From IMG/VR virus record IMGVR_UViG_3300033165_000106: DNA of 64,000 bases; one strand, given 5' to 3'. The stretch's first letter is position 1, and the number at the start of each line of letters is the position of its first letter. A program made the translations under genes and the position numbers. Origin of the DNA: an uncultured virus (IMG/VR IMGVR_UViG_3300033165_000106). Its lineage: Duplodnaviria; Heunggongvirae; Uroviricota; Caudoviricetes. The notes below the pieces were generated by a model. It saw nothing but the letters and a program-made list of their open reading frames with translations. It did not search any database and was not told where the DNA came from. Shown here piece after piece: positions 1-64,000 of the stretch.

Positions 1-2070
1 ACCCACCTTCTTCCAGTCTTCTTTCCAATATAAACCAATTACTGGACCTAAAGACTGCAGTTTAAGTTGTTCTGGATCCCACGATTTCGCGTGTTCGCGG
101 TAGACTTTCTCCCCATCATCCGCCCACCAATCCGAGTATAAATACCCATCCGTTTCCAGAGAGGCTTGATAGAGCGTCATCAACATATGCGGTTGCATAT
201 AATCGTCCGCATCCAACAGAACCACCCGCTCACAACTGGCGTGCTCAAAGCCTACGTTACGAGCGTGTGCTGTGCCTTGCTTGCCCCCATCCACAATCTT
301 TACAAACGGAAATCCAGGCAAAGTCAAGGGTTTTCCTGTATCATTAACCACAATACATTCCCACTCTTTAAGGGTTTGTCCTACTAAAGAGTCCAAAGCA
401 TCCTGCAAGAAGGGAACGTGGAGTGGTCCAACCGGAATCACTACCGAAATTAAGGGAGGACCGTAAGACCAGATCGGACCACCAACTCCGAAAGGCACCA
501 GATGTTCGTATGTCGCCCAGGTGAACCACGAGATCCAGTTCGGCTCTGATTCGGTATGGCTCATCGAGGAAGATCGGTTTCTGTAAATAAGAGTCGGCGC
601 TTCGGTAACTTTGCTTGGAATGAATCCGTAAGAGAAGGCTCGCGTCCAGAAATCCGCGTCTTCCGCCGATCTCATTCTACGACGATAACCCCCCGTGCGC
701 TCCCAGACTTCTCTACGATAAAGAGACGCATACGGAATCTGGTTGCGCTTTTTAATCTGCTCGGAAAAACTCACGGTTTTAGCGTTGGGCCACTTAGACA
801 CCCAGCGGTGCCCGTTTTCCTCAATAAGCTCCATCGAGCCGGTGACGATATCTAACTGAGGATTTTGATCGAGCGCCCTGACTAATCTCCCCAAAGCATC
901 CTCACCTAACATATCATCCGCGTCCAGCGGAATAATATACTTTCCCGTTGAATTTTGAATACCAATATTTCGAGCTTCGGCTAGATAAACATTCTTGGGA
1001 TTGTGGATGACTTTGAAACGATCATCTTCCTGCGCAAACGCTTCGGCTATTGCTCCGCAGGTGTCAGGGGAGTTGTCGTTGACGACGATACACTCCCAGT
1101 CTTTGAATTTTTGATCCTTGACCGATTGCAGGGCGTCTGGTAGATATTGATCCAGGTTATAAGCCGTGACCACAATGCTAACTGTTGGTCCGTAGTCGAT
1201 GGCGAGGGCTTGCTGGTAGGCGCGTAGGTAGCTTTGAATAACACGTTCCCATCTCCAATTCTCTAGTACATCTTGACGAGCGTTTGCTCCTAATTCGTCT
1301 TGATGATCCAAACAATAATGTAATCCATCTAACAGATCATCATAATTTCCGTATTCAGCCAGATAGCCCGTTACCCCGTGTCGAACGATCTCTCGCTGTC
1401 CGCCGTAGTTCCACCCCAAGACAGGCGTAGCACACGCCATTGCTTCGAGCGTACCAACCCCCAACGTTTCTCTAGAGATTGCCAGATAAACACCCGCATT
1501 TTGAATATAAGATTTCATCTTCTCATACGAGAGTTTACCCGTCAGCGTGACGTTAGATGTCTTCTCCCCGAAAGTTGACACAAAGGGAACAGACGAATCC
1601 AGAAAAGCCAGTCGATTCATAGGCGCGGGATCGCAGACCGTATCAACGCGGTTTTTATTCCACAGCACGTAATTTTTATTTTTACCAGGAGTCCAATCTT
1701 CAACATCGATACCGTGATAACACACAACTGGATCGATCAACATCCCGCGCCGAACAGCGTTAGCCACCCACTCAGACGGGGCGGTGACTGCTTTGGCGCT
1801 TTTCATGCTTTTAATCAGAGAATCATTAACCTGTAAATACCACTTGGGCCAATCATACTCTGCCCAATACAGCCCGTGCAAACTCAATACCAATGTATCG
1901 TGATCGACAAAGGATGTAGCGTGACAGTTAGCAACATCCGCTTCTCCAGGTGTATCGACAAACTCTACGCCAAACTCAGGTAGATATTTTCTTTGTGCCT
2001 CCACCACACGGCGAATGCCGCCATCACCTTTGTCGGGCTTATCAAACGAAGGGTTAAGATAGACCTTCAT
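1..2070 (-). CDS. Three-domain glycosyltransferase (GT4 + GT2 + GT2), 3'-truncated by window edge; not in ORF track
   Basis: Manual translation from ATG at 2070: MKVYLNPSF...; GT4 motif ETLGVGTLEAMACATPV; GT2 SIVVTAYN...VVND...ARNIGI...PLDADD; second GT2 ISVVIPV...VVND...ARNVG...LLDADD; open to base 1. Confidence 0.9.
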   Translation of the reverse strand, partial: MKVYLNPSFDKPDKGDGGIRRVVEAQRKYLPEFGVEFVDTPGEADVANCHATSFVDHDTLVLSLHGLYWAEYDWPKWYLQVNDSLIKSMKSAKAVTAPSEWVANAVRRGMLIDPVVCYHGIDVEDWTPGKNKNYVLWNKNRVDTVCDPAPMNRLAFLDSSVPFVSTFGEKTSNVTLTGKLSYEKMKSYIQNAGVYLAISRETLGVGTLEAMACATPVLGWNYGGQREIVRHGVTGYLAEYGNYDDLLDGLHYCLDHQDELGANARQDVLENWRWERVIQSYLRAYQQALAIDYGPTVSIVVTAYNLDQYLPDALQSVKDQKFKDWECIVVNDNSPDTCGAIAEAFAQEDDRFKVIHNPKNVYLAEARNIGIQNSTGKYIIPLDADDMLGEDALGRLVRALDQNPQLDIVTGSMELIEENGHRWVSKWPNAKTVSFSEQIKKRNQIPYASLYRREVWERTGGYRRRMRSAEDADFWTRAFSYGFIPSKVTEAPTLIYRNRSSSMSHTESEPNWISWFTWATYEHLVPFGVGGPIWSYGPPLISVVIPVGPLHVPFLQDALDSLVGQTLKEWECIVVNDTGKPLTLPGFPFVKIVDGGKQGTAHARNVGFEHASCERVVLLDADDYMQPHMLMTLYQASLETDGYLYSDWWADDGEKVYREHAKSWDPEQLKLQSLGPVIGLYWKEDWKKVG

Positions 2071-2836
2071 CCAGATCTCCTAGTTGTGCCTTCATCTCTT
2101 CAAACATTTCTTGGTAAGATTTATCAATCGTTTCGCTGTACAGCGTTCGATCTAACTTCGGATCTTCGACAGAAATAACTTCTTTCTCCCACCCGTAAAT
2201 TTCATTGGCTAGAACCAAAAGATCGTGTTTATTAATGTGTATCTTATTTGAGACGTGATGTAATCCCGAAATAATATCAAGATGGCTCATGATATAGTGG
2301 GACAATTCAACTGTAGTTAGACCATTCCAGTATGAATTTACATAACCTTCAACGGGATTTTCAGCATACTTAAACCAGTACAGAAGCCCGCGCTGAGTGG
2401 GATCAGGGAAACCAACGAAGGATGTTCTAAAGGTAACATGCTCGTTTTTATCGTCCAACTCACCCAAAAACTTACTCATACCGTATAAGGTATCGGGGTT
2501 GGGAATATCTATGTCTGAGTAGCTACCTAGCGATCCTGAAAACACACAGTCGGTCGAAATATGAATCAGTCTGCAGTTAAACTCGAAACACGCCTCTGAC
2601 AACAATTTAGGTCCGAGAGCGTTAATCCTTAAGACATCCATCGTAGATTTATACGTAGGAGATTTGGGTACTACGCCTACACAATTAATGACATAAGTTG
2701 GTTTATAACGATCCAGTATCGCGTAAACCTGCTCTGGGCTGCAGATGTCAAAATCTTCGTGTCCAATACCTACGGTATCGGGATATAGCTTCGAGAGGGT
2801 TTTACCTAAAAGTCCCTGACCTAAGACAAGTATCAT
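2054..2836 (-). CDS. rmlD: NDP-4-keto-6-deoxyhexose reductase (RmlD-like SDR)
   Basis: GQGLLG Rossmann motif, HISTDCVFSG, YGMSK catalytic motif. Confidence 0.85.
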   Translation of the reverse strand: MILVLGQGLLGKTLSKLYPDTVGIGHEDFDICSPEQVYAILDRYKPTYVINCVGVVPKSPTYKSTMDVLRINALGPKLLSEACFEFNCRLIHISTDCVFSGSLGSYSDIDIPNPDTLYGMSKFLGELDDKNEHVTFRTSFVGFPDPTQRGLLYWFKYAENPVEGYVNSYWNGLTTVELSHYIMSHLDIISGLHHVSNKIHINKHDLLVLANEIYGWEKEVISVEDPKLDRTLYSETIDKSYQEMFEEMKAQLGDLDEGLS

Positions 2837-3507
2837 TTCTCCGGCTCCACATCGGCTAACGACTCAGATCCAATATGTCCGAATGCGCCCCACTGATTAA
2901 ACTCATACGGGATATAAATTCTTGGTCCATCTTTGGCGTTAACTTTAGCGCACATATCCAACTCTGTAAGCCCCGGTGTAAGTCCTTCTGCATAATACCC
3001 GTAAGTCTCGTGAAATCGCTTATGGCGTAGAGAAGGATGACCGGTGAATCGATAGGTGTATCCGTTCCTATGTAAGTCCCACAACAATCGATTGTCGTGT
3101 GAGACAAGTTCAGCCTCTAATCCCGCTGCAGCATAACCAAAGCGAATCATACCCGCATTCGGGTTATTCAGCAGAACTTTTGTGTAAGGCTCGACATCTA
3201 ATGGGTTATTAAGATACCAGTCGTCTTCCATCATCAGAATTAAACTGCCGCCCAGTTCATCGAAAACTTTATGTAAAGCCCAATTCATGTTGTGCCCAAC
3301 ACCCTTGCGGTTGCCATCATAGGTGTAAACTGTATAGGATGGACCTACAACCGAGACGAGATGGTTTAGATGATCTGGACCAGATCCGTCATCGGTGATG
3401 ATCCACCCGATATTGTCGTATCGGAAGTTCTCTTTCAAACCTCGAATGGTTATTTCAGCGAGATCTAACCGTTTGTAGGTGGTAAGTATAATCCAGATAG
3501 GTTCCAT
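2833..3507 (-). CDS. Glycosyltransferase family 2 (GT-A)
   Basis: ILTTYKR, ITDDGS, GVGHNMN, MMEDDW. Confidence 0.85.
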   Translation of the reverse strand: MEPIWIILTTYKRLDLAEITIRGLKENFRYDNIGWIITDDGSGPDHLNHLVSVVGPSYTVYTYDGNRKGVGHNMNWALHKVFDELGGSLILMMEDDWYLNNPLDVEPYTKVLLNNPNAGMIRFGYAAAGLEAELVSHDNRLLWDLHRNGYTYRFTGHPSLRHKRFHETYGYYAEGLTPGLTELDMCAKVNAKDGPRIYIPYEFNQWGAFGHIGSESLADVEPEK

Positions 3508-4412
3508 CGGCTACCTACTTTCAGAATTGCGGTCGGAACTTTTTGTTCTCCGTCTATTTCGATGTGTTTAATGACTAAATAGCCTAATCCACACTGCACC
3601 ACGACATGCCCATAGTCTGCGTAATCCAAGATCTGACCAACAACACCTGTGTAGTTATACTTCTTGACTGCTTCTGCTTCCCAGATAATGACTTTCTTGT
3701 TTTTGTAATACGAAAAGGCTCCAGGATAAGGATTACCAACGGCGCGGATTAATCTCTCAATGTCAAAAGAATCTTGATTCCAGTCGATATTTCCGTCTTC
3801 GGGCGTTCTTTTGGCAAAATAAGTTGGATCGCCCGTCTGAGGCAGAGCAGGTATCTCCCACCCATTACGCATAAAGAGGCACAACTCATCGACCATATCC
3901 CGCGTAGCATCGATCACCTTTGTATAAAGGCTGCGGGCTGTCTCTCTGGGATCTAAGTTAATTTCTCGTTGGGATACCAGCGGACCAGAATCAATCCCAG
4001 AGTCAAGATGAAAGATAGAGACACCTGTCTTGTCTTGCTGAGTCAAAATTGCCCACGGAATAACCGCTCGCCCTCTACCTTTAGGCAGTAGAGATGGGTG
4101 CAGACCCAAACATTTATAGTTTAAAATCTCAGATTTAATGAATTGGGACCAGCCAAATACAAAGACGTAATCCGGATCGATCTCTTTAATCTTCTTAACA
4201 ACATCGGGATGGTTGATATCGTCCACTCTCAGAATTGGAGAGGACGTAATAAGCTCCAGATCGAACCAGTCTGAATGTCTGTAGTGTAATTCTTTATGGA
4301 GCGTGATCACCAACTCAGGATGAAAGTCGTTTTTCATCAGTTGATTTAAAGCGTGGGCGCTGAGTTCGATTGCCCCTACGAAGACTATTTTATCCATGCT
4401 GGTTTTTTCCAT
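3465..4412 (-). CDS. N10-formyl-THF-dependent formyltransferase (Fmt/ArnA-like, probably sugar N-formyltransferase); likely start 4397
   Basis: GLHPSLLPKGRGRA, GIDSGP, RAVGNPYPGAFS; within sugar operon. Confidence 0.85.
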   Translation of the reverse strand: MEKTSMDKIVFVGAIELSAHALNQLMKNDFHPELVITLHKELHYRHSDWFDLELITSSPILRVDDINHPDVVKKIKEIDPDYVFVFGWSQFIKSEILNYKCLGLHPSLLPKGRGRAVIPWAILTQQDKTGVSIFHLDSGIDSGPLVSQREINLDPRETARSLYTKVIDATRDMVDELCLFMRNGWEIPALPQTGDPTYFAKRTPEDGNIDWNQDSFDIERLIRAVGNPYPGAFSYYKNKKVIIWEAEAVKKYNYTGVVGQILDYADYGHVVVQCGLGYLVIKHIEIDGEQKVPTAILKVGSRWNLSGLYLPPTNG

Positions 4413-5113
4413 CTCTCGGTTTCTTTGTTTCGCACATCAATCACGAGTTTGTTATAAAAGGCTGCATCGCGTTTGGTAGCCTGATCGGGATGCTCTCTCA
4501 ACCAGCACAGGGGAGTGCCTTCTTTAACCTGAAATATCGTTCCACGAAAATGTACCAGCATGATCGATAACAATAGAGCATCTGGACCGCCCAATGCCGC
4601 TTAAACGGGAAACCCGCCTGTCTTTTTCCATAGATTTTTCGTTACCATGCAGGTGTTGTTAGGCAAAGACATAAGATTTCCACTTTCAGTTACAATTGTC
4701 ACATTATACCACCCATCACGTTTATCCTGCTTTTCGTACTCTTTCCAACATTCTTCGAGACAGGTGGGGTACATGCGATCATCACTGCCCAACATAAAAA
4801 CACACTCGTTTCTGGACAGGGCAACTCCGTAGTTAAAGGCATGAGCTACTCCCGACAACCAGGGACACTTCCAGTAAGACAGGTTCCCTATAGAAAACTT
4901 TCCCCGACTATCATAATATAATGCGGGAAGAATATCATCGACAATGCTCGTATTAACTTGTTTCCATAAGTCGTTGACATTCAGATCCGCCATGTCATCA
5001 ATAATCAAAATCTCATCGGGAGGCTCAGTTTGATATTTAAGACTCTCTAATGCTTCAGGTAGATATTTCTTATAAACTGACTGCGGACCTACGGGGATAA
5101 CGACTGTAATCAT
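4385..5113 (-). pseudogene. GT2 glycosyltransferase split by one in-frame TAA at 4601-4603
   Basis: ORFs 4601..5113 and 4385..4594 share a frame: ...KTGGFPV*AALGGPDALL...; N-part has TVVIPV, IIDD, LGSDD. Confidence 0.7.
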
Positions 5114-5736
5114 GACAGCCTCATAACCTGAAATGCCTCGGCATAAGGGACATTACACTGCATTCCCCGCACTCCGGCTAAATGACGAAGATGATCGAAC
5201 GATCTGTGCCCACGAACCTGTGATTCATATAGATTATACAGCGCGATTTTCTTTTCAACATCGATTGGAATGAACAACTGAGGAATAAACTGCCGGTTGA
5301 ACGTCTGTTGTGTCTCAGGCTGTTCGGCTAACAGGACATTCCGCACGTACCAGTTTTTATCGTGTGATCGAGAGGCAGTCAAAGCCGCTTCATAAATAAC
5401 GCGGTGATCCTGGTTGTAGCTTGGAAAGAGTGTAATGAGTGTATCCGGTTCTACCCAATCAATGACCGATTCAATCTCTGATACGTAAGTTGAAATCGGA
5501 TAACTGTCTAGATTATTAACGTCCATACACTCGCTGTAAGATGTCGTGCATCCTAAAGCGATTCTGACTCGATCTGCTTCCTGCGCGTAAACTTCATCTT
5601 TAACCTGCGGGTGGTGATCGTTGAAATACATGATGTGCAGATCTTCGGCTTGCAACAGCGTTCCGCCCGCCGATAAACATTCGTCGTCTTGATGAACGGA
5701 CAAAAAAAGAATTCTACCCAGGTTTACGGTAGACAT
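5110..5736 (-). CDS. PIG-L/LmbE family N-deacetylase
   Basis: SVHQDDE..GGT, NQDH, KK..LY.SQ, YAEAF motifs. Confidence 0.85.
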   Translation of the reverse strand: MSTVNLGRILFLSVHQDDECLSAGGTLLQAEDLHIMYFNDHHPQVKDEVYAQEADRVRIALGCTTSYSECMDVNNLDSYPISTYVSEIESVIDWVEPDTLITLFPSYNQDHRVIYEAALTASRSHDKNWYVRNVLLAEQPETQQTFNRQFIPQLFIPIDVEKKIALYNLYESQVRGHRSFDHLRHLAGVRGMQCNVPYAEAFQVMRLS

Positions 5737-6250
5737 GCGAGATACCTACTTCCTCTACCAACTCCAAAGGCTGATCGAAATCCTGAATAGCTTGCAGAAC
5801 ACCGTTCGTTCCGTTTTGTTCGAGATCGATCACATCATGTAGAAAGATTAACCCTTTAGGCTCGACATGCGGATACCACGCTCTGAGATCGCCTAAAACA
5901 CCTTCATAAGAGTGATCGCCATCAATAATCAGAAATGTTACAGGACGTTCATCGTACATCTTACCCCAGGTCTTAGAGTCAGCATGAATGAAGTGAATCT
6001 TATCGTGTAACAATCCCGCCGCCTCAAGATGCGCCTTTACCCAATGACAGGTGTTGACATCGATAATATCAAACTCAAACTCTTCATCCTGTTCTTCTAA
6101 GAGAGCTAAAGCCATAACCCCAGGACCAGCGCCGATCATGACTGCTTTATCACACCAATACAGAGAAACTTCGTGGAAAAATTCTATCTCATCTCCAAAG
6201 CAGTATTGCGCTGTTTCGTTGAGTTGGTGAGCAGTTAATTTAGATTCCAT
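5714..6250 (-). CDS. Class I SAM-dependent methyltransferase (Methyltransf_24-like)
   Basis: IGAGPG, IIDGDHSYEGV..D, GLIFLHD. Confidence 0.8.
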   Translation of the reverse strand: MESKLTAHQLNETAQYCFGDEIEFFHEVSLYWCDKAVMIGAGPGVMALALLEEQDEEFEFDIIDVNTCHWVKAHLEAAGLLHDKIHFIHADSKTWGKMYDERPVTFLIIDGDHSYEGVLGDLRAWYPHVEPKGLIFLHDVIDLEQNGTNGVLQAIQDFDQPLELVEEVGISHVYRKPG

Positions 6251-7184
6251 ACAGACGCTCAGTTTCAGTGATCATCTCAGCTAATTCTTCATTCGTAATA
6301 TAGCGTACTGGATTGTTGCTCATATATGAAAACGGAGCGTCTGGATTGCGGTATTCATCGGTAGGGGGGTGAATATAAAAGTGATCTTCATCTTCTTCCA
6401 CGTAAAAAGATTCCGATTCAGACACCATACCTTCGTCTAACTTTTCGCCCGCTCGAATGCCTGTCTCAACAACAGGTAGTCCATCACCAATCACTTCTGC
6501 CAACTGGTAAATATAGGTGCTTGGCGCTTTAGGGACAACAATGTGCCCCGGCTCTGTATCGAGTGCTCTCAGAATTAAATCGATTGCCTGATCTAATGTC
6601 AAGAAGAAGCGCGTCATACGCCGATCTGTAATCGTTAAAGGTCCACCATCTCGTGCTTGCTTTTTAAACAGAAGCCCAACTGACTGATTAGACATCAGAA
6701 CATTGCCATAACGAGTAATGTGAAAAGTTGTTGCATCGTATTTATTGGCGTCTTGAAAAATATACTCGGTAATCTTCTTGACACACCCATAGGCATTTTC
6801 CGGCGACATTGCCTTGTCAGTGGATGTAGTAACAACTTTGTATACGTTATTGTCAATAGCTGCATCCACTACATTCTGAGATCCAATGACGTTGACTTGA
6901 ACGGTTGCGCCGATATTATTCTGTGCCATCGGAATTTGTTTATAAGCCGCAAGATGCAGAACAGTATCAATCCCCCGCATAGCGCGTTTGAGATCGTTAT
7001 ATCGACAAATATCACCTAAAACAAATCTGTGTTGGGGATACTTTTGTTTGAGGATATTCTGTTTAGTTTCGTCTCGACTAAAAATAATAAACTCAGCAGG
7101 CCAACTCTCCCTTTCAGCACGAGCAAGTATCGCTTTTCCAAGACTGCCCGTGCCACCCGTGATCAACACTTTGCCTTCTAACAT
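6240..7184 (-). CDS. UDP-GlcNAc 4,6-dehydratase (PseB/FlaA1/CapD-type)
   Basis: TGGTGSLG, FSRDETKQ, STDKA, YGCVK, RYGNV, MTRFF, GIRAGEKL. Confidence 0.88.
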   Translation of the reverse strand: MLEGKVLITGGTGSLGKAILARAERESWPAEFIIFSRDETKQNILKQKYPQHRFVLGDICRYNDLKRAMRGIDTVLHLAAYKQIPMAQNNIGATVQVNVIGSQNVVDAAIDNNVYKVVTTSTDKAMSPENAYGCVKKITEYIFQDANKYDATTFHITRYGNVLMSNQSVGLLFKKQARDGGPLTITDRRMTRFFLTLDQAIDLILRALDTEPGHIVVPKAPSTYIYQLAEVIGDGLPVVETGIRAGEKLDEGMVSESESFYVEEDEDHFYIHPPTDEYRNPDAPFSYMSNNPVRYITNEELAEMITETERLYGI

Positions 7185-7210
7185 TTCAGCCTCCTAACAT
7201 GGATACTAAT

Positions 7211-7277
7211 AGTATACCACTAAAGGAATATTTGTCAATGAAAAACCCTTGACAAATTGGAAATTGTGATCTATACT
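7211..7277. promoter_or_regulatory. Back-to-back sigma70-type promoters
   Basis: +: TTGACA 7249-7254, 17 bp, TATACT 7272-7277; -: TTGACA 7238-7233, 16 bp, TGG-TATACT 7216-7211. Confidence 0.75.
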
Positions 7278-7297
7278 GAAAAGAAAAAGGGGACACC

Positions 7298-7600
7298 ATG
7301 AAACAACTGTATTTCATACACAATAAATTCGGAGATCTTGTTAGTTTAGTGTGGGGCCCACAACACGTAGATATATACTTTTGGTGGAATAAATTCAAAA
7401 GTATATGCGAATATCCACACCCAGTAGATTACGAAGACGATGAGTGGTGGAACAGATACTTTGAATCAGAACGTATTGCCAATGAATTAGGGTATGATGG
7501 TGCATTTGAAGATGCTTTCGTAAATTATCTGATTAAACATCACGAATTTGAATCAGCAGATGTTACATCTATTATACTACAGGATATATACCTAACATGA
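7298..7600 (+). CDS. Hypothetical acidic protein (moron-like)
   Basis: Own promoter and RBS (AAGGGGA), AT-rich, opposite strand to neighbours. Confidence 0.6.
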   Translation: MKQLYFIHNKFGDLVSLVWGPQHVDIYFWWNKFKSICEYPHPVDYEDDEWWNRYFESERIANELGYDGAFEDAFVNYLIKHHEFESADVTSIILQDIYLT

Positions 7601-7770
7601 CTTTCTCTTGGATTATTAGTTATGAACATAATCGCTGTCCTAAATGTTGGGGTACGGGGTATATATCCGCTAGAGATAAAACCAACGGCTCAAACAATGA
7701 GGTTTGTCCTTTGTGTAAAGGAATAGTTAAAATTAAACCTTACCAAAAAATAAATATGAAAGGTAAATAG
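7597..7770 (+). CDS. Small DnaJ-type zinc-finger protein, 57 aa (not in ORF track)
   Basis: ATGA overlap with upstream gene; CPKCWGTG...CPLCKG. Confidence 0.5.
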   Translation: MTFSWIISYEHNRCPKCWGTGYISARDKTNGSNNEVCPLCKGIVKIKPYQKINMKGK

Positions 7771-9293
7771 TTTACGTAATCTAACCACACCCCTACTTTG
7801 CCAACGTTCCATAGCATGTACCCATTGACAATTCCCTGCTCAGTTAACACAGCAGTTGTCTCATTGATGCAGGCGCGAAGTTCTTCTGCTGTAAAAGCAT
7901 TTTCATCTTCGTCCTGTCCATACGTGAAACCCAATTCAGTGATCAACCAGGGCCAGTTTTTGTCTTTGATCTGATAACCTGTTACCTGTGCTACCGCCTC
8001 AGCAAACAGTACGTGTCTACCTGCAACCCACGACCAACCAACCCAGGGATATTTGGGTGTAGAAAAAGGACAGTAACCTGTAGCATGAGTAGCTAAACCA
8101 TGAAATTTCGGAGAACCATCCTGCCACGTCCCACAGGGGTGTGTGTCTATCCATTTGAAATAAGGAACTAATTGAATAAACTCGTCTAATTCAGGTGAGC
8201 CGGGGTAGCTGCTGAGTGCCAGGATGCAGTAACCATCCGCCGCCGCCAGTGTCGCCACGTCAATCGAGAACTGCGCCAGCGCCGCGTAGTCGTCCTGGCC
8301 GTGGAACGCGCTGCACTCGTTCATGATCTCATAGTAGTCGAATCCGGGATTCTCGGCCCACAGCGCCCGCAGCCGCGCGTAGTAGCCCGCCGCGTCGGTG
8401 TACACCTGGTCGCGGCTGGGGCACTCGCTGCGGTAGTCGCGGTAGATGGTCACGATGGCGGGATTGGCCGCGCGCATGGTGTCGCACATGGAACCGGTCA
8501 AGGTCAAGCATTTCGCCATGCCCACCAGCGGCGCGGTCTGCGCGGCTTTGGCGTGGTCGGAGTACCAGGCGAAGTGCAGCCCACTCAGCGTGTCGCCGTC
8601 AAAAGGGCCGGGCGTTGACGGCGGCGGCACCTCCCATTCGACGGGCATATCGGGCGGGTAGCATTCCTCCGCCGCATCGTCCCACACGAGATAGCGCTCG
8701 CTGTTGTAGTAGCTCGCCACCCACCCCGCCACGCCTTCCCCGCGCACATAGGCCCACTCGTTCACTGCGTCGCTGATGACGTACATGCGCTCGATGACCA
8801 CGCGCTGACCGATGTACAGTGTCCCGACCTGCGCGGCGCTGGTGCTGTGGTCGGCACGAACGCGCAGCGCCGATACAGCCACGCCGCCTTCGCAGACGCG
8901 CGGGATGTCAGTGCTTGGCGGTGGTGTAGGCGGCGGCGTCGTCTCTTGCGTTGGTTCCCCCTGCCCCGGCGTGTTCGTGGCCGTCGGCGTGGCGGTGGCC
9001 GTCGCGGTGGGCGTCGCCGTGGCAGTAGGCGTCAGCGTCGCGCTGGGTGTGGGCGTGCGTGTTGCCGTTGGCGGCTGCGGCGTATGCGTCGCTGTTGGCG
9101 CCTCAGCAGCCACCGGTAGTAGGCGCAGTGCGCCGGTATCCTCGTGTCGCTGTAGGATGCCAAGCGTAATCCAGCCTCCATCGTCTAAAGCGGGCGTGGG
9201 CGATTGCTGGCGCCCCGGCAACTGCGCGCCAGCCGGCAGCGCCAGCGCGGCCACCAGCAGCAGGGCGACGAGGGCGACGGCGAAGGTTCTCAC
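7740..9293 (-). CDS. Secreted protein: signal peptide, Thr/Pro linker, SH3b domain, clan GH-A-like glycoside hydrolase (possible lysin)
   Basis: Hydrophobic N-term ending AGA; TPT repeats; LRVRA...W..V...GWVA SH3b pattern; YEIMNE and LITELG candidate catalytic glutamates. Confidence 0.65.
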   Translation of the reverse strand: MRTFAVALVALLLVAALALPAGAQLPGRQQSPTPALDDGGWITLGILQRHEDTGALRLLPVAAEAPTATHTPQPPTATRTPTPSATLTPTATATPTATATATPTATNTPGQGEPTQETTPPPTPPPSTDIPRVCEGGVAVSALRVRADHSTSAAQVGTLYIGQRVVIERMYVISDAVNEWAYVRGEGVAGWVASYYNSERYLVWDDAAEECYPPDMPVEWEVPPPSTPGPFDGDTLSGLHFAWYSDHAKAAQTAPLVGMAKCLTLTGSMCDTMRAANPAIVTIYRDYRSECPSRDQVYTDAAGYYARLRALWAENPGFDYYEIMNECSAFHGQDDYAALAQFSIDVATLAAADGYCILALSSYPGSPELDEFIQLVPYFKWIDTHPCGTWQDGSPKFHGLATHATGYCPFSTPKYPWVGWSWVAGRHVLFAEAVAQVTGYQIKDKNWPWLITELGFTYGQDEDENAFTAEELRACINETTAVLTEQGIVNGYMLWNVGKVGVWLDYVNYLPFIFIFW

Positions 9294-9622
9294 GACTTGA
9301 CCGCCTCACCGTCTGCGGCATCGTCTGCGGGCGGCTTGCCGATGGCGTCCACCATCGCGGTCAGCAGCCTGCTGATGTACGCCTCGTCCAGTTCCCGGTG
9401 TAGCACCGCTTCCCCGATGCCATCTAGCGCGATAACCAGCCAATCGTCGGACTCGTCTACGTGCGGGCGAAACAGCGTGACCAGTCGCTGCACAGACGCC
9501 CACGCGCCCGCGCCCGCCAGCATGACGATGGCGAAGCTGAGGATGGCGACGACTGCCGGAATGACGACGCTGATGATGAGTTCCAGCGCCTCTTGACTTT
9601 CGTTTGCGAGTTGCAGGTCCAT
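9290..9622 (-). CDS. Small membrane protein, holin-like
   Basis: N-terminal TM stretch, acidic C-terminus, directly upstream of hydrolase. Confidence 0.45.
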   Translation of the reverse strand: MDLQLANESQEALELIISVVIPAVVAILSFAIVMLAGAGAWASVQRLVTLFRPHVDESDDWLVIALDGIGEAVLHRELDEAYISRLLTAMVDAIGKPPADDAADGEAVKS

Positions 9623-9649
9623 TGTTGTGCCTCCTGCGGCGCGGGGCCG

Positions 9650-10531
9650 CTATGCTACCATCTGAACGAGTCCAGGCGCTTCCGGCCAGTACAGGATGTT
9701 TGCCTCGGTATTGGTGCCTTTAGTCACGACAACCGTGTCAAGGTCCGGGCCGCCGACAATCTCATTGCGCTGTGCACCGTCGGCAAAGTGGATGTGGTGC
9801 TGTCGCGTTGGTCCGCTTTCCCATCGCATTCCCACAAACATCGCCTGGGCCGCTGCGGTCCAGAGTGCATATTCCTCTGACGATCCGGCCAAGTTGCCAC
9901 CCTGGAACATAAACCCTTTTCGTGGCTCATCAATGCGGATATAGCACGTGCCAGGCACAAACGGGTCAACAGTGAGGCTCCCGCCAATATGGTAGCGGTT
10001 GATGCGGACGGTATGTTGTGTCGTCCATCCTCCATCAAGGCCAGGTGCAATCCAGAACGCAATCGCGTTGTTGGTGAGTACATTCCCTTCGATGGCGTTT
10101 TCGGTGCTGCCATTCGCGGCGCCCTGCCCCACGACTTTGAGGCCAGCCGAGAAGTTCAAAATCTGCCCGAAGCGAATGGTGGAATGCTGAACGTTACGCA
10201 CCAACAGCCCCGCATCGTCGTCCACAATGCCGTTTGTGACCCACGCGGGCTTGCCGTCGATTGCCGCGCCGCGAATACTTGGCAGGGTAATCGTCCGGTT
10301 GGAGATCACGCTGTCAGGCGTGCCAACGGTTACCGCTGGCCCCGCCCCGCTGTAGCGGATTTCAGCCCCCGGCTCAGAGATGACGTTGCAGGCGAGCGCA
10401 ACACCTGCTGTAAGTGCATAGCGACCGTCGGGGATGAGCAGCGTCAGGCCATTGGCCTCGCACCCCGCGATAGCATCCGCGAACGCCTGATCCCACGATG
10501 TTTTGTAGTACGTCTGTACGTTTATTGCCAC
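9650..10531 (-). CDS. Pectin-lyase-like beta-helix protein (spike/depolymerase-like)
   Basis: AFADAI...LLIPDGRY N-cap, Asn/Gly-rich beta repeats. Confidence 0.55.
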   Translation of the reverse strand: MAINVQTYYKTSWDQAFADAIAGCEANGLTLLIPDGRYALTAGVALACNVISEPGAEIRYSGAGPAVTVGTPDSVISNRTITLPSIRGAAIDGKPAWVTNGIVDDDAGLLVRNVQHSTIRFGQILNFSAGLKVVGQGAANGSTENAIEGNVLTNNAIAFWIAPGLDGGWTTQHTVRINRYHIGGSLTVDPFVPGTCYIRIDEPRKGFMFQGGNLAGSSEEYALWTAAAQAMFVGMRWESGPTRQHHIHFADGAQRNEIVGGPDLDTVVVTKGTNTEANILYWPEAPGLVQMVA

Positions 10532-10542
10532 GCTGCACCTCC

Positions 10543-11085
10543 TCAGATGCGCTTGAGGCTGAGATTGTCTATGTATAAACCGCCGTCATCATTTGCATTG
10601 AGTTCGCGGAAGCGGAGATAGCGATAGGTTGCGTCATAGATAAACTCAGTTGTGAGGTTTGTCCATGTGACTACATCCTTGTTCACATTCGTCAAGAGAT
10701 GGTCGGTACTTCCTACGGTGGCTATGAGGAGTATTCCTTGCCGCCCGTTTACCGCGCCGGAGCCAATATGCCGATACCAGAGAGAGAGCCGGTATTGTTG
10801 ACCGACAACCAGGCCGCAGTCGGTGCCAATGTCTTTATAGATGCCGCCCGCCGAGCCTGTAGAGGTATACTTAAAGCTGTAGCTTCCGGCGTATTTCTCA
10901 GCCGCGTCCGTTGCAAAGGTGGTATTGGTCGCCGCAAGCCACCCCGTTGTCGCGTCCGCTTCGTTTCCCGCCGGATCGCTCACGGCGTTGGCGTCTGTCA
11001 GCAACTCAGGAAACGCCCCACCCCCGCCCACCGGCACGCCCCTCGGACCCAACAAATCCTTAGTGATATGCCCGCCGTGCTGCAT
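10543..11085 (-). CDS. Carbohydrate-binding (CBM4/9-like) jelly-roll protein
   Basis: TTGW..., KYAGSYS, LVVGQQYRLSLWY, W......F, LYIDNLSLK. Confidence 0.6.
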   Translation of the reverse strand: MQHGGHITKDLLGPRGVPVGGGGAFPELLTDANAVSDPAGNEADATTGWLAATNTTFATDAAEKYAGSYSFKYTSTGSAGGIYKDIGTDCGLVVGQQYRLSLWYRHIGSGAVNGRQGILLIATVGSTDHLLTNVNKDVVTWTNLTTEFIYDATYRYLRFRELNANDDGGLYIDNLSLKRI

Positions 11086-11399
11086 TATCGCACCAGAGAA
11101 TAAACTACGTAAGACGCAGCATCTTCGCACACATAAAAGAATTTATCCAGATTATCTACAGGAAAATACGGACTCCAGTTTCCAGCTTCGAGTGTAATCG
11201 CATGAGCGGTGCCCATTGCCGCCGAAGTACCGATATACACATCTCCCGTATTTCCAGGCGGCGCAAAGAAACAGACCTGCTCACACTCGATAGACGGCAT
11301 CTGCACAACCGAAGTCGAATTACCGAGTCTTCCAATACCCGCTTCTGGAAATGAATAACTGCGCTGAACGCCCCCAAAGGCGAAATTTCCTACAGACAT
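11085..11399 (-). CDS. Putative virion structural protein
   Basis: GNTGDVYIG pattern, RBS GAGG, position downstream of capsid. Confidence 0.5.
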   Translation of the reverse strand: MSVGNFAFGGVQRSYSFPEAGIGRLGNSTSVVQMPSIECEQVCFFAPPGNTGDVYIGTSAAMGTAHAITLEAGNWSPYFPVDNLDKFFYVCEDAASYVVYSLVR

Positions 11400-11417
11400 G
11401 ATTACCTCACAATAGTC

Positions 11418-11846
11418 TTACGACCAACGTCTACCCGACAGACTCATAATACCAAACTGAGCATAAGGAATATCAACACTATACTCGCCATCAGCACGAG
11501 CATAAATCGCCAGAACATCTCCGACAAACATCTGATAAGCACCAATAATCGCAATGTGCTCGATATCGTCCGCAGCATCAATCGTGACCTGCGTGCCCAA
11601 GTTAAGCGGAGCGCCGTTCTTGTAAACCTCGAAAATGAGATCCGCCGCAGCGTCTGCTTTTACAGAAGCAGTGAAATTGATGAAGTACGTGCCTTGATGC
11701 TCAACCGCCAGAGTACCATTTGTAGCATTGGCGTCACAGCCAATCCCGTCCGACGCGAAATCCCAGCCTTCAATCCGCGACATAGCAAGCGTAATTGTGT
11801 GACTATCCGAATTCTCGTAATTAAGCAGACCAGCCCACCTATCCAT
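11418..11846 (-). CDS. C1q/BclA-C-like beta-sandwich protein, putative head decoration
   Basis: GTYFINFTAS, YKNG, GDVLAIY patterns. Confidence 0.5.
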   Translation of the reverse strand: MDRWAGLLNYENSDSHTITLAMSRIEGWDFASDGIGCDANATNGTLAVEHQGTYFINFTASVKADAAADLIFEVYKNGAPLNLGTQVTIDAADDIEHIAIIGAYQMFVGDVLAIYARADGEYSVDIPYAQFGIMSLSGRRWS

Positions 11847-12838
11847 TAGAGAGACTCCTTGTAATCTTTCAGTGTTTGTTGGTGTTTGTCCCAGTGATTT
11901 CTAAAAGAAAAAGCATTCCAGATAATATTAGCTTGCCAGTCTAAAGGGAGTTCTGATAACATTTTATCACGTTTAGTAGAGTTACAGGAAATGCACATTT
12001 TTATCGAATTTCCAGGTTTTAAGCTGCCCCCCTTAGACAAAGGAATAACGTGGTCAGTGCATAAAGACTTTCCATATTTATCTAAGTGTTCTTTTAAAGT
12101 CATTCCACAGACAGCACATTTGGTTTGAAACTCATCTAAAACTATCTGCATTTCAACTGTCCACTCAGAATCTAATTCATTTGCCATTTCTTTTCGTTTG
12201 TGACTAAGCGTTGTTTGATATTCTTTGGTATAAGACAAACCGTGTTTATAGTTAGATACTAACATATGACATCCACAAGATACAGTCTGTCCACCATGTA
12301 AAGCAGATATACGAACGGATGTCAGATTTCCGCAATCACATTGGCACAACCACATCCGCATACCAAAGCGATCTCGTTTATCTTCTTTTAAGACTACTAA
12401 CTTTCCATATCTATTACCAGTTTCATCTACAAATTTAGTGTCTGCTGTTTGTTGTGCTTTACATTTAGAACACTGATAGATATTTCCAGCCCTTAAGTGT
12501 GCTCCCCAAACTTCAGCAAACTCTCCGCAATCACATAAACATTTAAAATAAACACTATTCCCATTCCCGTCTGGTCTTGGTTTTCTGATTAACTCCAAAA
12601 CCACTAGTTTTCCGTAGCGTTTACCGACTTCATTTTTAGTATAACGCTCAGCCGCTAATTCTTTTTGAAGACAACCGCAAGACTGTGTTTGACCGTTAGT
12701 TAATCTAACAGAAGGTGCATATTTTTCTGCCCCACAATCGCAAACACATCTCCACCACGTACCCTTTCTAGTTTTATCTCGCTCTATTACTGTAAGACGA
12801 CCAAACTTTTTACCTGTAAGATCCTGAAACTTTCCCAC
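11846..12838 (-). CDS. HNH endonuclease with three Cys-rich repeats (homing-endonuclease type)
   Basis: G(K/N)x(F/Y)G(R/K)LxV...CxCDCG x3; CAVC...DHVIPLSKGG...N...CISCN. Confidence 0.85.
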   Translation of the reverse strand: MGKFQDLTGKKFGRLTVIERDKTRKGTWWRCVCDCGAEKYAPSVRLTNGQTQSCGCLQKELAAERYTKNEVGKRYGKLVVLELIRKPRPDGNGNSVYFKCLCDCGEFAEVWGAHLRAGNIYQCSKCKAQQTADTKFVDETGNRYGKLVVLKEDKRDRFGMRMWLCQCDCGNLTSVRISALHGGQTVSCGCHMLVSNYKHGLSYTKEYQTTLSHKRKEMANELDSEWTVEMQIVLDEFQTKCAVCGMTLKEHLDKYGKSLCTDHVIPLSKGGSLKPGNSIKMCISCNSTKRDKMLSELPLDWQANIIWNAFSFRNHWDKHQQTLKDYKESL

Positions 12839-12885
12839 GTGACATTCCTTATATAAATAATACTAAGTATATCACATTGAGACAT

Positions 12886-12919
12886 AAAAAACAAGAGGGG
12901 AGGGCGCTAACCCTCCCCT
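12886..12919 (-). terminator. Rho-independent terminator after capsid gene
   Basis: AGGGGAGGG/CCCTCCCCT stem followed by U-rich tract on minus strand. Confidence 0.75.
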
Positions 12920-12928
12920 ATTAGTAAA

Positions 12929-14374
12929 CTACTGTGCGGAGTAGTACGGATCGTGTGAGCCGGTTGTGTTCCCGCCATCAACAAAATATGGCGAATCTGG
13001 GTGGAACTGCCGCGTCATCTGCAACGGACACCAGAGTACGTTCTGAATTCTTCCACTAAGCATAGGCGTAAGCAAACGGAGTCGCAGTTTAGTAAGAGCT
13101 TCCCACTGCATACACGTATAGGTACGTGACTTAGTAATCAGGAAGCGCCCCCCGTCTGCAACCATGATATCACTCGACGCCCAACCCGCAGCAACGGCTT
13201 CGGAAACACCGTTCGGGCCATTGAAGTCGAAATACTCGAAGTAGGTCACAGGACGACCACCCTGCACCGTGAACGGAATCAGATAGATATCCGAAGCCAT
13301 GCACGGATTCGGAACATTCGCGTCGGTTGTGTTAGTATCAATCGGCATACAGTCATCGGTCACAACCGGAACGCGAACACCGTCAATCAGGAGGTAGTGC
13401 CCGGTGTACATCTGGTCCGACATCTGGCGCATCTGCAAAGCGTCCGTACTGTTCGACAGATCGTTATCCGTCGCGTTACAGCGATAGCTCGCATACACGC
13501 AAGGCCAGTAATCAGTCAGGGTACGGAACAAGCTATCAGGCATCACCCATGCCCAGTTGACGGGCATGAAGCCCATACGCTGAGCATTGAACAGGACGTA
13601 GCGATACATGGTCGTCATCAGATGGAAGATCCACGCGGCGTTATCTTCAACCTTCGTGTAATTCGCGTCTTTGACATCCGCATCCAGCGACGGACACGAC
13701 TCATTGGTCGTTACATCGACATGCCCGGTCTTGACAAGGTTCTGGAAGCCCATAAACTCCTGATACCCGCCATTGTCCGAATTATTCGATGTGTCGCCTT
13801 CCCAGACCATCGGGCAGAGCACCTGCTCAAAGTAAGCGCCCAGCGCGAGGAAACGCGCCAGAACTTCTTGGCGGATCGCCCGCGTAGCAGACGGCGACAT
13901 GGCATTCGGAACAATCAGGCTCGAATCCAGAATAGGATCGTTCACGACCCGCAGGTCGGTGAATTCGCCGCGATTGATAATCTCACCAATGCGGTCCATC
14001 TGCAGGGGATCGGTAGCCGCCATGAAGCGACCGAAAGCCGACCCGATCTTACAGCTTTTGATGTTACCAGCGGTCGGAGGATCATCACACGGAGCATCCT
14101 GATAACTGGCCGAGCCATCGCCCGAAGTAAAGCCCGTCAGAAAACCAACCAGGGGGTGTGTGTCACGCGCACCGAAAGCGGGCAACATCCCCAAAATACC
14201 ACGCGGTTTAATGCGCGTGGAAAAGATGTCTTGAGAAATACCCGCCCCGCCGAAGACGCCGTTGACCCCGTGCATGAAGTTCGTGGTCAGCGTAAATCCA
14301 GAGGGGAGATCGTGCTTCTCAACCTCATTGCGCAGCATTTTTGCAAATGCCTGCATCAACTGTTGCTCATCCAT
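12929..14374 (-). CDS. Putative major capsid protein
   Basis: 481 aa, follows protease/scaffold, strong codon bias, GD...F.G and LIDGVRVPVVTDD motifs, terminator downstream. Confidence 0.7.
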   Translation of the reverse strand: MDEQQLMQAFAKMLRNEVEKHDLPSGFTLTTNFMHGVNGVFGGAGISQDIFSTRIKPRGILGMLPAFGARDTHPLVGFLTGFTSGDGSASYQDAPCDDPPTAGNIKSCKIGSAFGRFMAATDPLQMDRIGEIINRGEFTDLRVVNDPILDSSLIVPNAMSPSATRAIRQEVLARFLALGAYFEQVLCPMVWEGDTSNNSDNGGYQEFMGFQNLVKTGHVDVTTNESCPSLDADVKDANYTKVEDNAAWIFHLMTTMYRYVLFNAQRMGFMPVNWAWVMPDSLFRTLTDYWPCVYASYRCNATDNDLSNSTDALQMRQMSDQMYTGHYLLIDGVRVPVVTDDCMPIDTNTTDANVPNPCMASDIYLIPFTVQGGRPVTYFEYFDFNGPNGVSEAVAAGWASSDIMVADGGRFLITKSRTYTCMQWEALTKLRLRLLTPMLSGRIQNVLWCPLQMTRQFHPDSPYFVDGGNTTGSHDPYYSAQ

Positions 14375-14386
14375 AGATATAGACTC

Positions 14387-15898
14387 CTAGTTCTGCTTCG
14401 GCGTCAGCAGCGCGCTCAGAAAATCGAAATGCTTCTGCTCTTCGACTTTCTTCTCTTCACCCTCTTTCTTCGGCAAGAACTGCTGCCAATTCGGTTGGTA
14501 AAGGTTGGCTACCTTCTCATCTTCTGTTTGTTCGACTTCTTTCAAACGGTTTTCGATCTGATCGAAACGCGAGTTGATTTCAGTCAGTTGCTGGTGTAGA
14601 GCCTGACCGAATTCGTCCCACTTCATTGTTTCAACCAGTTTGTTAATCACGGCATCAACCGTGATCTCAGGCGTCTCGTTTTCCTTAAATTCAACGCCCT
14701 TATCTTCGAGTTGCTGGCGCGTTTCTTCAGTAGCAGTATCGACTTCCTCAGCCGTACCCTGCTGAATGCTGTCCAGAAACTCTTGATCTTTCGCATCCAA
14801 CGGCATTGTGCCCTCCACAAAATCGACTTTGGTCCAGATATTAGCCGCCCGACTTTTCGGCAATATGGACATTTCAAAAGATCGGTACTTCGTATATATA
14901 TTATCATTGAGTTCTATGGGAATAAAACCATGACTCATACCGAGTTCGTCAGGATAGTTACTCAGGTTATTAATCCACGCTTCACGACCTTTGTAAACTT
15001 TGCCCGCCACACCGACAAACCCGTTAGCATAAAAGACTCGTTCCGCCTCAGCTACCGCGTAATCTTTGTAGAAGTCGCGCAGCATGGTATTGATAGTCTC
15101 GGTGCGGATCATGCCCTTCTCATAAGCCTGCATGACCGAATACCAGAAACCTGGCTGAGCGCGGGGCATATGGAAAAGCGTAATCTGCGGCTTGATACCT
15201 TTGTCTCGCGCCCACTCAGTATATTCCTTGTGAGCTTCCTCAGAGATAATCTCCGCTTCCCGATCTTTAAATTTATTCGAGTACAGACCGATGAACCACC
15301 AATCGCCGTTCTCGTCCTGCTTGAACGTCACATAGGACTTATTCACTAACGCATCGGGAATTTTACTTTCGATATAAGACTTGAGCTTATCCGCATCCTT
15401 CTGTGCTAATTCGGTAAGACTATAAGCAATCTCTAGGGCTTGATCGATAAATCCGACATCCGCCATACTTGTCGCCAGTCTTGCTAGAGTGTATGCTCTT
15501 GCTGTCTTGTTTTCAATCGTGTCAATTAATTGTCTGGCTTCAGTGTAATAACGAGTTGAAGTCTCTTTATCGTCGCGGTATCCATATCTTTCCGCTAAAT
15601 AAATCAAACCTCGAATTTTCTCATTCCGTTCGGTAATTCGACTCACGACCTGAGCAGCGTCATCAAGCCGATCCGCCCACACCAGAGCGTACATCAAATT
15701 CAGCAGAGCCTCAGATTGAACCATCAAGATTTCAAGGTCTTGTTCCTTGATAGCCTTTTCATTAGACTCAATTGCTCCAATCTGGTCAATGGCGCTTTGC
15801 TTAGTATCGTGACAGGCAATCCGCTCACCGACCGATCCGTCTGCGTTTTTCTTATGCACACAAAAACGATTGTTCCGCTTCACAATTGTATATGGCAT
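14387..15898 (-). CDS. HK97-type prohead protease/scaffold with helical-repeat insert
   Basis: KDREAEII, LFH, GMSHGF, FEMSILP...AN; acidic coiled-coil C-terminus. Confidence 0.7.
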   Translation of the reverse strand: MPYTIVKRNNRFCVHKKNADGSVGERIACHDTKQSAIDQIGAIESNEKAIKEQDLEILMVQSEALLNLMYALVWADRLDDAAQVVSRITERNEKIRGLIYLAERYGYRDDKETSTRYYTEARQLIDTIENKTARAYTLARLATSMADVGFIDQALEIAYSLTELAQKDADKLKSYIESKIPDALVNKSYVTFKQDENGDWWFIGLYSNKFKDREAEIISEEAHKEYTEWARDKGIKPQITLFHMPRAQPGFWYSVMQAYEKGMIRTETINTMLRDFYKDYAVAEAERVFYANGFVGVAGKVYKGREAWINNLSNYPDELGMSHGFIPIELNDNIYTKYRSFEMSILPKSRAANIWTKVDFVEGTMPLDAKDQEFLDSIQQGTAEEVDTATEETRQQLEDKGVEFKENETPEITVDAVINKLVETMKWDEFGQALHQQLTEINSRFDQIENRLKEVEQTEDEKVANLYQPNWQQFLPKKEGEEKKVEEQKHFDFLSALLTPKQN

Positions 15899-15902
15899 CT
15901 CT

Positions 15903-16424
15903 CTACCTCAAGGCTGCATAGATAGCCGATTGAATGTCAGCTACCACTTTCTTTCTCACCTGCTCGACCACATGACCTTCAAAATCTCTGGCTTCCACAC
16001 CGGGATGCTGTACACGCGGCGCACGTCGCCACTCACCGCTATACGAACCACCCCCCGGCAGTCCATATCTGTTTCCTGATTTAGTATGAGACTTGTATCC
16101 CATCTGATACTTCAACATCGGCGCTCGGATAGCTGAAATTGGGTGGGATCGCGTACCCTTTGACACATACACCCATTTCTTAACTGCTTTTTCCGTCCCA
16201 GTCGGAAAGACGTGCAATTCGAAAATATCCTTCGAGGGACGGTAATACCGCGCTCCCATCGACGGGGGACTTTTCCAGTTGCGAGTTCGATCCGCCATTG
16301 CGTTTCTGACTCGAACTTTAACAGGACCGTTCAGCGCCGCGATAATCCCCGCGTCAATCTTCGGCAGGAGATTCGCCGGATAGTCCCTCGGATTCGGGTA
16401 AATCGGTCGTATGATTAGTTCCAT
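15903..16424 (-). CDS. Head/neck morphogenesis protein (HK97 gp10-like)
   Basis: YVSKGT..H.I, VQHPG...R.F pattern; between portal and protease. Confidence 0.5.
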   Translation of the reverse strand: MELIIRPIYPNPRDYPANLLPKIDAGIIAALNGPVKVRVRNAMADRTRNWKSPPSMGARYYRPSKDIFELHVFPTGTEKAVKKWVYVSKGTRSHPISAIRAPMLKYQMGYKSHTKSGNRYGLPGGGSYSGEWRRAPRVQHPGVEARDFEGHVVEQVRKKVVADIQSAIYAALR

Positions 16425-17793
16425 GACTGCGCACCTGCTGAGACTGCATTCCGCTGATAATCTGTTGGGCTGAGTTTTGCGGCTTGCGACTCATGCGGCT
16501 GAGATACCACTGTTCCGCCAGCCCTCTTTCTCTGACGCCTTCGGCAACGTGTTCGGGAATATCCCGATGCAAAACTGCCATCTCCAAAGCACCCTGCGGA
16601 TCCAGATAACCGGAAGTCAACTGGATCGAGCGATCTTTGCTTCGGAGAAAAGCCGCGTCTGCTTTGTCAATTTCGGATTGTAAGTCGTGCTCCAGATAAC
16701 GGAATAAGACCGTTTCGGGCAAGATTCCGTTGTTATTGAGGACGTGCTCTGTCTTGGAAATGATCAGCGCCGGACCTTTGCCCTGCGTCTTCTGGTGTTG
16801 AATTTTTGACTGCTGCGACGATCCTAAATTCCCGCCCGGCAGGGGAGCGAACTCCTGATAGTCCATTCCGAAAGCGTTCGCCAGTTGAACCATGTACCAT
16901 TTATAAGTCGATTCTTCATCGAAATTATCCGGCAACGACGCGATATCGATCTTATCGACCTTAACCGGATTAGTTGGATCCAGACCGGGAATGACAATCG
17001 GATCGGAATACCGATACAAACCGAGATTCATATTCTGCTCGCGGGACCACGCCTTAGCATCGTCAATCACATCCTGCGTGACACCCGTTACAAAGTAAAT
17101 CGCACGAGTGTTGCCTCCTGAAACCTTTTCCCTTTTGTAAATAGCGATATCGCGTAGAATCTGAGCCGCCATCAAAGCCACTGTCAAAGGCGAATACTGC
17201 ACCCCATAAGCTTCTTCAATCGGGGCGGGATACAAAGACATCGGAATCACGTTCCACCAGTTCAAAACGGTACGCTTGCCCCAGATGTCTTCATATTCAA
17301 CCGGATAATACGGATCGCCCGTCCGAACACACCGCGCCGAATCGAGTTGGGCTAAATTGATCGGCGGCGAATCAGGGCGATCTTCTCTGCGAATAACCTC
17401 AATGAAAGCCGCGTTATCCTGACAAAAAAGATCGAATAAAATCTTCTGCTGAAATGTCACCCAACCCGCGCCGCGATCTGACATATTCAACATCTTGGTT
17501 ACAGCGCGTAGAGTGTTTTTAGGTTTCGGTTTGGTCGGATCGGATGGCACCACTTCCCAGGCAAACGACGCATTTCTCGCAACCGAAGCGGTGACTACAC
17601 CGGCTAAAACAGGCTCTTTATGCCAGAAATTTCTTAACACCTTATCGCGCTCGTGCGGAGTCACCGACCAGGGGGGTACTTCATCCGCCAATGATGCGAT
17701 TGACATAATCAGGGGATGCACCCCAAACCCTGTTTTTATGCTCGGACTCTCGACCACCGAGCGATCTAATACGTCCTTGATTAAATAGGGCAT
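16354..17793 (-). CDS. Portal protein
   Basis: 479 aa directly after TerL; D....DNAAFIEVIR, YGVQYSPL, LANAFGM patterns. Confidence 0.8.
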   Translation of the reverse strand: MPYLIKDVLDRSVVESPSIKTGFGVHPLIMSIASLADEVPPWSVTPHERDKVLRNFWHKEPVLAGVVTASVARNASFAWEVVPSDPTKPKPKNTLRAVTKMLNMSDRGAGWVTFQQKILFDLFCQDNAAFIEVIRREDRPDSPPINLAQLDSARCVRTGDPYYPVEYEDIWGKRTVLNWWNVIPMSLYPAPIEEAYGVQYSPLTVALMAAQILRDIAIYKREKVSGGNTRAIYFVTGVTQDVIDDAKAWSREQNMNLGLYRYSDPIVIPGLDPTNPVKVDKIDIASLPDNFDEESTYKWYMVQLANAFGMDYQEFAPLPGGNLGSSQQSKIQHQKTQGKGPALIISKTEHVLNNNGILPETVLFRYLEHDLQSEIDKADAAFLRSKDRSIQLTSGYLDPQGALEMAVLHRDIPEHVAEGVRERGLAEQWYLSRMSRKPQNSAQQIISGMQSQQVRSHGTNHTTDLPESEGLSGESPAED

Positions 17794-19436
17794 TACCGGA
17801 TCTCCGCTACTGCTCGCATAAATTCATCATCCGTCATTTTCCCTCTGGTGTGCTGTCTGACAATTGACTCCGTCTTTTTGTCCTTATTGGTGATCATCAA
17901 CCGCTTGCACATCTCCCGCGCCATCGAGGTTGCCACCGCTGCGTCAATCTTGGCGTCATCCGAGAGTTTATCCAGCCGAAATTTACCGCCATCCGTCTTG
18001 GCTCCCGCCTGAGTAATGTGCTGGTAGAGCGACGGAACCTCGCCGTTGAAAGGCAAACCTTCGCCATTAATATCCCACCAGATCGTCCGGTTAATAATGC
18101 TATCATATAGAGACTTATCAGCAACTGATCTCTCTGTCTGCTGAGAGAAGTTGTACATCCACACCAGACTTTCTTTGCGTAACCGCTGAGCCATATCTTC
18201 TAACTGGTATTTGTCATAGGCCACACATACGACATTGTACTTCTTACACAACAATCTCAATAATGGCTCAACAGTTTCCGATATCTTAATCGTACCACCA
18301 CTTCGTTTTGGAGTAAAAATATAACAGAATCTTACCGCCGTATGTTCGTTGTTATCGGGATCTCTGGTCACACCCACCAAAGCGGCGTAGTCATTCGAGA
18401 TCGCTCCGTCCAAACCAATCACAACTGGAGTATAGGGACTGATTGGACCTAAATTCTTACTAAGAGAGTGCCACCACTCGGCTTGGACAAAAACATCGGT
18501 TGCCGTTACCCACTCGTTGCGGTGAATTCTGGCAAACTCGGAAGGACTCAACCGTTTAGATTGAATCCCGTAATACTCTGGAGTCTGCCACGGCATTCTA
18601 GGTTCGTGATCCCAATAACAGAACAAACCTGCTGATTCATTCACCCAAACAACCGGATCCCCGCTCGATTCCAAGTCTAAAAAGTCGGGATGAGGCTCGC
18701 CCTCTTTAACAGCTAATTTATATAGTCCCTCTAGAATTGTGGACTTTCCAACTTCACCCGCATAGGATTCAACCCACTGCATTGCGTATCCCTGCAGGGT
18801 CGGCGGCACGGAGATCTCGCTCCAGAGTTGTTTTTTAATGTCCGAAGTCCAACCCCACGCCTCACTTACCACGCTTAACAGAGGCTGAGATCCGGCCTCA
18901 CCTACCGCATCACACGGTAACGCTTTAATTCTAGTCCCATTAGATAGAAAAACTTCTGTTTTATTTGGATTTTCACCCTTGAGTGGACCATTCAAATTAT
19001 TGTGCAACTTAAAACAAGTCTTTATAGGAACATATATACGATCCGAAGACTGTTCTTTGTCATTCGCCAAACAATAAACCTGAGAATAAGGGCGGCTATA
19101 CGCCATATACATCGCCACAGCCGATGCTAGAGCCGACTTTCCAGATTTTTTAGGGGCAGAATAGATTACCAAAGAATATTTGAGCTTACCGTGCTCATCT
19201 TTAGAGAGTGCTTCATCGATAATTCGTTTCTGATGTTCAGACAGCCGAATAGGGCCGGGAGATAGAAATTCTCCGGTCACAGGATCGCGGGGATCAGGCA
19301 CATAGAAATACCGCTCAATCCATTCGGACGGTTTTTCAGTTATCTTCTCGACTCTGGCCTTCAATCGCTGCGAGAAGACCGAGTCCAGGCGTTCCAATAG
19401 ATTCTCGGAGTGCTCCTGAGACATGCTGGTACACAC
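17793..19436 (-). CDS. terL: Terminase large subunit
   Basis: LSEHQ, Walker A APKKSGKS, nuclease IGLDG...ND, VAYDKY, KIDAAVA. Confidence 0.92.
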   Translation of the reverse strand: MCTSMSQEHSENLLERLDSVFSQRLKARVEKITEKPSEWIERYFYVPDPRDPVTGEFLSPGPIRLSEHQKRIIDEALSKDEHGKLKYSLVIYSAPKKSGKSALASAVAMYMAYSRPYSQVYCLANDKEQSSDRIYVPIKTCFKLHNNLNGPLKGENPNKTEVFLSNGTRIKALPCDAVGEAGSQPLLSVVSEAWGWTSDIKKQLWSEISVPPTLQGYAMQWVESYAGEVGKSTILEGLYKLAVKEGEPHPDFLDLESSGDPVVWVNESAGLFCYWDHEPRMPWQTPEYYGIQSKRLSPSEFARIHRNEWVTATDVFVQAEWWHSLSKNLGPISPYTPVVIGLDGAISNDYAALVGVTRDPDNNEHTAVRFCYIFTPKRSGGTIKISETVEPLLRLLCKKYNVVCVAYDKYQLEDMAQRLRKESLVWMYNFSQQTERSVADKSLYDSIINRTIWWDINGEGLPFNGEVPSLYQHITQAGAKTDGGKFRLDKLSDDAKIDAAVATSMAREMCKRLMITNKDKKTESIVRQHTRGKMTDDEFMRAVAEIR

Positions 19437-20253
19437 CCTCTATGATTTCAGGATCTTTAACGTTCTTTTCCACACCTTCGAGCACCGCATCCACCAACCG
19501 CTCGAACTTTGCCATGACTTGTTCAGCAGTCAGAGTCAGACGCATTTCTTTCTGGCGCTTAACTTCGGCTTGCTGCAAATCTTTAATCGTCCGCATGTTC
19601 TGTCGCAACTCATCCCAGGCGGCTTTTGTCTCTTTGAGAGAATCGAGCGTGCCGCGAATGAGATCCACCCCATCCCGAACGTCGCCGCCTTCGATTTTAG
19701 ACAGACCTTTATACAAAGCCTGCAGGTGTTCGTACTGCGTCAGACCGCCCGCCGTCAACTCTTCAAGCAGTTGAGCATTACGCGCCTCCAATAAAGCCAT
19801 ATTCTTACGCTGGTCCAAAATCTCAGGATCTTGCAGCGCGAATAAAACTTTATCGGCTAAATTGCCCTTCACATATGATGTTATACTTTTATTCATAGAG
19901 TATCTGGAAGTTCCTCCATGCACACGACACACATATCGACCCGGCACAGCCGCCTTACCGCACTGACAGTCGGGCCACATCTCTTCTTCGGTTAAGAGCC
20001 TGTCTTCCGGTCCAGCTTTTTCCTTAATCTTTCTCCAAGACGTAGCGTGACACCGCATCTTACCGTTCTTAAGAAAGCGCACCCCTTTACCTTCGATAAA
20101 TCTGCGCTTGGGCGTTCCTGGTCTGGCTTTAGCGGCAGAACATTCTTTACAAGAGGGGTATAAGCCGGATTTAAGATGGGGATCACGATCAAAATATTCA
20201 GGCGTAGCCGGAAAAAGCCGACCACATTTGGTACACTTTTTCATCGTTGTCAT
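19336..20253 (-). CDS. Putative terminase small subunit (N-terminal Zn finger + HGG motif)
   Basis: CTKC...CKEC, CRVHGGTS, helical C-terminus, directly upstream of terL. Confidence 0.6.
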   Translation of the reverse strand: MTTMKKCTKCGRLFPATPEYFDRDPHLKSGLYPSCKECSAAKARPGTPKRRFIEGKGVRFLKNGKMRCHATSWRKIKEKAGPEDRLLTEEEMWPDCQCGKAAVPGRYVCRVHGGTSRYSMNKSITSYVKGNLADKVLFALQDPEILDQRKNMALLEARNAQLLEELTAGGLTQYEHLQALYKGLSKIEGGDVRDGVDLIRGTLDSLKETKAAWDELRQNMRTIKDLQQAEVKRQKEMRLTLTAEQVMAKFERLVDAVLEGVEKNVKDPEIIEGVYQHVSGALRESIGTPGLGLLAAIEGQSREDN

Positions 20254-20279
20254 GTATGTATCATACTATGATGAAGGGG

Positions 20280-20304
20280 AAAACAAAAACCCCCGTGAGG
20301 GGGC
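20280..20304 (-). terminator. Rho-independent terminator
   Basis: CCCCC-TCAC-GGGGG then TTTTTGTTTT on minus strand. Confidence 0.65.
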
Positions 20305-20479
20305 ACTAAGTAGAAAGCAGTAAGTGGGCTAAGTCTCTTTTGCTTCCATCCAGTCCACGCGGACGATCTGCAGACCGAGATAGTAGAAGTCTAGGGGCGT
20401 TATAGCAAAGATACGATCATCACCCTCAAAACTGAGAAACACATGAGTATTCTCAAACCCACGCAGAACTACAGGATAC

Positions 20480-20800
20480 TTACTTACCATATCGATTCTC
20501 GATACGACTCGCTAGAAGAAACTCTTTGTGATCCAGACCGGAAGGCGGTCGTTCTGTCCACGAAGAAATGACCTTCACCGCAGCGATAATTGTTACAATC
20601 ACCTTGATTACCTGCTCGAAAAACAGCGCAATACCTTCGCCATCTTCCCCGAAAGCGTCTTCGATTTGTCGAAGCTGATCTTCCGAAAAGCCAAACGCGC
20701 CGCCTAGAGTCAAAAGAATAGCGAGAAACGCCACCCAGAAGCGGCGATCCACCAGTACCGTTCCAATCTTTTCCAACGTTTTAACAACCTTCTCATTCAT
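20480..20800 (-). CDS. Two-TM membrane protein, holin-like
   Basis: DRRFWVAFL motif, two hydrophobic segments. Confidence 0.5.
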   Translation of the reverse strand: MNEKVVKTLEKIGTVLVDRRFWVAFLAILLTLGGAFGFSEDQLRQIEDAFGEDGEGIALFFEQVIKVIVTIIAAVKVISSWTERPPSGLDHKEFLLASRIENRYGK

Positions 20801-21003
20801 GCCTGATTCCTCCCAGAATTCGGTCGAGCCACCTGTATAACTTTAGCACTTTATCTTCTGTCAGAAAAACACCTTCGCCCTCTAGCTGCGGATCGCTGAA
20901 CAGAGCAATTTGCACGACATCTTTGCCGTCAATCTCAGACTGTTCCGCCACCAGAGTCGTTGGATCTTCAAACAGATCAGCGTCCGATAACTTAAGTCTC
21001 ATC
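20793..21003 (-). CDS. Hypothetical protein (start approximate)
   Basis: Tightly packed ORF in minus-strand operon. Confidence 0.45.
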
Positions 21004-21417
21004 CAAAAAAGTCTTCCCAGCAAAACTCGGATATGAGTACAGCAGATCTTTCAAAATGTCGTCTGTTATTCTGCCCTTACGCCACTCACTCACACGAGTA
21101 AGCGCCTCTCCCGCCTCCAATGTATTGTAAATTGGTTTAGAGTAATATACGGTAATACCGTAAGAATTCTCATCAAACCGCATAAAATACAGACACTTTT
21201 CTCTCCATACTGCGGTTGCTACTGCATACAACTCCTGTCCAGTTTCGTACTCAAGACACAACACACTTGAATCGGGGTTAGTTTGCATACCCAGAATATC
21301 ACGGAGTTGAGTCCGTAGGTTTTCTGCGCGTTCTTTACGCTCAGCGTCCAATTTGTCAGTATACTCTTTAACTGCTTTATCCCACCAGTTAGTCATCATC
21401 GTTTTCGCTTTCCACAA
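20992..21417 (-). CDS. Hypothetical protein, paralog of 21389..21814
   Basis: MTNWWDKA...L.DLL.SY..F.G.TF. Confidence 0.65.
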   Translation of the reverse strand: MWKAKTMMTNWWDKAVKEYTDKLDAERKERAENLRTQLRDILGMQTNPDSSVLCLEYETGQELYAVATAVWREKCLYFMRFDENSYGITVYYSKPIYNTLEAGEALTRVSEWRKGRITDDILKDLLYSYPSFAGKTFLDET

Positions 21418-21814
21418 ACGTATAACCTACAAAACCAGAATAAGAGTGTAGAAGATCTTCTAACACATGACCATGTGGAATAAAACTTTTCCACTCTCTT
21501 ATGCGAGATAACTCATATCCAGCATCGTGTGAGTTATCAAAAGCAGCAGACACATAAGCCTTACACTTCATACCTGTATAAGTGTCTACGCGAAACGCCC
21601 TTAAAACAGAAAATTTTCCGTAATAATCGGATACAACCGTTAGAAAAATAGTCTTATCGTTCTTATATGTGAGACGGATTACACCCGAATTTGGATCTAT
21701 ACTCCAATCAAAAACTTGCTTAACCAGATCTCTTAATGCGTCTGAGCGAACTCTACGCTTTTCACTCTCCGCACCCAAATAGGTATTTTCAGCTTTACTC
21801 CACCAGTTAGTCAT
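21389..21814 (-). CDS. Hypothetical protein, paralog of 20992..21417
   Basis: MTNWWSKA...L.DLL.SY..F.G.TF. Confidence 0.65.
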   Translation of the reverse strand: MTNWWSKAENTYLGAESEKRRVRSDALRDLVKQVFDWSIDPNSGVIRLTYKNDKTIFLTVVSDYYGKFSVLRAFRVDTYTGMKCKAYVSAAFDNSHDAGYELSRIREWKSFIPHGHVLEDLLHSYSGFVGYTFVESENDDD

Positions 21815-22050
21815 CGTCTGTTCCTTAATTTATCACTCAGATAACGATTGATCTTATTTGCAGTTGCTTTCGACACAAAGAAATTAATTTCCTGTCCCTG
21901 AGAATCTACCAATCGCATCTCAATAAAAAAGGTATTATCACCGTGATATTCCATCTCCAACCAATGTGCTTCTTCAAGCAAACTCTGGTCTGGAAATTCG
22001 GAACTATCGACCGCATATGCGCAATCCAGGTCATGCCAGCGTGTACTCAT
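21811..22050 (-). CDS. Hypothetical protein
   Basis: ATGA-coupled ORF in operon. Confidence 0.55.
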   Translation of the reverse strand: MSTRWHDLDCAYAVDSSEFPDQSLLEEAHWLEMEYHGDNTFFIEMRLVDSQGQEINFFVSKATANKINRYLSDKLRNRR

Positions 22051-22051
22051 C

Positions 22052-22312
22052 TCATATTATCCAATCCAGTCGGTGTTCAATGCAATACAACAAACCAGTA
22101 CGCGAGACAACGATATAAGACGACAGCAAATAAGGATCCAACTCTACATCTTCCGTCATCCATTCAGCAACAGTCGGCAACCCCTCTGTGTCGTGTGTAA
22201 TGGCTTTCCACACAAGTTCCGTAACTTCTTCTACCAAAACACCGAACTCATCGTTATCAATCGCATCGTTCAAAGCCTTAGTGAGATACTTCATCTCCGA
22301 CTTCCTTATCAA
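22052..22312 (-). CDS. Hypothetical protein
   Basis: Operon packing. Confidence 0.5.
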   Translation of the reverse strand: MIRKSEMKYLTKALNDAIDNDEFGVLVEEVTELVWKAITHDTEGLPTVAEWMTEDVELDPYLLSSYIVVSRTGLLYCIEHRLDWII

Positions 22313-22553
22313 CTGATACCCTAAAATTAGTTGGAATAAAGTCCGCCTGATCGAAATCCGACACGCTCTCCATCAGACCAAAAAACCGCTTCACCAAATC
22401 CAGAATTTGCTCTTGCTGCTCCCCAATTCGATCTTCCTGCACAGCGAAATCTCGATTCGGTCCCATAAAATAAACTTTAATCGTCGCAATATATTTCACT
22501 TCTTGATCTTCCATGCCTTGTAGGTTTCCTTTATCGCGTCTTCCGTCATCCAC
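22278..22553 (-). CDS. Hypothetical protein
   Basis: Operon packing. Confidence 0.5.
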   Translation of the reverse strand: MDDGRRDKGNLQGMEDQEVKYIATIKVYFMGPNRDFAVQEDRIGEQQEQILDLVKRFFGLMESVSDFDQADFIPTNFRVSVDKEVGDEVSH

Positions 22554-22696
22554 TCAGGGTTACTCTTCAAAAACTCCCAGACTGCATCCCAAAACTGAAC
22601 GACTTTCCGCCGCGAGAACTTATGATGTCGGCGCAGCTTTTCTGATTCTTGATCGATCAACCTGGATACCTCATTGATCCGATCTACGTCCATCAT
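22496..22696 (-). CDS. Hypothetical protein
   Basis: RBS AGGTGGTG, operon packing. Confidence 0.5.
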   Translation of the reverse strand: MMDVDRINEVSRLIDQESEKLRRHHKFSRRKVVQFWDAVWEFLKSNPEWMTEDAIKETYKAWKIKK

Positions 22697-22705
22697 ACAC
22701 CACCT

Positions 22706-23743
22706 TTAAAATTTTGTCAAGTAGGGAGCCACCAATTGAATCGATTCGGGATCCGTCACCCCGTCAACTTGCTTGAACACCAGAAAACCGCGCACCGAAG
22801 GTCGCCATTTGGCATTATAGTCGTATTTATAATTCTCGGTTTCAGCCATACCGCCCATGCCCGGCTCAATCAACAACAAGTGCCCACCGGCTACGCTCAT
22901 CATCGTTCGTTGGTGGACATGGAAATGCACGATGACATTAATATGTCTCAGATTTAGAGATCGCTCCCAGTCGGTAAACCACATCCGGTACAACTTGGAA
23001 ACAGCAGGCTCCGTCCGACTACTCGAAAAGTTCATGTGACTGAACAGAACATCTCCCAGGACATACACAAACTCGTTGTGCATTCCCGTCGCGTAAATAT
23101 CCCCATTAGGGAAGCGCAGATCGATGTCCTTACCAACAAGCTGAACGCGATCCTCCAATCCATCACACAGTAGTTCCATCGGATCTTTATAATAATTCAA
23201 CACCCAATCGGGAAAAACTTCCAAGATTCGTTTCAACACCCGAACATCGTGGTTGCCCAACAGGATGTGAATCTCGCCGTCCGTTTCTTCCAACAAAGTC
23301 TCAATCACCGCTCGCATCTCAGCAATCTCGTCCCTGCAGGACTCTTGCTTTCTACGATTGGCTTGCTTCTTTGTCTCGCTCGGCCAGCGCGAGGCTTGAG
23401 CCTGGTCGAATGTATCGCCCCCAAATACATAAATATCCGCGTTACACTTTACCAACTCAGAGATAATTCGAGGATCGGGCTGACCATGAAAGTCACCTAC
23501 CGCCGCAATCGTGATCTCCTTAGAGTTTCTTTTGGGTGGAGCAGGGGAGTAAGTAGTGCCTAAATACTCGCGGAGAACTTCGCGGCGATCATCGACCGAT
23601 GTGAATTTTCTGGACGATTTATAATTCTTCACGTAGCGGCGAGCCGATCTCCCCGGTATGTGAAGTGCTCTGGATAGTTCTGCGCCTGTTGTTTGAGGAA
23701 AACGATCTAAGTAGTCTTTAACGTATTCAGGTATGCTTGACAT
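22706..23743 (-). CDS. Calcineurin-like metallophosphoesterase with N-terminal HTH
   Basis: GDFHG, GGDTFD, LGNHD, FSH, HFHVH; N-term GAELSRALHIPGRSARRY. Confidence 0.85.
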   Translation of the reverse strand: MSSIPEYVKDYLDRFPQTTGAELSRALHIPGRSARRYVKNYKSSRKFTSVDDRREVLREYLGTTYSPAPPKRNSKEITIAAVGDFHGQPDPRIISELVKCNADIYVFGGDTFDQAQASRWPSETKKQANRRKQESCRDEIAEMRAVIETLLEETDGEIHILLGNHDVRVLKRILEVFPDWVLNYYKDPMELLCDGLEDRVQLVGKDIDLRFPNGDIYATGMHNEFVYVLGDVLFSHMNFSSSRTEPAVSKLYRMWFTDWERSLNLRHINVIVHFHVHQRTMMSVAGGHLLLIEPGMGGMAETENYKYDYNAKWRPSVRGFLVFKQVDGVTDPESIQLVAPYLTKF

Positions 23744-23924
23744 GCACTATGTTATCCAATCTCAGGTTATGAAGGCTCAGGATCGCAGTTTCGCGCCAGC
23801 CACACTTTACACAATTTAAGTAAACGCGAATGCGCGACTTGTCTATCCTTTGGGGAGGACCTATAATCGCAAAACATTTGCCACAGCGCGGACAGGGATA
23901 AATGTCCACTTCTTTTTTCTGCAT
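23727..23924 (-). CDS. Small zinc-ribbon protein
   Basis: CPRC...CVKCG. Confidence 0.5.
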   Translation of the reverse strand: MQKKEVDIYPCPRCGKCFAIIGPPQRIDKSRIRVYLNCVKCGWRETAILSLHNLRLDNIVHVKHT

Positions 23925-24007
23925 CTATTATATCCTATTTCTCTGGCAGACGCACAACCCGACGACACCCTAAACACAGATATTTATCGCCGTACCAGTG
24001 AATCAAT

Positions 24008-24319
24008 CTACTCCGACACATCGGGCAGATCTTCTCCGTAGACAAACTTTTTCCAGGTTCTATCGAACTCTTCTTCATCCCAGTCACAACTCGCCCACCA
24101 TTCCGTTGCCTGTAGTATATCATACATACGACGACCTAAAGCCAGAAAACGACGCTCAATCGTCTGCAGGTCTTTGATGTAGATCAGAACTTCGTCCGCC
24201 GCATCGTGCTTTTCGTTCTCGCGTAAATATTCTTCGATCCGATACAGATCGCCTATTCGAGAAAAGATTTCGCCGCTATCCACCGCAAAACAAACGTAAT
24301 CAAAACTGCCGCCGCTCAT
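24008..24319 (-). CDS. Hypothetical phage protein (MSGGSFDY N-terminus)
   Basis: RBS GGAGG, operon packing. Confidence 0.6.
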   Translation of the reverse strand: MSGGSFDYVCFAVDSGEIFSRIGDLYRIEEYLRENEKHDAADEVLIYIKDLQTIERRFLALGRRMYDILQATEWWASCDWDEEEFDRTWKKFVYGEDLPDVSE

Positions 24320-24985
24320 TTAACCCTCCGGCTCTATAGCAGACAAAGATTCAGTTGACGTGTGATACCAGGGCGAAGACAGCGAAAGAACGATATCCGG
24401 TCCCTCCGTTCGAGAAAAACTCTCAGCATACAACCTTTCACATTCCAAAGCAGAAACACCTTCTTCAAACCACCCATAAGTCTCGATCATCCGTTGGGAA
24501 TAAAGAGCGGGGCGATGTCCAAACGCAAACCCATATCGGTCTAAACGCAAGCCCCAACTGTTCCAGTAATCGGTAAATGCTTCGACATGACCTCGAATAT
24601 TAGGGTGCGGCGGTCCCAGGCGGACCATACCTACATCTTCCCGCTCTTCTAAAACCATTACCCAATGTGTGAAGTCTATCGGGTACGCCAGCCACCAGTC
24701 ATCAACCGCATATAAAACATAAGGTGATGTCTCAAAGGCTTTCGCAAATCCCCGATTCAGACTCGCTCCAACACCCCGCCTTTCCTGACGGGAATGCGTA
24801 ATCGAGCCTTTCCAGATTAACTCAGGGTGCCAGATATGCTTCGATCCGTCATCGGCACAATGTAAATGTAGATCACCATTATATCTCAGATTTTCAACCC
24901 ACGAGTGCAGCGTTTTTTCCGCTAAGAATCTCCGATGCACATCGGGAAAGTAAGTCGTTATCACGATTGTCACGTCAGGAAACAT
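24320..24985 (-). CDS. Glycosyltransferase family 2, paralog of 2833..3507
   Basis: VITTY, ADDGS, RRGVGASLN, AVDDW, GMVRLG. Confidence 0.82.
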   Translation of the reverse strand: MFPDVTIVITTYFPDVHRRFLAEKTLHSWVENLRYNGDLHLHCADDGSKHIWHPELIWKGSITHSRQERRGVGASLNRGFAKAFETSPYVLYAVDDWWLAYPIDFTHWVMVLEEREDVGMVRLGPPHPNIRGHVEAFTDYWNSWGLRLDRYGFAFGHRPALYSQRMIETYGWFEEGVSALECERLYAESFSRTEGPDIVLSLSSPWYHTSTESLSAIEPEG

Positions 24986-25200
24986 CAGCGAACCTCGAAC
25001 ATATCACAGAACACCGAATCAAACACCGTTTTACATACCGGACAGCGCATAGCGGGGTGATAACCACACAGATCACAGTCAATCTTTGTATACTTCCATT
25101 TTATATGTGAAGACCACTCGTTGCACTCAGGACAGTGGATTTCACAACCCCCTTTAGGTCTTACATCGCAAGGAAACTGGCGCAGATCGCTAATCTTCAA
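24985..25200 (-). CDS. Small Cys-rich zinc-finger protein
   Basis: CPEC, CDLC, CPVC. Confidence 0.55.
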   Translation of the reverse strand: MKISDLRQFPCDVRPKGGCEIHCPECNEWSSHIKWKYTKIDCDLCGYHPAMRCPVCKTVFDSVFCDMFEVR

Positions 25201-25630
25201 AATAAGCCTCGATAGTATCCCAGATAAACTGGCCGGGGTAATTCGCTTCCACCAGATCTTTATGATCCCGCAGCCACATCAGATAAGTGTGCCACTCGAA
25301 ATCGCTAGGGGCATTTCGATCTGAGATAAACATTCCCAACGGGAGCTTCTTCCCCGTGCTCTCGTAAATAACTTTGTACAAAGGAATATTACAAAAACAA
25401 TCGCAGTATTGCTGAGCGATATCTTCTTTAGTCATACTATAACGCTCTAGAAATTCGTGGTTAAAATGACACCCCAGAATTTGATAAGTCACACCGCACG
25501 TTGAACAACGGATCTGACCATTATAATCTGTCCACGTTCCCTTGAGTTCGTTCCCACATACCAGACAAACTTCGGTGCCTTGCTGAACGTGCTCAATAAA
25601 CTGCTCTTCGGTGTAAGGTTGAATATTCAC
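25190..25630 (-). CDS. Hypothetical zinc-binding protein
   Basis: CLVCG...CSTCG. Confidence 0.55.
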   Translation of the reverse strand: MNIQPYTEEQFIEHVQQGTEVCLVCGNELKGTWTDYNGQIRCSTCGVTYQILGCHFNHEFLERYSMTKEDIAQQYCDCFCNIPLYKVIYESTGKKLPLGMFISDRNAPSDFEWHTYLMWLRDHKDLVEANYPGQFIWDTIEAYFED

Positions 25631-25896
25631 TATTTATCTCCAAAGTTATCGGGATGTCCTGGGTGCCAACTATCATAATCGTCAATGTCAAACCACTCAG
25701 GATACAGATCCTCAAACACCCTCTGAACGGTAGGATGATCCCAGTACCCGCTCTCTGATTGACAGTCCCAATCCATATCTGACAAAGAATCTGCCAGAAT
25801 ATACAGGATATCGTACTGATCCGCTTCCGGTAGTTTAGAACTCAAAACCGCACCGGCAACCTTATCGAAAATCTCTGTACCAGAACACCAGCCCAT
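25630..25896 (-). CDS. Hypothetical phage protein (MGWCSG N-terminus)
   Basis: RBS GGAGG before ATG at 25896. Confidence 0.55.
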   Translation of the reverse strand: MGWCSGTEIFDKVAGAVLSSKLPEADQYDILYILADSLSDMDWDCQSESGYWDHPTVQRVFEDLYPEWFDIDDYDSWHPGHPDNFGDK

Positions 25897-26396
25897 TACG
25901 CATTCCTCCAGCCACAATAATCGTGTATATAGTTTCGAACAAGACGGTATAACCCGTTCTCTTTCAGATTCATCTCTCTGGCGAACTCAGCAATATTACG
26001 AACTTTGTACCGTTTGCCTTCGGGTGAGATAAAGCGGTGATAAATGTCCCTATCAGGTAAATGCCAGCCTTTATATTGTTTGACCTGACCGCTCAACACC
26101 TGAGAAATTACGATGGGATTGAGATCGTGCTCCCGACAGAACTTCGCTTGAGAATAAAACTTGTATTCGTACCCGTCAGGATCAACCAAAATTTTAATGA
26201 CCAATGATCCCGGCAAGTGCCAGCCTTTATGGTGATACCGCTTTCTGTTCAAAACCTGATTGAGACATGATGCTCGTAATCCGTGCTCTGCTGCAAATTG
26301 TACTTGATTTTTAATTTCATACTCATTACCGTCTGGATCTAAGATGATCATACTCCAATTAACCCTTTCTGTCAAGCAACTCGATAATAACCTCAT
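25896..26396 (-). CDS. Protein of three NUMOD1-like repeats (likely start ~26351)
   Basis: (D/S)P(D/E)G..Y......F..E..L.......V.......(K/C)GW x3. Confidence 0.6.
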   Translation of the reverse strand: MRLLSSCLTERVNWSMIILDPDGNEYEIKNQVQFAAEHGLRASCLNQVLNRKRYHHKGWHLPGSLVIKILVDPDGYEYKFYSQAKFCREHDLNPIVISQVLSGQVKQYKGWHLPDRDIYHRFISPEGKRYKVRNIAEFAREMNLKENGLYRLVRNYIHDYCGWRNA

Positions 26397-26486
26397 TCAT
26401 CACGTTTACATCCTAAATAGAACAAAACAGGCATTAAAATTCCAATAAACAGGTGAATTAACCAGAAAAGCAGACAACAATCGGGC

Positions 26487-26756
26487 TTATTCATCTACCT
26501 TCTCGTATGTCTCAATAAATATTTCTGGATCACAAGGATAAAACTCATCCCTGACACCCCGAAGAACATACCAACCCAATCGACACTGCATTTCACCTTC
26601 GAGCGTAAGAATCATGAGACTGTCATCTTCATCTGGATCTATATAAGCAGCACAGGTGTTTACTGTATTCATCCACTCAAAGATTTCTTCTGCGTTATCA
26701 CCTATGTACTGAACAGCCTCAATCACAACGGGTTTCTTGCGGTATTTAGCGATCAT
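26487..26756 (-). CDS. Conserved phage hypothetical protein
   Basis: KYRKKPVVIEAVQ...TLEG.M...G...EFYPC.P.IF..TY. Confidence 0.75.
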   Translation of the reverse strand: MIAKYRKKPVVIEAVQYIGDNAEEIFEWMNTVNTCAAYIDPDEDDSLMILTLEGEMQCRLGWYVLRGVRDEFYPCDPEIFIETYEKVDE

Positions 26757-26980
26757 TTTATCCCCAATCTGTATTTCACGCGATCATTCACCACTTCCCA
26801 TATAAAAGGAGTCCACTCTTTATTGCTAACCAGACGATCTAAAATAGTTAAATCAGCGCCAACCTCGTGTGTCTCATAAGGCAAACAGGCTCTATCTTCG
26901 TTTATGTAGTTATATAAACCATAATCTACACAGATCTGGCGTAAAAGTTCGTACTTTTGCTCACTAGTTAACGTATTCAT
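26753..26980 (-). CDS. Hypothetical protein
   Basis: Operon packing. Confidence 0.5.
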   Translation of the reverse strand: MNTLTSEQKYELLRQICVDYGLYNYINEDRACLPYETHEVGADLTILDRLVSNKEWTPFIWEVVNDRVKYRLGIK

Positions 26981-28334
26981 CTAAAATTACCCAAATATCC
27001 GTCAAATCGTTCCAGTATTGAGGCTCAAACTCAATCAGGTCAGGATGATAACTGCTAATTCCAGCCCGTTGTGCAACTGCATCGATATACATACTAAACC
27101 GACCTTCGCCCGGCACAACCAGCAGATCGGGAATCCCCGCTTCTTCGATTACATCTGCATACTGCTCGACAAAAGACGTATCCACTGACAGTCGCCAACC
27201 CTTATGCAACACAGACGGATTAATTATTTGCGGTTTTGGATCTGTACCGCGCCCAACTTCCTTAAACCCCAACAAAGTCAGCGGAATTTCGTTTTCTGCA
27301 CAGGATTCAATTACATCTTCCAGCCGCCAATCGGGGTGCGCACCAACTACAAAGTGCGCCGAAATTTTCCCGCGCAACCCATAAAGAATCTCTGCAGCCT
27401 TTAACTTGCCCACTTCCCAAGTGCTCCCTACTGACACCGCTACGCCGCCTACAACTTCCATTACCGCTTGTAAAAGATCAGAAGACCAGTGTTCCGGTGT
27501 TACTTTTGTCGTAAAATTAGGCACGATACCTAAATCGTGTGTCTTACGCAGAATCTTCACAAAGTCGGGATGCAAAGTAGGTTCGCCGCCGCCCAGCGCA
27601 ATCTCGAACACGCCACTATTGCTCATCATTTCCAGATAAGATTCAATAATCGATAACGGTGCGTGAATGCCCCGCCGACTGCTGTCTTGATAACAAAACG
27701 GGCAATCAAACGGACAGTAATCTGTAATCTTGAAATCAATTAATTCAGGATAAACAGATCGCCATAGTTCTTGTGGATTCTCTTCAAACGAAAACCGCAT
27801 CTTCGCGCCCGTCTCAACACAAAACATCGTCCACCAGTCACCTGACTTTCGTGCGTACCATTTGAGATTCCACCCTCTAGGCAAATCTACTTCGTATTGA
27901 TAATACTCTTCAAAATCACGCCTATCACTATTATCGTTACCCCCTAGAACAACCACATCTTTCCGACGCATAAATCGAGAGAAGTCTTGAACGAATAGCT
28001 GACTCACCTGTTTGGTAATCGGATCATGAGGAATTTCAATTGCTGAGTTATGATCAATATACCACCCCTTCGACCAGGGAATTCCCCGAAACCACTCGCG
28101 CATAATAATTTCAGTCAGATCTTCCCCGTAAAACTCTAACAAAGAAGACCCAACTGCTGCCGCCAGATAAGACAACTTATCCTGCTGATTTTTGAGAACG
28201 AAATTCTCCCAACCATATTCTCCCTCAACCACATCAAAGCCAGACGGAGCAGACACGCCTTTTGGTAAAACTACAATACTATGTGAACTTGAAGAATTAG
28301 TTGCAAACCCCAACCGAACGTTACTGATCTTCAT
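26964..28334 (-). CDS. Radical SAM protein with FATNSSSSHS N-terminal domain
   Basis: CPFDCPFC cluster motif, GGGEPTLHP. Confidence 0.88.
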   Translation of the reverse strand: MKISNVRLGFATNSSSSHSIVVLPKGVSAPSGFDVVEGEYGWENFVLKNQQDKLSYLAAAVGSSLLEFYGEDLTEIIMREWFRGIPWSKGWYIDHNSAIEIPHDPITKQVSQLFVQDFSRFMRRKDVVVLGGNDNSDRRDFEEYYQYEVDLPRGWNLKWYARKSGDWWTMFCVETGAKMRFSFEENPQELWRSVYPELIDFKITDYCPFDCPFCYQDSSRRGIHAPLSIIESYLEMMSNSGVFEIALGGGEPTLHPDFVKILRKTHDLGIVPNFTTKVTPEHWSSDLLQAVMEVVGGVAVSVGSTWEVGKLKAAEILYGLRGKISAHFVVGAHPDWRLEDVIESCAENEIPLTLLGFKEVGRGTDPKPQIINPSVLHKGWRLSVDTSFVEQYADVIEEAGIPDLLVVPGEGRFSMYIDAVAQRAGISSYHPDLIEFEPQYWNDLTDIWVILDEYVN

Positions 28335-28605
28335 TTTCTTGCTCCAATAGACTGCACATTATTTCGTCATTGTACAACTCTGTCTCGCCACACAGATAAG
28401 GACAGTCGTGCTCGCCTTCGACATCTATCTGAGTGCCATCTTCAAAGATAATTTTACGCAACTTGAACACCGGATCGCCAAATTCTTCCGAGATATAACC
28501 TTGAACATCCTTGATCGGTCCCACCCACGCGGACAGGCTAATATAAAACGAGTTTCCTACCTGAATGTCTTTGTAATTTACTATGTTAACTCCAACCACT
28601 TCCAT
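28321..28605 (-). CDS. Hypothetical protein
   Basis: Operon packing. Confidence 0.55.
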   Translation of the reverse strand: MEVVGVNIVNYKDIQVGNSFYISLSAWVGPIKDVQGYISEEFGDPVFKLRKIIFEDGTQIDVEGEHDCPYLCGETELYNDEIMCSLLEQENEDQ

Positions 28606-29923
28606 CTAAGATTCTCTTTTGAGCCATCTCTACATACTCAGGATTCAAATCTCCACAAATAAACTGTCTTCCACTTTGAACAGCAACCAAACCTACTGTT
28701 CCCGCGCCACAGAAAAAATCCAACACCACACCCCCCGTAGGACACCCCGCTATCAGTAACGGATCAATCAGAGTAGGCGGAAACGTCGCAAAATGTGCTG
28801 CCTTAAATGATCGAGTTGGAATATCTAACGCAATAATCTCCCCACTTTCATCACATAAAACACCCCTATTTTCTTTAACTTCCCGTAAATAATCTAAATA
28901 TTCCTGTGTTTCTTCAATTAAAACACCCAAAGAATCGTAAAAAGCGTCTGTATTCCGATAACGGCGTGTTTTATCTGTAACCCACTCTTTTCCACTGTAA
29001 GTTTCATTACCGTACCCCTCCGCTTTGTTACCACCAAAGCGAATGCCAGAAGCAAAATTCTCTAGTGCTTTACGAGCAGAGCGAGATGTATTTGTCCCTT
29101 TACCATAATCTTTATCGCCGCCCGTTTGTTCATCAAATGTTTTTTGCAATACACGAGAAATACTGCTCTCAGCTAACGGGCGCTGAACCGCGCTATAGTC
29201 ATAATAATATTTCTGAGACTTAGAGAACATAAATACATACTCTATACCAGAAGTAGGGCGATCCTTGACACTCTCCGGCATGGCATTTCTTTTCACCCAG
29301 GGAATTGTAGAGCGCCAATACCACCCATCAGCTTGCAGAGCAAAAGCAACACGAAAGGGAATGCCGAGCAAGTCTTTAGGTTTTATAATGTCGTGTTTTT
29401 TATCTGTTGGTCTTGTTTTTCCCTTTCCACCCACATGTGCCGCTGGTGTATTAAATGAATCTCCGCGTTTTATTCGTTCACGTTGCGTATCCGCGTTTGC
29501 CTGTCCGCTCTGCCCCTTACCGCCCCAATATGAATCTCCCAAGTTCAACCACAATAACCCATCATCTCGCAGGACACGTTTTGCTTCGTGAAAAATTTCT
29601 ACCAGATTATCTACATACTGTTCGGGAGTTTGCTCCAAACCAATCTGATCGTCAATCCGCTTAGCTCCACACAAAATACACGCACTGGCATCTACTCCCG
29701 GTCTAACACCCGACACAATAGCACCTTTGGCTTTCGTATCTTCTACTTGATTCCCTACACGATGTTTACAGTCTGGATCGCCACCTTCCCACTTAGCAGT
29801 TCCATAATCCCTCAGTCCAAAATAAGGTGGAGAAGTAATAATACAGTGTACAGACTGATCAGGCAAATCTTTGAGCAAATCTATAGCACTTTTACAAACA
29901 ACTTGATTGAGATACTTATCCAT
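28586..29923 (-). CDS. DNA methyltransferase, N4C/N6A beta class
   Basis: TSPPY, HFATFP, LDFFCGAGT. Confidence 0.92.
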   Translation of the reverse strand: MDKYLNQVVCKSAIDLLKDLPDQSVHCIITSPPYFGLRDYGTAKWEGGDPDCKHRVGNQVEDTKAKGAIVSGVRPGVDASACILCGAKRIDDQIGLEQTPEQYVDNLVEIFHEAKRVLRDDGLLWLNLGDSYWGGKGQSGQANADTQRERIKRGDSFNTPAAHVGGKGKTRPTDKKHDIIKPKDLLGIPFRVAFALQADGWYWRSTIPWVKRNAMPESVKDRPTSGIEYVFMFSKSQKYYYDYSAVQRPLAESSISRVLQKTFDEQTGGDKDYGKGTNTSRSARKALENFASGIRFGGNKAEGYGNETYSGKEWVTDKTRRYRNTDAFYDSLGVLIEETQEYLDYLREVKENRGVLCDESGEIIALDIPTRSFKAAHFATFPPTLIDPLLIAGCPTGGVVLDFFCGAGTVGLVAVQSGRQFICGDLNPEYVEMAQKRILDGSGWS

Positions 29924-29935
29924 ACAATCTCCCTA

Positions 29936-30008
29936 TGGGCTTGACAGGACTCGAACCTGCGATATCGTGTTTAGAAGACACGCGCTTTCTCCACTAAGCT
30001 ACAAGCCC
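29936..30008 (-). tRNA. tRNA-Arg(UCU)
   Basis: GGGCTTG/CAAGCCC acceptor, CGTGT-CTTCTAA-ACACG anticodon arm, GGTTCGAGTCC T arm; CCA not encoded. Confidence 0.9.
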
Positions 30009-30111
30009 CCGACACAAAACCACACACGTTAGCATACCGAGCAAGTATAAAATACAGATCAGGGACCAGACCACACACGAGACATTTATGGGTTGATCGT
30101 CGTACAAAAAT

Positions 30112-30390
30112 TTAGGTTTGTTTGGCTTCATGTAACACATGCCCTACAACAGTAATTTTCTCGTCTCTATCATCGTACTCAATACTCTCAGGCTCAAAAT
30201 ATCTGTAATTTTCATCAGACAATTCAATACGATATTCAATCGGATACTTGATATCTGATAAATCTCCCGAATATTCTAGTTTAATGTCGTATGCCATTCC
30301 GCCTTCAAACGGCAAAAACTCAATCCGCACATACAAAATACGAAAATCTATACTGTGCCAGTCATCGCCTGTTCGCTGATAGATAATCAT
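30112..30390 (-). CDS. Hypothetical protein
   Basis: ORF in co-oriented cluster. Confidence 0.5.
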   Translation of the reverse strand: MIIYQRTGDDWHSIDFRILYVRIEFLPFEGGMAYDIKLEYSGDLSDIKYPIEYRIELSDENYRYFEPESIEYDDRDEKITVVGHVLHEAKQT

Positions 30391-30620
30391 GTTAGAGCAT
30401 CCCCTGAGTTTTTACCGACCGATACATACGCCGATGCTCGTCACACACCAGCACATGAGCCGCCGTTCCAGTGGCTTCTTTTCCGCAAATTACACAGTAC
30501 AATTTAGGGGGTGCCATCACTTTATCCTCAGAGTATCTAGTGTATAAATCTCAACTGCCCAAAAAATATAAGTTCCTTCCCAGGTGAAGTACCCACCCGT
30601 TACTGGATTATATGCCCATA

Positions 30621-30830
30621 CTAAATCGGAGGATATTCCTTATTCGGATTAGTTTCGTGTCCGCACTTTTCGCATTTGTATATCCGATAATTACCTAGAT
30701 GCTCACCCGTCTCAACGTCCAAAGCAGGACGATCAAATCGAATCATAAGCGTCTTACACTTAGGACACCAGCGCTGCAGACGATCTTCCCAATACTGCCC
30801 GTCTTTGCTATAATAATCAAAACTATCCAT
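30621..30830 (-). CDS. Small zinc-ribbon protein
   Basis: CPKC...CEKCG. Confidence 0.55.
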   Translation of the reverse strand: MDSFDYYSKDGQYWEDRLQRWCPKCKTLMIRFDRPALDVETGEHLGNYRIYKCEKCGHETNPNKEYPPI

Positions 30831-31101
30831 CTCTATTCCTTATCTGCAGCCACTCATCCCAAGTCAAATACTGCCCGTCAACATACGTAGTTAGTTCTTT
30901 TACCCAGTCTGCTACATCGCCGCTCGTAACTTCATACGTTATCTCAAACGCCGCAATCGGCTCAGCATAACGTTGAAGACACTCATCACAATAAGCATAA
31001 CTGATCGCCCCTAAAGAACTGGACGCTACACCAACAGCAGGTTCGCCACAGACATCACAGGTAAGCGACACTACTTTATCTCCAAAATGTTCCGATGCCA
31101 C
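30823..31101 (-). CDS. Hypothetical zinc-finger protein
   Basis: CDVCG...SSLGAISYAYCDEC. Confidence 0.6.
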   Translation of the reverse strand: MASEHFGDKVVSLTCDVCGEPAVGVASSSLGAISYAYCDECLQRYAEPIAAFEITYEVTSGDVADWVKELTTYVDGQYLTWDEWLQIRNRDG

Positions 31102-31424
31102 GACAGCATACGAACGCGCACCCCGTTTACCTTAAAGGTATATTCCTGTCCGACTTCAAGTTGAGCCGCCACATCATTCGAGTTCCACTTCCATTGTAAA
31201 ATAGAATCATCATTCGTCAGCGTCTCAGTCGTGCCATCTTCGTGTTGAAAAACATAACGCATATTACCGTCATCTACAAAGGTGCTCGTCAATGTCCCTT
31301 GTATCTCCGCTGTCTGCAGTTGGTAGTAAGCATACACCCCCAAACCAACAACGACCATCAAAACCCCAACTACAACAGAAAACACGACACATCCAACTTG
31401 AAGTTTTTCACTTGTGCTATACAT
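31071..31424 (-). CDS. Membrane-anchored OB-like protein (DUF1523-like)
   Basis: N-terminal TM; N.DS...KWNS.D, V.G.R...LS...NI. Confidence 0.55.
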   Translation of the reverse strand: MYSTSEKLQVGCVVFSVVVGVLMVVVGLGVYAYYQLQTAEIQGTLTSTFVDDGNMRYVFQHEDGTTETLTNDDSILQWKWNSNDVAAQLEVGQEYTFKVNGVRVRMLSWHRNILEIK

Positions 31425-31851
31425 TCAATATCTCCAATTTAATATAAACTGAACCACCAGATTCATACACTCGATTTATAAATTCAAGCATTGTCGTTCC
31501 AGCATAAATAGACTTTACGTGTTCGTCTTGATACCAACTACGCTGCAGCCACGGCACATCGCCATCATTGATATCTTCTACACTGTACATAGAATTAAGA
31601 TAAGCATTCTGAGCGGGTGTTACATAGGGACCAACCCAAGCAACATCAAAAACCTTATACTCAGGAATTTCTCGTTCTGCCATATACGGTTGCCACTTAT
31701 ACGGCTCACCTGCATTATGCTCATATGGCGCGTCGTTCCAGTCATCTCCCCATTGATGAGAAAGATCACAGGTCGTAAACCACGCAAAATTATCATCAAC
31801 ATAACACAGAACAGCATTTAACATTTCCTCGGTTAACTTAAGATGATTCAT
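31417..31851 (-). CDS. Conserved phage hypothetical protein
   Basis: QWGDDWNDAPYEHNAGEPY. Confidence 0.65.
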   Translation of the reverse strand: MNHLKLTEEMLNAVLCYVDDNFAWFTTCDLSHQWGDDWNDAPYEHNAGEPYKWQPYMAEREIPEYKVFDVAWVGPYVTPAQNAYLNSMYSVEDINDGDVPWLQRSWYQDEHVKSIYAGTTMLEFINRVYESGGSVYIKLEILNV

Positions 31852-32364
31852 TACAGTTTCCTCAATAAAACAACAATACGAGTGACCAAAGTCTTGCGAT
31901 AGAAAATAATCTCCATATGATCATCTACCACGCAAAAACGAGCGAAATACTTTACTCTCTTACTCAGCCAATCTTCTGCGTCACGTAAAATTTCAAACGT
32001 ATTCAAGTTAGTCAACCACCACTGAAAATCCGTCTTCTGCACGTCAGTAAACTTTAAATGCTGCATGAAACGATCTATATCATACGGCAGTCTCACATAT
32101 GAATCGTTAGAGTGGTAAAGATACACTTTAGCCCCCCTCGTCAGATTTCGTTTCCATATACGCAAACAACAAAGAAATAAGCACAATACTGTTCACGACA
32201 ATCGCGGGATAAATCATAGTATCGTCTAAACTCCACACCAACAAGGGCCAGAACATAACCAGCACAAGCATCAAAAGAATTACTACGCAAACCAACCGCT
32301 GCAAGGCATAATTGTCCATCTCTCGAACTTGTTCCATTGTCAGATTCATGTCAGATCCTAACTT

Positions 32365-32598
32365 TTAAGACATCTCAATTACAGAAGGCTCAATCGGAAC
32401 CACCTTAAACCGAAGAATTCCCCCGTAAGTTGGTCCTTCCCAAAACTGTTTCGCTTTAGGGTTATGTGTTACCGCCAGATCTTTTGCTTCTTGCTCAGAG
32501 CGTGCAATTACTTTCAGGTAGTGATATTCTCCGCTATCCCCCATACTAACACCAAGAATAGAGAGACTCCAACAAAAAATTTTATATTCGTTATCCAT
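32365..32598 (-). CDS. Hypothetical protein
   Basis: RBS GGAGG. Confidence 0.5.
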   Translation of the reverse strand: MDNEYKIFCWSLSILGVSMGDSGEYHYLKVIARSEQEAKDLAVTHNPKAKQFWEGPTYGGILRFKVVPIEPSVIEMS

Positions 32599-32671
32599 CT
32601 ATGCCTCCATAGACAAGCATACACCCGAACAGGCGAGATGTCAAGATGTGTTATTGCTTTGTGTAAAGGTG

Positions 32672-33397
32672 CTAAATAAACTCAGCTAGGCGCTTATAGG
32701 CTTTCTCGTACAATACAGGATCGATCTCAATTCCAATAGATAGTCTACCTGTATTTCGCGCTGCCAGGCATACAGAACCGGATCCCATCGCGTTATCCAA
32801 TACAACATCGCCTAGATTGGTATAGGTTCTAATCAAAAATTCGCACAAGTCAACCGGCTTCTGAAACTCACAGATTCTTTCTGGATCGTCATTATTGACT
32901 ACATCAAAATACAGAACGTCATTCGGATATCTACGGGTTGTTCCGGCATCGTTCACGACTCGTTTCTCTGCGCCGTAGACATTGCTCGATCTCTTTCTGG
33001 CCCAATTCATCGGCTTATGCCCATAACTAAACTGAGGATTATAGATTGGCAAACTACGATAAAAAACCAGAATATCCTCATGAGCACGCAAAGGCATCTT
33101 TCTAGAATTTAAGTGATTGGTGGATTTATTCTTGATCCACACATACTTATATCTATACAGATCAAATCTGGACAACGCCAACTTAAACGTAAACTGGTTA
33201 TGCGCAAACAAAACAATCGCCGCATTTTCCTTACAAACACGCAGGTATTGTTCCCACAGTAAATCTAAATCAACCTCTGTGTCACGCTTAGATTGCGTCG
33301 TCCCATAGGGAAGATCGCATAAGACCATATCCACGCTGGAGTCTTCGATCTCCGGCAGTAAGGCGAGACAGTCTCCACAGAGAACCTTATTTATCAA
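32672..33397 (-). CDS. DNA methyltransferase, N6A/N4C beta class
   Basis: LCDLPYG, QKPVDL, LDNAMGSGS, GIEID. Confidence 0.9.
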   Translation of the reverse strand: MINKVLCGDCLALLPEIEDSSVDMVLCDLPYGTTQSKRDTEVDLDLLWEQYLRVCKENAAIVLFAHNQFTFKLALSRFDLYRYKYVWIKNKSTNHLNSRKMPLRAHEDILVFYRSLPIYNPQFSYGHKPMNWARKRSSNVYGAEKRVVNDAGTTRRYPNDVLYFDVVNNDDPERICEFQKPVDLCEFLIRTYTNLGDVVLDNAMGSGSVCLAARNTGRLSIGIEIDPVLYEKAYKRLAEFI

Positions 33398-33553
33398 CGT
33401 TGATTCTTTCCCAAACCATCGTGAGCCAGAACAGATTTAACCACAATAACGTTTCGATGAATGCGAGAGAAGATCCTGTAGCATCTCCGTCCAACTTCAA
33501 AGCAATAGATGACACTAGAGAGATTACACACACAGCAAGATAGAAATATTTCA

Positions 33554-33904
33554 TCACGTAAGTCTCCTAGATTTCTTATATGCATCCTTAAAAGCGTCTT
33601 CTTTAGATATCTGTGAGTAGCCCATCTGCTGCCCAAACGCATCACGCACTACATACACTAACGATCCAAATCCGTCACACGGTAGAAAGCCCATTGCGTC
33701 CGTATACTCTTCACGACATACTCGCCAACCAAGCGACAAACAGTAAACAGAAGGCGTATTACGCTTATCTCCCTGTAAAGCTAAACGAGCCGCCTCTATC
33801 TTTCGCGCCAGATCCGGTTGATTCGCTCCGCGCTGAACCTTTTCTATTTGAGGCAGAATTGCTTCTAGTGCCCAACGTAATTGTTCATCCGTATATGTGC
33901 TCAT
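33554..33904 (-). CDS. Hypothetical protein
   Basis: RBS GGAG before ATG. Confidence 0.5.
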   Translation of the reverse strand: MSTYTDEQLRWALEAILPQIEKVQRGANQPDLARKIEAARLALQGDKRNTPSVYCLSLGWRVCREEYTDAMGFLPCDGFGSLVYVVRDAFGQQMGYSQISKEDAFKDAYKKSRRLT

Positions 33905-33930
33905 CGTGATCTCCACTAAAATAGGCCGTT

Positions 33931-34290
33931 TTAATTACCACTCAGTAATCCTAATAGTGTTTTAGTGTCAACACCATAACCTTCAGGAGAAGATTTTTTA
34001 CAGTGAGAATAATACGTCACAAAAGTATCTGGATCATCTGCATACTCTGCTATGTGAGACGTACCACAACACTCGATTACTAACGCCATAGATTTATTCT
34101 GTACTACTAACATAACTTGATTTAAAGCGTTTCCTAACATAGCCTCTTCAACAATTTTTAATAACAAACCTTTGGCAATAAGAAAAGGCTGTTGTTCATC
34201 TGCATTTTCATTTATTTCTTCCACTATTTGTTTATGCAATAAAGACAACATGGGCTGATCTATTTTATACATCTCAAATCTCCCGATCAA
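33931..34290 (-). CDS. Hypothetical protein
   Basis: Operon packing. Confidence 0.5.
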   Translation of the reverse strand: MIGRFEMYKIDQPMLSLLHKQIVEEINENADEQQPFLIAKGLLLKIVEEAMLGNALNQVMLVVQNKSMALVIECCGTSHIAEYADDPDTFVTYYSHCKKSSPEGYGVDTKTLLGLLSGN

Positions 34291-34744
34291 TCGCTAACCC
34301 TAAAGACTGTTCAACCCACCGTCTCGTTTTCGGATTCAACAGTATAGCATCTTTATTTACCAAATACCAGGCAGCAGTATCAGATTTTCCCAAAGCACGA
34401 CCAGCACCCCGCCAGTCGGCCAGCATCTCCCTTCGATGACGATCCGGGATCGGCAGCGGAACCATATCGCCTGAATCCATCACTAACACCCAATACTGCC
34501 AGTGATGCTTATGCCGCTTTTCATGATGATTCCACGCAACTAAAAATGATTCACCGGGCTGATAGTGATTCTTTCCATCCTGCGTATAAAACGTTCGAGC
34601 ATACGGAAACCACTCACTCGGAAGAAACTTGCTCCAGTCATGTAAAATCAGATGCCAGATCGGAACGTGTAGTTTTCGTCCTTCGACTAATACATACCAC
34701 TTATGGCGTAGAACATACTTTAAATATTTCCAGTGCCGTCTCAT
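34274..34744 (-). CDS. HD-like His-rich protein (DUF5662-like)
   Basis: RHKW, HDWSKF, AWNHH...KHHWQYW, EMLADW. Confidence 0.7.
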   Translation of the reverse strand: MRRHWKYLKYVLRHKWYVLVEGRKLHVPIWHLILHDWSKFLPSEWFPYARTFYTQDGKNHYQPGESFLVAWNHHEKRHKHHWQYWVLVMDSGDMVPLPIPDRHRREMLADWRGAGRALGKSDTAAWYLVNKDAILLNPKTRRWVEQSLGLAIDREI

Positions 34745-34890
34745 CGTGATCTCCACATATTTGATACGAGTGTATACCTAAACGGGGGATAAGTCAAGAC
34801 CACTCAGATACAACTTTCCTGTCCTGACCCTCCACCAATAATTAAGATTGAATACTTTAGTTCCAAAGCATTAACTCTTTCTTAATTCTA

Positions 34891-34975
34891 TTTCCCCTCA
34901 ACAGACAAACAGAGGCAACTTTCGTCACCGTGTAGATGCACCCCTAAAAAGCGCATCTTAATTGTTGAGGGGAAA
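34891..34975 (-). ncRNA. Putative structured RNA (three-way junction)
   Basis: 13-bp closing stem TTTCCCCTCAACA/TGTTGAGGGGAAA, two inner hairpins, one with GAAA tetraloop. Confidence 0.4.
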
Positions 34976-34978
34976 CAA

Positions 34979-35344
34979 TCATGCCCGCTTATACATCAAC
35001 CAATTTGTGCCCTCTACCGCACCATAAACCCTTCCTACACACGTATGCGATACAAACATCGATGCTAATTCCCCTAAATCATTTCGATCAAGATAAAACC
35101 ACTCAACTAAAGTACCAGGATAAGCCCGTTTTAATTCAAACTTCCTGTGCAGTTCCGCCTCTAATTTCTGCGTATTATCCACATAAATCACTCCAATAAC
35201 CTTATATACGCCCTTATACATCCACGACAACTGCTTAATCCTACGATCCACATTATTTGTCCGACCAATCTTATATTTTCCTTTTTCGCTACCTGACAAA
35301 GCCTCAATCACATACACATAACCAGCAAATGTTCTATCAGACAT
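34979..35344 (-). CDS. GIY-YIG nuclease-like (T5orf172-type)
   Basis: GYVYVI...YKIGRT...RR..QL, LEAELH, EWF. Confidence 0.8.
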   Translation of the reverse strand: MSDRTFAGYVYVIEALSGSEKGKYKIGRTNNVDRRIKQLSWMYKGVYKVIGVIYVDNTQKLEAELHRKFELKRAYPGTLVEWFYLDRNDLGELASMFVSHTCVGRVYGAVEGTNWLMYKRA

Positions 35345-35371
35345 TTATACCCTCACAGACAAGAAAACTTC

Positions 35372-35665
35372 CTAATATGTGCGCGTATAATAATTTATCA
35401 GACTGTCCGATTTAGGTTTCGATAATATAGTCCCTATATGAGTACTTATTCTATCAGGAAGTATGCTCCCTAAATCAGTGAACCAGATCAGAGGCTTATC
35501 CACTCGCTTGACAACCAGCCCAATAACTCCCCCATAAGACGATAACGCCACTTCTATGTTATCTAGCTCTTCGATATTAAAATATCCGTCTGCAATCTTG
35601 CGTCCATCTAAATACACCCCCGTCCAAGTAGAATATTGAATATGTACAAACTGTATTATCGACAT
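35372..35665 (-). CDS. Hypothetical protein, first gene of leftward arm
   Basis: RBS GGAGG. Confidence 0.55.
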   Translation of the reverse strand: MSIIQFVHIQYSTWTGVYLDGRKIADGYFNIEELDNIEVALSSYGGVIGLVVKRVDKPLIWFTDLGSILPDRISTHIGTILSKPKSDSLINYYTRTY

Positions 35666-35835
35666 AACGTGTGTTCCTCCACCTTTCGATTAGATATAGT
35701 TTACAGATATATCCTCATAAAGTCAAGAGACAATTATAAATAGGAAAAACCAGTCTCGGAAAATGTGCTCGCGTCAAAATCAGGTTAGATGCGTAGTGCT
35801 GAAAAAATTTTCGAGCGAGTCAGGCGGCGGCTAAT

Positions 35836-35893
35836 AGAACAGAAGTTCGATTGCCGGGTGGCTAGAACAAACGAGCGATAGAACATGCGTTTA
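35836..35893. promoter_or_regulatory. LexA-like boxes (AGAAC-N4-GTTCG and 2 degenerate copies)
   Basis: 35836-35849, 35864-35877, 35880-35893. Confidence 0.6.
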
Positions 35894-35939
35894 AGGTGAC
35901 AGTCTGGTGATTCTGTTCCCCCAGGGTATGGCCTGGAAT

Positions 35940-36145
35940 TAGTTCGACATCAAACTATTTGACATCAAACTGTAGGAGTTAATACACGTTACTTAACCTG
36001 TAGTGATATGTCAGTAACTAGTGCTGCCGGGCTAATCACATGATAAGTAACGTGTATTAATCTGTAATGAGAATGCGCGCCCGCTTCCATAGTTAAATGA
36101 TACGATATCAAACAGTTTAGCATTTAGTAGTTTGATATCGAACTA
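35940..36145. repeat. Nested inverted repeats and palindromic operator-like sites
   Basis: Perfect 17-bp IR 35979-35995/36044-36060; outer TAGTTCGACATCAAACTA / TAGTTTGATATCGAACTA. Confidence 0.8.
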
Positions 36146-36511
36146 CTTTAACATATACCTAACCCCACAATTGGATATATACCTTATATATCGAATTGAT
36201 ATATTCTATCTCTACTAATCCTTAACCCTATCTTAATGCAAGCGTAGGGTAAGCGTAGGGTACGATACAATTATATATGAGACAATAGAAGCATCACACA
36301 CGTAAGCGCACGGGAGTATAGCAATGAATACCACAGTAAAAATTATGATCGCAGATGGAATATGGATAGTGATCAATAAGCGTAAAAAAGGAATCTATAC
36401 TAGCCAGTGGACACGCACGGGACCATCGCCCTTTTATAAGCGCATTAATCCGCGTTAGTGCGCAGCAGTGAGCTTAGGCTCTAATCGACAAATTAGTAGG
36501 AGGATCAAATC

Positions 36512-36733
36512 GTGAATAAAAACAAACTGCTTAGGTGGATGATTAAAGAATTAACTCTATATGATGAATGCTATATTTTTCCTGGAGATATTGAGCCTAG
36601 TGCTACACTACTAGCCGAAGAAGCCATAACCTATTACGGTATTACGGACGCTTGGCACGATGATACACACTATGTTTGGGATATAGCAGTAGACGCTATC
36701 GACAAATACCAACAATCGCAAAAATCAGAGTAG
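36512..36733 (+). CDS. Hypothetical early-type protein
   Basis: Strong RBS AGGAGG. Confidence 0.6.
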   Translation: MNKNKLLRWMIKELTLYDECYIFPGDIEPSATLLAEEAITYYGITDAWHDDTHYVWDIAVDAIDKYQQSQKSE

Positions 36734-36752
36734 ACTATAGGAGAATCAGATC

Positions 36753-37034
36753 ATGAACCTCACAGAACCTACCTATATCAGTGTACGAGACTTCGGGCGA
36801 AAAATTCAACACGCTTTCGCGCAAGCAGAAACTATCTTGATTGAGCCTGATTATACTAGTATTCGTGCTAGTGGAATCAAGAATCCTGAGTATAAGGCGG
36901 TTTTTATTCTGCCCGATCAGACACGCTGGACGTATTACGAATATGGCAATGAATTATGGTATTCACCGGTGAGCGAAGATCCTGCTACCTGGTATGTCGT
37001 CAATCGGCCCTATTCCCCCACCGATACACTGTAA
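36753..37034 (+). CDS. Hypothetical early-type protein
   Basis: RBS AGGAG. Confidence 0.6.
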   Translation: MNLTEPTYISVRDFGRKIQHAFAQAETILIEPDYTSIRASGIKNPEYKAVFILPDQTRWTYYEYGNELWYSPVSEDPATWYVVNRPYSPTDTL

Positions 37035-37158
37035 TTTACTTAATCATACTTATACTTATTTTTCTTTACAATCCTTTTACAACTTTTTAATTTCGTTTTA
37101 ATTTCGCCTAAGTATAATTATAGACAGATAAGCGAACCACTAGATAGGAGCAGGGGAC

Positions 37159-37353
37159 ATGACGAAACAGGAAAAGTATATCCAAGCAATCGGTAGTCTC
37201 GTTAGCGAGGGTCTCATTGACACAGAGACCGCCAGAAAGCTTAGCAGACTGACTCCAGCCTATGAATTGATCGCGTTTTTGGTTGACATGCTGTCATTCG
37301 ACGTTCAGACCGTCCAGAGCTTCACGCAGCGCATTTTGGAGCGTGAATCATGA
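37159..37353 (+). CDS. Hypothetical early-type protein
   Basis: RBS AGGAG. Confidence 0.55.
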   Translation: MTKQEKYIQAIGSLVSEGLIDTETARKLSRLTPAYELIAFLVDMLSFDVQTVQSFTQRILERES

Positions 37354-37523
37354 CAACCATACTCGTTATCCTGTTGATTGTATCCCTTGCCCTATTCTGG
37401 CGTGAACGTAAGATCCGTAAAACCTACGTCAAGGATTGGAGCGTAGCATACTCTAGATTATGGGACGATTACGCATTTATCGCCTGCACGCTTGAGGAGA
37501 TTACTGGTATCGATATCTTATAA
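37350..37523 (+). CDS. Small single-TM protein, 57 aa (not in ORF track)
   Basis: ATGA coupling; MTTILVILLIVSLALFWRERK...LEEITGIDIL, similar to 39577..39771. Confidence 0.55.
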   Translation: MTTILVILLIVSLALFWRERKIRKTYVKDWSVAYSRLWDDYAFIACTLEEITGIDIL

Positions 37524-37608
37524 ACTTAGATTCACCTTACTTATACAAATAGACTTATTTTTTATTCAGAATGGCAATATTGCCAGAATTAGATAGGAGA
37601 TAAGGATT

Positions 37609-37899
37609 ATGAACAACAAACGTCAATGGCCAGTCTATAGCGTCATGTTTGGTATGCCGGGCTATATGCCTGATGATGTGTGCTATTTCACTAGCAAACG
37701 AGCAGCACTAAGTTATATGGCGGATGAAGCTAAAGATCTTCGCTCCAATGATTGGATTGTTAGCGGATCCGCTGAATACGGCTATGCTTGTCAAGCACCC
37801 TGGCACGATATCGATTACTTTTCGCTCGATTGGAACGTTGAACACTTCTCCAGTAAAGCAGAACGTGATCAATTCATATCGCAAAATTCAGAATTCTAG
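37609..37899 (+). CDS. Hypothetical protein
   Basis: RBS AGGAG; PGYMPD motif. Confidence 0.6.
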   Translation: MNNKRQWPVYSVMFGMPGYMPDDVCYFTSKRAALSYMADEAKDLRSNDWIVSGSAEYGYACQAPWHDIDYFSLDWNVEHFSSKAERDQFISQNSEF

Positions 37900-37911
37900 A
37901 GGAGAATCACA

Positions 37912-38163
37912 ATGTCTTACAATGGTTGGCCTAATTACGAAACTTGGAACGTATCACTGTGGCTCAATAACGAACCTTCTACCTATTATGAATTGTGCAC
38001 CATTCTAGAATCCGACAATGACGACTACACTGCAGGAAAAACAATCCGTAACATGGTAGAAGAGATGAATCCGCTTGCGGATGATGCTAGTATGTTTTCA
38101 GATCTGATTAGTGCTGCTCTCAGTGATGTAGACTGGGAGGAAATTGCGCGCGCCAATCGATAA
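37912..38163 (+). CDS. Conserved phage hypothetical protein
   Basis: YNGWPNYETWNVSLWLNN...VDW.EIA; RBS GAGGAG. Confidence 0.7.
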   Translation: MSYNGWPNYETWNVSLWLNNEPSTYYELCTILESDNDDYTAGKTIRNMVEEMNPLADDASMFSDLISAALSDVDWEEIARANR

Positions 38164-38248
38164 GAAGATAGCGAATAAACTTTAGTTACTTATTGCATAC
38201 TTATACTTTTATTTTTTAAGGCTTGTTCAATTAGCAAAGGATAGGACT

Positions 38249-38575
38249 ATGGATCCCGTCAAATACCTTGAAAAACAAGGATGGAATAACGCCAACAACA
38301 GGATCACTTGTCGCCAGATAGAAAAAACGGGTTATCTACCTACCTATTTACTCACCTACCGCGATTCTGGTCCTATTGGAGAGTATACCGCTAATCACAT
38401 AGAAGATAGCCTAAAACCCCTCTATGCAGTCACCAAACGCACAATTCGCAATGCCGCTATTCCTGATATCATCTATGAGGGAATGCCCAAACGTACACAC
38501 TATTTGACTATCACTTGTAAGCTCAAACCCAAAATGTCAGAGTCTGAATTGATCGAATTCTGGAGGGAATCATGA
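38249..38575 (+). CDS. Hypothetical protein
   Basis: RBS AGGA. Confidence 0.55.
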   Translation: MDPVKYLEKQGWNNANNRITCRQIEKTGYLPTYLLTYRDSGPIGEYTANHIEDSLKPLYAVTKRTIRNAAIPDIIYEGMPKRTHYLTITCKLKPKMSESELIEFWRES

Positions 38576-39105
38576 TTACAGATAACACGTTTGATCTATT
38601 TGAGGCGCATTACCTGCTAGAGTCTGATTTTAACGTTTCTGGTATCCTCCAAGAACGCCCTAGTAATCAACGGCGCAAAATGTCCACTAGTTTTCAGTTG
38701 TCGCGTATGGGCTTTCATCCTATGCCTAGCCTATCATTTGAGACACTATCAGACAACGGCAAACAGATCTATATGGATCTCGTTTTCCAATATGGTCTAG
38801 AATCTAGCCTAATCCGCACAGTAAAGGATTTAGACTACTTTTTGCCAGATGCGGTATTAGTTGATAGGGATTATGACGTTTTAGCTACTCTATGCTCTAT
38901 TGGATACCTAGACTCAAGTCTAGAAGAGGATCCAAACTGGATTGACTCAGAAGATTGGATAAATTGCGATTACGCTCTACTGTTTGTTTTACTGGATGAA
39001 TCTGGAGCGGATTATAGTCATGTGTGGGGATTAAGTTGGGGAACTATTCCACACATGGATCGTCCAGTAGATCTAATCTGGAAAAACTATAAGCTACTTG
39101 TTTGA
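38572..39105 (+). CDS. Hypothetical protein
   Basis: ATGA coupling; followed by GGGGATC-TTCG-GATCCCC hairpin. Confidence 0.6.
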   Translation: MITDNTFDLFEAHYLLESDFNVSGILQERPSNQRRKMSTSFQLSRMGFHPMPSLSFETLSDNGKQIYMDLVFQYGLESSLIRTVKDLDYFLPDAVLVDRDYDVLATLCSIGYLDSSLEEDPNWIDSEDWINCDYALLFVLLDESGADYSHVWGLSWGTIPHMDRPVDLIWKNYKLLV

Positions 39106-39149
39106 TGCTGGGGATCTTCGGATCCCCTATTTAATAGGAGAATAGAACA

Positions 39150-39455
39150 GTGAAAAAGATCATTGTATGCTTCGTACTCGTTATTCTTACTGTAGCATCA
39201 TTCAGGATGCTATGGGCACCACAAAAACCCTACTCAATCGAATTTGATAACATAGAATGGTACAACGGACAGCACTACGATCCAAGCGATCTAACGTTTG
39301 ATAATGTCATCCAGTATCACCAGGTTGAGGATCAATACTCTGATATCTACCTGGTCAAAACGAGTAACGGTAAAATCATGCTGCTCGTTCAAACTAACGA
39401 GATAGAGCTATATGTTTATTCTGTCAGTGACATTGTAGCAATTGCCGACTTCTAA
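39150..39455 (+). CDS. Hypothetical secreted/membrane-anchored protein
   Basis: RBS AGGAG, signal-like N-terminus. Confidence 0.55.
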   Translation: MKKIIVCFVLVILTVASFRMLWAPQKPYSIEFDNIEWYNGQHYDPSDLTFDNVIQYHQVEDQYSDIYLVKTSNGKIMLLVQTNEIELYVYSVSDIVAIADF

Positions 39456-39576
39456 TTATATGGTGCCTAGAATCGCGCTGTAGTGACCCTAGGCACCATA
39501 AGACTTATAAGGTACTATCTATCATGATATACTTATCGTCGTTTTTAGCCCTATTTTTGGACGTTTGGAGCGATCT

Positions 39577-39771
39577 ATGCTTTACATCCTGTTAATTGCA
39601 ATCATCATCGGCCTATGGTTGAGACTACGCCAGGTTAGAAAGACTATCAATACGCTGCAGCACAAGTATAATACTCTCTACAATGACGGTTTATACTGGT
39701 ACAATCAAGCATTAGATTTAGCGGATTATATTGAGGAAATTACCGGGATCTATGTCTTAGAGAATAGATAA
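39577..39771 (+). CDS. Small single-TM protein
   Basis: MLYILLIAIIIGLWLR...IEEITGIYVL; RBS GGAG. Confidence 0.55.
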   Translation: MLYILLIAIIIGLWLRLRQVRKTINTLQHKYNTLYNDGLYWYNQALDLADYIEEITGIYVLENR

Positions 39772-39803
39772 TTGCACATCTGCTTTACGTAAAGTTTTAT
39801 CTT

Positions 39804-39830
39804 AAGCCCGGCTTATACCGGGTTTTTGGT
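39804..39830 (+). terminator. Rho-independent terminator
   Basis: GCCCGG-CTTATA-CCGGGT followed by TTTT. Confidence 0.65.
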
Positions 39831-39842
39831 TACCCTAAGTTT

Positions 39843-39903
39843 AGAACATAGGTTCGTAGAACGGGCGTTCTGTAGAACAGGCGGTCTATAGAACAAATAT
39901 TCG
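39843..39903. promoter_or_regulatory. Four tandem LexA-like boxes
   Basis: AGAACatagGTTCG, AGAACgggcGTTCT, AGAACaggcGGTCT, AGAACaaatATTCG. Confidence 0.7.
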
Positions 39904-39950
39904 GTTTTGTGCAGCCTAAAAATTTGGATAGATCCCCCTAACCCGGCCCT

Positions 39951-40192
39951 TAGACTCTGGAAAAAATCCGCACCTACTATATATAAAGATCGTTTGCAAA
40001 TCGACGTGGGTCGTTTTAGACATCCCTAAATTTAGACTTAGACTCGAAAAACCGGCGTATAGTTAAATTATACATATCTACAAATCGGCGTGCCTCGTTT
40101 ATAGTTTAGGTCTATAAAGTATAATTCTAGACTCGCACCAAAAATCCGCGCTTATATATAACTAACTTATACAAATTGACGCGCATCGTTTT
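39951..40192 (+). repeat. Three degenerate ~88-bp tandem repeats (fourth copy at 41352-41416)
   Basis: TAGACTC...AAAA.CCG...CAAATYGRCGYGNNTCGTTT at 39951, 40039, 40128. Confidence 0.75.
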
Positions 40193-40751
40193 CAACTTAT
40201 CTGAATATAACTTTAAAATTAGGTATAACTAACAGGTTAAATAACTACTTTTCCATCTTTTAAATATAAAAGTTTGACTAATAATCGGGTTTCTCTTATA
40301 AGTTAAATTACAGTCGTTTCTTTCAGGCTATTTAACATGCTTTAACATTTATTTCTCTCAATAACTATGTGTACCATCAAAACATCGTGTCTTATAATTA
40401 TGCTTACCGTTTATACGGTCCTACAAGGTGCCTGTTTTATAGTGCCACGCTAGTTTATATGTCTTTTTCCTATCGTCGTTTTTAGGGGCATTTTTGGCGC
40501 TCTGAGAGGCATTCACGTTCATAGTTATATTCCTTAGTAGGACTATTTGATAGATATCTCTTAAAACTATGCGAGTTAAAATTTCCTGCTTGACATAAGA
40601 CTAAAATGGTATATAATTATAGATAGACGTTAATCAACAAAGGATGTACCAGAAATGACCAATTTAAAACGCGCTTTTCATAAGTATATGGTGCCCGCCG
40701 ATAACTAATATTCTTAATACTTATATTTATTTCCTTGTAGAAAGGTCTATT

Positions 40752-41354
40752 ATGTCATGGCAGAACGTATATGCACAACTAGGAATCACGCCTGAAGATG
40801 AGAGATTGCATAAGACTATGATCATTCATGAGAGGATAGTCAAAGTGTGTACACTGGCCGAAGCTAGCGACCTGGTAGAATTCGAGCAGCCTAACCCCAA
40901 ACACTGTCACGCAATGAAAACTATTGTTGACTGGTCCGAAGCCGGGTATATACCAACACCCGGCGATCTCCTGAACCTACACGCCGAGTTATTCCCTTAC
41001 GGTGGATACTATCGAACCTGCGATGTGTATATCAAAGGATCGTCGTTTGTGCCACCGCGTTACGATCATATTCCCATGTTAATGAGAAATTGGTATCACG
41101 ATATGCTATGGTGGTTGTCCTCCAGGGAAGATCCCTACACAATTCTAGCGGAAGTTCATTTGAAACTGACTCAGATCCACCCGTATTCAGACGGGAACGG
41201 TCGAATCGCTCGTATGGTGCTCAATCATAACGCGACTTATTTAAACCTACCCTTTATCCTGATCTCGCAGCGCAACCGAAATACGTATTTAGACTGTCTT
41301 GAAAATGAGGACGTTCCGGCGCTCGCTCGGCTGTTCAGGAATCTTTCGTTCTAG
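40752..41354 (+). CDS. Fic domain protein
   Basis: GGYYR..DV.I, HPYSDGNGRIAR; upstream TTGACA-16-TATAAT (40590-40617). Confidence 0.9.
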   Translation: MSWQNVYAQLGITPEDERLHKTMIIHERIVKVCTLAEASDLVEFEQPNPKHCHAMKTIVDWSEAGYIPTPGDLLNLHAELFPYGGYYRTCDVYIKGSSFVPPRYDHIPMLMRNWYHDMLWWLSSREDPYTILAEVHLKLTQIHPYSDGNGRIARMVLNHNATYLNLPFILISQRNRNTYLDCLENEDVPALARLFRNLSF

Positions 41355-41436
41355 ACTTGACAAACCGCCCGCTTATAGTATAATTAGATTATCTACAAAT
41401 TGACGTGCATCGTTTTAGGCTATAGGAGAAAGTAAC

Positions 41437-41850
41437 GTGAAACTCACAGCAGAACTCATGAACGAGATCGATCAGAATATCCACAAGATTGATCGCCTGA
41501 AAGCAGATATCGCCCAATACGAACGGGATATCAACGAACATAATGATCGAAAGCCTCAACCGCCTAAAGTTGTGTTTGACTATGAAGAGTACAATCAATA
41601 TCTGGATGATCTGCAGTGGTGGCAAGATGCACTAAAGAATTACCAGAGTTTTCTAGATGGAGCGCGAGAGAACCTCAGAATCACCAGAAAAGACGTTATG
41701 GCAGTGTTGCCTCGCATGATCTGGTTTCGCACCCAAGACGGTACACTGGCTTACGGTATCTCTTACGACGACTGGGGCGGCGGGGAGTCTATACTGCACA
41801 TCGTAGGCTGGTCGGATAACCTGTATAACTTGGATCGGAGAGGATCATGA
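41437..41850 (+). CDS. Hypothetical coiled-coil protein
   Basis: RBS AGGAG; promoter TTGACA-16-TATAAT 41357-41384. Confidence 0.6.
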   Translation: MKLTAELMNEIDQNIHKIDRLKADIAQYERDINEHNDRKPQPPKVVFDYEEYNQYLDDLQWWQDALKNYQSFLDGARENLRITRKDVMAVLPRMIWFRTQDGTLAYGISYDDWGGGESILHIVGWSDNLYNLDRRGS

Positions 41851-42149
41851 AATACATTATCTACTCTCAGTGCTGGTATAAACCCTATCTGAACCACGAT
41901 TTTGTAGACGAAATTACTTTGTTTGATCCAGAAGGCGAAGGGTCAGAGTTTTGTGTGGTTTGGTACGATGTTGGAGACATCAAAGGACCGCACGCTCGAT
42001 TAGAAATGTTTGATGATAGCTGGATTACCTTGCGAAACCATCCCGAATTTATGGAACTACTTTACACCCTAAAAGATCCTACGCTAACCGAGTTTGTTGC
42101 GGCCCTAAAAGCACTAGGTTATGAAGACGATACACCGAGGGAAAAATAG
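41847..42149 (+). CDS. Hypothetical protein
   Basis: ATGA coupling. Confidence 0.6.
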   Translation: MKYIIYSQCWYKPYLNHDFVDEITLFDPEGEGSEFCVVWYDVGDIKGPHARLEMFDDSWITLRNHPEFMELLYTLKDPTLTEFVAALKALGYEDDTPREK

Positions 42150-42704
42150 TGCCAACACTCATCATCGGAAGAGAAAAAGTCAAAGTCACAGATCGACAGG
42201 TGAAAGATATTCTGCAAGCCCTGAAAGAAGGTAAAGAAATCGAAGCTACCCTTCCCGATGGACGTAAAATTCGCAGCAAGGGCAAGCAGGTACATCTCAT
42301 CAGATGAAACACCTGTTGAATGTGAGCGTCGTGTACGGGGGATTAGGGGGGTTAACCCTTCTGCAGTACCGTCCTGCTGAGGGAGTAATTCTCCTGGTCC
42401 TGACCTTTGCTTTGTTGTATGCTCGTGTTAAAACCTTTATATAAAGGAAAACGAAACGTGACTAACGAATATAAAGGACGCAGAATTAGAGATATGGAAA
42501 TAGGGGAAAGATGCGTAACTGTGCCGTGGGCAGTTTGGATAGACGGTAACGGTATATCTTGGATTGATGGGCGTTTTCCTGTTTGGAGCACAGTACACGG
42601 CACAGCAACTATGGGGGTTTATCGTCGTAATTCGGGCTATAGTGTAGATTCTATTAGTCTAGAATGTAGTTTCCCCCATGATGATATTGATAAGTTACCC
42701 GTAG

Positions 42705-43505
42705 TTATTCTCGATTAGCCAGATAGCGACCGAGCGCCCGCTTAGCTCCCGATTCGGAGTAGGGTTTGCCGGTCGCTGTTGTTTTGTGCTTCTCGCCGGT
42801 ATAGGGATCTTCCCAAACCCACCCGCCGCCTTCCTGATAGACATAAGACTCCATGTCCTTAGACTCAGGTGAATCCCCGCCTGCTATATAGTATTGACCT
42901 TCAGGAATCGACGTGGGTCGATTCAGCAACAGATCGGCGTACTGTGAATAATATTCGTCCTTCAATTCATGGTCGGACAAATCAAGCAAAGCAGATCGGG
43001 CGACTTTATTCTTTAACTTACGCTCGTATTCGAGCATCCCAATGTAATCTTTTTGCGCTCGGCGGTGTCTCGCCCGATTAAATCGATCTTCCCAGGTTTC
43101 ATCGCGCCACTTCTGCCACTCAGAAATGTATTTAAGAGTAGCATTCAGAGCGAGGATCCCCAAACCAATACGGGGTGCAAAGGCTATGATTCCTTCGTCC
43201 GCAAAGCCAATGGCTACGATGAAAATATACAGCACCCAAAGCGAGACAACCTGCCCCCAACGTGCAGAGAAAGCCTCGCCTTCGCTGCGCTCGGCTTCTA
43301 AGAAAGTAACCAGCATAACGTATAGCAGATCGACCAGCACAAAGGCGACAAACACACCTAAGAAGATCGCTGTGCCGCGTGGTATGAAGAAAATAGGTTC
43401 GGTAATAGATTGCTCAAATGCCGCGTGGAAGACATTGTAGGTGGCAATTGATGTGAGAATCACACCGGCAATTTTAGTGGTAATCCACCAGGTTTGTTTA
43501 TTCAT
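42705..43505 (-). CDS. Multi-pass membrane protein (about 4 TM) with soluble C-terminus
   Basis: Four hydrophobic stretches; opposite strand to neighbours. Confidence 0.65.
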   Translation of the reverse strand: MNKQTWWITTKIAGVILTSIATYNVFHAAFEQSITEPIFFIPRGTAIFLGVFVAFVLVDLLYVMLVTFLEAERSEGEAFSARWGQVVSLWVLYIFIVAIGFADEGIIAFAPRIGLGILALNATLKYISEWQKWRDETWEDRFNRARHRRAQKDYIGMLEYERKLKNKVARSALLDLSDHELKDEYYSQYADLLLNRPTSIPEGQYYIAGGDSPESKDMESYVYQEGGGWVWEDPYTGEKHKTTATGKPYSESGAKRALGRYLANRE

Positions 43506-43737
43506 GTGTCAATTCGTCAATTTTCACGAGAATATCCTGAGCGCCACTGAAATTTTTGTTTTGTAGGCTAAGAATCAAATCGTTGTATAAACCAGTAAGT
43601 TCAATAGATTTGTTTCTGACTTTAACGAAGGTTTCTATCCAACCTGATAACATATCTTCTGCAACTTCTGGATTCAACTCACACGTCATCCGCAAAAGTT
43701 CCAGATAGGCCATGATCTGAATTGTATCTGCTCTCAT
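43498..43737 (-). CDS. Hypothetical protein
   Basis: RBS AAGGA; overlaps next gene. Confidence 0.5.
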   Translation of the reverse strand: MRADTIQIMAYLELLRMTCELNPEVAEDMLSGWIETFVKVRNKSIELTGLYNDLILSLQNKNFSGAQDILVKIDELTHE

Positions 43738-44259
43738 TCTAATTTATCCTTAATCACTATCTCTAAAATGTCAAATATTAGATTCGTATTCTTGAGCATG
43801 TAACGATAGTATATCACAAAACAAATGCTGGTAAAGAGTAAAACCAGCAAGATCAGGAAATTCAGAATGACGAGTATAATTATAAGAAAATGCATTTATA
43901 TAGAATCTTTAAATTAAAGTATATAGACTCTATTATATTGTATTCGTTATTAGGTATCTGTTATGTATATAACAGTTAATAGATAAAGTATATAATAGGT
44001 AGATTTTTTCCACCATTACCTATTTCTACGAAATAGTACAGGGGGAAAGCGTTTTTGTCAAGTCAAAAGTATGATAGATTCGGAAACACTTTTTGACAAG
44101 CGGATTTTTATATGAATCACTTGACAAGCGGGAAAATTCCTGTATACTGTAATTATCGAGTGTGGAGGTTGAGTATGAAAGACTATCTGGCATTTCTGGC
44201 TTTGTGTCTGGTTCTGGCGTTCTTTTACGTTCTGTTGTTCGGATAAGGGAGACTATAAC

Positions 44260-44628
44260 GTGCCTGAATATTTGAACTTTGCTGATCCTGTAATCTTTCA
44301 GCGTCCAGATGCCCCAGACGGGGTGAAGGTATTTGATTGGCACCAGGCGGTTGATCTGATTAAAGAGCACAACATTCAGAATGCAGAGGCTGGTTTGGTG
44401 GAAGACTGGGGATATACCAGTGGAGTTATACTGCGTGATGGAGAGTCGGACAGCGGTTCGGGGTGTTATTTGCTGTCTCGTTGGGCAACACCTACTTTGC
44501 TAGATCTAGATACTTTGAGTGAGTATCCGTGCTATGTGTCCAAAGAACAAGCTGAGTCTTTAGGGTGGGATGAAGCAACTGTTTGGCCTGAGAGTGCTCT
44601 GCTTAAATTGAAAGGTGAGAGTGAGTAA
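44260..44628 (+). CDS. Conserved phage hypothetical protein
   Basis: VFDW..A..LIKE...AEAGL.EDW..T.G.I; promoter TTGACA-16-TATACT 44121-44148 upstream. Confidence 0.65.
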   Translation: MPEYLNFADPVIFQRPDAPDGVKVFDWHQAVDLIKEHNIQNAEAGLVEDWGYTSGVILRDGESDSGSGCYLLSRWATPTLLDLDTLSEYPCYVSKEQAESLGWDEATVWPESALLKLKGESE

Positions 44629-44856
44629 ATGAAAGCCTTCTTTCGTGATCTGGTAGTTCCTGTTCTAGTGTACGTTGGCTTTGGACTCCTTGTTGTTCTG
44701 TTTATTCTGGCGGCAAGTGACAATGAAACTCCAACGACAGACGTTCTCTACGGTCTGTTGTCTGAGAACAACCTGCGCATGGCAGGTGGGATCGTGTGTG
44801 AAGATAGCCGGTGTGATTTCGACGTGCAGTGGTCGCTAGTAGAAGGCACACGATGA
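44629..44856 (+). CDS. Small membrane protein
   Basis: N-terminal TM. Confidence 0.5.
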   Translation: MKAFFRDLVVPVLVYVGFGLLVVLFILAASDNETPTTDVLYGLLSENNLRMAGGIVCEDSRCDFDVQWSLVEGTR

Positions 44857-45229
44857 AGTGCTATCTGTGTGGTAAATCGAGTAGAAGAAAGTTGTGCTCT
44901 TATTGTCGTAAAAAGAGAAATTTGCCTCTTTTTATTATAAACTACGATACCTTAGACTTTGTGTATACTGGGAATAGTCCAAAAGGAGATAAAGCAAAGG
45001 TTAAACAGATTAGACCGCGCAAAAAAGATTTTGTTATTGTTGTTGGTAGGGACTACGTGTATTGGAACAGATATAAAAAGAGAAAAGTGGGCTTTAGAGC
45101 GCTTTAAAATTTGCAGATGTAGAAAAAGACCTAAATAAACATATCGTCGAAATTAGGCCCATAATTATAGGTAGTATACCCGAAGAAATCACCCTAAAAA
45201 TTTAGGTTGACAATCTAAGTGAGACAGTA

Positions 45230-45772
45230 ATGAAACGACATATGACATTGTGTGACCAGTGCGGAAAAGAAGTGTCAAAATTAAAGTATGCCAACAACGG
45301 AGGTATATGTGATGCTTGCGTGCATTACTTAGATAGATTAGAAAAAGTAAGGCAGTGTCCAGTATGTGGAGAATATTTTATACCTAATACTGAATCTCAC
45401 ACCTATTGTAGTCATAAATGTTCTAAAAAACACGTTAAAGATAAAAGTATAAAAATCAGATTTATTATACTGGAGAGAGATAATTTCCGTTGTATTTATT
45501 GCGGAAAATCTTCAATTGAAGACGCGAAAGAGTTACAGATAGATCACATTATTCCCGTAAGTGCAGGAGGATCATCTAGAGCAGATAATTTAGTTACTGC
45601 ATGTATTGCTTGTAATCAAATGAAAGAAGCTAAAATTTTAAACAATCACAACCTTAATCGGGTACAAGATGAAGTTAAAAAGAGAAATAAAGCGTGTGGA
45701 ATATCAAATGATGCAATTATTAGAATATATAGTTACATGCAATCTGTTGAAGATAAGTCTGATGATGAGTAG
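45230..45772 (+). CDS. HNH endonuclease with N-terminal Zn fingers
   Basis: RDNFRCIYCG...LQIDHIIPVSAGG...NLVTACIACN. Confidence 0.88.
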   Translation: MKRHMTLCDQCGKEVSKLKYANNGGICDACVHYLDRLEKVRQCPVCGEYFIPNTESHTYCSHKCSKKHVKDKSIKIRFIILERDNFRCIYCGKSSIEDAKELQIDHIIPVSAGGSSRADNLVTACIACNQMKEAKILNNHNLNRVQDEVKKRNKACGISNDAIIRIYSYMQSVEDKSDDE

Positions 45773-45786
45773 AAAGCAAATGTCTA

Positions 45787-46185
45787 ATGAGATTCAAATT
45801 TGATCCCCAAGCTTTTTGGGACAGTATTCCGTCTGAGGATTCTCCGTACTGGCCCGCCATCTGTATCGACTTCAATGGGGTAATTGATTCCTACACTGGA
45901 TGGAACGGGAAAGTAGAGGATCATCCCCCCGCCCCGAATGCGAGATGGTTTCTGGAAGAGATCCGAGTTCGGTTTTCAACCGTGATTATTTTAACGGCTA
46001 CCCGTCCCTATACGCGGGTGGAAGACTGGTTCATCAAGTACGAGTTAGATCATCTGATTGATTACGTGACGAATGTAAAGGTTCCGGCTGTCTGTTACGT
46101 GGATGATCGCGCTGTCCTGCATGACGGAGATTTTTATCATACATTGATTGATATTGAGCGGTTTAAGCCGCATTGGGAGATGTAA
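45787..46185 (+). CDS. HAD-superfamily phosphatase-like protein
   Basis: ICIDFNGVI (DxN instead of DxD), TATR, K..A..YVDDRA. Confidence 0.7.
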   Translation: MRFKFDPQAFWDSIPSEDSPYWPAICIDFNGVIDSYTGWNGKVEDHPPAPNARWFLEEIRVRFSTVIILTATRPYTRVEDWFIKYELDHLIDYVTNVKVPAVCYVDDRAVLHDGDFYHTLIDIERFKPHWEM

Positions 46186-46186
46186 T

Positions 46187-46576
46187 ATGATATCCGATAC
46201 AGAGTATCAAATTAAAAATGAAGGTGAACGGTACACGGTCAGAGTTGAGTATGAATCTGTTCGTGGTTGTTTTAGAAAAATAACACAAATTAATGTATAC
46301 AGCGATATTGTTATTGTGGTTTGTGATAGTGACGGACGTGCGTTACGGATTCGCCCCTACATTTATTCGTTGAATAGCGAAGTTGACCTGAATAAATATC
46401 AACAGGCGGCTGTTGAAGGAAAACAAAAACTTCTACATGAAATTAACAATGAAACGATTACTGTAAGAGACAATATTTTTGACAAGCCTGGGATTGAGAA
46501 GGAAATAATCTCCACAAAGGAGCTACCTAAATTCCGATGGAGTGGATGGTTTGGGGGGAAGCGAGATGATAGGTAG
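46187..46576 (+). CDS. Hypothetical protein
   Basis: RBS GGGAG; operon packing. Confidence 0.5.
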   Translation: MISDTEYQIKNEGERYTVRVEYESVRGCFRKITQINVYSDIVIVVCDSDGRALRIRPYIYSLNSEVDLNKYQQAAVEGKQKLLHEINNETITVRDNIFDKPGIEKEIISTKELPKFRWSGWFGGKRDDR

Positions 46577-46826
46577 ATCGGTAATAAATATTGAATCTGG
46601 CAAAAAGTTTAAGCAGGTAAAGATATATTATCGGATAGTCAGTGGTTGTATAGAAAATGTTGACTCAATTATTGTCAACGATCTTGTAGAAAAACAATAT
46701 GTGCTTTTTTCTGCTGATCTAGAAGTAGAGGGCGTTTCTGCAGAAAATTATGTGAGCCTTAAAGATTTCAAAGATGCGGCGCAACGGGGCCTAAAGGAAT
46801 TCAAAGAAGAGATTGAGGGATCTTAG
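46566..46826 (+). CDS. Hypothetical protein, weakly similar to preceding gene
   Basis: V...Y..V.GC...(I/V)..I pattern shared with 46187..46576. Confidence 0.5.
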   Translation: MIGRSVINIESGKKFKQVKIYYRIVSGCIENVDSIIVNDLVEKQYVLFSADLEVEGVSAENYVSLKDFKDAAQRGLKEFKEEIEGS

Positions 46827-46828
46827 AC

Positions 46829-47062
46829 ATGCGACTCCTGATGCTCACGCTGCTAATAACATTGAGTGCCTGTTCGACGTGCGTCGTTTCAGATCCAGGT
46901 ACATATCTATATGATAGACCGAGTGGATCGCGTGTACTGGAAATGCCACTTGGAGAGTACGCAATTTATAATCAGGAGGGCGTCTGGTTCGATGTGGATG
47001 TCGGGTTGTATACGGGTTGGGTCAGGGCTGATCAATGCGTGGTCGATATCAACCGAGAGTAA
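46829..47062 (+). CDS. Small lipoprotein with SH3-like domain
   Basis: Lipobox LSAC; LY..PS...W..V...TGWV. Confidence 0.55.
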   Translation: MRLLMLTLLITLSACSTCVVSDPGTYLYDRPSGSRVLEMPLGEYAIYNQEGVWFDVDVGLYTGWVRADQCVVDINRE

Positions 47063-47202
47063 TCTCTTTTCGAGTAGATAGTTTACCGATTTTACATCGA
47101 CAGTGGTGTAGTGGGTGTCAAAAGTATCTGGCAGATCATCTATTCGCAAGTTATAAAAGTGTGTACTGTCGGAAATGCAAACAAAAAATTAACGAAAAGC
47201 AC

Positions 47203-47231
47203 TTGACAAAGCATAATTAGTCTGGTATAGT
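47203..47231 (+). promoter_or_regulatory. Strong sigma70-type promoter of RNA operon
   Basis: TTGACA 47203-47208, 17 bp, TGG-TATAGT 47226-47231. Confidence 0.8.
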
Positions 47232-47238
47232 AGAAAGT

Positions 47239-47359
47239 GGGCCAGCCAAGTTTCGACAGAGGTCAGGGCGAGTCGGTAGTGAGAAGGCGTATAACTTAAC
47301 CACGAAATCTCGTAATAAACCTGATTTTTGGACAGCATTGCAATATGCTCTGGTCCACC
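47239..47359 (+). ncRNA. ssrA: Miniature tmRNA-like RNA (tRNA-like domain only)
   Basis: Acceptor GGGCCAG/CTGGTCC with G3.U70, discriminator A, CC; no D stem, TTCGAC; helix 2 AGAGGTCAGG/CCTGATTTTT; GGAC; T arm AGCAT-TGCAAT-ATGCT. Confidence 0.7.
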
Positions 47360-47361
47360 TA

Positions 47362-47435
47362 GCCCGCTTAGTTTAAAAACGGCAAAACGCGCCTTTTGTA
47401 CAGGTGAGTTCTCGGTTCAATTCCGAGCGCGGGCT
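47362..47435 (+). tRNA. tRNA-Thr(UGU)
   Basis: GCCCGC/GCGGGC acceptor (7:66 mismatch), CGCCT-TTTGTAC-AGGTG anticodon arm, CTCGG-TTCAATT-CCGAG T arm. Confidence 0.8.
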
Positions 47436-47437
47436 TT

Positions 47438-47619
47438 GCAGGACTGAGCCTAGTTTATCTAGTGTAGGTCTTGCTAAAGCGGTGACGAAATTCGGGATCT
47501 TCCGTGTGACACAGACGTGTGTCCTATATCGCCGCTAGTTATCCGCCCCAACGATCCTGGTCTGTCGTTGGGTTTGATATGGGGCTTTGCCGTGTGCCCC
47601 AGACCAGAAACACGGCAAA
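47438..47619 (+). ncRNA. Putative structured RNA(s) with kissing-loop potential
   Basis: Consecutive stems GCAGGACT/GGTCTTGC, AGCGGTGA/TCGCCGCT, CCCAACGA/TCGTTGGG, TTTGCCGTGT/ACACGGCAAA. Confidence 0.5.
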
Positions 47620-47941
47620 ACTTTATATAAAGGATTGAACGTGGTTCCTCTACTCGCTTTCACTATGCTGATCTATATCGTTATTGGCTTTTTGATTATG
47701 CCCTGGTGGAATGCCGTGTTCGCTTTGTTCGCGGCTTTCTTGGGGGCGATGTGGGCTAAAGCACATGCCGAAGAAGATAATCGTTAAAAAGTTTGGAGAC
47801 GTGGATCTCGTGGTGACTAAAAATGCGGAGATGTTCTTAGTGTTGTCGCGCCGGCTTCGGTTTCGCACCTGGTTGGGGCTGAGATTGATTCATCTGGCGT
47901 CATTTGTGATGGGCATGGGATTTGAGGTAAAGGAAAAGTAA

Positions 47942-48532
47942 ATGGATTTTCTACGTCAAGCTTACCTGGATTCGGTTTATTGGGCCAGCGATATTCTAGA
48001 GCGGGATTTTGTCGTGCTCGACACGGAGACAACCGACAAGATTGAAAACGGGGGTGAGATTATCCAGTTGGGCATCATCGATAAAGATGGTCATACTTTG
48101 ATGGATCAGTTGATCAAGCCCAAAGGTAAAATCTCAGCCGGAGCAGCACGAGTACACGGCATTACCGAGAAAGACGTTGCCAAGTCTCCTACGTTTGCTG
48201 ATATCTATCCGCAACTTCAAGATATCTTGAAAGACAAGATTGTCGTTGCTTATAATGCCGAATTCGACCGGAATATTCTGAATAATACCTGCGATCTTTA
48301 TAACCTGGAACACTTTCCGAATATGTGGCAGTGTGCCACGCTGGAGTATGCCAAGTATAACGGCGAGTGGCAACCCTATTTCAAATCTTTTAAGTGGAAA
48401 AAGTTGACAGATGCAGCAACTAAGTTTAATATAGTTACAGACGGCGCTCACGATGCCTGTGCTGATGTGCGTATGACGCTGCAGGTTATGAAGAAGATGG
48501 CAGAAGAGTATATTCCCGCGATTGGAGAATAG
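47942..48532 (+). CDS. DEDDh 3'-5' exonuclease (DnaQ-like)
   Basis: LDTETT, AYNAEFD, AHDACAD. Confidence 0.92.
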   Translation: MDFLRQAYLDSVYWASDILERDFVVLDTETTDKIENGGEIIQLGIIDKDGHTLMDQLIKPKGKISAGAARVHGITEKDVAKSPTFADIYPQLQDILKDKIVVAYNAEFDRNILNNTCDLYNLEHFPNMWQCATLEYAKYNGEWQPYFKSFKWKKLTDAATKFNIVTDGAHDACADVRMTLQVMKKMAEEYIPAIGE

Positions 48533-48533
48533 C

Positions 48534-48860
48534 ATGAAAACCGAAGGAGCAAAGTGGCAGGATCTCAAAGATACGATGGATTGGCACGGAGATATTACTG
48601 ATCTCCGACAGTTCACGTTGATGGTCCTGCTCAAGTATTCAGAGAAGAACAAAGAGGCAGCATTTTCAACCGCTCGATTCTATTTCGATCCTGACTTTGA
48701 GCCTACGGCAATGGATCGCAATTATCACGTTCGGGGTCGGGATGTGCTGTGGACCACCTATCAATTCATTCGTCAAGAGTTAGGCGAAGATGTAGTGGAT
48801 AAGATGTACCGTCTGCCCGTCAACGAGAGAGACTTGTTTGAGGCATTGATCAATGGCTGA
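48534..48860 (+). CDS. Hypothetical protein
   Basis: RBS GGAG, operon packing. Confidence 0.55.
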   Translation: MKTEGAKWQDLKDTMDWHGDITDLRQFTLMVLLKYSEKNKEAAFSTARFYFDPDFEPTAMDRNYHVRGRDVLWTTYQFIRQELGEDVVDKMYRLPVNERDLFEALING

Positions 48861-49164
48861 TAATTTTGATTTTGAAGACGAGTTCGAGCCTGCTGAGGTT
48901 TACGGATATGAGGTTGCCTCCAAACCTGAATCTGCTATTCATGACGGATGTATCGAGTTTGTAGTCAGTAAAATTTGGATTAAGCAGGTCAGCAAACGGG
49001 GCGCTAACGAAGAGACGCGGAGTATTACCTACAGTACGCCGTGGGGCAAAGAAACATCGGTCGTTGTTCCCTTTCAGGACGAATACGAAGTTCCCGAAGG
49101 GATGATTACTCTGGACAATCTAGAGCACGCTATTCGTGAGTTGTTGGAGATGAAGGATAAATAA
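48853..49164 (+). CDS. Hypothetical protein
   Basis: Operon packing. Confidence 0.6.
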   Translation: MADNFDFEDEFEPAEVYGYEVASKPESAIHDGCIEFVVSKIWIKQVSKRGANEETRSITYSTPWGKETSVVVPFQDEYEVPEGMITLDNLEHAIRELLEMKDK

Positions 49165-49165
49165 C

Positions 49166-50323
49166 ATGGGATTCAGCTTTCTAGGTGACGAAAACCTTGA
49201 TCCAATGGAAGAGTTTGAACGGTGTTCGAGAGGCACCTATAAGATCAACGGAATTACCAAGTGGATTTCTAAGGATGAAAACGACAATCCTGTCTGGGAA
49301 TACGACGAACTCCGGCAAGATCTGGTTGTTAAATGCGAACTTCGCCGGGTAGATGGCGAGACGGGTCCGGCTTGGTCGGGCACACCGTTGGATATGTCGC
49401 TGCTGGTCCGCGCTTTCGGGGGCGACATTCACGCGCTGCCTAAGAAAAAGAACACGACTGAATTTCTGGTCAAAGCCGAAGCACTAATCGACAAATCAAA
49501 CGGTACTGTTACTGCCGAAGTTGGTGATTCGGGGTGGGTATCTTACATTCACGAGGCAACTCCCCCCGAAGGGTACTATCAAGTCAAGCTGGTATATGCT
49601 CAGAGTCTGGATGGCAGCGTTCCTCTGACTTTCCAAAAGGGTCAGTTTGGCGATCACGAACAACTCAAACTCTGGTTCGAGATCGTAGGCAACATGCTAG
49701 GTAACGAGACTCCCTACGATGGATACCGTTTCATCTACTATCTCAAGCAGGGATTTGATGGCACACACGAAGGCAGGCCCAACCTGTTGATGACACAGAA
49801 GGGTGCCAAGTCTTATTCGGCTCGTCGCGTCGAAAAGCTGGCGGATATTTTTGCGCCGGAAGTACTTGAAGCGGATTACGGGTGGAAGAATCCTGAAAAT
49901 CCCATTGATGAAATTCTGAACGTTGCTATTGAAGCAGAACGAGTCGCAATCGGACACTACACGTACAACTCTCCCCGCCCGCCGAGAAAACCCCGCCTGG
50001 TACTGGACTTTGATTCGCTGGCCCCAGTCGATGAAGTGCCGGAAACACAAGAACCTGAAGCGGATGAATCGGACGTTCCCCCGAATCTGTTTGCTCTGGT
50101 AGAATGGATTCACGGAGGGGAGCCAAAGGCTTTCGCGTCTTATCCACCCCAAACGATTGAAGATATCCAGTTGACGGATGCCGGTAAGAAGTGGGCGAAT
50201 AAGCACATGGCGAAGCTGATGATCGACGCTCAGTTGGAGCCTAAAGCGAAACCGCTGGCTGAGTTCACCGAAGAAGAGTGTGCGGCGCTCATGGGCGTTG
50301 TCTGGGGTGGCGGTTTCGCATGA
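49166..50323 (+). CDS. Hypothetical replication-module protein (possibly ssDNA-binding)
   Basis: 385 aa, PPEGYY.V pattern, acidic linker, upstream of primase. Confidence 0.55.
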   Translation: MGFSFLGDENLDPMEEFERCSRGTYKINGITKWISKDENDNPVWEYDELRQDLVVKCELRRVDGETGPAWSGTPLDMSLLVRAFGGDIHALPKKKNTTEFLVKAEALIDKSNGTVTAEVGDSGWVSYIHEATPPEGYYQVKLVYAQSLDGSVPLTFQKGQFGDHEQLKLWFEIVGNMLGNETPYDGYRFIYYLKQGFDGTHEGRPNLLMTQKGAKSYSARRVEKLADIFAPEVLEADYGWKNPENPIDEILNVAIEAERVAIGHYTYNSPRPPRKPRLVLDFDSLAPVDEVPETQEPEADESDVPPNLFALVEWIHGGEPKAFASYPPQTIEDIQLTDAGKKWANKHMAKLMIDAQLEPKAKPLAEFTEEECAALMGVVWGGGFA

Positions 50324-50673
50324 AACGGCAGAGCTTGGGGCGGGTAAATTATCGTTCATCCCCCACCCGCCCCTTGCACATCACCGATCCACTCGCCTCG
50401 CGCTTCAATCCCCCGGTTGGCGACTCGCCGGGGGAGTTGTTTAAATACTTGATGGCGTGTCAGGTTAAAGCCTATGGCAAAACAATTTTATCGCCGCAGT
50501 CCAATCAATATATGCATATAAAACATTTGAAAAGCCTGCTTAATGAGTTTGATCCCTTGACAATTAAGAGAGCGATCCTGTATGCTAGTCTTAGATGCAG
50601 AAACCCGTTCGGGATACGGTGGATCAAAGTCTACGCTAAAAATATGAAGGATATGATGGATGGGATTCGCTGA
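50320..50673 (+). CDS. Hypothetical protein
   Basis: ATGA coupling. Confidence 0.5.
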   Translation: MKRQSLGRVNYRSSPTRPLHITDPLASRFNPPVGDSPGELFKYLMACQVKAYGKTILSPQSNQYMHIKHLKSLLNEFDPLTIKRAILYASLRCRNPFGIRWIKVYAKNMKDMMDGIR

Positions 50674-51616
50674 TCAAAGCATTTCTCCCAAAGTCTTGAA
50701 GCGGGAGATTAATATCCAGCAGGTTTTCGCGTATTTCGATATTGAGATTGACGAGAACAATAAATGTCTATGTCCGTTTCATGAAGACAAAAACCCATCG
50801 ATGTTAGTTAATTCGGAGTTTGCTTATTGTTTTGCCTGCGGTCGGGGGTGGGACGTATTTGATTTTCTGAAGGATTACCTTCAGATAGAGTTTAATGATA
50901 CGCTGTTCTGGCTCAACACCAACAAAGAATCGCTGCCCGATGTAAAAGTTAAATCTCGAAGGCGGGGCGAATATCGCGGACCTGTCTCTTCGGAGTTGGT
51001 TCAATACTGGCATTCATGTCTGACGCATGACCACCGGATGATTCTACATGAGAAGCGACTCTTAACGGATGACTTTATTGATCGTTGGTTATTGGGCTGG
51101 CGACCGGACTGGAACGCTTTCTCGATTCCGTTCTGGTCAGGCGTTCCCCAAAAGAGCGAGATCGACATCGTTCAATTTCGACTGACACCGGAAAGTCCAG
51201 AGTTCATTACAAAACACACTCACGACTCCAAGTTTATTGGACTTCCAGGACACAATCGACCTTCTTTGATGGGGACTCATTCTTTAAAAGACTGGGGGTT
51301 GCTGGTTTTTGGGACGTTTGACGCTCTCTTAGCGATACAGGACGGATTTCCCTGCGTAAGCCCGAACGGTGCATCGGTGTTTTCGACTAAGAAGACCAAA
51401 CCACGTTTGATTGAGATGCTGAAAGATGTCAAAAGATTATTTGTAGTTTACGATGCGACTGAGAGCGAAAGATCCTCAGCACAGAAAACAGTAAAAGATC
51501 TGCCGTGTGATGTGGTTGAGAGAGAGTTTGTTAGGCACACGGATTATGGTGAATATAGGCTGTATCACGATCCGGAAGAGTTTATGACTGAAATTTTAAA
51601 GTGGGGTCTTTTATGA
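50660..51616 (+). CDS. DNA primase (CHC2 zinc finger + Toprim-like)
   Basis: CPFHEDKNPS...CFAC...DVFDF; G.FDAL (E replaced by F), VYD. Confidence 0.8.
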   Translation: MGFADQSISPKVLKREINIQQVFAYFDIEIDENNKCLCPFHEDKNPSMLVNSEFAYCFACGRGWDVFDFLKDYLQIEFNDTLFWLNTNKESLPDVKVKSRRRGEYRGPVSSELVQYWHSCLTHDHRMILHEKRLLTDDFIDRWLLGWRPDWNAFSIPFWSGVPQKSEIDIVQFRLTPESPEFITKHTHDSKFIGLPGHNRPSLMGTHSLKDWGLLVFGTFDALLAIQDGFPCVSPNGASVFSTKKTKPRLIEMLKDVKRLFVVYDATESERSSAQKTVKDLPCDVVEREFVRHTDYGEYRLYHDPEEFMTEILKWGLL

Positions 51617-52005
51617 TTTGGGAGTATCTGGTTTGCGAATTCGACCGAGAGGTTTTTCACGTCTCGCCCGATCAGCATGAGTCGCAAGGAAAGTATGACA
51701 TTCATGTTTTGGGCGAGCGGGGATGGGAGTTAGTAAACATCAGTGGGTGGCAACTCTCACGAGCGGTTGCAATCTTTAAGCGCCCAAATTCTGAGGCTGA
51801 TTCAGGTGGGTGCGGGGCTGGTTGCAATTGCGCACATGAGGTATTCGGCTAACGGTGTGCCGGTGGTGGACTTCGTTGAGTATCTGAAAGATGCATCAAC
51901 ACGCTTTGATATGCTCGATTTTGTAGACAGTCTAGATGGTGTTATCGACTCTAATACTCTTGAAGGCTTAATTCTATACTGGTCCGACTACTTTCTAGGG
52001 AACAC

Positions 52006-53466
52006 ATGGACATAAAACAGGCCGAACAGATTTTGATTGGATCCGTCCTCAAGCACGGTAAGCAAGCCGCCGCGTTGGTCATTCCCGATCTCGCTCCGTC
52101 CAAATTCATCTATGACGAAGGCGGATTTGGGGTGGATCATTCGCTAATCTGGGGCAAGATCAGCCAGTCATTTTTGCAGAACAGGAGCGATCCAACGATT
52201 GCAGGAGTCAGCTACCGTGAAGACTATTTACATCAGTTAGTTAACGATCTGGAAAATAAGCACGGTATCTTCAAGTTCGATCCAAATACTCTCTTAGAGT
52301 TTGCGGATGTCGTTTATAAATCAGGTACAATCTACCGCACGATCAAAAACGCCGCAGCAGTTTCTAAGTTGGGATCAAGCGAAGACGTATTTGAATCGCA
52401 CGTTTCGTCTATCTCTTCCTTGAACGAGTGGTTAGCTGATATTATTGAAACCTTTCAGGTTGAGACACAGACCAATGAAGGCTATAAACATACTTCGGAT
52501 ATTATTCCGTCTGTTATCGACAAGTGGGAGCGACAGTATGCCGGGGAGCAGCTTGTGTTGCTGCCTGTTGGACTGCCGTCTTTCCTGTCGTCTCAGTTAT
52601 TTCCACGCGGACAACTCTCTGTATTACACGGTATGTCCGGCACGGGCAAGTCTTCCTTACTTTTGTTGATCTTATTAGGCACAACCATAGGATTGAAATC
52701 CAATGGCGTTCAAGGCTGTGTGGCTCTAAATAGCCTGGAGATGGACGAAGAGGAATTAATCTCTCGCGCCGCGTCTCTGTTGGCGGGAATTGATTACACA
52801 AGATTGATTGGGGGCAAAACTCCCTTAGAGACGTGGGAACTCGAAAAGTTAATCGACTGGACTGAATTTGTTGGGACACTGCCTCTGTTTATCGATGACT
52901 CGAATCTCCTGACAACTGATGTCCTGAGATATCAGGCGTTGTCCTTACACGCGAGCGAGCACGGTCCTCTTTACCAACTGGGAACGGATTACACTGAGCT
53001 TTTTACCGATGAAACTGAGAACAAAGAACAGCGTATTGAAAAAGTGGCGCGCAATCACTTCGCCATTGCAAGACTCTTAGATTGTTCGGTGTTAATGGTA
53101 TCGCAATCTACCTACGGAAATAATCGGGGGAAATATTATATTGCCGGGTTGAACGGACTCCGCTGGAGTCGCGGCGCAACAATGGCGGCAAATATTATCG
53201 TGGAAGTGATCAATTATCCCGCGATGGAAGCCAACGGGGTAGATTTCAACACGCCCGAAGAAATGGATCCCTATCACGCCTGGATTCAGATTCAGAAATA
53301 TCGGGGTGGACAAACTGGACAATTTCCGTTAAAATGGGAAGGTAACTATACACGCTATTTCGACCCTGAGTTATTCACTAAAAAGGAAGACAGTCTGGTT
53401 TTCGAGCACCTTTTAGAGTTGCCGGAAGCCAAACGGTTAGTAGAAAAGTGGCGCTATGTTCGCTGA
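52006..53466 (+). CDS. dnaB: DnaB-like replicative helicase
   Basis: AEQILIGSVL, GMSGTGKS, SLEM, LFIDD, DY, VSQ, KYRGGQTG. Confidence 0.88.
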   Translation: MDIKQAEQILIGSVLKHGKQAAALVIPDLAPSKFIYDEGGFGVDHSLIWGKISQSFLQNRSDPTIAGVSYREDYLHQLVNDLENKHGIFKFDPNTLLEFADVVYKSGTIYRTIKNAAAVSKLGSSEDVFESHVSSISSLNEWLADIIETFQVETQTNEGYKHTSDIIPSVIDKWERQYAGEQLVLLPVGLPSFLSSQLFPRGQLSVLHGMSGTGKSSLLLLILLGTTIGLKSNGVQGCVALNSLEMDEEELISRAASLLAGIDYTRLIGGKTPLETWELEKLIDWTEFVGTLPLFIDDSNLLTTDVLRYQALSLHASEHGPLYQLGTDYTELFTDETENKEQRIEKVARNHFAIARLLDCSVLMVSQSTYGNNRGKYYIAGLNGLRWSRGATMAANIIVEVINYPAMEANGVDFNTPEEMDPYHAWIQIQKYRGGQTGQFPLKWEGNYTRYFDPELFTKKEDSLVFEHLLELPEAKRLVEKWRYVR

Positions 53467-53670
53467 TCCTGCTCCCGAAATCTATAACCAACCGCCCCAA
53501 TATGCTGTTCCTATAAGTGTGATGGAACGACTCGTGATCCTGCAGAAGGGGATTAATGCTGATATGTTTGATACGTATGTAAGTATCATTTGTCAGGATT
53601 TTAGAACCAACCGACTGTATCATTTCTACTTTTCTATTCACGACATGGGCGCGAGTGTGTGGTATAAGGA

Positions 53671-54540
53671 GTGTTGGAATTGATTATCTGTTCGATGGGA
53701 GGGGGATTTTCTTCTACAGCATGGTTGCCGCGTGTTCTTTTAAGTCAGTATCCAAAAGAGCAGATACATTTTGTTACATCGGTGTTACCAAACGAACATC
53801 CCTCTATGTGGCAGTTATATGATGCAGTTGAAAAGGGGCTAGACATTCAGGTTACGTATATAGCATATGATAAAGAAAATAAATGGCAATACATAAATAA
53901 ACAAGACAGGATAAATAAGGAAAAGTTATGGACACCCTTTGATATATTTGATGATGTAAAGATGTTAGGTAATAGTCGATTTGATCCTTGCTCTCGTATT
54001 TTAAAACGAGAAACACTATTAAATTATATTAAGGATAATTTTAATTCGTGTACTTTAGCAGTGGGTATTCATGCGGATGAAATAGATCGTATGTTATCGA
54101 TTAAAACTAATTGGAGGAATAACGGATTTGATGTTGTGTTTCCTTTGATTGATTTGCCACGATACTCAGACACAGAACAACAGCAGAAACTACAAGAGTG
54201 GTATGGGGTACAACTTGATCTTTACCAATTAGGCTTTGAGCACAATAATTGTCACGGTGCTTGTGTCAAGGCAGGACAAAGACAGTGGGCTTTGTTGTGG
54301 TATTACTATCCAGAGATTTATCAAGAGTGGGAAGATAGAGAAAACGAGTGGCGTTTAGAGAACGGGGATTATACTATATTGAAAAAGAAAATAAAGGGAG
54401 AAACTGTTTATATAACCCTTAAAGAGTTTAGGGTGTTATTTCTTGAACCTGCCTTATCAGTGGACAAAGATACATTTTTAACTCGATACATTAAAGAGTT
54501 ATCTACTAATCCGCCATGCTATTTTTGTTCGGCAATATAA
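53671..54540 (+). CDS. PAPS-reductase-like (PP-loop) phage protein
   Basis: SMGGG.SS, CSRILK, GIHADE..R, GFEHNNC.G.CVKAG; AT-rich. Confidence 0.7.
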   Translation: MLELIICSMGGGFSSTAWLPRVLLSQYPKEQIHFVTSVLPNEHPSMWQLYDAVEKGLDIQVTYIAYDKENKWQYINKQDRINKEKLWTPFDIFDDVKMLGNSRFDPCSRILKRETLLNYIKDNFNSCTLAVGIHADEIDRMLSIKTNWRNNGFDVVFPLIDLPRYSDTEQQQKLQEWYGVQLDLYQLGFEHNNCHGACVKAGQRQWALLWYYYPEIYQEWEDRENEWRLENGDYTILKKKIKGETVYITLKEFRVLFLEPALSVDKDTFLTRYIKELSTNPPCYFCSAI

Positions 54541-54542
54541 TC

Positions 54543-56276
54543 ATGAACATCAACATGCTGCCTTTATTTCCGTCTGTTTTGGGACTGGATATCGAAACAG
54601 ATGGGCTGGATCGTTTTTCGGCTCAGATTACCGCTGTTGGTCTATCCGATGGAGAAGACACTTGGGTACTGACTGAGGGTTATGAGAGATTGATTTCTTT
54701 ACTTGAAGATCCGTCTGTTCTAAAAGTTATTCATAACGCGGACTTCGATCTCACCGTCCTGTGTTTCAGGATGAAAGTTGATCATAATATCGAAGTCAAG
54801 CCTCAGAATATTTATGACACCCTTCTAGTCGAGAGAGTGCTGAATAACGGCCTATCCATTTCTAATAAACTAGAAGACGCTCTCGCTCGCAGATTAGGGA
54901 TCTTAGTTGATAAATCTTTGCAGGAATCATTCACGGGAGGGGGGTTAAGTGAAGATCAACTGAGTTATATCGAGAACGACTGCAAACATTTAATTAAACT
55001 CCGCGACGAGCAGATGAGAGAAGTTAGTCTTTGCGGTATGGAGTGGGTGGTTGATCTCGAAAACAAAGACGTACTGGTAACTTTAGATAAGACTTTAACA
55101 GGTATCGGCATCGATCTCGAACAGTTTGAGGCTATTCGGGCGCAAATTCCCGCTGTGTTGGATCAGATTCTATCTCAGATTAAAGACATTTTAGGCGAAG
55201 ACTTTGTTATCGAGGTCGAACGCACCAAAAAGGGCGAGAAATACACCGAAGAAATTCCCGTTAACGAGATTAAGTGGAATGCCTGGCAGCAGTTAAAGCC
55301 TGCTTTACATAAAGTTGGCGTCAAAGTTAATAACACGCAGCGCGGTACTTTAGAAGAGAGACAAGATCAGCATCCCCTTATTCCTCTGGTTTTGGAATAT
55401 AAAACGTGGTTCAAGATGTTGGGCTGGCATTGGGACGAGTTTATTAATCCCATTACAGGTCGAATTCACCCTAACTGGAACCAATTAGGACCAATTACTG
55501 CACGGTTTTCGTGTTCGGATCCGAACATGCAGCAGATTCCACGACCGGACGGTGTAAGACCGAATTTTAGATCGCTGTTTTTGCCGCTTCCCGGTCATAA
55601 GTTGTTAGTAGCCGACTGGTCACAACAGGAGCCTCGAATTCTAGCGCATGTCTCTCAGGACGAGAAGATGATCGCCGCTGCTAATTCAAGTGATATTTAC
55701 TCTGCCTTCGGTAAAGACGTGTGGGGCGAAGAGATTACCAAAAAAGATCCGCGCCGCCAGATTATGAAGATCGGAGTGCTCGCCTCTTTCTATGGGGTAT
55801 GGCACGTTAATCTCGCTTCGCGCATGGGGTTGTCTGAAAAGGAAGCCGAGAAACTACAAAAGAAAATTTTCAATACCTATCGTAAAGCCAAACAGTGGGG
55901 CGATTATCAAATTAAAGGAGTTATGCAACACGGTTATACGCAGTCGGTCATGGGGCGCAGGATTTACTTTGAGGACACCAGCCCGCGTATGCAGTGGCGT
56001 CTCAAGAAAGAATCTCGAAACTACCCCATTCAAACAACCGGCGCGGACATGGCAAAGTTAGCCGAAGTTAAAATTTATGATATAATTCAGAAGAAGAATT
56101 ACGATGCTCACTTTATCATTGGATTACACGACGAATTAGTTCTATCCTGCCACGAATCACAGGCTAAAGATTGTTTTGCCGATATGAAACAGGCCATGAT
56201 GGAAGCGGGGTCTGAGATCTGTCCGTCCGTACAGTTTCCGGTCGAAGGGGTGGTATCTGATAAATGGGAACATTAA
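54543..56276 (+). CDS. polA: DNA polymerase family A with 3'-5' exonuclease
   Basis: LDIETDG, HNADFD, TARFSCSDPNMQQIP, DWSQQEPR, RQIMK...YG, NYPIQ, LHDE. Confidence 0.95.
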   Translation: MNINMLPLFPSVLGLDIETDGLDRFSAQITAVGLSDGEDTWVLTEGYERLISLLEDPSVLKVIHNADFDLTVLCFRMKVDHNIEVKPQNIYDTLLVERVLNNGLSISNKLEDALARRLGILVDKSLQESFTGGGLSEDQLSYIENDCKHLIKLRDEQMREVSLCGMEWVVDLENKDVLVTLDKTLTGIGIDLEQFEAIRAQIPAVLDQILSQIKDILGEDFVIEVERTKKGEKYTEEIPVNEIKWNAWQQLKPALHKVGVKVNNTQRGTLEERQDQHPLIPLVLEYKTWFKMLGWHWDEFINPITGRIHPNWNQLGPITARFSCSDPNMQQIPRPDGVRPNFRSLFLPLPGHKLLVADWSQQEPRILAHVSQDEKMIAAANSSDIYSAFGKDVWGEEITKKDPRRQIMKIGVLASFYGVWHVNLASRMGLSEKEAEKLQKKIFNTYRKAKQWGDYQIKGVMQHGYTQSVMGRRIYFEDTSPRMQWRLKKESRNYPIQTTGADMAKLAEVKIYDIIQKKNYDAHFIIGLHDELVLSCHESQAKDCFADMKQAMMEAGSEICPSVQFPVEGVVSDKWEH

Positions 56277-57061
56277 CTGTTCAGTCTGAAAATCTGGGGC
56301 AACTCACGGGTGAGGCAATTGTCCACAAAGCCCTGGAAGAAGTCAAAAAATATCAAGCCCAAGAAGACGTAGATGAAAGATTTTCGCTGCTGAATAACGC
56401 CGCACAGATGAGCGATGCTCTCTCCGAAGGCTTTAAATTAGTGAGGGCAACAGCTTTGTGCATGATCGAGGATATCTGGGATCATCTTGGGTTTGAAGTG
56501 CGTAAAAGTTATGATTACCAGTTTCGTCTTTATGCGGAAAAGAGATGTCCTGATCTGACCTGGACCACCATTCAAAATCACATGCGAGCGGCAAGGACAT
56601 TTGTATTGGGAAATGTCAAGCCGCCCGTTGTCGAAGGTAAAATTATTGAGTTTAACCCTCTGGAAACACCTATTTCTAAACTCGTTTTGGCGAGATCGGT
56701 AGCCGAATCAGGGCAGATCAACGACAACCCTAAAATCTGGGAGATACTGACCGATCCCGCTTCGGACGTATCCGAACTCAGGAAAGAGTTATTCTCTGAG
56801 ACAAGTAAAAAGGCAGGCATCGATCCTGAGATTCATTACGAAGTGGTTGGTCCCTATCTGATTGCCAAAAATAATGGAGATGAAGTTATTCTGGCGGAAT
56901 TTAATTGGGAGCCTTATTACGATAAGAATGAAATTGCGGTTAGAGCGGTAGATCGGCTGATGAAGTTTCTCGGTGTAACGCTGGACGAAGAAATTATTTA
57001 CCGTCAGATGAAAGAGAAATTTGATGCTCGCCAGAAAGCAGAAGAAAGGCGGATCTCGTGA
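56264..57061 (+). CDS. Hypothetical protein
   Basis: 265-aa ORF in operon. Confidence 0.6.
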   Translation: MGTLTVQSENLGQLTGEAIVHKALEEVKKYQAQEDVDERFSLLNNAAQMSDALSEGFKLVRATALCMIEDIWDHLGFEVRKSYDYQFRLYAEKRCPDLTWTTIQNHMRAARTFVLGNVKPPVVEGKIIEFNPLETPISKLVLARSVAESGQINDNPKIWEILTDPASDVSELRKELFSETSKKAGIDPEIHYEVVGPYLIAKNNGDEVILAEFNWEPYYDKNEIAVRAVDRLMKFLGVTLDEEIIYRQMKEKFDARQKAEERRIS

Positions 57062-57630
57062 AGCCTAAGACAAACAGAAAAGGCGACATTCATAAATCGC
57101 ATAAGATGGATCAGTGTCAAACACCCCCCTATGCGCTGAATCCTTTGCGCCCTTTCCTGTCTCGGTTTTCTCGTGTGTGGGAGTCAGCGGCGGGTGAGGG
57201 GTATCTGGTCAGAGCGCTTGAAGGGGGGGGTTTTGAGGTTACAGGGACCGATCTCCTGACAGGCGATAATTTCTTCACGATGTCAATACCAAAGGGGTGT
57301 GAGGTTCAGATTACCAACCCACCCTTCTCCGCGAAATACGACTGGCTGAGACGAAGTTACGAATTAGAGTTGCCGTTTGCTCTGCTGCTTCCGATTGAGG
57401 TACTGGGTGCTGCCGCTGGACAGAATTTAATTCGGGAATATGGTGCAGAGATTATTTTTTACGATCAGAGGGTGGATTTTAAAATGCCCGAAAAGGGGTG
57501 GAACGGAGGCGGCGCGCAGTTTCCTACTATGTGGCTGACCTGGGGGTTGAATATCGGTCAACAGATGACGTTCGCTCGACTCAACAAACCCGGCAAAGCC
57601 GAGAGAGATAAACTCGATGAAAATACGTGA
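57058..57630 (+). CDS. Putative N6-adenine DNA methyltransferase
   Basis: D...TP, WESAAGEG, ITNPPFS. Confidence 0.8.
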   Translation: MKPKTNRKGDIHKSHKMDQCQTPPYALNPLRPFLSRFSRVWESAAGEGYLVRALEGGGFEVTGTDLLTGDNFFTMSIPKGCEVQITNPPFSAKYDWLRRSYELELPFALLLPIEVLGAAAGQNLIREYGAEIIFYDQRVDFKMPEKGWNGGGAQFPTMWLTWGLNIGQQMTFARLNKPGKAERDKLDENT

Positions 57631-57943
57631 TGTAAGCATGGTCGAAGAATTTTACGATGATTATGCCGGAGCACCTAATCATGTCAAGAAACGGGTAGAC
57701 AACAAAATTCGGATCATGGGGGAAGCCATTCAAACGAATGGTTGGTGTCATTTGCCTAATTCTTTCAATGCCCATAAGGTCGATAATGTACCTGACCTGT
57801 GGATCGGCTATATCACGGTGGGCAATCAGGGCTGGCGGGTGCTGTTCGATGTAGACGTTAAAGGTACTCTACGATTTTTGCACTTGCTATCTCACGACAA
57901 CATGGACTTTTTGTTAATGCAACTTCAACGTTGGGAGACTTGA
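57617..57943 (+). CDS. RelE/ParE-fold toxin-like protein
   Basis: EEF..DY...P..VKK.V...I, S...HKV, W......WRVLF; ~100 aa. Confidence 0.5.
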   Translation: MKIRDVSMVEEFYDDYAGAPNHVKKRVDNKIRIMGEAIQTNGWCHLPNSFNAHKVDNVPDLWIGYITVGNQGWRVLFDVDVKGTLRFLHLLSHDNMDFLLMQLQRWET

Positions 57944-57990
57944 CAGCGAGAATCTTTCCTGATATAATGATGTTAGAAAGGAAGGATGAG

Positions 57991-58848
57991 ATGCTAACCC
58001 TATACGAGCGGAATGTAGTCGAAGAGATCTTGAACGCTTTGCTGGAGAACTTATCTCCGCTGTCGCGTGAATCTTACCGCGCTTCGATTGTCAGTTTCTT
58101 GCGGTTTTCGATTGCACGTAAGCAGGCCAACCCGTTTCAATCGCCCGTATCAGTTTTCACGGCGTATAAGACGGAACTCAAGAAAGAATACGCACCTGCA
58201 ACCGTCAATAAGAAACTGTCGGCAGTGCGTGAGTTTTTTCGTTACGCCTACATTCACGAGTTGATCACGCACGAGATGTATGAAGGTATCCGTCTCGTCT
58301 CGAATGTTCGCCAGTCGGGTGAGACGTGGCGTGAGTGGTTGGGTGAAGACGAAGCTCATGCTCTATTGGAAAAAGCCGATTTGCTGAGAGACAAGGTTGC
58401 AATTGTCTTGATGATGATCGTCGGTCTGCGCCGAGAAGAAGCGGTATCAGTTAAATGGGATCAACTCATCCAGCAAAACGGGGTGTGGCTGTTGGCGAAT
58501 GTCATCGGTAAGGGCAATAAGATCCGCCACCCTGAAATTCCAGATCGGTATATCCCATTGTTTCAGTTGTGGCGCGAAGACAACTACAAGGATTATATTC
58601 TGGTGTCGATTGACCGGCACGGTAATCTGGGAAATAGGCTGAACAAGACCTCACTCAATAAGATTATGAAAAAGTACGATGTACGACCGCACGATCTTCG
58701 CCGCACTTCGGCTAAACTGGCAGATGAAGGTGGTGCTCCTATTCGCGCCATTCAGAAGCAGTTAGGACACTCGTCCGTCAAAACAACTGAGATTTATATG
58801 GAGCCTATGCGTGTAGGTGAGAGCGCGGTACACTACATTAAAATATGA
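57991..58848 (+). CDS. Tyrosine recombinase/integrase (XerC/D-like)
   Basis: APATVNKKLSAVREFF; GLRREE, GKGNK, HDLRR, LGH, IY catalytic set. Confidence 0.93.
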   Translation: MLTLYERNVVEEILNALLENLSPLSRESYRASIVSFLRFSIARKQANPFQSPVSVFTAYKTELKKEYAPATVNKKLSAVREFFRYAYIHELITHEMYEGIRLVSNVRQSGETWREWLGEDEAHALLEKADLLRDKVAIVLMMIVGLRREEAVSVKWDQLIQQNGVWLLANVIGKGNKIRHPEIPDRYIPLFQLWREDNYKDYILVSIDRHGNLGNRLNKTSLNKIMKKYDVRPHDLRRTSAKLADEGGAPIRAIQKQLGHSSVKTTEIYMEPMRVGESAVHYIKI

Positions 58849-58882
58849 GGCGCGCCAAGCGCCCTACTCCGAGAGGTGTGAG

Positions 58883-59311
58883 ATGGACGATTTATCCGAT
58901 GGACTGTACGACATACTGTACGACGCCGCCAGGAATGGACACTATATCTCCCCAGCCAACGGCCCGGAGCGTCCGGAATTAAAAACGGTGCTTGCTTTGG
59001 GGCTGTTAACTCCGGGATTGAAGCACGTCTACTGGCATCGTTATGAACTGACAGCGAAGGGTGTTGCCCAACTGAAGCAGAAGAAGGTGCGCGCCATCCA
59101 GGTAGACTTTCCAGGCCAGCCGCCGCTGATACTGCGCAGCCAAGATGAGTTCGAGAGGGACGTTCTGGCGGGCATCGTCAACGATACGTTGGATTGCCAG
59201 ATGGACGAACGCAATGGGTTTTCCGACGATGGCACCGAACTGTTCCGTGTGTCCGTCAAAGTCATTGACCTGTATACGCTGGCGACCTTGCCCGATTGGG
59301 AGCCAGTATAG
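58883..59311 (+). CDS. Hypothetical protein (winged-helix-like N-terminus)
   Basis: RBS GAGGTG; LGLL...YELTAKG. Confidence 0.55.
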   Translation: MDDLSDGLYDILYDAARNGHYISPANGPERPELKTVLALGLLTPGLKHVYWHRYELTAKGVAQLKQKKVRAIQVDFPGQPPLILRSQDEFERDVLAGIVNDTLDCQMDERNGFSDDGTELFRVSVKVIDLYTLATLPDWEPV

Positions 59312-59349
59312 CAGGCGCGCACAGCGCCCTACCCTGGGAGGTGTGAGAC

Positions 59350-59559
59350 ATGAACAAACAACAAGCAAAACAACATATCTGTAGCATCGCGGCGGATATT
59401 GTAAGCTGCTTGGATGAACCGCTACTTTTTGCAGATACCGGAGAACCTCATACCGATGAGGACACTGCCCGCTTACGACAAGCGCGTGATGAGCTGGTGC
59501 GCGAACTCAAACGACGCAGTAAGCCAGTGCAAAAGAAGACCCACGAAGACGAAGACTAG
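59350..59559 (+). CDS. Hypothetical protein
   Basis: RBS GGAGGTG. Confidence 0.6.
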   Translation: MNKQQAKQHICSIAADIVSCLDEPLLFADTGEPHTDEDTARLRQARDELVRELKRRSKPVQKKTHEDED

Positions 59560-59591
59560 CGGGCGCACAGCGCCCTACCCCGGAGGAGGGG

Positions 59592-59846
59592 ATGATGGAA
59601 CCATACGTGTATTTCAACATTGACGGCCACATAAAAAACGCCGGCCCAGGCTGGGTTGGCGGACGCTGGCAAGTCGGAAAAACTGAACCGCTCCCACTCG
59701 CCGTCATGCTGGCTAAGCTGACCAAAATCGTGCTGGACCACTACATGCAGTTTGAGGACACCGACACGCTCAACAACAATCTGGACAAGTTCCGACAGGT
59801 TATCAACGACGTGCGCATTATTGAGGAGGCCCCCGACCATGACTGA
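59592..59846 (+). CDS. Hypothetical protein
   Basis: RBS GGAGG. Confidence 0.55.
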   Translation: MMEPYVYFNIDGHIKNAGPGWVGGRWQVGKTEPLPLAVMLAKLTKIVLDHYMQFEDTDTLNNNLDKFRQVINDVRIIEEAPDHD

Positions 59847-60189
59847 CCAACTGCTGCCCCCCGACGACTTGCGCGCAATCGAGGCGCGGGCGGAGAACTG
59901 GCAAGACCTGAACCTGGATTTTTTAGCCTTTCAAGACATCCCCGCGCTGCTGGCGCACATCCGCGCCCAGGACGCGGCGCTGGCGCGGCTGCGGGACGCG
60001 CTGGCGGCGCTTGTGGACGCTGAGGCGCACGGCACACCTGGTGGGTATATCGGCGTAGACACAGGCGGAGAGACACATGACCGCCACTGCACTTACTGCT
60101 ATACATTCTGGCGCATGGGCGAACCCGAACGCCACGACGACGACTGCCCGGTAGCCGTCGCCCGCGCGCTGCTGGACGGGAGCGAATGA
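59839..60189 (+). CDS. Hypothetical protein (Ead/Ea22-like, C-terminal CxxC/HxxxC)
   Basis: LRAIEARA...DIPALLA.IR; CTYC...HDDDCP; RBS GAGGAGG. Confidence 0.6.
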   Translation: MTDQLLPPDDLRAIEARAENWQDLNLDFLAFQDIPALLAHIRAQDAALARLRDALAALVDAEAHGTPGGYIGVDTGGETHDRHCTYCYTFWRMGEPERHDDDCPVAVARALLDGSE

Positions 60190-60473
60190 TGCTTAAAAGA
60201 CGTGTAGAATTTATTGGTTTGCAAAATGGAGAAACTGTCTCTGGGCACATCTACGCTCGTAATTGGGACGAAGTAACTGATTATTTAAACTCAGAGAATG
60301 TAGAAAAGGCGCTCATGGGCTATGCGGGATTTGTGCCTGAGAATCTTATTCTGCCCCACTCTATTGTAATGTTAATTGTCAATAAGTTTGGTAGGGATGC
60401 AGGTCAAATGCTTGAAGAGACAAACAACTGGTTTTTAGGGTTATTGGAGAAAACAGTTAATGAGGACTTTTAA
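60186..60473 (+). CDS. Hypothetical protein
   Basis: ATGA coupling. Confidence 0.55.
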   Translation: MMLKRRVEFIGLQNGETVSGHIYARNWDEVTDYLNSENVEKALMGYAGFVPENLILPHSIVMLIVNKFGRDAGQMLEETNNWFLGLLEKTVNEDF

Positions 60474-60741
60474 GATAGACAGGCTGACAGATGAGCAAGT
60501 CGAATCTCTTCTGCAGGAATATAAAGAGAGATACGAAAAAGAGGTTGACAATATTCTCGAAACACGCTCTCCTAACGATTATGTGTTGGATGAGATTTAT
60601 CAGATCATTTGCGTGTTATCTGAGATTCAAGATACACGAAATGCACTCAGAAAAATTGCTTATCGGTTTTATTTGACAGATCCAGTTGATACGGTTACTA
60701 TTTTACGAGATACTGCTGTAGAGGCTTTAGAAGATGAATGA
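60460..60741 (+). CDS. Hypothetical protein
   Basis: Operon packing. Confidence 0.55.
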   Translation: MRTFKIDRLTDEQVESLLQEYKERYEKEVDNILETRSPNDYVLDEIYQIICVLSEIQDTRNALRKIAYRFYLTDPVDTVTILRDTAVEALEDE

Positions 60742-60958
60742 TATTGATGATATAGCGTATCTTGTTTATGATTTGCTAAGTTGTGATGAGAGCTTGAGTT
60801 GGACTATAGGTGATTTATATTGGGCATTAAGTGCAACAGAACCTGACAAGGATATTACACTGAATGAAGTTAGATATGCTGTATGGTATTTGATTGACGA
60901 AGTAAAAGCCGATTTAACATCTGACAGAAAGGTTATATTTCACAATGATAACGTTTAA
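60734..60958 (+). CDS. Hypothetical protein (wHTH-like)
   Basis: Operon packing. Confidence 0.5.
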   Translation: MNDIDDIAYLVYDLLSCDESLSWTIGDLYWALSATEPDKDITLNEVRYAVWYLIDEVKADLTSDRKVIFHNDNV

Positions 60959-61081
60959 GTGGGGCCAATTCACGATTAGGGTGAACATTTTACTTCTGTT
61001 GTGTGTTCCACTTATGTTATTTGGTCAGTATGAGATAGCAATCTGGTTAGTGTTGTGCGGTATATACGGAGTGTTGGCGCA

Positions 61082-61447
61082 ATGAAACCTAAGCGAGGCG
61101 TGTTTTCTTTGCGGGGTTGGTTGTACTGGCAATTGCGCGTGTTGCCAGATAAAGATGATGTTAAAGATGTGTTTAAGTCACTTTTAGATTTTTTGGATGA
61201 GATGACATCTGATACAGAATCGAGTATAGGAATTAGTTCTATACTGTTTGGTATTTGTTTTATGGTTGTTTCTCTAACCCTGATAGTTGTTGGAGAAGTA
61301 TTATCTATATCAGTAGATGATTACGCGGGATATATAATTTTACTCTCTCTTCTGTTATCTTTTTTAAGTATTTCTCTCATGCACTATCTTTTGTATGTAT
61401 ATAAAGCAGAACTCAAGGAGAAAAATGATGAAACCCAATCGCGGTGA
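61082..61447 (+). CDS. Two-TM membrane protein
   Basis: Two hydrophobic stretches. Confidence 0.55.
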   Translation: MKPKRGVFSLRGWLYWQLRVLPDKDDVKDVFKSLLDFLDEMTSDTESSIGISSILFGICFMVVSLTLIVVGEVLSISVDDYAGYIILLSLLLSFLSISLMHYLLYVYKAELKEKNDETQSR

Positions 61448-61652
61448 TGTGGTCTATATCGTAGATCGAAACGGAAAGAAGACTCACAATAAAACCCATG
61501 TAATGCACGTGTGGGAAAATTACGACGACTGCTGGCATATTCATGATGAGTTTGTCGTGCCCATGAAAGTTAGGTGGGACGGCGAAAGTTGGATACAGTG
61601 TATAGAAAGGCCAAGCGAGACAAAAACGAAAAGCGACTCGTGGATTTTTTAA
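61425..61652 (+). CDS. Hypothetical protein
   Basis: RBS AAGGAG. Confidence 0.5.
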   Translation: MMKPNRGDVVYIVDRNGKKTHNKTHVMHVWENYDDCWHIHDEFVVPMKVRWDGESWIQCIERPSETKTKSDSWIF

Positions 61653-61933
61653 GGCGATGCGGAGCGTCAATAGCCTATCTGGACGATCCTGGTGTACCGG
61701 ATCTTCTGGTGGGCTATTGTGGTTTAAATCTGTTATTAGAAGTCAAAGGGCAGAAAGGTAGACTTACCAGTGCTCAAAAATCTTTTATCCAGAATTGGAG
61801 CGGCACCGTTTATGTGGTCAGAACCATCCGAGATGTCAAACTTGCCCTTAGATCCGAGCGCCTACGGCATAACGGATGTTTACACCTGGCGGCAGTATCT
61901 CAAAAAGGAACTGCTCAAGAAGCGGGGGTATAA
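61574..61933 (+). CDS. VRR-NUC / PD-(D/E)xK nuclease
   Basis: AKRD.NE, GVPDLLV, LLEVK, LT.AQ. Confidence 0.8.
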   Translation: MGRRKLDTVYRKAKRDKNEKRLVDFLRRCGASIAYLDDPGVPDLLVGYCGLNLLLEVKGQKGRLTSAQKSFIQNWSGTVYVVRTIRDVKLALRSERLRHNGCLHLAAVSQKGTAQEAGV

Positions 61934-62198
61934 GTCAGATTGGTCGGGCGAGAAACTTAAAGGGTGTCACATGCACGAGGGTATTCTGACTCGCGCTAAT
62001 GTCCCTAAAAGTATTTCGTGGCATATTCTGATCTACCACGAATATAACTGCTTTCTTCTTTCGGTAGACGAGCATACACCCGCTCCACCGTCAAGGGAAT
62101 GGTGTATTGAGAAGTCCTACGAACTCTATGGCAGAGACAAAGTAAGATTCTGGTACTATCACTTACCTTTCAAGGTATTTCCGTTTCAACTCCCTTGA
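61833..62198 (+). CDS. Degenerate HNH-like protein
   Basis: HMHE....R...HEYNCFLL...H. Confidence 0.45.
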   Translation: MSNLPLDPSAYGITDVYTWRQYLKKELLKKRGYKSDWSGEKLKGCHMHEGILTRANVPKSISWHILIYHEYNCFLLSVDEHTPAPPSREWCIEKSYELYGRDKVRFWYYHLPFKVFPFQLP

Positions 62199-62223
62199 CA
62201 AACATTAAATCCCGTGTTACACT

Positions 62224-63441
62224 CTACTCAAAGGAGAGCGTACGTGACGACTCTCCCCGCTTTAGCGGGGAGCTTCCCAGAGCACGCTCGCCGCAACCGG
62301 CCACGTTACGCTCTGGCGGCCCCGTCCGGGCCGAGTTGACCGCTAAAAACAAGATATTCCGAGCGGCGTTCACGTCGCGGTCAGCCATGTAGCCGCAGTG
62401 AGGACAACGGTGTACACGAACGCTCAAATCCTTTTCGACCATCGCCCCACAGGCCGAGCACACCTGCGATGTGTAGGCGGGGTTCACAGTCACCACTTCA
62501 GTACCAGCACTCTCAGCCTTGTACTGAAGCAGTTGTCGGAACTCCGCCAGCCCCGCATCGTATGCGCTCAGGGCCAGGCGGCGGTTGGCGGTCAGAAAAG
62601 TGAGCGTGAGGTCTTCGAGGGCAATCAGCCCGTAGGCATCGACAAGCTGGCGGGTGAGCTTGTGCCAGAAATCGCGACGCTGGTTGGCGACGCGTTCGTG
62701 CAGCCGGGCGACCTGCGCGGCGGCTTCCCGCCAGCCACGGCTGCCCTTCCTGCGCCGCGCCATGCGCCGCTGAGCGACACGCAGTTTCGCCAGCGAACGG
62801 CGCAGCCAGCGCGGGTTATCGACCGTGACGCCATCCGACAGCGCCAGCAGGCTATGCAATCCCATGTCGATGCCAACCGCCGGGCCGGTGTGTGGGACCA
62901 CAATTGGCTCAGGCAGGTCGAGCATCAAGCACACGTACCACTTGCGGTTGCGACGCTTCAAGATGACGTGCTTGATCGTCGCGTCGTTAGGAACCGAACG
63001 GTGATACTTGACTTTGACTTCACCCACGTTCTGAACGTAGAACAGCGCCCGTTCGCGGTCGTCAAAGCGCAGCTTACAGCCATCGCCGTAGCGGTATTCC
63101 AGGCTGTTGAAGTGGTGACGCCCCTTGAAGCGCGGAAAGCCCGCCTTCTCGCCCGCTTCCAGGCGGCGGAAGAACGCGCGAAAGGCTTTGTCCAGGCGGC
63201 GCAGCATCTGCTGTACGCTGGTCGCGTTCAACTGGCCGAGCGTGTCGGGATTGGCGCGGCGCTGGTCACGAAAGTGCGCACACTGCTGGGTGTAGCTCAC
63301 GCCCTTGCCAGTCTCTTTGTAGACGGTGATGCGCTGTTCCAGCGCGGCATTGTAGAGCAGGCGAGCTTGCCACAGCAGGAAGTCGAGCGCCTTCTCTTGC
63401 GCGTTCGTGGGATACAGCCGGTACTTGTAGGTGCGGATCAT
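62224..63441 (-). CDS. tnpB: TnpB RNA-guided endonuclease
   Basis: RTYKYRLYPT, RuvC GIDMG / LEDL / DRDVNAA, CSAC...CPHC. Confidence 0.95.
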   Translation of the reverse strand: MIRTYKYRLYPTNAQEKALDFLLWQARLLYNAALEQRITVYKETGKGVSYTQQCAHFRDQRRANPDTLGQLNATSVQQMLRRLDKAFRAFFRRLEAGEKAGFPRFKGRHHFNSLEYRYGDGCKLRFDDRERALFYVQNVGEVKVKYHRSVPNDATIKHVILKRRNRKWYVCLMLDLPEPIVVPHTGPAVGIDMGLHSLLALSDGVTVDNPRWLRRSLAKLRVAQRRMARRRKGSRGWREAAAQVARLHERVANQRRDFWHKLTRQLVDAYGLIALEDLTLTFLTANRRLALSAYDAGLAEFRQLLQYKAESAGTEVVTVNPAYTSQVCSACGAMVEKDLSVRVHRCPHCGYMADRDVNAARNILFLAVNSARTGPPERNVAGCGERALGSSPLKRGESSRTLSFE

Positions 63442-63921
63442 GCGCTATTGCCCCCTTTGTTCATCAATGTACCGCTTGATTATCTCTGCGCTGACGTGCC
63501 CGGCTGTTCCAACATAGTACGAACGTGTCCAAAGCGAAGGCAAGCGACTCCTGAGATGCGGAAATTCTTTTCGCAGTTGATAGCTGGTCTCACCTTTCAG
63601 TCGGTACATGATCTGGCTAATCGCCAAAGTTGGCGGGAATGAAGCGAACAGGTGCACGTGGTCTGGCATCACAACCAGATCAAGCACCTCACCACCAAGC
63701 TCCCGGACGTAATCGGGCAGCAACTTGGTAAGGCGCACGCCAACAGCACCATCCAAAACTGGACGCCGATATTTCGGACACCAGATGAGGTGGTAGTTGA
63801 TGTTGTAGGTTGCGTGTCGAGTTTGTTTGCTCATAGCAATTTAATTATATCACGGGAGAGGAAAGGAGGCAAGCGCCATTTCCCACCGAGCTAAAGCCCG
63901 GTGTCCCTCGGCGCAATTTCT
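62244..63921 (-). mobile_element. IS200/IS605-family element (IS605 group), complete
   Basis: tnpA+tnpB; RE hairpin CTCCCCGC-TAAA-GCGGGGAG ending TCAC; LE hairpin CACCGGGC-TTTA-GCTCGGTG; CCAT upstream of LE; GC-rich. Confidence 0.9.
63445..63834 (-). CDS. tnpA: TnpA Y1 HUH transposase
   Basis: YHLIWCPKYR, PDHVH, LWTRSYY, YIDEQ. Confidence 0.95.
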   Translation of the reverse strand: MSKQTRHATYNINYHLIWCPKYRRPVLDGAVGVRLTKLLPDYVRELGGEVLDLVVMPDHVHLFASFPPTLAISQIMYRLKGETSYQLRKEFPHLRSRLPSLWTRSYYVGTAGHVSAEIIKRYIDEQRGQ

Positions 63922-64000
63922 ATGGGATTCTGGAATTTTCCTCGAAGCTCCAAGTTAGACATCTTAGACGACCGCAGACACGTTCACATTTACCTGTCTG
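63922..64000 (+). CDS. 5' end of a phage gene separated from its promoter/RBS by the IS (partial)
   Basis: ATG GGA TTC TGG... open to window end; removing the IS restores AAGGAGAG-cgtac-ATG. Confidence 0.6.
   Translation, partial: MGFWNFPRSSKLDILDDRRHVHIYLS

What the first reader, a model, noticed from the sequence alone, without database searches (positions are those of the whole stretch)
47239..47359. Phage-encoded miniature tmRNA: tRNA-like domain without tag ORF or pseudoknots
Seen: a 121-nt RNA begins ~8 nt after a near-consensus promoter. It has a 7-bp acceptor stem GGGCCAG/CTGGTCC with G3.U70, discriminator A then CC(T), no D stem but TTCGAC (47252-57), a long helix replacing the anticodon arm (47258-67 with 47320-29, continued by GCGAG/CTCGT), the GGAC connector (47330-33) and a T arm with a 6-nt loop. 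Established: G3.U70 is the AlaRS identity element, and UUCGAC plus GGAC flanking helix 2 mark the tmRNA tRNA-like domain bound by SmpB. Bacterial tmRNAs are ~350 nt; here only 52 nt lie inside helix 2a. I know mRNA-domain-less tmRNAs from jakobid/oomycete mitochondria but not from phages. Inference: an alanylatable SmpB decoy that blocks trans-translation, or a tag-free ribosome-rescue RNA.
Basis: partly seen in the sequence, partly recalled or inferred. Interest (0 to 1): 0.92.

Follow-up and report, generated by a model that had tools for sequence, protein, structure and literature searches.

The report
Phage tag-less mini-tmRNA, divergent long form
This sludge phage carries a real small RNA gene that copies only the alanine-accepting, tRNA-like end of the bacterial ribosome-rescue RNA (tmRNA); the kind is already known from mycobacteriophage DS6A and is common in phages, but this copy is an unusual long variant with a shortened T loop.

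Summary

It is a tag-less, TLD-only mini-tmRNA.
- The sister phage has, at the same place (same promoter, same downstream tRNA-Thr), an 88-nt allele. My family model and Rfam tmRNA both recognise that allele.
- A loose motif scan of IMG/VR gave 114 of 120 sampled hits as perfect G3:U70 mini-tmRNAs.
- A model built from 62 such RNAs, without the window, ranks 47239-47357 first in the window (34.7 bits, E 3.5e-6).

Three caveats apply.
- Rfam and my first, narrower model do not detect this copy.
- It lacks the family's D-loop GG and its 7-nt T loop. One unrelated phage RNA (L452) shares exactly these two departures, so they mark a subclass rather than decay.
- Alanylation, SmpB binding and the effect on tagging are inferred, not shown.

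That is wrong: DS6A is published. This scan has also reported phage mini-tmRNAs repeatedly on other DNA.

Verdict: a new variant of a known kind, of moderate interest.

The parts
47203..47231 (+). Sigma-70-type promoter: TTGACA, 17-nt spacer with extended TG, TATAGT. The predicted start is at or 1 nt before G47239.
   Evidence: 11 of 12 consensus positions. The promoter region is conserved in the sister contig (47150-47232 is 92.8% identical to L001 2902-2984).
47239..47359 (+). Mini-tmRNA gene (TLD only): 119 nt through the discriminator, plus the encoded CC.
   Evidence: R2 34.7 bits, E 3.5e-6, 47239-47357.
47239..47245 (+). Acceptor stem, 5' strand GGGCCAG (G3 at 47241).
   Evidence: Pairs 7 of 7 with 47350-47356. 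Two pairs are compensated relative to the L001 allele.
47246..47257 (+). D-region analogue CCAAGTTTCGAC. It has no D stem, ends in UUUCGAC, and has AG where the family has GG.
   Evidence: GG is present in 92 of 93 canonical minis. L452 shares AG.
47258..47329 (+). Inner arm of 72 nt. It comprises a 10-bp helix 2 (47258-67 with 47320-29), a 6-nt AAUAAA bulge, a 5-bp helix (47268-72 with 47309-13) and a weakly structured tip. No conserved reading frame is present.
   Evidence: Population variants at 47260, 47262 and 47308 keep or extend pairing. The inner sequence is not significantly similar to that of L452.
47330..47333 (+). GGAC connector.
   Evidence: It is invariant in the alignment of family members, but the scan pattern required it.
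47334..47349 (+). T arm: AGCAT stem, 6-nt loop TGCAAT, ATGCT.
   Evidence: The loop is atypical: 0 of 45 T arms sampled without a T-arm constraint have 6 nt. L452 has the same loop.
47350..47359 (+). Acceptor stem 3' strand CTGGTCC (U70 at 47354), discriminator A47357, and CC 47358-59. The terminal A is not encoded.
47362..47435 (+). tRNA-Thr (TGT), 2 nt downstream of the CC and probably co-transcribed.
   Evidence: ARAGORN places it at 47361-47436; Rfam tRNA, 46.8 bits.
47547..47572 (+). Terminator-like hairpin with a weak T tract, after the tRNA-Thr.
   Evidence: This is a consensus scan only.

Best explanation
The 47239-47359 gene encodes a tag-less mini-tmRNA. It consists of the alanine-accepting tRNA-like domain (TLD) of tmRNA, closed by a plain helical arm in place of the pseudoknots and the tag message.

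Inferred pathway:
- Host RNA polymerase transcribes it early from a consensus promoter, together with tRNA-Thr.
- RNase P cleavage at the tRNA-Thr 5' end frees its 3' side.
- The short trailer is trimmed and CCA is completed by host enzymes.
- Host AlaRS charges it through G3:U70 and A73.
- The UUCGAC/GGAC junction binds SmpB, and EF-Tu binds the acceptor/T helix.

Because it carries no message, the RNA competes with host tmRNA for SmpB and for stalled ribosomes. Incomplete proteins made during infection would then not receive the SsrA degradation tag.

Shown here:
- the gene's anatomy;
- its conservation as structure;
- its membership of a large, phage-enriched family that includes DS6A.

Inferred only: expression, processing, charging, SmpB binding, and the effect on tagging.
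For: 1. All TLD signature elements are present and far beyond chance.

2. Synteny. The sister phage is 93% identical in the exonuclease protein and 97% in the helicase protein. Between the same promoter and the same tRNA-Thr it has an 88-nt RNA with G3:U70, AUUCGAC, GGAC and a 7-nt T loop.
- The RNA gene is the one stretch between promoter and tRNA-Thr where DNA similarity is lost; the aligned blocks around it (45787-50000) are 78-92% identical.
- Two acceptor pairs and all five T-stem pairs differ between the alleles, yet all still pair.
- That allele scores 56.6 bits (L001) and 60.0 bits (L009) with R1. With Rfam RF00023 it scores 49.1 bits (L009, above the gathering score of 47) and 41.2 bits (L001).

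3. Family.
- 114 of 120 hits have a perfect 7-bp acceptor stem, G3:U70 and discriminator A, none of which the pattern specified.
- On a MAFFT alignment of 36 of these, 97.2% of cells pair and 14 of 19 pairs show double changes. None of 500 shuffles reached the observed values.
- The same pattern in bacterial and archaeal genomes gave only 5 minis among 120 hits.

4. DS6A's published TLD-only gene belongs to the family (R1 58.3 bits).

6. A variant allele in another study differs at 4 places in its 170-nt contig (47191-47360), all within the RNA.
- Two differences in helix 2 keep pairing (A-U to G.U, and G.U to A-U).
- One adds a U.G pair.
- One lies in a loop.

7. L452, from an unrelated contig, has the same AG D-region and the same 6-nt UGCAAU T loop. 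It also has a 7/7 G3:U70 acceptor stem and scores 37.8 bits with R1.

8. Literature.
- A TLD-only molecule strongly inhibits tmRNA, perhaps by titrating SmpB (PMC4131195, passage).
- A TLD-only tmRNA accepts the peptide in vitro (PMC3895274, passage).
Against: - Curated models do not see this copy. There was no RF00023 or RF02544 match at E<=10 in a 351-nt search, and ARAGORN calls no tmRNA.
- The narrow family model R1 gave nothing with default filters. With filters off it gave 9.9 bits, E 2.4, starting at an internal GGGCGAG at 47266. That score is below the tRNA-Arg in the same window.
- R2 contains the syntenic allele and L452, so it is not fully independent.
- The copy lacks the D-region GG found in 92 of 93 canonical minis. 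It also lacks the 7-nt UUCRANU loop found in 45 of 45 T arms sampled without a T-arm constraint. In tRNA these bases form the D-loop/T-loop elbow, so folding or SmpB and ribosome fit may differ.
- Only one other RNA (L452) shares this form.
- No SmpB gene is present among 107 window ORFs or in the complete sister genome. Any partner protein must therefore come from the host, and the host is unknown.
- The one contig from an RNA library (X20, 47112-47310) starts upstream of the promoter and cannot show transcription.
Confidence: 0.6

Rival explanations
1. It is a working rescue RNA rather than a decoy. Ala-mini-tmRNA with SmpB enters stalled ribosomes and takes the nascent chain. The complex is then resolved without a degradation tag, as proposed for the message-less mitochondrial tmRNAs. 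Alternatively a micro-message in the inner arm is read: window CUU AAC CAC GAA AUC UCG UAA UAA, L452 AUG CAC GAG AAA ACA GCC UGA.
For: - A TLD-only tmRNA supports peptidyl transfer in vitro (PMC3895274 passage).
- Message-less organelle tmRNAs are conserved together with SmpB (PMC11915505 passage).
- Full-length tmRNAs with 2-residue tags exist (same passage).
- Both subclass members show a short frame containing CAC GAR that ends in stop codons.
Against: - The inner regions of the window RNA and L452 are not significantly similar: 329 of 1000 shuffles score as high.
- The L001 allele has a different 40-nt inner part.
- Most family members have only a 13-34-nt hairpin there.
- The putative frames lie largely inside predicted helices.
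- One population variant changes a codon of the putative frame, AUC to AGC, while improving base pairing.
Confidence: 0.15
2. It is a tRNA-like RNA used for something other than trans-translation. One option is a processing or stability module for the co-transcribed tRNA-Thr. Another is a decoy for host factors that recognise tRNA or tmRNA acceptor ends, such as toxins, nucleases, or defence proteins with SmpB-like domains.
For: - In both alleles of this lineage the RNA sits 2-4 nt upstream of tRNA-Thr under one promoter.
- The elbow elements are altered in this copy.
- Defence systems with SmpB-like domains have been predicted (PMC11090510 passages).
- T4 carries tRNA-like stable RNAs of unknown function in its tRNA cluster.
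Against: - In the wider family only 19 of 120 loci have another tRNA or tmRNA call within the roughly 300 nt held on each side, so a tRNA partner is not general.
- G3:U70 and discriminator A are kept in 114 of 114 minis and in the window, L001, L009 and L452. This argues for selection on alanine identity.
- The SmpB-contacting UUCGAC/GGAC junction is kept.
Confidence: 0.15
3. It is a decaying, functionless remnant of a canonical mini-tmRNA.
For: It fails Rfam and R1. It has lost one T-loop base and the D-region GG. An internal near-copy of the 5' strand (GGGCGAG at 47266) hints at past rearrangement.
Against: - All helices are intact: 7/7, 10/10, 5/5 and 5/5.
- The strong promoter is kept.
- Variants in another study preserve pairing.
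- The allele occurs in many sludge, landfill and bioreactor assemblies.
- An unrelated phage RNA shares the same two departures with intact helices.
Confidence: 0.07

Closest known systems
'TLD only' (CDS-less) tmRNA of Mycobacterium phage DS6A (JN698994 28478-28557; tmRNA Website tmID 11587; Hudson, Lau & Williams 2014, PMC4131195; PMC11915505)
   Same: Both are phage-encoded. Both have a 7-bp acceptor stem with G3:U70, discriminator A, no D stem, a helix in place of the anticodon arm, a T arm, and no pseudoknots or tag frame. DS6A scores 58.3 bits with R1, the same family model that recognises the window's syntenic allele. The proposed role is also the same (SmpB titration).
   Different: - DS6A is 80 nt with a 30-nt inner hairpin carrying the family's CCGCACGCGG motif. 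It has GGTCGAC and GCAC at the junction and a canonical 7-nt TTCGATT loop.
- The window RNA is 119-121 nt with a 72-nt arm. It has UUUCGAC and GGAC, AG instead of GG, and a 6-nt UGCAAU loop.
- Rfam RF00023 gives 43.2 bits for DS6A and nothing for the window.
Bacterial tmRNA (SsrA; Rfam RF00023)
   Same: The tRNA-like domain signature is shared: G3:U70 acceptor stem, UUCGAC, GGAC, T arm and discriminator A.
   Different: The window RNA has no mRNA-like domain, no resume codon with a conserved tag, and no pseudoknots. It is about 120 nt rather than about 350 nt. The curated model does not match it.
Message-less organelle tmRNAs (jakobid and oomycete mitochondria, Rfam RF02544; ~65-bp plastid forms in Mallomonadaceae, PMC11915505)
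   Same: Both are tmRNA reduced to the tRNA-like part with no tag reading frame.
   Different: The organelle forms are cellular-organelle genes that co-occur with a targeted SmpB, and the mitochondrial genes are usually permuted. The window gene is a standard-order phage gene, with no SmpB found in the window or in the complete sister genome. There was no RF02544 match.
Phage T4 species 1 RNA (rnaC), a stable tRNA-like RNA in the tRNA cluster (AF158101 70908-71046)
   Same: Both are small stable-RNA genes beside phage tRNA genes, with an acceptor-like stem and a T arm.
   Different: rnaC has no G3:U70, no UUCGAC and no GGAC. R1 gives only 20.8 bits, through the T arm. It is not a TLD.

Membership tests
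tmRNA tRNA-like domain / phage TLD-only mini-tmRNA | 7-bp acceptor stem with G3:U70 | tested here: met
   GGGCCAG/CTGGTCC pairs 7 of 7, with G47241 opposite U47354. The family keeps this in 114 of 114 minis.
tmRNA tRNA-like domain / phage TLD-only mini-tmRNA | Discriminator A and a CCA end, encoded or addable | tested here: met
   A47357 followed by CC is encoded, and the final A is not. In the family, CCA is encoded in 33 of 114.
tmRNA tRNA-like domain / phage TLD-only mini-tmRNA | No D stem; D region ends in UUCGAC | tested here: met
   CCAAGTTTCGAC at 47246-57.
tmRNA tRNA-like domain / phage TLD-only mini-tmRNA | GG in the D region (partner of the T loop in tRNA-like elbows) | tested here: not met
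   The window has AG. GG is present in 92 of 93 unique canonical minis and in 45 of 45 in the second sample. L452 also has AG.
tmRNA tRNA-like domain / phage TLD-only mini-tmRNA | GGAC connector before the T arm | tested here: met
   47330-33.
tmRNA tRNA-like domain / phage TLD-only mini-tmRNA | T arm of 5 bp with a 7-nt UUCRANU loop | tested here: not met
   The stem pairs 5 of 5, but the loop is the 6-nt UGCAAU. In a sample taken without any T-arm constraint, 45 of 45 have the 7-nt loop. L452 shares the 6-nt loop.
tmRNA tRNA-like domain / phage TLD-only mini-tmRNA | Helix 2 closing the domain between UUCGAC and GGAC | tested here: met
   A 10-bp helix. Two natural variants keep pairing. In the family all four helix-2 pairs that were counted covary.
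tmRNA tRNA-like domain / phage TLD-only mini-tmRNA | Match to the curated tmRNA models (Rfam RF00023, RF02544) | tested here: not met
   There was no match at E<=10 in 351 nt. All 8 other minis tested do match RF00023, at 43.2-72.4 bits, with 7 above the gathering score. The L001 allele scores 41.2 bits.
tmRNA tRNA-like domain / phage TLD-only mini-tmRNA | Match to a family covariance model built without the window | tested here: inconclusive
   R1 (36 canonical minis) gives no match with default filters and 9.9 bits in the wrong register with filters off. R2 (62 minis including long forms, DS6A, L009 and L452) gives the top hit, 34.7 bits, E 3.5e-6, in the right register.
tmRNA tRNA-like domain / phage TLD-only mini-tmRNA | No pseudoknots and no conserved tag reading frame (defines the TLD-only form) | tested here: met
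   Only 72 nt lie between UUCGAC and GGAC, and they fold as a helical arm. No frame is shared with L001. Similarity to the L452 inner region is not significant.
tmRNA tRNA-like domain / phage TLD-only mini-tmRNA | Alanylation by AlaRS; binding of SmpB and EF-Tu | not testable with these tools
   This needs biochemistry.
Ordinary tRNA | Cloverleaf with D stem and anticodon arm; match to tRNA models | tested here: not met
   ARAGORN and Rfam tRNA call only 47361/2-47435/6 and 29936-30008.

The most novel reading that the evidence does not exclude
The window RNA and L452 define a distinct structural class of phage mini-tmRNA. In this class the D-loop/T-loop elbow has been remodelled in a linked way: GG becomes AG, and the T loop is shortened to UGCAAU. 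Helix 2 is also extended into a long arm. This lineage exchanges whole mini-tmRNA alleles as a cassette between a fixed promoter and tRNA-Thr. Such a class might be tuned to a particular host's SmpB or ribosome, might act without the normal elbow contacts, or might carry a micro-message (CAC GAR ... stop) read after transfer.
Probability: 0.12. Interest if true: 0.65.

Novelty: new variant of a known kind. Interest (0 to 1): 0.45.

Why it matters
Trans-translation is the main bacterial ribosome-rescue and protein-tagging pathway. How phages deal with it is little studied. In print I found one phage TLD-only tmRNA (DS6A) with a titration hypothesis. My text searches for mini, TLD-only, truncated or tag-less tmRNA found no survey of such RNAs.

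Three results add to that picture.
- These RNAs are frequent in uncultured phages and rare in cellular genomes (114 of 120 against 5 of 120 sampled pattern hits).
- One lineage swaps alleles at a fixed locus.
- A form exists that the standard tmRNA models miss.

Together these give a concrete, cheap experimental handle. Two natural alleles and a canonical one can be expressed and compared for alanylation, SmpB binding and SsrA tagging.

For annotation, the finding warns that ARAGORN and Rfam miss such genes. ARAGORN called 15 of 120 minis, 8 of them as ordinary tRNAs.

Tried and rejected
1. Close relatives by DNA: blastn of the locus against 50,697 phage records found nothing (L452 likewise).

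2. Protein anchors.
- The exonuclease and the helicase found only one related IMG/VR contig.
- A distant relative at 39% exonuclease identity (L002) gave no R1 match in the 8.5 kb held. 80 metagenome loci with distant exonuclease homologues have no such RNA by my descriptor.
- The large terminase found nothing in genome contigs.

3. Narrow patterns.
- One search gave 5 loci: 1 true (the sister contig) and 4 chance hits in coding sequence.
- The pattern built on the window's own acceptor stem gave 0.

4. The scan with a 41-71-nt inner region gave 76 loci, of which only 8 are genuine intermediate forms (89-118 nt). The rest are full-length phage tmRNAs or tRNA arrays.

5. MAFFT could not align the window and L001 RNAs sensibly.

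6. Mini tag frame: considered and not supported.

7. T4 rnaC/rnaD as relatives: rejected.

8. Expression: the RNA-library contigs (X20; X19 is probably DNA) cannot show a transcript or its ends.

9. Host: only a weak hint. Cellular homologues of the exonuclease at about 40-43% identity are named Chloroflexota or Anaerolineales, and the phage occurs in sludge, landfill and bioreactor metagenomes.

10. Mao et al. 2009 (the DS6A and inhibition experiment) is not in the library. I know it only as cited in PMC4131195 and PMC11915505.

11. No earlier scan note matches this sequence.

Full report
**What is there**

The window is part of an uncultured tailed phage. It encodes a large terminase, a family A DNA polymerase, a primase, a DnaB-like helicase, an integrase and two tRNAs. 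No whole genome is held for it.

At 47203-47231 lies a near-consensus promoter: TTGACA, a 17-nt spacer with TG, then TATAGT, matching 11 of 12 positions.
- acceptor stem GGGCCAG/CTGGTCC with G3:U70;
- a 12-nt D region with no stem, ending in UUUCGAC;
- a 10-bp helix continued by GCGAG/CUCGU;
- GGAC;
- a 5-bp T stem with the 6-nt loop UGCAAU;
- discriminator A, then CC.

The minimum-energy fold reproduces this architecture at -37.1 kcal/mol with z = -2.39. tRNA-Thr(TGT) starts 2 nt after the CC. A terminator-like hairpin follows at 47547-72.

A descriptor with these elements finds only this site in the window. It found one site in 400 dinucleotide shuffles, and none when G3:U70 and discriminator A were also required. 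The descriptor was written after reading the finding.

**Standard detectors are negative**

ARAGORN calls no tmRNA. Rfam finds only the two tRNAs at gathering scores. It finds nothing on the candidate even at E<=10 in a 351-nt search.

**The sister phage**

The exonuclease gene next door led to IMG/VR contig IMGVR_UViG_3300007354_000004. It is 93% identical in that protein and 97% in the helicase. It is a complete 81-kb genome with terminal repeats.

In that contig the promoter is conserved (92.8% over 83 nt), and so is the tRNA-Thr (80.5%). The stretch between them cannot be aligned. It holds an 88-nt RNA:
- acceptor stem GGGUCUG/CAGAUCC, with G3:U70 kept and pairs 4 and 6 compensated;
- AAGGUAUUCGAC;
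- a 40-nt inner part;
- GGAC;
- T arm CGGGG-CUCAAUU-CCCCG, with all five stem pairs different from the window's yet all paired;
- discriminator A, with no CCA encoded.

A metagenome contig (L009) carries the same allele with a UUCAAUU loop.

In other samples, contigs join the promoter flank to the tRNA-Thr flank while skipping the window's RNA, at 47220 to 47359 and at 47232 to 47362. The RNA gene therefore behaves as an exchangeable cassette in this lineage.

The sister genome has no SmpB gene and no full-length tmRNA. Its mini is the only match to Rfam tmRNA and to my model.

**The family**

A motif scan of IMG/VR used TTCGAC, 10-40 nt, GGAC and a canonical T arm.
- 114 of the 120 have a perfect 7-bp acceptor stem, G3:U70 and discriminator A, none of which the pattern asked for.
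- The 114 comprise 93 distinct sequences of 62-82 nt, and CCA is encoded in 33 of them.
- The other 6 failed the acceptor test.

I aligned 36 of these with MAFFT. On that alignment 97.2% of cells pair, and 14 of 19 pairs show changes on both sides. No shuffle out of 500, and no slid register, comes close.

The same pattern in one genome per prokaryotic species gave only 5 minis among 120 hits. The rest were mostly 3' ends of full-length tmRNAs.

Rfam's tmRNA model matches all 8 minis I tested, at 43.2-72.4 bits. Seven are above the gathering score. The set includes two long forms of 114 and 118 nt, and L009 at 49.1 bits.

Eight intermediate forms of 89-118 nt exist among the 76 hits of a second scan.

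ARAGORN calls only 15 of the 120 minis, 8 of them as ordinary tRNAs. Nineteen of the 120 loci have another tRNA or tmRNA call within the flanks held.

**Precedent**

Hudson, Lau and Williams 2014 list 'Mycobacterium phage DS6A (TLD only)'. They note that a similar molecule strongly inhibits tmRNA, perhaps by titrating SmpB (PMC4131195, passages). The 2025 tmRNA database paper repeats this and adds plastid forms of about 65 bp (PMC11915505, passages).

I located the DS6A gene at JN698994 28478-28557. It scores 58.3 bits with my family model.

This scan's earlier notes report phage mini-tmRNAs many times on other DNA, including long forms of 105-122 nt. None of those notes matches this sequence.

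Text searches for mini, TLD-only, truncated, tag-less or minimal tmRNA found no paper that surveys such RNAs in phages.

**Is the window's copy a member?**

Model R1, built from 36 canonical minis, scores the syntenic alleles at 56.6 and 60.0 bits. It does not report the window RNA with default filters. With filters off it gives 9.9 bits (E 2.4 for the whole window), starting from an internal GGGCGAG at 47266. That is below the tRNA-Arg at 17.6 bits.

The reason is visible in the sequence. The copy has AG where 92 of 93 canonical minis have GG. Its T loop has 6 nt, whereas all 45 T arms in a sample taken without any T-arm constraint have the 7-nt UUCRANU loop.

My last IMG/VR scan asked for the 6-nt loop plus TTCGAC, GGAC and TCCA. 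It found one locus, L452, on an unrelated 90-kb contig. That locus holds a 100-nt RNA with:
- a 7/7 G3:U70 acceptor stem;
- the D region UAAUAGUUUCGAC, again with AG;
- a 10-bp helix 2;
- GGAC;
- T arm AGGGC-UGCAAU-GCCCU;
- discriminator A.

R1 scores it at 37.8 bits in the right register. Rfam tmRNA does not match it.

I then built R2 from 62 minis aligned to R1. The set includes DS6A, long forms, L009 and L452, but not the window. The next hit is the tRNA-Arg at 17.6 bits. E-values from these models are rough, and R2 contains the syntenic allele and L452, so it is not fully independent.

I read this as membership of the family through a distinct subclass, currently with two members.

**Selection on this allele**

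A contig from another study (X19) carries the window-type allele with four differences.
- 47260 A>G turns the A22-U89 pair into G.U.
- 47262 G>A turns the G24.U87 pair into A-U.
- 47308 T>G adds a U35.G70 pair next to the second helix.
- 47291 A>T lies in a loop.

No signature element changes. The stretch, or parts of it, is held by runs of 22 studies, mostly sludge, landfill and bioreactor metagenomes. Two of those runs may be the source of this DNA.

**A message?**

The inner arm contains short frames ending in stops (window LNHEIS**, L452 MHEKTA*).
- The two inner regions are not significantly similar: 329 of 1000 shuffles score as high.
- The L001 allele shares no frame.
- Much of each frame lies within predicted helices.

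I treat a micro-tag as unsupported but not excluded.

**Mechanism**

Established knowledge is as follows.
- G3:U70 with A73 suffices for AlaRS (recalled).
- SmpB binds the TLD at the D-loop side (PMC8363625 passage).
- A truncated tmRNA with SmpB and EF-Tu binds the ribosome (same paper).
- A TLD-only tmRNA accepts the peptide in vitro (PMC3895274 passage).

From this I infer that the RNA is made early with tRNA-Thr, freed by RNase P, completed to CCA and charged with alanine. It would then compete with host tmRNA for SmpB and for stalled ribosomes, so that truncated proteins escape SsrA tagging.

None of these steps is shown here. For this copy the altered elbow makes SmpB and ribosome fit less certain than for canonical minis.

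**Verdict**

This copy is a divergent long variant that curated models miss.

Noticed in passing
L001:3165-3217 (sister contig IMGVR_UViG_3300007354_000004, just downstream of its tRNA-Thr): About 438 nt lie between the tRNA-Thr and the next aligned block in the sister contig, where the window has only 96 nt (47439-47534). It begins with a stretch that matches the consensus of bacterial 23S rRNA model positions 1098-1133 at 36 of 36 bases (21.2 bits, E 1.7e-4). From recall, this is the uL11-binding GTPase-associated centre. Another sample shows the start of the same sequence (X19 loose end at 47438). No ORF there exceeds 66 aa. It may be a phage-borne rRNA-fragment mimic beside the mini-tmRNA operon. 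The window has no such motif.
   Followed up: partly
window 47233-47361 and 47439-47534: Between the window and the sister phage, DNA similarity is lost exactly over the RNA gene and again just after the tRNA-Thr, while aligned blocks across 45787-50000 are 78-92% identical. Contigs in two other samples join across the RNA gene. This is a small recombination hot spot around the tRNA-Thr.
   Followed up: partly
L089-L208 and L285:1000-1030: Many canonical minis share an inner motif of A-rich bases followed by a small CCGC-loop-GCGG hairpin. By a loose regular expression it is in 34 of 93 unique sequences. DS6A has it too. Its role is unknown, and the window RNA lacks it.
   Followed up: partly
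window 40752-41354 (+): A 200-aa ORF with a Fic/DOC domain (Pfam PF02661, E 3e-17) lies in the early region about 6 kb upstream of the RNA. Enzymes of this family modify host proteins, some of them translation factors (recalled).
   Followed up: no
window 2054-7184 (-): The phage carries a cluster of sugar-modification genes. Pfam domains are RmlD-like, formyltransferase N and C, family 2 glycosyltransferase, PIG-L deacetylase, methyltransferase and Polysacc_synt_2.
   Followed up: no
L452:291-376 (-): There is a weak match to the Rfam 'drum' RNA motif (31 bits, gathering score 43, E 9e-4) directly downstream of the L452 mini-tmRNA.
   Followed up: no
window 47266-47272: An internal GGGCGAG resembles the 5' acceptor strand GGGCCAG, and R1 prefers it as the start. 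It may be a trace of a past duplication inside the arm, or chance.
   Followed up: no
L331:2409-2547 (T4 rnaC): T4 species 1 RNA has a canonical T arm and an acceptor-like stem. R1 gives 20.8 bits, E 1.3e-4 in 5 kb, but none of the tmRNA signature elements are present.
   Followed up: yes
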